In this document: positions 1-19,829 of the stretch, piece by piece
Layout: each line of letters starts with the position of its first letter
Numbering within the stretch: the first letter of the stretch is position 1
Assembly (NCBI RefSeq): GCF_006345805.1
Contig: NW_021824294.1
Span: forward strand, 1-19,829
Source of the DNA: Octopus sinensis
Taxonomy: Eukaryota
Direction: 5' to 3'
DNA length: 19,829 nt
Position numbers and translations under genes: made by a program
Notes under the pieces: model-generated
What the model saw: the letters and a program-made list of their open reading frames with translations, nothing else
The model's database searches: none
Told to the model about the DNA's origin: nothing

Positions 1-4
1 ACAT

Positions 5-102
5 GGACATATGGCGTAGTGGTTAAGAGTGCGGGCTACTAACCCCAAGATTCCGAATTTGATTCCAGGCAGTGACCTAAATAATAATAATAATAATAAT
101 AA
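5..102 (+). mobile_element. Very short tRNA-derived SINE (tRNA-like head plus (AAT)n tail)
   Basis: A-box-like TGGCGTAGTGG at 12-22, anticodon-like arm GCGGG-CTACTAA-CCCC at 31-46, degenerate B-box GAATTTGATTCC at 55-66, then (AAT)n at 79-102. There is no pairing acceptor stem. Confidence 0.7.
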
Positions 103-285
103 CTCTTTCACATGACTTTATTTCATTTTGAAAATGAACAATCTGGTGTGTTTAGTTTAATGGCCTACCAATGATCATAGTGACTTTCTTTGCCCTAGGT
201 ATTGGGAAGACACTCAGCAAGAAATGGAAACAAAATTGAAAAGAGAAGAAAAAGTCATAATAGTGATAACAACAACGTTTTCTGT

Positions 286-480
286 TTTAGGTACAAGGCC
301 TGAAATTTTGGGGCCAGGAATTTAGTCAATTACATCAACCCTAGCGTTCACCTGGTTCTTATTTCATCAATCCCAAAAGAAAGAAAAGCAAAGCTGACCC
401 CAGAGGAATTTGAACTCGGAACATAAAGAACCAAAAGAAGTACTGCTTAAGAATTTTATCCAGGTGTGCTGAACAATTTT
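286..480 (-). mobile_element. Degenerate copy of SINE family B (related to 3744-3968 and 13084-14422)
   Basis: Decayed matches to family motifs: AGTCAATTACATCAACC (cf. AGTCGATTACATCGACC) and GCAAAGCTGACCCCAGAGGAATTTGAACTC (cf. GCAAAGTCGACCTCGGCGGAATTTGAACTC). Boundaries are approximate. Confidence 0.65.
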
Positions 481-610
481 CACCTCCAAATATTTCTCCA
501 GGTGATCTGATACCCATTCCTTGTAATACCTGGGTGAAATCAATGTCATCAGGTTTAACAAAATAGTCTCCTCAAGACCAACAGCAGATCTGAACAGACA
601 CCTTCTGACA

Positions 611-1660
611 ATCATCATCATCATTTAACGTCTGTTTTCCATGGTGACAGCATGGGTTGGACAGTTTGACAGGGGTTAGCAAGACCAGGGGCTGCACCAG
701 GTGCCAATCATCTGTTTTGGTATGGTATCTAAGCTAGATGTCCTTCCTCATGGCACTGGATGCTTTTTATGTGACACCAGCACAGGTGTTCTTTACATGG
801 CACCAGCACAGGTGTTTTTTATGTGGCACCAGCACAGGTGTTCTTTACGTGGCACCAGCACAGGTGTTCTTTATGTAGCACCAGCACTGGTTTTTTTTTG
901 TGTGGCACCAGCACAGGTGTTCTTTTTATGGCACCAGCACAGGTGTTCTTTACATGGCACCAGCACAGGTGCTTTTTATGTGACACTAGCACAGGTGTTC
1001 TTTATGTGACACCAGCACAGGTGCTTTTTTTGTGTGGAACCAGCACAGGTGTTCTTTTTATGGCACCAGCACAGGTGTTCTTTACATGGCACCAGCACAG
1101 GTGCTTTTTATGTGACACTAGCTCAGGTGTTCTTTATGTGACACCAGCACAGGTGCTTTTTTTGTGTGGAACCAGCACAGGTGTTCTTTTTATGGCACCA
1201 GCACAGGTGTTCTTTACATGGCACCAGCACAGGTGCTTTTTATGTGACACTAGCACAGGTGTTCTTTATGTGACACCAGCACAGGTGCTTTTTATGTGGC
1301 ACCAGCACAGGTGCTTTTTATGTGGCACCAGCACAGGTGTTCTTCACGTGGCACCAGCACAGGTGTTCTTCACGTGACACCAGCACAGGTGTTCTTCACG
1401 TGACACCAGCACAGGAGCTTTTTATGTGACACCAGCACAGGTGTTTTTCATGTCACACCAGCACAGGTGTTCTTTACATGGCACCAGCACAGGTGCTTTT
1501 TATGTGGAACCAGCACAGGTGCTTTTTATGTGGAACCAGCACAGGTGCTTTTTTTTGTGTGGCACCAGCACAGGTGTTTTTTATGTAGCACCAGCACAGG
1601 TGTTATTATGTGGCACCAGCACAGGTGCTTTTTATGTGGCACCAGCACAGGTGTTCTTTT
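611..1660 (-). mobile_element. RTE LINE 3'-end fragment with a 26-bp minisatellite 3'UTR
   Basis: (CAT)n tail at 611-624, then TTTAACGTC...CATGGGTTGGACAG...GGCTGCACCAGG...GATGTCCTTCCT, homologous to the reverse complement of 9030-9204, then the array. Confidence 0.75.
760..1660. repeat. 26-bp minisatellite (~34 units) with a 132-bp five-monomer higher-order repeat
   Basis: Unit ~GGTGCTTTTTATGTGGCACCAGCACA. Monomers start at 932, 958, 984, 1010, 1038 and 1064. An identical block recurs at 928, 1060 and 1192. Confidence 0.95.
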
Positions 1661-1944
1661 TATTCTGCAAGACAAAGACCTCTCTACTGAGAGAGGGAAT
1701 TGGGACAAGTGGCTGCGAACGAGGTTAGAAGTCAGAATATAGTAGAAAGACAGAGATAGTTGTCTTACAATAGAGGAGATACTTGGCTGTATCTCCAGGT
1801 GAGAAAGCCGAGATAAAATTAGAGAAGGACAGAGAGACAGTGAGAGTGAGAGTGAGAAAAAAAGATGGTCCAGTAATCCGTTCCCTCGGTCATCCTAGTT
1901 CCACCTTATAATATAATCTAAAATAGTTAAAAGACACAAACAAT

Positions 1945-2592
1945 ATCATCATCATCATCATCATCATCATCGGTTAACGTCCGCTTTCCATGCTAGCATG
2001 GGTTGGATGGTTCGACCAGGGTCTGAGAAGCCAGAAGGCTGCACCAGGCCCAGTCTGATCTGGCAGTGTTTCTACAGCTGGATGCCCTTCCTAACGCCAA
2101 CCACTCCGAGAGTGTAGTGGGTGCTTTTTATGTGCCACCTGCACAGGTGCCAGGGGAGGCTGGCAACGGCCACGATCGGTTAGTGCTTTTTATGTACCAC
2201 CAGCATGGAAACCCGTCAAGGTGGTTCTGGCATCGACCATGTACGGATGGTGCTTTTTATGTGCCACTGGCACAGGTGCCAGGGGAGGCTGGCAACGGCC
2301 ACGATCGGTTAGTGCTTTTTATGTGCCACCAGCACGGAAACCAGTCAAGGTGGTTCTGGCATCGACCATGTACGGATGGTGCTTTTTACGTGCCACTGGC
2401 ACAGGTGCCAGGGGAGGCTGGCAACGGCCACGATCGGTTGGTGCTGTTTACATGCCACCAGCACGGAAACCAGTCAAGGTGGTTCTGGCATCGACCATGT
2501 ACGGATGGTGCTTTTTACGTGCCACTGGCACAGGTGCCAGGGGAGGCTGACAATGTCCACAATCGGTTGGTGGTTTTTACGTGCCACCGACA
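1945..2592 (-). mobile_element. RTE LINE 3'-end fragment with a 129-bp tandem repeat
   Basis: (CAT)n at 1945-1971. The segment 1972-2150 closely matches the reverse complement of 9010-9180 (CCATGCTAGCATGG, GCTGGATGCCCTTCCTAACGCCAACCACTCCGAGAGTGTAGTGGGTG). Repeat starts at 2121, 2250, 2379 and 2508. Confidence 0.9.
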
Positions 2593-2778
2593 CGATAGTA
2601 TTTAAACATGACCTTGCCTCAGTATAAAGCCTAAGTAACCTTTTGCAATACCTGATAGTAAGACAGAAGCACTTATATCCACTTGTCCGCAATAGTGGAC
2701 GGGGAACAGATTGTTGATAATGATAATACGATGGCGTTTCGGTTGAGAGGAAGTCGTTAGCACTTTATCTTCTGTGTA

Positions 2779-3584
2779 ATGGTGGTGGTGGTGGTGGTGG
2801 TGATGGTGGTGGGGTGGTGGTGGTGGTGGTGGTGGTGGTGGTGGTGATGGTGGTGGTGGTGGTGATGGTAGTGATGGTGGTGATGGTGGTGATGGTGGTG
2901 GTGGTGATGGTGGTGGTGGTGGTGGTGGTGATGGTGGTGGTGGTGGTGGTGAGTGGTGGTGGTGGGGTGACGGTGGTGATGGTGGTGGTGGTGGTGACGG
3001 TGGTGGTGACGGTGGTGGTGGTGGCAGTGGTGGTGGTGGTGGTGATGGTGATATGGTGGTGGTGGTGGTGATGGTGGTGGTGGTGGTGGTGATGGTGATA
3101 TGGTGGTGATGATGGTGGTGGTGGTGGTGTGGTGATGTGGTGGTGGTGGTGGTGGTGGTGATGGTGGTGGTGGTGGTGGTGATGGTGATATAGTGGTGGT
3201 GGTGGTGGTGGTGATGGTGGTGGTGGTGGTGGTGGTGGTGATGGTGATATGGTGGTGGTGGTGGTGGTGATGGTGGTGGTGGTGGTGGTGATGGTGGTGG
3301 TGTATGTGGTGGTGGTGGTGGTGGTGGTGGTGGTGTGATGGTAGTGATGGTGGTGGTGGTGGTGATGATGTGATGGTGGTGGTGGTGGTGGTGGTTGTGG
3401 TGATGGTGGTGGTGGTGGTGATGATGGTGTGGTGGTGGTGTGTGTGATGGTAGTGATGGTGGTGGTGGTGGTGATGATGGTGATGGTGGTGGTGGTGATG
3501 GTGGTTGTGGTGATGGTGGTGGTGGTGGTGATGATGGTGATGGTGGTGGTGGTGATGGTGGTGGTGGTGATGGAGGAGGTGGTA
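2779..3584. repeat. (GGT)n/(GGTGAT)n microsatellite
   Basis: About 800 bp of near-pure GGT with GAT/GAC interruptions, read directly. Confidence 0.98.
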
Positions 3585-3743
3585 GCATGTGTGTGTGCGC
3601 ATACACGTTGCATGCATGCGTATATGTGTGTGTGTGTGTGGCTATGCATGCATCTGTATCAGGGGATTCTTGTCACATAAGCTATCTTTTATTAACTGCT
3701 GTGAGTATGAGGTTTATACCGACATACATACATACATACATAC

Positions 3744-3968
3744 ATTTCTTTACTGCCCACAAGGGGCTAAACGGGGACAAACAAGGACATACAAAGGGAT
3801 TAAGTCGATTACATCGACCCCAGTGCGTAACTGGTACTTTATTTTTCGACCTCGAAAGGATGAAATGCAAAGTCGACCTCGGCGGAATTTGAACTCACAA
3901 CGTAACGGCAGACGAAATACGGCTACACATTTCGCCCGGCCTGCTAACGTTTCTGCCAGCTCGCTGCC
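3744..3968 (-). mobile_element. tRNA-derived SINE family B, full length
   Basis: Reverse complement of the head plus first unit of 13084-13318: GGCAGCGAGCTGGCAGAAACGTTAG (A-box-like), GAGTTCAAATTCC (B-box), GTCGATGTAATCGAC hairpin. Confidence 0.9.
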
Positions 3969-4024
3969 ATATATATACACACACACACACATTATACATA
4001 CACAGATTCATGTACATATACATA

Positions 4025-4122
4025 TATGAGGTGGTGTCAAAAAATTCCTGGACTAGTTCTGTAGCATGCCAACAGATGGCAGCACAGAGTTGCATGCACA
4101 GTGAGAGTTAGCAGTGACCTTC
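4025..4122. mobile_element. Terminal fragment of a mariner-type element
   Basis: TA-TGAGGTGGTGTCAAAAAATTCC resembles the terminus of the mariner at 15559 (TGAGGTAGAGTCAAAAAGTATCC). The inner boundary is approximate. Confidence 0.5.
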
Positions 4123-4124
4123 AT

Positions 4125-5212
4125 ATTGTGCCTTCAGTTCATCTTTGGTGTCACAAGGAGTTTTGTTGGTCTCTCACTCAATTGTGCCCCACAAATAATA
4201 ATCAAGGGGTTTGAGGTCTGGGGAGTAAGGTGACCAGATGTTAGGAGTGATGTGGTTGCACAAATTGTCTGATAGCAATGACTTGGTTCTCCTGCTTGTG
4301 TAGCATGGTGCAGAGTCCTGTTGCCAGACATAGGCTCTTCCAGTAGCTGCCCTCTTGACCCAGGGCAGCACTACCTCTTCCAGGCACTTGATGTAGGTCT
4401 CTGTGTTGAGTCTGAGGCTGTGTGGGAAGATGAGTGGAGGCATAACGTCGCCATCACTCGTGATCACTCCAAATACCATGATGTTGACTGGATGCTTGAT
4501 TTTTATCACTCTCAGTACATGTTTTGGGGACACAGCATGCCAACGGTTTCTTTCAGTTTCCATCTACCAAATCCACTCACAAAGCCTTGCTCAGCCTGAG
4601 GTTATAGTAGAAGACACTTGCCCAAGGTGCCATGCAGTGGGACTGAACCCATGACATATATGAATTTTTGTTGTCTGAGAAAAACCAAAGCATGTTTGGT
4701 TGGAAGGGACGCTTGGGTTTGTTCAAAAGCTTTGTAGAAGTCTTTCCTCTTGTCCTTGATGGTTTGGGATAAAAACTGGCCCTTTCTCATTTTGTATGCG
4801 GAATATCGAATGTCTTCATGCATTACCTGCCTGATAAAAAAAACTCAGACACTCCCAGGTCCCCTGGTAATGTACCTGATTGACTTGGAGGGATTGTTGT
4901 CAATCATGGCCCAGACCTCACCAACAAATTCAGGAGTTATTTTCTTATCAAAATGATCAGAGTGAGTTTTCCGAGCTGCTGTACCTTCGTAATCACCATT
5001 AGACTCATCCAACTCCTTCCGAATCCTCTGCATGTCCTTAGGTTGACACCCAAATACTCAGAAATGTTTGTATTGGAGCTTCGGGCATGAATGCCAAGCA
5101 GTAGAGGGTGCCCAGTTGACCCTACTATCCTGTGTAGTTGACAAAATCAAAAACAAGCAATGTGCATGCAGGAAATAAAAAAACATGAAATGGTGACAAT
5201 TTACCCATCACA
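4125..5212 (-). mobile_element. Tc1/mariner-superfamily DD37D (maT-type) transposon relic with a fragmented transposase
   Basis: Minus-strand frames give QRIRKELD...MIDNNPSKSIR, HEDIRYSAYKMRKGQFL, WFFSD (D at 4673-4675), WQQDSAP (D at 4315-4317) and SPDLKPLDYYLWG (D at 4201-4203). Exactly 37 residues separate D2 and D3. Frameshifts, stops and a SINE insert are present. Confidence 0.88.
4548..4661 (-). mobile_element. 114-bp SINE family A fragment inserted in the transposase, identical to 9727-9840
   Basis: Base-for-base match read by eye at offset 5179. Confidence 0.9.
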
Positions 5213-5239
5213 TATGTGGTGTGTGTGGTGTGTGTGTAT

Positions 5240-5462
5240 CTTTTATCTTTTACTTGTTTCAGTCATTAGACTGCGGCCATGCTGGGGCACGACCTTGAAG
5301 GGTTTTATTTGAACAAAATGACCCCAGTGCTTTTTCCTTCTGAAAGCCTTTGTTCTATCAGTCTCTTTTGCCGAACTGTTAAGTTACGGGGATGTAAACA
5401 CACCAACACCAGGTGTCAAGCGACAGTGGGGAGATAAACACAGATACAGAGATACACACACA
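5240..5462 (-). mobile_element. SINE family A, 3' half (5' half at 9718-9840)
   Basis: TTTTACTTGTTTCAGTCATTAGACTGCGGCCATGCTG...CTCTTTTGCCGAAC...AAACACACCAACACC...GTCAAGC matches the first half of 18167-18585 and ends in the central CA/TA microsatellite. Confidence 0.8.
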
Positions 5463-5499
5463 TGTATATATGTATATATAAGTATATATATATATATGT

Positions 5500-7463
5500 T
5501 CTGCTAGGTTCCTCACAGGCAAAGGACAGAGGTACAAGATTTTCTGGGCTGGGAATGAAGGAAAAATTTGCCAATGTCCTGCGTCGTGAGGATGAAAGAC
5601 TTGAGGGGTATTTCGTGTTGCAAGACAGTGTGTGAGAGAGAATCGTGACGTGGTAGGGAGAAAATGTGTTTCGCAAGGAGGACGGTTCACTTGCACTTAA
5701 TGAGGTGCAAAGAGAGAGATTGGAGACGCCACTATGTATGTTGCTGAATGAAGAAAATGAATGGGATAAAGAGAGTCTGCCGAATGTCGACCCAACAGAG
5801 GGACCAGCAATCCGAGTTAACAGTTCCTTAGTAGATAAGGCAATTAGAAGCATGAAAACAGGGAAAGCCCCAGGCCCATCAGGAATTACTGCAGAGATGC
5901 TCAAAATATCTGGTGGTGTCGGCTATAGCTTAGTCACCCGTATAGTTAACCAGGTGATACACGAGGGGGTCATACCCAATGACTGGTGTAGCAGCATAAT
6001 AGTCAACTGCTACAAAGGTAAAGGCGATGCCCTAGAGACAAATACAAAGGGGCATCAAGCTGCTGGATCAGGTATGAAGGTTACGGAGAGGGTTGTAGCC
6101 CAACTAATTAGAGAGAGAGTTACCTTAGATGATATGCAGTTTGGGTTCGTGCCAGGGAAAAGTACTACTGATGCTATATTCCTGGTAAGACAGCTGCAGG
6201 AGAAATACCTAGCCAAAGATAAGCCCTTGTACCTGGCTTTTGTTGACTTGGAGAAAGCCTTTGACAGGGTCCCCCGGTCCCTTATCTGGTGGTCAATGAG
6301 GAAACTAGGGATAGAAGAATGGTTGGTGAGAGCTGTGCAAGCCATGTACAGAGACGCTGCTAGTAAGGTGAGGGTGGGCAACGAGTACAGTGAAGAATTC
6401 CGGGTAGAGGTTGGGGTCCACCAAGTTTCAGTCCTCAGTCCCCTCCTATTTATCATAGTCCTCCAGGCAATAACGGAGGAATTCAAGACAGGTTGCCCCT
6501 GGGAGCTCCTCTATGCTGATGACCTTGCTCTAATTGCTGAGTCACTATCAGAACTGGAGGAGAAGTTCCAGGTGTGGAAACAAGGATTAGAATCGAAGGG
6601 CCTTAGAATCAACCTAGCCAAAACCAAAGTTCTAATAAGTAGGAAGGTAGATCAATCACAAACGCCTTCAGGTAGATGGCCCTGCTCGATCTGTAAAAAA
6701 GGTGTAGGTAGAAACTCTATAAGATGCACCAAGTGTAAGCTATGGACACATAAGAGGTGCAGCAATGTCAAAGGAAGGCTAACTAGGAAAATAGTTTTTG
6801 TCTGTGGCAAATGCTCAGGAGCAATAAACACTGGAAATATGCAGAGACCAACTTCTGCCACGTTCCAGGGAGACAAACTAGAAGTAGTTGATAGCTTCCG
6901 CTACCTAGGAGACCAAGTCAGTAGCGGGGGTGGGTGTGCTGAAAGTGTAACTGCTAGAGTAAGAATAGCCTGGGCAAAGTTTAGAGAGCTCTTACCCCTG
7001 CTGGTGACAAAAGGCCTCTCGCTCAGAGTAAAAGGCAGACTGTATGATGCATGTGTACGTACAGCCATGCTACATGGCAGTGAAACATGGGCCGTGACTG
7101 CTGAGGATATGCGTAAGCTCGCAAGAAATGAAGCCAGTATGCTCCGATGGATGTGTAATGTCAGTGTTCATAATCGTCAGAGTGTAAGTTCCTTGAGAAA
7201 AGCTGAACCTAAGAAGCGTCAGTTGTGGCGTGCAAGAGAGACGGCTGCGCTGGTATGGTCATGTGACAAGAAAGGCTGAAGATAGTTGTGTGCAAAAGTG
7301 CTACACCCTAGCAGTGGAGGGAACCTGTGGAAGAGGTAGACCCAGGAAAACCTGGGACGAGGTGGTGAAGCACGACCTTCGAACTTTAGGTCTCACTAAG
7401 GAAATGTCTAGAGACCGAGACCTATGGAAGTATGCTGTGCATGAGAAGACCCGGCAAGACTAG
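5500..7463 (+). pseudogene. Disrupted RTE ORF (endonuclease remnant, reverse transcriptase, internal PHD-type zinc finger)
   Basis: SARFLTGKGQRYKIFWAGN (5500-5556), KAPGPSG, QFGFVPGKSTTDAIF, FVDLEKAFDRV, GVHQVSVLSPLLF (G>V at 6425), YADD (6512-6523), GLRINLAKTK, FRYLG (6896-6910), AMLHGSETW. Frameshifts near 5605, 5660, 6045/6073 and 7198. Confidence 0.93.
6677..6814 (+). other. C4HC3 PHD-type zinc finger coding segment within the RT
   Basis: WPCSIC-x10-CTKC-KLWT-H-KR-C-x14-CGKC, i.e. C-x2-C-x10-C-x2-C-x4-H-x2-C-x14-C-x2-C. Confidence 0.8.
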
Positions 7464-9030
7464 TCAGGCCATAACCCGTGGCCCCGACCTGGGACGTAGT
7501 CAGTCCTGTGCATACCTTCCTTCTTGTGACACTTATGAAGACCTGTTGAGGCAAGTGAAAATCAAATCAAATCAAAACAAATCAAAATAGATGAACATCA
7601 GTGGAATTGTATTCTTTGTGGTACCAGTGCCGGTGGCACACAAGAAAACCACCAAACGTGGCCGTAACCAGTACCGCATCGACTGGCCTCCGTGCTGTGG
7701 GCACAACAAACACCATCCGATCGTGGCCGTTCGCCAGCCTCATCTGGCACCTGTGCCGGTGGCACATAAAGACACCATCCGAAGACCCGGCGACGTAGTC
7801 AGTCCACCTGTGCATACCTCCCTCTTATGACACTGTGAAGACCTGTTGAGGCAAGTGTGTGACACTTGTGAAGACCTGTTGAGGCAGAGGCAAGTGTGTG
7901 ACACTTGTGGAGACCTGTTGAGCAAGTGTGTGACCCTTGTGAAGACCTGTTGAGGCAAGTGAAAATCAAACCAAATCAAAATAGATGAATATCAATGGAA
8001 TTTGTATCTTTGTGGTTCCAGTACCGGTGGCACACAAGAAAACCATCCGAACGTGGCCGTAGCTGGTACCGCATCGACTGGCCTCCGTGCTGTGGGCACA
8101 ACAAACACCATCTGATCGTGGCCGTTCGCCAGCCTCACCTGGCACCTGTGTCGGTGGCACATAAAAACACCATCCAAAGACCCGGCGACGTAGTCAGTCC
8201 ACCTGTGCATACCTTCCTCTTATGACACTTGTGAAGACCTGTTGAGGCAGAGGCAAGTGTGTGACACTTTGTGAAGACCTGTTGAGGCAGAGGCAAGTGT
8301 GTGACACTTGTGGAGACCTGTTGAGGCAAGTGTGTGACACGCGTGACACTTGTGAAGACCTGTTGAGGCAAGTGAAAATCAAACCAAATCAAAATAGATG
8401 AACATCAATGGAATTTGTATCTTTGTGGTTCCAGTACCGGTGGCACACAAGAAAACCATCCGATCGTGGCCGTTCGCCAGCCACATCTGGCACCTGTGTC
8501 GGTGGCACATAAAGACACCATCCGAAGACCCGGCGACGTAGACAGTCCACCTGTGCATACCTTCCTTCTTGTGACACTTGTGAAGACCTGTTGAGGCAAG
8601 TGAAAATCAAATCAAATCAAATCAAAACAAATCAAAATAGATGAACATAAATGGAATTTGTATCTTTGTGGTACCAGTGCCGGTGGCACACAGAAAAATC
8701 ATCCGAACGTGGCCGTAGCCAGTACCGCATAGACTGGCCTCCGTGCTTTGGGGACGTAACAAACACCATCCGATCGTGGCCGTCCGCCAGCCTCATCTGG
8801 CACCTGTGTCGGTGGCACATAAAAACACCATCCGAGCGTGGCCGTCTGCCAGCCTCGTCTGGCACCTGCCAGCCGCATCTGGCACCTGTGTCGGTGGCAC
8901 ATAAAAACACCATCCGAGCGTGGCCGTCTGCCAGCCTCGTCTGGCACCTGTGTCGGTGGCACATAAAAACCCATCCGAGCGTGGCCGTTCGCCAGCCTCG
9001 TCTGGCACCTGTGTCGGTGGCACATAAAAT
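7445..9030 (+). repeat. Nested tandem repeats in the RTE 3'UTR
   Basis: GACGTAGTCAGTCC-type anchors at 7493, 7792, 8187 and 8535 (spacings 299, 395, 348 bp). Internal ~31-38 bp subrepeat TGACACTTGTGAAGACCTGTTGAGGCAAGTG in variable copy number. ~62-bp units at ~8770-9030. Confidence 0.92.
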
Positions 9031-9203
9031 CACCCACTACACTCTCGGAGTGGTTGGCGTTAGGAAGGGCATCCAGCTGTAGAAACACTGCCAGATCTGA
9101 CTGGCCTGGTGCAGCCTTCGGGCTCCCCAGACCCCAGTTGAACCGTCCAACCCATGCTAGCATGGAAAACGGACGCTAAATGATGATGATGATGATGATG
9201 ATG

Positions 9204-9260
<57 letters not shown>

Positions 9261-9300
9261 GAATATAAATATATACATATATATATATTTATATATATAT

Positions 9301-9694
9301 AGGCGCAGGAGTGCTGTGTGGTAAGTAGCTTGTTTACCAACCACATGGTTCCGGTTTCAGTCCCACTGTGTGGCACCTTGGGCAAGTGTCTTCTACTATA
9401 GCCTCGGGCCGACCAAAGCCTTGTGAGTGGATTTGGTTGACGGAAACTGAAAGAAGCCCGTCGTATATATGTATATATATATGCGTGTGTATGTTTGTGT
9501 GTCTGTGTTTGTCCCCCTAGCATTGCTTGACAACCGATGCTGGTGTGTTTATGTCCCCGTTACTTAGCGTTACTTAGATAGAATAAGTACTGGGCTTACA
9601 AAAGAATAAGTCCCGGGGTCGAGTTGCTCGATCAAAGGCGGTGCTCCAGCATGGCCACAGTCAAATGACTGAAACAAATAAAAGAGTAAACGAG
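9301..9694 (+). mobile_element. tRNA-derived SINE family A, full length, with a CORE-like CCTTGGGCAAG motif
   Basis: Head AGGCGCAGGAGTGCTGTGTGGTAAG, B-box-like GGTTCCGGTTTCAGTCCC, GGCACCTTGGGCAAGTGTCTT, central TA/TG microsatellite, terminal CAGTCAAATGACTG hairpin, (AAAAGAGT)-like tail. Several other copies occur in the window. Confidence 0.9.
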
Positions 9695-9717
9695 TATATA
9701 TATATACATATATGTAT

Positions 9718-9840
9718 GCGATGGGCTTCTTTCAGTTTCCATCTACCAAATCCACTCACAAAGCCTTGCTCAGCCTGAGGTTATAGTAGAAGACACTTGC
9801 CCAAGGTGCCATGCAGTGGGACTGAACCCATGACATATAT
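9718..9840 (-). mobile_element. SINE family A, 5' half (partner of 5240-5462)
   Basis: GATGGGCTTCTTTCAGTTTCCATCTACCAAATCCACTCAC...CCCAAGGTGCC...GGACTGAACCC is the segment that follows the central microsatellite in the intact minus copy (cf. 18420-18530). Confidence 0.85.
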
Positions 9841-10095
9841 AAAGGGGGGAGGGGCACAGAGAGAGAGCAGCACACACACCCCTACACAAACTATAATTAA
9901 CCAGGCAGTTGACAAAACGAATGATTGTAAAACAAGTCATGAATATGTTGCACTCAATCCCTGGTGCTGTCAATATCCCTAATCTCGGAAACAATTGATT
10001 TCTATTTATAAACCAAACAAGAAGGAATTTACTTGTCTGAAGAGAGAAAATTATAGTCTGTCAGTCGATGGTGTCAGCTGTTACACCTGCCTACA

Positions 10096-10531
10096 GGTGG
10101 TGGTGGTGGTGGTGGTGGTGGTAGCAGTGGTATTGCAGGTGATGGTGGTGGCAGTTGTGGTGATGGTGGTGGTATTGCTGGCAGTTGAGGTGGTGGTGGT
10201 GGTGGTGATGGTGGTGGTAGTTGAGGTGGTGGTGGTGGTGGTAGTGGTGATGGTGATGTTATTGTTGGTGGTGCTGGTTCAATGGCTTTGGTGGTGGTGG
10301 TGGTGGCGGTGATGGTGTTGGTGGTGGTTATGGTGATGGTTATGGTAGTGGCAGTTGAGGTGGTGGTAGTGGTGGCAGTGGTGATGGTGATGGTGATGGT
10401 AGTGGCAGTTGAGGTGGTGGTGGTGGTAGTGGTGATGGTGATATTATTGTTGGTGGTGCTGGTTCAATGGCTGTGGTGGTGGTGGTGATGGTGGTGGTAA
10501 TTGTTTTGGTGGTGGTGGTGATGGTGGTGGT
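10096..10531. repeat. Degenerate (GGT)n microsatellite
   Basis: GGT-rich. The block TTATTGTTGGTGGTGCTGGTTCAATGGCT occurs twice (~10259 and ~10444). Confidence 0.95.
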
Positions 10532-10549
10532 ACACGTAACCATGTAATC

Positions 10550-10782
10550 ACATGATCAACCAGACTCTTTCAGATGTTGTTATACATCACTGAACACAAT
10601 GCGCTTTGCATCGTTTTAGGTTTTCGAGTGATGCCACTCCAACTGGCGTCGGTGAGCAGACCAACGTTTCCTCCCTGATCGGGAAGCTAGTCTGTCTCGG
10701 GGTTAACCATTTGGAGCCGAGAGGACTGGAGCTATGTGAAATGAAGTACCTTGCTAAAGAACACAAGCTTCCGCCCGGCAGT
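10550..10782 (-). mobile_element. Probable degenerate SINE of a third family
   Basis: The minus strand has CTTTAGCAAGGTACTTCATTTCAC, resembling the CTTGRGCAAG core motif seen after SINE heads. Family assignment is from recall, not computed. Confidence 0.4.
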
Positions 10783-11690
10783 GTTTAACGTCTGCTCTCC
10801 ATGCTGGCATGGGTTGGACGGTTTGACATGGAGTTGGCGAGCAGGGGGGCTCTCCGGACTCAAACTGTCCCTTGTGGAATGGTTTCTATGGCTTGATGCC
10901 CTTCCTAATGCCAACCACTTTACAGGCTGTGCTGGGTGCTTTTATGTGTGGGACTGGCACGGGTGTTTTCATGTGCCACTGGCATGAGTGCTCCTCATGT
11001 GTCACTGGCACGAGTGCTCTTCATGTGCCACTGGCACAAGTGCTTTTCATGTGCCACTGATACGAGTGCTCCTCGTGTGCCACTAGCACAAGTGCTCTTC
11101 ATGTGGTTCTGCCATGGGTGCTCTTCATGTGCCACTGGCATGGGTGCTCTTCGTGTGCCACTGGTAGGGGTGCTCTTCATGTGCCACTGGCACAAGTTCT
11201 TATCATGTGCCACTGGCATGAGTGCTCTTCATGTGCCACTGGCACAAGTTCTTATCATGTGCCACTGGCATGAGTGCTCTTCATGTGCCACTGGCACGAG
11301 GTATTTTCATGTGTCACTGGCACAAGTGCTCTTCATGCGTCACTAGTACGAGTGCTCCTCATGTGCCACTAGCACAAGTGCTCTTCATGTGGTTCTGCCA
11401 TGAGTGCTCCTCATGTGCCGCTGGCACGGGTGCTTTCTAAGTTGCACTGGCACCTGAAAGAAGCGATTTTACTTAGCTTGGTGTGTCCTATCAAGCACAG
11501 CAAATCCCCACATCTCTTGGACCCTTGTGATATCCTCAAAGAGGCCCAACATCGAAGATCCTTTCTCAACGCTTCGTCCCGCATCTTCCTGCAACACCCT
11601 GACCCCTGGGCCACTCCCTTTCACAGGACTTTCACAGTAAAGACAGTATTGGCTGTAGTAAGGAAGGTCTTCACTTGTAGCTGCTAGTCA
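10783..11690 (-). mobile_element. Diverged RTE LINE 3' fragment: ORF C-terminus, 26-bp array and terminal domain
   Basis: The minus strand reads ...LRKDL/MLGLFEDITRVQEMWGFAVLDRTHQAK* (stop at 11469-11471), aligning by eye with DLRTLGLTKEMSRDRDLWKYAVHEKTRQD*. The terminal domain at 10783-10935 is homologous to 9030-9180. Confidence 0.8.
10935..11437. repeat. 26-bp minisatellite (~19 units)
   Basis: Unit ~AGTGCTCTTCATGTGCCACTGGCACA, with starts such as 11233, 11259 and 11285. The variant GTGGTTCTGCCATG recurs at 11103 and 11389 (286 bp = 11 units). Confidence 0.95.
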
Positions 11691-11931
11691 TAATTGTCAT
11701 GGTGGTAGTATCATCTGTGGTGGTCATAATACACTACAGTAGCAGCGGTAGCTTTGGGGGTGGTGAGGTGGTGGTGTTGATGGAGGTAGCGGTCAAGGTG
11801 ATGCTGTTGTCAGCCGTGGTGTATGTGCTGGAGTTTGTTGTAGTGATGATGTTGCTGGTGATAGCTTTTGCCATGGTAATGGTGGCCGGCAGGAGTGAGA
11901 GCTGCAGTGATGGTAGTAGTATCAGTAGTGT

Positions 11932-11958
11932 TATGTATGTATGTATGGACGTGCTTGT

Positions 11959-11995
<37 letters not shown>

Positions 11996-12166
11996 TGTGT
12001 GTGTAAGTGTGTGTGTGTGTATGTATGTGTGTTTATGTGTATGTGTGTGAGTGTGTGTGTACGTGCTTGTGTGTAAGTGTGTGTGTATGTGTGTGTGTGT
12101 GAGTGAGTGTTTGTGTGTGTGAGTGTGTGTATATGTGTGTGTGTGAGTGTGTGTATATGCTTGTGT

Positions 12167-12213
<47 letters not shown>

Positions 12214-12420
12214 TGTGTGTTTGTGTGTGTGTGTATGTCTGTGTGTGTGTGTGAGTGTGTGTATATGCTTGTGTGTGAGTGTGTGTGTGTGTGTGTATAT
12301 GTGTGTATGTGAGTGTGTGTTTGTGAGTGTGTGTATGTCTGTGTGTGTGAGTGTGTGTATGTATGTGTGTGTGTACGTGCTTGTGTATATGTGTGAGTGT
12401 GTGTGTGTGTTTGTGTGTGA
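11932..12420. repeat. (GT)n microsatellite with GA/AT interruptions
   Basis: Read directly. Confidence 0.97.
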
Positions 12421-12659
12421 AGTGATGTAATGCAGTTACCGCAGTCGCATCACTCTCCTCCCACTGACCTCTCGGCTACTTGGTCAATAATAATGGTCAA
12501 GCAAAGCTGATTTAATACACATGTAAAATCTGTGTGTACGCGTGTGTGTGTACATGTGTGTGTGTATGTATATGTCTGTGTGTGTGTGTATTGTATGTAT
12601 GAATACAGACATAGGTATGTACATGTATGAGTGTAACATTAATAGACAGAAATATACAT

Positions 12660-12948
12660 ATTTGGTAGACGGAAACTGAAAGAAGCCTGTCGTATATATG
12701 TATATATATATAAGTGTGTGTGTGTGTGTTTGTATGTGTCTGTGTTTGTTCCCCTAGCATTGCTTGACAACCGATGCTGGTGTGTTTACGTCCCCGTCAC
12801 TTAGCGGTTCGGCAAAAGAGACCGATAGAATAAGTACTGGGCTTACAAAGAATAAGTCCCGGGGTCGATTTGCACGACCAAAGGCGGTGCTCCAGCATGG
12901 CCGCAGTCAAATGACTGAAACAAGTAAAAGAGTAAAAAGAGTAAAGAG
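12660..12948 (+). mobile_element. SINE family A, 5'-truncated
   Basis: ATTTGGTAGACGGAAACTGAAAGAAGCC through CAGTCAAATGACTGAAACAAGTAAAAGAG matches 9430-9694. Confidence 0.9.
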
Positions 12949-13000
12949 TATATATAAGTGTGTGTGTATGTGTGTGTGTGTATGAATATGTGTGTAACAT

Positions 13001-13007
13001 GTCGTCG

Positions 13008-13038
<31 letters not shown>

Positions 13039-14580
13039 TTAATGTCTGCGCTCCATGCTGGCATGGGTTGGATGGTTTGACCATAAGGCAGCGAGCTGGC
13101 AGAAACGTTAGCACGCCGGGCAAAATGCGTAGCTGTATTTTGTCTGCCGTTACGTTCTGAGCTCAAATTCCGCCGAGGTCGACTTTGCCTTTCATCCTTT
13201 CGAGGTCGATAAATTAAGTACCAGTTACACACTGGGGTCGATGTAATCGACTTAATCCTTTTGTCTCTCCTTGTTTGTCCCCTCTATGTTTAGACCCCTG
13301 TGGGTTGTAAAGAAATAGGTATTTCGTCTGCCGCTAGGTTCTGAGTTCAAATTCTGCCGAGGTCGACTTTGCCTTTCATCCTTTCGGGGTCGATTAAATA
13401 AGTACCAGTTACGCCTTTGGGTCGATGTAATCGACTTAATCCTTTTGTCTCTCCTTGTTTGTCCCCTCTATGTTTAGACCCCTGTGGGTTGTAAAGAAAT
13501 AGGTATTTCGTCTGCCGCTAGGTTCTGAGCTCAAATTCCGCCGAGGTCGACTTTGCCTTTCATCCTTTCGAGGTCGATAAATTAAGTACCAGTTACACAC
13601 TGGGGTCGATGTAATCGACTTAATCCTTTTGTCTCTCCTTGTTTGTCCCCTCTATGTTTAGCCCCCTGTGGGTTGTAAAGAAATAGGTATTTCGTCTGCC
13701 GCTAGGTTCTGAGTTCAAATTCTGCCGAGGTCGACTTTGCCTTTCGTCCTTTCTGGGTCGATAAATTAAGTACCAGTTACGCACTTGGGTCGATGTAATC
13801 GACTTAATCCTTTTGTCTCTCCTTGTTTGTCCCCTCTATGTTTAGCCCCCTGTGGGTTGTAAAGAAATAGGTATTTCGTCTGCCGCTACGTTCTGAGTTC
13901 AAATTTCGCCGAGGTCAACTTTGCCTTTCGTCCTTTCTGGGTCGATAAATTAAGTACCAGTTACGCACTTGGGTCGATGTAATCGACTTAATCCTTTTGT
14001 CTCTCCTTGTTTGTCCCCTCTATGTTTAGCCCCCTGTGGGTTGTAAAGAAATAGGTATTTCGTCTGCCGCTACGTTCTGAGTTCAAATTTCGCCGAGGTC
14101 AACTTTGCCTTTCGTCCTTTCTGGGTCGATAAATTAAGTACCAGTTACGCACTTGGGTCGATGTAATCGACTTAATCCTTTTGTCTCTCCTTGTTTGTCC
14201 CCTCTATGTTTAGCCCCCTGTGGGTTGTAAAGAAATAGGTATTTCGTCTGCCGCTACGTTCTGAGTTCAAATTTCGCCGAGGTCAACTTTGCCTTTCATC
14301 CTTTCGGGGTCGATTAAATAAGTACCAGTTACGCACTTGGGTCGATGTAATCGACTTAATCCGTTTGTCTGTCCTTGTTTGTCCCCTCTGTGTTTAGCCC
14401 CTTGTAGGTAGTAAAGAAATAGGTTTGACCAGGGCTGGTAAGCTGTGGGGCTGAACCACACTGTCAGTCTGATATGGCATAGTTTCTAGAGCTGGATGCC
14501 CTTCCTAACACCAACCGCTCTGAGGGTGTAATGGGTGCTTTTATGTGCCACCAACATGGGTGTCATGTGCATGACACCAG
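13001..14580 (-). mobile_element. RTE 3'-end fragment split by the SINE B array (13001-13083 plus 14422-14580)
   Basis: (CAT)n tail, TTTAATGTC...CCATGCTGGCATGGGTTGGATGGTTTGACCA, resuming after the array with GCTGGATGCCCTTCCTAACACCAACC...GGGTGCTTTTATGTGCCACC. Confidence 0.85.
13084..14422 (+). mobile_element. SINE family B with its body amplified to 7 x 184 bp, flanked by the 10-bp TSD GGTTTGACCA
   Basis: Unit starts at 13135, 13319, 13503, 13687, 13871, 14055 and 14239. TSD at 13074-13083 and 14422-14431. Confidence 0.95.
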
Positions 14581-15053
14581 TAACTTCCATGAATATAATT
14601 ACACTTGACTTGATGAGTCTTCTCATGCACGGCATTATATATATATATATGTATACCCCACACACACATATATACATACACTATAAAAAATATGTAAAGT
14701 ACATGTAGTATTACCCATTATAATACATATATATATATATATATATATATATGTATACATACATTTATCATATATACATACATAGATATAGAAATATATA
14801 TATACATATATGTATATATAAATATATATATATATAACTTATGTACTATAGACGAAGCCTAGAGAAACATGCAAGTACCTCAATTTCATCTACTAATTAC
14901 TTCAGTCCACTGGAGGGATAAAGGTAGAATGTGGTATTTTTGCCTCTTGGCTGAAACAGCTGTAACATATTTCCCCAATTTATAATCCTGTGTGTTATAT
15001 TTTAATAATTACTGGTATCTTTGTATATTAATATATTTTATATGTAAAGCATA

Positions 15054-15295
15054 ATATTGTATTTCGGAATGGTCATTTTGCCAGTTTAGCCAATAAAAAC
15101 ACACGCACTATATATTTGGTGTTATTTTGCTTCAGTGTTATTTATTTTTTACATTAATCTTAATCTTATTTCGGCCAGAGTTCTTTCGTCACACTCCTGT
15201 GACCGCATCAGTGAAGCAAAGTAACACCAAATATATAGTGCGTGTGTTTTTATTGGCTAAACTGGCAAAAAGACCATTCCGAAATATAACAATAT
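15054..15295. repeat. ~85-bp near-perfect inverted repeat with a ~70-bp spacer (MITE-like, or inverted Penelope-like terminal repeat)
   Basis: Arms at 15054-15137 and 15209-15295, e.g. TTTCGGAATGGTC...GCCAGTTTAGCCAATAAAAACACACGCACTATATATTTGGTGTTA against its reverse complement. Confidence 0.92.
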
Positions 15296-15471
15296 CTGTT
15301 TCAACACACGACTTCACATAAAAAATCTTGCACAACAAATATATAAAAGTATATGTTATACATGTATGTATATTCTTGTAATTGTCATTTTAGTAAATAA
15401 ATAAATAAATTGACGTAATATAATGTATAAAAGTTGATAAACCACCTATTGATCCCCTCCATTTTGTTATT

Positions 15472-15554
<83 letters not shown>

Positions 15555-15556
15555 CA

Positions 15557-16933
15557 CATGAGGTAGAGTCAAAAAGTATCCAACATTGATTTTGTTTTCA
15601 CAAAATAATAATGTGTGAGCAAAATCCGCATGGGTATTATTCGCATAGCCATGTCCTTCCTGAGCATGTGCAAAAGATTTTCAGTAGGTTGCGTTAGTTG
15701 CCTGCAGTGATGCATTGAGTACAGACATTAAGAGTGTGCCGTGCAACTTTTCTTCTTGTGTCAAGATGGCTGAGCGCATTGAGCAAAAATACTGTATCAA
15801 ATTCTGCTGCAAACTTGGTGATGCGCAAGGCCAGACTACCGAGAAGATTCAGAAGGCTTTTGGAGATGATGCTATGGGCAAAACACAAATAAAGGAGTGG
15901 TACAGCCGGTTCAAAGATGGTTGCACCTAAGTGGACATTGATCCATATTGTGGCTGACCATTGACCAGCAGAAATGATGAAATGATTGTAAAGGTTTGAG
16001 GACCATCTATGAAGACTGTCTTGTGGCTATTGAGGAGATTGTTGCCAAAGTTGGAATCAGCCAAGGGTCAGTTCAGTCATTTCATTCCGCCCATGTCATC
16101 CAAGCATTACTCGTCAAGTAAAACACACCACTTGTTTGTCCAGCTCCCTACCCCAGACTTGGCTCTATGTGACTTTTGGGTATTCTCAAAGCTCAAAAAC
16201 CACTCAAAGGGAGAAAATTTGAGTCAGCAGAGGACATTACACAAAATTCGACGGCACAGCTCTACACCATCCCAAAAAGTGATTCCCAGAAATGTTTCCA
16301 GCAGTGGCAGGAATGCTGGCAGAAGGGTATGGCCTGGTCAGCCTGTAATGATATGCATAAGACCTGGTCATCAAATCTAAGTAGAGACTTCAAACTTGAA
16401 ATCTTCAAAGCCACAGTCGAACCAATTCTACTATATGGCTCAGAAACCTGGATGTTATCAAAGAAGCTTGAGAGGCGGTTGGATGGAACTTACACTCGCC
16501 TCCTTATGAGAGCTCAAAATCTCTCGTGGAAGCGTCATCCAACCAAAGTACAAATATATGGGAAACTACCACCTGTATCATCTCTTGTGAAAGGTAGAAG
16601 AGTCCAGTTTGCCGGACATTGTTGTAGAGCTGAAAACGAGGTAATTTCTACTCTTCTTCTCTGGAAGCCATCTACTCGAATTCCAGAGGGCGTACACTCT
16701 CCTACCCTGATGTAATCTCCAGGGATACAGGCATCCAGCAACAGGACCTCCGTAATGCCATGATGGACCGTGAAGTCTGGCGTAGCATGGTAAATTCCAT
16801 TGTCTCGACCACGGTCGAACAATGATGATGATGATGGCAGAAGTGTGTAGACTCCCAAGGCGAATACTTTGAAGGAGAATAAATCAAATGGTGAGTTTTT
16901 TTTATATTACTTGCTGTTTGTCTACACCTTGTA
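15557..16933 (+). mobile_element. Mariner transposon, internally deleted and interrupted by a LINE fragment
   Basis: ATG at 15766: MAERIEQKYCIKFC...IKEWYSRFKDG. Junction near 16080. PDLALCDFW at 16153-16179, KPLKGRKFES, and after the insertion QKCVDSQGEYFEGE* (stop at 16880-16882). Degenerate TIRs at 15557-15573 and 16917-16933. Confidence 0.88.
16329..16834 (+). mobile_element. 5'-truncated RTE-group LINE (RTEX-like) with (ATG)n tail and a 12-bp TSD
   Basis: ILLYGSETW, RRVQFAGHCCR, LLLWKP, frameshift, then RGRTLSYPDVISRDTG...DREVWRSMV, and tail at 16822-16836. TSD TGGCAGAAG(G/T)GT at 16317-16328 and 16835-16846. The RTEX assignment is by recalled motif style. Confidence 0.85.
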
Positions 16934-16950
16934 TATATATTTGTGTGTGT

Positions 16951-16987
<37 letters not shown>

Positions 16988-17001
16988 GGTATGTATATAT
17001 A

Positions 17002-17273
17002 CCTTGACAGGCTCCTAGGCCGGTAGCACGTAAAAATCACCATCCTAACATGACCAATGCCAGTGCCACCTGACTGGCTCTCATGCCGGTAGCTTGTAAA
17101 AAGCACCCACTACATTCATGGGGTGGTTGGTGTTAGGAAGGGCAATTCAGCTGTAGCAACACTGTCAGATCAGATTGGAGCCTGGTGTGGTCTCCTGGCT
17201 TGCCAGTCCTCAGTCAAACTGTCCAACCCATGCCAGCATGGAAAACGGACGTTAAACGATGATGATGATGATG
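17002..17273 (+). mobile_element. RTE LINE 3'-end fragment
   Basis: AAAAAGCACCCACTAC...GTTAGGAAGGGC...CAACCCATGCCAGCATGGAAAACGGACGTTAAACGATGATG matches 9025-9204. Two CCGGTAGC subunits lie ~67 bp apart upstream. Confidence 0.88.
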
Positions 17274-17383
17274 TGGCACAATGGGCTGCTTTTATGCTTC
17301 AGAACATTTCACTGGTAATTCTTAGCTGGGTAGCTACAGCATATCCCTCAGTTTCCTGTTTGAAACCAAACCATGCCAGCTAA

Positions 17384-17690
17384 TCTTTGTATATAAAATT
17401 GAAGTTGTGTGTGTGAGACTCTGTCTCCTCCGATTTAGATTTCTAACTACTCCCACATTTTGCGGTGCAGTTTAACCAAAAGCGGGTATCTTATAGTCAT
17501 CATTCATATTGAGCCCTTCTGGGTATTAGCGCGCGTCTACCATGAGTCTACGATTTAAAAAAAAATTTACCATCAATTTTCCGCATTTTTAATGATTTTT
17601 GCTTGGGTTATATAAGGGAAGTAACTCTCTAAAAATGCTTATAAAGTTATTTCCCTTACAAACCCGAGCAACGCCGGGCGATACTGCTAG
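17384..17690 (+). mobile_element. Non-autonomous Helitron-like element
   Basis: 5' A|TC(TTTGTATATAAAA), 3' hairpin CCCG-A-GC-AAC-GC-CGGG at 17663-17678, then CTAG|T at 17687-17691. It sits between A and T with no TSD, as expected for Helitrons. Confidence 0.75.
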
Positions 17691-17771
17691 TGATGCATAA
17701 AGGTTCAATCTGCATCAGGATCCCTTTCCCTAATTAAATATTTGCAATTTTTTTTTTCTTTTATTCGTTAA

Positions 17772-18155
17772 TTTGTTTCAGTCATTTGACTGCGGCCATG
17801 CTGGAGCACCGCCTTTAGTCGAAGAAATTGACACCAGAACTTATTCCTTGTAAGCTTAGTACTTACTCTATCAGTCTCTTTTGGTGAACCGCTGTGTTAC
17901 GGGGATGTGTAAACACACCAACATCAGTTAGCAAGCGATGTTGGGGGGGGGGGCAAACACAGACACACAAACATACATACATACATACATACATACATGC
18001 ATGCATGCATATATACATATGGCTTCTTTAAGTTTCCATCTGCCAAATCCACTCACAAGGCATTGGTCGGCCCAAGGTGCCATGCAGTGGGACTGAACTC
18101 AGAATCATGTCGTTGGTAAACAAGCTACTTACCACACAGCCACTCCTGAGCCTAT
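17772..18155 (-). mobile_element. SINE family A, older copy
   Basis: Reverse complement of 9301-9694 with more mismatches and a small internal deletion. Confidence 0.9.
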
Positions 18156-18166
18156 ATTTTTATTAC

Positions 18167-18585
18167 TCTTTTACTCTTTACTCTTTTACTTGTTTCAGTC
18201 ATTTGACTGCGGCCATGCTGGAGCACCGCCTTTAAACGAGCAACTCGACCCCGCGACTTATTCTTTTTGAAAGCCCAGTACTTATTCTATCGGTCTCTTT
18301 TGCCGAACCGCTAAGTAACGGGGACATAAACACACCAGCATCGGTTGTCAAGCAATGCTAGGGGGACAACCACAGACACACAGACACACACACGCATATA
18401 TATATATATACATATATACGACGGGCTTCTTTCAGTTTCCGTCTACCAAATCCACTCACAAGGCATTGGTCGGCCCGGGGCTATAGCAGAAGACACTTGC
18501 CCAAGATGCCACGCAGTGGGACTGAACCCGCAACCGTGTGGTTGGTTAGCAAGCTACTTACCACACAGCCACTCCTACGCCTATA
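18167..18585 (-). mobile_element. SINE family A, full length and near consensus
   Basis: Complete from the (CTCTTTTA)n tail to CCACACAGCCACTCCTACGCCTAT. Probable TSD ATTTTT(T)ATTA at 18156-18166 and 18585-18594. Confidence 0.93.
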
Positions 18586-18746
18586 TTTTTATTATGTATT
18601 TTTATTATGTATTTTTATTATTTATTTTTATTATTTATTTTTATTATTTATTTTTATTATTATATTTTGCCCTTCTGCTGAGGACACGTTTTCTTAGGTT
18701 TCCCATTCATCTAGTTGCATTTCTTGAAGGTATATTTGTTTCAAAT

Positions 18747-18968
18747 TTTAGCACAAGGCCAGCAATTATGGGATAGTGAGTAAACCAATTACATCGACCC
18801 GCAGTACTTAACAGGTATTTATTTTATCGACCACAAAAGGGATGAAAGGTAAAGTTCACTCCGGTGGAATTTGAACTTAAAAGGTTAAAAAAAAAGTAAA
18901 AAAAAAATTGGTCGAAATACTGTGAAGTGTTTTGGTCCAGCATCCTAAATATTCTGCCAGCCCACTGC
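18747..18968 (-). mobile_element. Degenerate SINE family B variant
   Basis: CAATTACATCGACC, TTTTATCGACC, GGATGAAAGGTAAAG, GGAATTTGAACT, TTCTGCCAGCCCACTGCC. Confidence 0.75.
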
Positions 18969-19036
18969 CGTTCCTTGGAGGGTGGGGGTTTGGGGGTTTA
19001 TTGCATCTTTCATCATCATGTTGATATCTACCTATT

Positions 19037-19306
19037 TGTCTGTCTGTCTGTCTCTCTTTCTCTCTTTCTTTCTTTCTCTCTTTCTTTCTCTTTCTTTCTT
19101 TCTTTCTTCCTCCCTTTCTTTCTCTCTTTCTTTCTCTTTCTTTCTTTCTTTCTCTCTTTCTTTCTTCCTCCCTTTCTTTCTCTCTTTCTTGTTTTCTTTT
19201 TTTCCGTCTTTCTTTCTCTCTTTCTCTCTTTCTTTCTTCCTCTCTTCCTTTCTCTCTTTCTTCCTCTCTTTCTTTCTCTTTCTTTCTTTCTCTCTTTCTT
19301 TCTCTT

Positions 19307-19349
<43 letters not shown>

Positions 19350-19668
19350 TTTCTTTCTCTCTTTCTTTCTTTCTCTCTTCTTTCTTTCTCTCTCTCTCTC
19401 TCCTCTTTTTCTCTCTCCCTTTCTTTCTTTCTTTCTTTCTCTCGTTCTCTCCCTCTCTCTTTCTCTCTTTTTCTCTCTCCCTTTCTTTCTCTCTTTCTTT
19501 CTTTCTTTCTCTCGTTCTCTCTCTCTCTCTCTTTCTCTCTTTTTCTCTCACCCTTTCTTTCTCTCTTTCTTTCTTTCTCTCTCTCTTTCTCTCTCCCTTT
19601 CTTTCTCTCTTTCTTTCTTTCTTTCTCTCTCTCTTTCTCTCTTTCTTTCTTTCTCTCTTTCTTTCTCT
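19037..19668. repeat. ~630-bp polypyrimidine (CT/CTTT)n tract
   Basis: Almost purine-free on the + strand. A 70-bp internal duplication is marked by CTCGTTCTCT at 19441 and 19511. Confidence 0.97.
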
Positions 19669-19829
19669 GGTTCTTTCTTTATTTATTCATTTATTTAACA
19701 TCCAATCCGTTGCGTGATGCTTTCAGGCAAGGAGACCGATGGTTGCAATTTTCAACGGAAGGTGAGAATATATTAAGATAAGATGGAAAAAAAAATAAGA
19801 GAAAAAATTAAGAGAGTGTATCTTCTCCT

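Follow-up and report, generated by a model that had tools for sequence, protein, structure and literature searches.

A PHD finger inside the reverse transcriptase of an RTE-group LINE: identity, conservation and possible functions

We found that a module situated inside the reverse transcriptase (RT) of an RTE-group LINE is a genuine PHD finger, as evidenced by its sequence, its predicted fold and the family-wide conservation of its zinc ligands. The finger was acquired in one lineage of the RTE clade and has since been maintained under purifying selection. The copy described here lies in the window, by which we mean the whole stretch of 19,829 nucleotides that was analysed. It is plausible but unproven that the finger reads a histone tail; that it might also steer the choice of the insertion site is something that we purely infer.

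The RTE copy in the window and the place of the insert

The features of the copy are the following (positions in the window, all on the + strand):

5500..7587, +, RTE-clade LINE copy, 5'-truncated and inactivated, comprising RT, PHD, thumb, C-terminal domain, 3'UTR and simple-repeat tail
5633..5656, +, two in-frame stops (TGA at 5633 and TAG at 5654), upstream of the long ORF in sequence that is still family-like
5666..7279, +, longest surviving ORF (537 aa), with RT fingers and palm, PHD insert and thumb
6512..6523, +, RT catalytic motif YADD (Y283-D286), invariant in 75/75 aligned family members
6599..6631, +, RT motif 6, GLRINLAKTKV, the strand entering the insert
6641..6850, +, whole insertion with respect to BovB (aa 326-395, ~67-68 extra residues), made up of N-linker, PHD finger and C-linker
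6677..6814, +, PHD finger core, W338 to C383, with Zn ligands C340, C343, C354, C357, H362, C365, C380 and C383
within 6677..6814, +, putative pocket residues of the PHD core: W338, V347, S351, I352, W360 and L372
6896..6913, +, RT motif 7, FRYLGD, start of the thumb and of the renewed RT homology (F411, Y413, L414 and G415 invariant)
7197..7201, +, frameshift in a short A-run: the frame moves +1 and the conserved C-terminus goes on in the next frame
7200..7463, +, C-terminal domain, read in the shifted frame (RLRWYGHV...GRGRPRKTW...DRDLW) up to the stop TAG 7461-7463 (ORF 7230-7463)
7464..7587, +, short 3'UTR and tail (124 nt), with the motif TGTGACACTTATGAAGACCTGTTGAGGCAAGTG and then an (AAATC)n-like tail at 7559-7587

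The match to the family consensus begins directly after a (TA)n microsatellite (5462-5499), and the APE endonuclease and the 5' part of the element are absent because the copy is 5'-truncated. With this truncation, the two in-frame stops and the frameshift, the copy is a dead fossil, and since it is dead and lacks its 5' part the finger does nothing at this locus. At the frameshift, frame 1 (...SSLRK) is continued in frame 2 (KLNLRSVSCGVQERRLRWYGHV...), which fits the consensus S..L..RLGI.......R..RLRWFGHV. The terminal 33-nt motif is repeated in SINE-like units downstream, once with (AAATC)n after it (8604-8636). Rfam, a tRNA scan and Pfam on the neighbouring ORFs gave no matches.

The long ORF carries the Pfam domain RVT_1 (E 2.4e-26), and its AF2 model (pLDDT 83), in which the thumb helices are predicted to start at residue 424, has R2 and LINE-1 ORF2p as top Foldseek matches. 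The same two proteins were retrieved from the PDB by phmmer (LINE-1 ORF2p 79 bits, R2 72 bits), and BLASTP against the Bos BovB protein P0122 yielded 122 and 49 bits (HSPs 59-325/126-405 and 396-512/409-525), the bits of the two methods being not strictly comparable. The alignment by hhalign of the family with proteins of BovB, the element that typifies the RTE clade of LINEs, has a probability of 100% (E 2e-55, 608 columns) and is collinear from the pre-RT region via fingers, palm and thumb to the last conserved C-terminal motif, where RLRWFGH...GRPRKTW of the family matches LQYFGH...GRQRMRW of BovB; the C-terminus of the window copy itself was aligned with BovB LQYFGH...GRQRMRW...DREAW. Like BovB, the family has one ORF with an N-terminal APE and a short 3'UTR that ends in a simple repeat, and its tail is shared with the SINE-like units. 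The full-length relatives (P0247, P0333, P0276 and P0305; 1074-1100 aa) contain Exo_endo_phos, RVT_1 and PHD and nothing else, i.e. a single ORF with the APE followed by the RT and without a C-terminal CCHC, as is the case in RTE elements. By sequence comparison, the element is thus a member of the RTE group that is collinear end to end with BovB.

The differences from BovB concern the identity of the RT, which is only ~32%, and a single 68-column gap in the hhalign alignment, which corresponds to the PHD module. Whereas the window family has a PHD between the two RT motifs, BovB has no Cys/His motif between KTKI and FIFLG, and 120 out of 120 retrieved BovB proteins carry RVT_1 only. The stretch between the motifs amounts to 21 residues in BovB (KTKI to FIFLG) versus 88 in the window family, as V322 ends at 6631 and F411 begins at 6896. 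The latter count is the one given in the initial annotation. The PHD interrupts the RT at the passage from motif 6 (the primer-grip hairpin) to motif 7 with the thumb.

Identity and conservation of the finger

In translation, the relevant part of ORF 5666-7279 (+) reads ...GLRINLAKTKV(322) LISRKVDQSQTPSGR W338-P-C340SIC343-KKGVGRNSIR-C354TKC357-KLWT-H362KRC365-SNVKGRLTRKIVFV-C380GKC383 ... F411RYLG. Residues 340-383 exhibit exactly the spacing C-x2-C-x10-C-x2-C-x4-H-x2-C-x14-C-x2-C with all eight ligands. The C4HC3 arrangement given in the initial annotation is confirmed, as are W360 (in KLWTH), the Trp that precedes the His by two residues, and the aromatic residue two before Cys7 (F378). A further Trp that had gone unmentioned, W338, is located two positions ahead of Cys1. 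When all six reading frames of the window are translated, the generic C4HC3 pattern is encountered once, and none of 200 shuffles contains it; the motif, with its spacing and position, is not due to chance.

The isolated 67-residue piece matches PF00628 (PHD) with 28.0 bits (E 2e-6; cut-off 24 bits), the complete 537-aa ORF scores 20.8 bits, just under that cut-off, and eight homologues score between 23.7 and 30.9 bits, one of them slightly under 24. The core of the finger was modelled by AF2 with a pLDDT of 84-90 and with strands at 351-353 and 360-362. The best 20 Foldseek matches of this model are all PHD fingers, the nearest folds being those of BPTF, TAF3, ING1/3/4, Pygo2 and PHF13 (rmsd 2.0-2.7 A to crystal structures, probability 0.96-1.0 for most), with E-values that are weak for so small a domain (0.02-0.3). 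PHD fingers have a cross-brace topology. The finger is predicted to fold as a small zinc finger of the PHD type that contains a two-stranded sheet. The proposal that a PHD-type finger resides within the RT of an RTE LINE is hence upheld by Pfam, by the predicted fold and by the collinearity with BovB.

The insert is present in 120 out of 120 closest homologues (~50% identical), 118 of which retain every ligand, with 10/4/14 and 10/4/13 as the commonest spacings. P339, C340, C343, C354, H362, C365 and C380 are invariant, a conservation equal to that of YADD, and dN/dS is 0.23 for the PHD versus 0.46 for the linkers. A PHD-only profile recovered 4820 protein clusters at 50% identity, and the clusters that carry a name are from Hydractinia and Branchiostoma only, apart from one mislabelled 'Herbaspirillum' entry. 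Among the best 150 matches of this search no independent context of the finger was encountered, the cases without RT flanks being decayed RTE fragments or chimeric gene models. The lineage with a PHD-bearing RT occurs at least in cnidarians, in cephalochordates and in the source genome of the window.

That the module would be no PHD but a chance Cys/His cluster, a C1 (diacylglycerol-binding) domain or a RING-type domain is most improbable and already effectively refuted: the matches to C1_1 (20.1 bits), C1_2 (22.3 bits) and zf-RING_16 (14.8 bits) are sub-threshold and the PDB match lists contain a few C1 domains near their lower end, but PHD tops the Pfam matches as the sole domain above its cut-off, the C1 pattern requires a His ~12 residues before Cys1 and a last Cys 7 after the sixth ligand, both of which are absent, the ligand order is C4HC3 where a RING has C3HC4, and a pattern that is found in 0/200 shuffles is kept in the 4820 clusters.

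Possible functions of the finger

A profile search of the PDB with the finger returned Pygopus as the best match (E 3e-7), with PHF23, PHF13, KDM5B, PHF2, Alfin-like 3, TAF3 and BPTF below it, almost all of these being H3K4me2/3 readers. The pocket and contact residues of Pygo1 are Y341, V350, A356, I357, W366 and L382, of which W366 is essential for binding (PMC2726290). They align with, respectively, the aromatic residue at 338, V347, S351, I352, W360 and L372, and these six positions are the most conserved non-ligand residues of the family. The Trp at 360 is found in 74/75 aligned sequences and in 216 out of 223 family members (97%), including the window copy, and occupies the position of the pocket divider (K4me vs A1) of H3K4me readers, in keeping with the role of reader-pocket residue that the initial annotation had assigned to it. 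Position 338 holds F, Y or W in 200/223 members (90%; W338 in the window copy) and His in 12 more, and Asp, Ser or Asn in a few lineages, among which are families with hundreds of copies. The Val at 347 is conserved in 95% of the 223 members.

The finger has in common with the Pygopus PHD (PYGO1/2; PDB 2vpe, 2vpb, 4up0) the motif [Y/W/F]-P-C-G-[VI]-C, the Val of the pocket floor, the strand x-[SA]-I-x-C, and the motifs K-W-x-H and G-x-L; in Pygo1 the shared residues form the K4me2 and A1 pockets (PMC2726290). Unlike Pygopus, the RTE finger lacks the two-residue loop that carries D352 (the pocket lip) and has no equivalent of E360 and Y379, its C6-C7 loop is shorter, there is no sign of the BCL9-binding rear surface, and its charge is opposite (+6 vs -6). 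The relation is one of resemblance and not of orthology.

Because Pygopus and the H3K4me2/3 readers match best and the six Pygo1 contact positions are conserved, reading of the H3 tail is the best-supported mechanism for the finger, and we consider it a strong possibility, short of a likelihood. Against it count the three Pygo1 contacts without an equivalent, the replacement of the aromatic at 338 in some lineages, and the strongly basic character of the finger. The finger would use the same face as the PHDs of the Pygopus and TAF3 type. W360, two residues before the His, and W338, two before Cys1, would form a half-aromatic pocket with V347 and S351 as its floor, beside which the beta-strand N350-S351-I352 and Leu372 would hold the N-terminus of histone H3. 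The bound tail, probably methylated at K4, would then tether the complex of the RTE endonuclease/RT and its RNA to nucleosomes of open chromatin, and nicking and target-primed reverse transcription (TPRT) might be preferred, or stabilised, at those nucleosomes. The elements can be joined in a reading that we put forward tentatively: a large and ancient RTE lineage would carry, at the palm-thumb junction of its RT, a reader of methylated H3K4 that couples nicking and TPRT to marked open chromatin, the Pygo-like PHD having possibly been exchanged with ORF1 of CR1/L2 elements.

A serious rival, although we think it unlikely, is that the module grips nucleic acid. Being basic and placed next to the primer-grip hairpin, it would keep hold of either the nicked target DNA that acts as primer or the template RNA with its 3' tail during TPRT. 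Its pair of conserved aromatics would make stacking contacts with bases in the manner of retroviral zinc knuckles, and it would stand in for the cysteine-rich C-terminal domains that other LINEs have. The net charge of the finger points in this direction, with a mean of +5.9 in the family (223 members) and +13 in the window copy versus -6 in Pygo, acidic residues being almost absent and HK[KR]C and other K/R positions being conserved, and so does its place in the hairpin loop that directly follows motif 6 (the primer grip). Penelope-like elements of Physarum carry a SAP, a putative DNA-binding domain, at the corresponding position, from RT7(E) to the thumb (PMC8557442). However, the basic charge does not disqualify histone reading, since the PHDs of PHF13 (~+3) and PHF23 (~+5; our own count on the aligned segments) are also net positive and are nonetheless H3K4me3 readers. 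Moreover, every close match in sequence or fold is a PHD that binds a histone tail, the top conserved non-ligand residues coincide with the H3-contact positions of Pygo1, and BovB works without any such module.

Somewhat less probable still is a structural or protein-docking role, in which a host factor or a different region of the RTE protein would dock on the same face, or the module would stabilise the palm-thumb junction, and no mark would be read. PHD fingers also bind non-histone proteins (PMC3241642), several of the canonical H3 contacts are absent, and the full-length model (pLDDT 81-95 in the PHD region, pTM 0.80 for the whole) is compatible with packing of the finger on the RT. A structural role leaves the near-invariant surface residues W360, V347, N350, S351, I352 and L372 unexplained, however, and for docking no candidate partner is known.

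Related elements and significance

In 2003, Kapitonov and Jurka reportedly described that CR1/L2 LINEs carry PHD fingers in ORF1 or N-terminally. These locations are also given by Metcalfe & Casane (2014, PMC4120745), in agreement with the initial annotation, which had named ORF1 of CR1/L2 elements as the best-known site of PHDs in LINEs. A Pygopus PHD structure (2vpb_A or 3zpv_A) is the best match for 8 out of 10 CR1/L2 subgroups, and the authors proposed chromatin targeting, for which by their account no functional study exists (PMC4120745). Like the RTE finger, these PHDs are modules of ~50 residues on APE-type LINEs with the same best PDB family, but they reside outside the RT, in a separate ORF1 or at the N-terminus, and in another group of LINEs (the Jockey superfamily).

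Accessory domains inserted in the RT itself, among which PHD and SAP, have been described for Chlamys and other Penelope-like elements (Craig et al. 2021, PMC8557442). The Chlamys elements differ in being another class of retroelement with a GIY-YIG endonuclease and green-algal or Physarum hosts, and their PHD, found in a handful of families versus thousands in RTE, lies between RT2a and RT3(A) or in the endonuclease, away from the palm-thumb junction. In chromovirus (Ty3/gypsy) integrases, a chromodomain serves as chromatin-reading targeting module. In RAG2, binding of H3K4me3 by the PHD relieves autoinhibition (meeting report PMC3520747). The concept is alike, in that a histone-mark reader on a transposition enzyme tethers or activates it at marked chromatin, but these enzymes are an integrase and a recombinase, the reader is a terminal domain or separate subunit and no insert in a polymerase loop, and its function has been shown experimentally.

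The element RTE-2_OV of octopus, which a phylogeny placed in the RTE clade, encodes in a single ORF (1109 aa) an endonuclease, an RT and a zinc finger that was called relatively rare in RTE elements, and its 3' end is rich in microsatellites (Petrosino et al. 2022, PMC9115989). Its length fits that of the full-length relatives of the window family; its finger, which the paper labels C2H2 and does not discuss further, might be the same domain. A search of the literature yielded no paper on a PHD inside the RT of an RTE element, and the domain has apparently never been studied there, though it is automatically labelled in databases: most homologues that are public already bear the Pfam tag PF00628. 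Given these tags, the PHDs of CR1/L2, the inserts in Penelope-like RTs and the published zinc finger of an octopus RTE, the novelty is smaller than had been supposed, and we consider it moderate.

The target choice of APE-type LINEs is usually credited mainly to the weak sequence preference of the endonuclease. If the finger does read a histone mark, a reader borne by the polymerase would be a simple means by which LINEs could integrate non-randomly in many genomes of invertebrates and cephalochordates, and the principle of the reader-tethered enzyme, known from chromovirus integrases and RAG2, would extend to target-primed reverse transcription. If instead it grips nucleic acid, it would represent a novel mode of primer or template binding by an RT. 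The palm-thumb loop accommodates a folded domain of ~70 residues in thousands of active families, which is useful for the engineering of LINE and group-II-like RTs with targeting modules. In either case, the family possesses a domain in its RT that equals the catalytic YADD in its degree of conservation.

The zinc finger and the element that carries it

The copy of the element in the window is a fossil. Its similarity to the family consensus starts at about nt 5500, directly after a (TA)n microsatellite, and the APE endonuclease and all upstream parts are missing; intact relatives encode Exo_endo_phos (APE), RVT_1 and PHD domains in a single ORF of 1074-1100 aa. The window copy comprises:

5633 and 5654, + strand: two in-frame stops
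5666-7279, + strand: RT ORF of 537 aa, Pfam RVT_1 at E 2.4e-26
6677-6814, + strand: PHD-type zinc finger, W338 to C383
about 7197-7201, + strand: frameshift in an A-run
next frame after the frameshift, up to the TAG at 7461-7463, + strand: conserved C-terminus RLRWYGHV...GRGRPRKTW...DRDLW
7464-7587, + strand: 3' region of 124 nt with a terminal (AAATC)n-like tail at 7559-7587

A PDB sequence search with the ORF retrieved human LINE-1 ORF2p and R2 proteins as top matches. RT motif 6 (GLRINLAKTKV, last nucleotide 6631) is followed by LISRKVDQSQTPSGR-W-P-CSIC-KKGVGRNSIR-CTKC-KLWT-HKRC-SNVKGRLTRKIVFV-CGKC, and the RT homology is back at FRYLG (nt 6896). The ligand spacing given in the initial annotation, the 88 residues between the two RT motifs, and the Trp and the Phe that stand two residues ahead of the His and of Cys7, respectively, were all recovered in the translated ORF.

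The RTE tail is immediately followed (7590-8636) by three or four SINE-like units, each ~350-400 bp long, the last with (AAATC)n behind it at 8604-8636. They share a terminal 33-nt motif with the RTE 3' end (7525-7557; TGTGACACTTGTGAAGACCTGTTGAGGCAAGTG; found 6 times in the window against 0 expected) and look like a non-autonomous partner borrowing the RTE tail; no tRNA or known RNA was found in the window by ARAGORN and Rfam. Minisatellite arrays occur at 766-1659, 2120-2588, 8786-9034 and 10953-11453 (periods 26, 62/129, 61/82 and 26); their unit contains GGCACC...GTG and is similar to the body of the SINE-like units (7590-9160), a sign that tandem arrays derived from SINEs are dispersed across the window. 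A 184-bp unit is present in seven tandem copies (13135-14424, 96% identity), and its consensus includes a tRNA T-arm-like stretch (GAGTTCAAATTCCGCCGAGGTCGAC), with no tRNA called. Very long microsatellites, namely (TGG)n (~271 copies, 2780-3583), (GGT)n (~144 copies, 10096-10531), (TG)n (~232 copies, 11956-12419) and (TCTT)n (~164 copies, 19039-19684), yield long spurious ORFs on both strands that are rich in His, Pro, Thr or Val. A 129-aa ORF on the minus strand (4174-4563; ...VWQQDSAPCYTS...SPYSPDLKPLDYYLWG; more fragments at 4602-5033) appears, as read from its sequence, to match a Tc1/mariner transposase in its C-terminal DDE region; Pfam gave no match to it at E <= 0.01.

Insertion, fold and conservation

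BovB, the type element of the RTE clade, served as the finger-less comparison: a BovB RT sequence 97-98% identical to database entries was used as the query, and the Bos, Capra, Dama and Podarcis proteins were fetched. All of the at least 120 BovB matches listed carry RVT_1 alone. BLASTP of the window ORF against the Bos BovB protein gave two collinear HSPs (59-325 / 126-405, 32% identity, E 6e-34; 396-512 / 409-525, E 2e-10), and therefore 70 residues of the window ORF stand opposite 3 BovB residues. Comparison of the profiles of 75 family members and 15 BovB proteins (probability 100%, E 2e-55, 608 columns from the pre-RT region through the last C-terminal motif) left only one gap, of 68 columns, that comprises exactly the finger and its linkers. 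At the level of aligned sequence, this comparison supports placing the element in the RTE group and shows the module as an addition at the loop following motif 6. The initial annotation of a PHD-type finger inside an RTE RT is borne out, and we consider this identification solid.

AlphaFold2, given the alignment of the family, modelled the whole ORF at pLDDT 83 and pTM 0.80 (finger region 81-95, thumb helices from beyond residue 424), and Foldseek matched this model to R2 and LINE-1 ORF2p structures in the PDB. The finger modelled alone (core pLDDT 84-90) matched the PHD fingers of BPTF, TAF3, ING1/3/4, Pygo2, ARID5 and PHF13, with rmsd 2.0-2.7 A over 47-53 columns for the crystal structures and probabilities of mostly 0.96-1.0; the E-values are just 0.02-0.3, as is to be expected of a domain this small. 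In a PDB sequence profile search the Pygopus PHDs came first (E 3e-7), followed by PHF23, PHF13, KDM5B, PHF2, Alfin-like 3, TAF3, BPTF and CFP1, almost all of them H3K4me2/3 readers; the single window sequence matched PHF13 best. C1 and RING domains gave sub-threshold Pfam matches and were ruled out by ligand order and missing ligands.

The insert is present in all of the best 120 homologues, which are ~50% identical to the window ORF and, where named, come from Hydractinia symbiolongicarpus, Branchiostoma floridae and Branchiostoma belcheri. All eight ligands are retained in 118 of them, the remaining two each differing by one ligand. In the 75-sequence alignment P339, C340, C343, C354, H362, C365 and C380 are invariant, the same level as YADD, and G346, V347, G348, N350, S351, I352, C357, W360, L372 and C383 are at least 90% conserved. 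Among the 223 members with the full pattern, the Trp two before the His proved conserved in 97%, F or Y two before Cys7 in 100% and Val four after Cys2 in 95%, and the position two before Cys1 is F, Y or W in 90% and His in a further 5%. A finger-only profile retrieved 4820 cluster representatives at E <= 1e-3 and 1102 at E <= 1e-10 among 1.84 billion; the best 150 matches were mostly short ORF fragments from decayed RTE copies, and none placed the finger in a protein context other than RTE. Certain clusters at 90% identity comprise hundreds to thousands of members located on megabase contigs, an indication that families have been active recently. For the single pair of the window copy and its closest contig (75% amino-acid identity, dS near saturation), Nei-Gojobori dN/dS was 0.23 for the finger, 0.06 for the RT core, 0.13 for the thumb and 0.46 for the two linkers. 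A PHD-fold zinc module has been inserted between motifs 6 and 7 of an RTE RT, and throughout a very large family purifying selection acts on it. In some fragments (P0354, P0355) the KTK-linker-PHD segment occurs twice in tandem, which means that particular RTE copies underwent a local duplication of the insert region; P0355, a divergent variant, has C-Q-K-W-C-H, nearer to the Pygo motif.

PHD fingers in other retroelements

Among LINEs, CR1 and L2 have documented PHD fingers, in ORF1 or at the N-terminus, on which functional studies are absent according to the authors; a Pygopus PHD structure was the best structural match in 8 of 10 subgroups (PMC4120745), as it is for the RTE finger. Chlamys Penelope-like elements carry PHD fingers inserted inside the RT or endonuclease (Craig et al. 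2021, PMC8557442). An octopus RTE (1109 aa) that combines an endonuclease and RT with a 'C2H2 zinc finger', called relatively rare for RTE (Petrosino et al. 2022, PMC9115989), may contain the same domain. Precomputed Pfam annotation places PF00628 next to PF00078 on most public homologues, which are named only 'uncharacterized protein', 'hypothetical protein' or, mistakenly, 'ribonuclease H', and our literature search, with Repbase/Dfam outside its scope, found no paper describing or analysing a PHD inside an RTE RT. The finger is a widespread, machine-annotated and apparently never studied accessory chromatin-type domain in a retroelement.

The UniRef label 'ribonuclease H' is also found on Branchiostoma and Podarcis RTE proteins. 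PHD-bearing RTE proteins (P0035/P0241) are filed as 'Herbaspirillum sp.' MAG proteins, and BovB proteins P0126, P0128 and P0149 under Mycoplasmopsis arginini, Babesia ovata and Mycolicibacterium malmesburyense; such animal LINE proteins under microbial names almost certainly reflect host-DNA contamination of those assemblies.

A possible reader of the histone H3 tail

In the human Pygo1-H3K4me2 structure the K4me2 cavity is walled by W366, Y341 and D352 and floored by V350 and A356, the peptide pairs with A356-L358, and L382 lines the A1 pocket; W366E abolishes binding (PMC2726290).

Pygo1 residues and their counterparts in the finger (HMMER alignment)
Y341: aromatic 338
V350: V347
A356: S351
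I357: I352
W366: W360
L382: L372
D352, E360, Y379: no counterpart

The non-ligand positions that are best conserved in the finger thus map to the histone-binding face. The histone-reader idea is reasonable and has specific conserved residues behind it, and we tentatively propose that the finger could bind the H3 N-terminal tail, probably K4-methylated, via a Pygo/TAF3-like half-aromatic pocket. The strongly basic character of the finger (mean net charge +5.9, window copy +13, against -6 for Pygo) is a caution and no refutation of histone reading, because the H3K4me3 readers PHF13 (~+3) and PHF23 (~+5, both counted on aligned segments) are positive too. The same charge speaks for a nucleic-acid grip adjoining the primer-grip hairpin, and so does the SAP domain found at the equivalent site of some Penelope-like RTs; we regard such a grip as rather doubtful. 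That the finger is a structural module, or a docking site for another partner, seems unlikely. The generic C4HC3 pattern occurs once in the six-frame translation of the window and in none of 200 shuffles, and a chance Cys/His pattern or a non-PHD domain is effectively excluded.

Through binding of the H3 tail, the endonuclease/RT ribonucleoprotein would be held at open chromatin, or alternatively target-primed reverse transcription would be stabilised there, and the finger may in this manner steer the insertion site. In some families (P0062, P0073, P0093), whose near-identical members number 9 to 444 and lie on megabase contigs, Asp (SGKDPCGVC) replaces the aromatic two before Cys1. Should the finger read K4, these Asp lineages might favour less methylated K4, or the wall of the pocket may not be needed.
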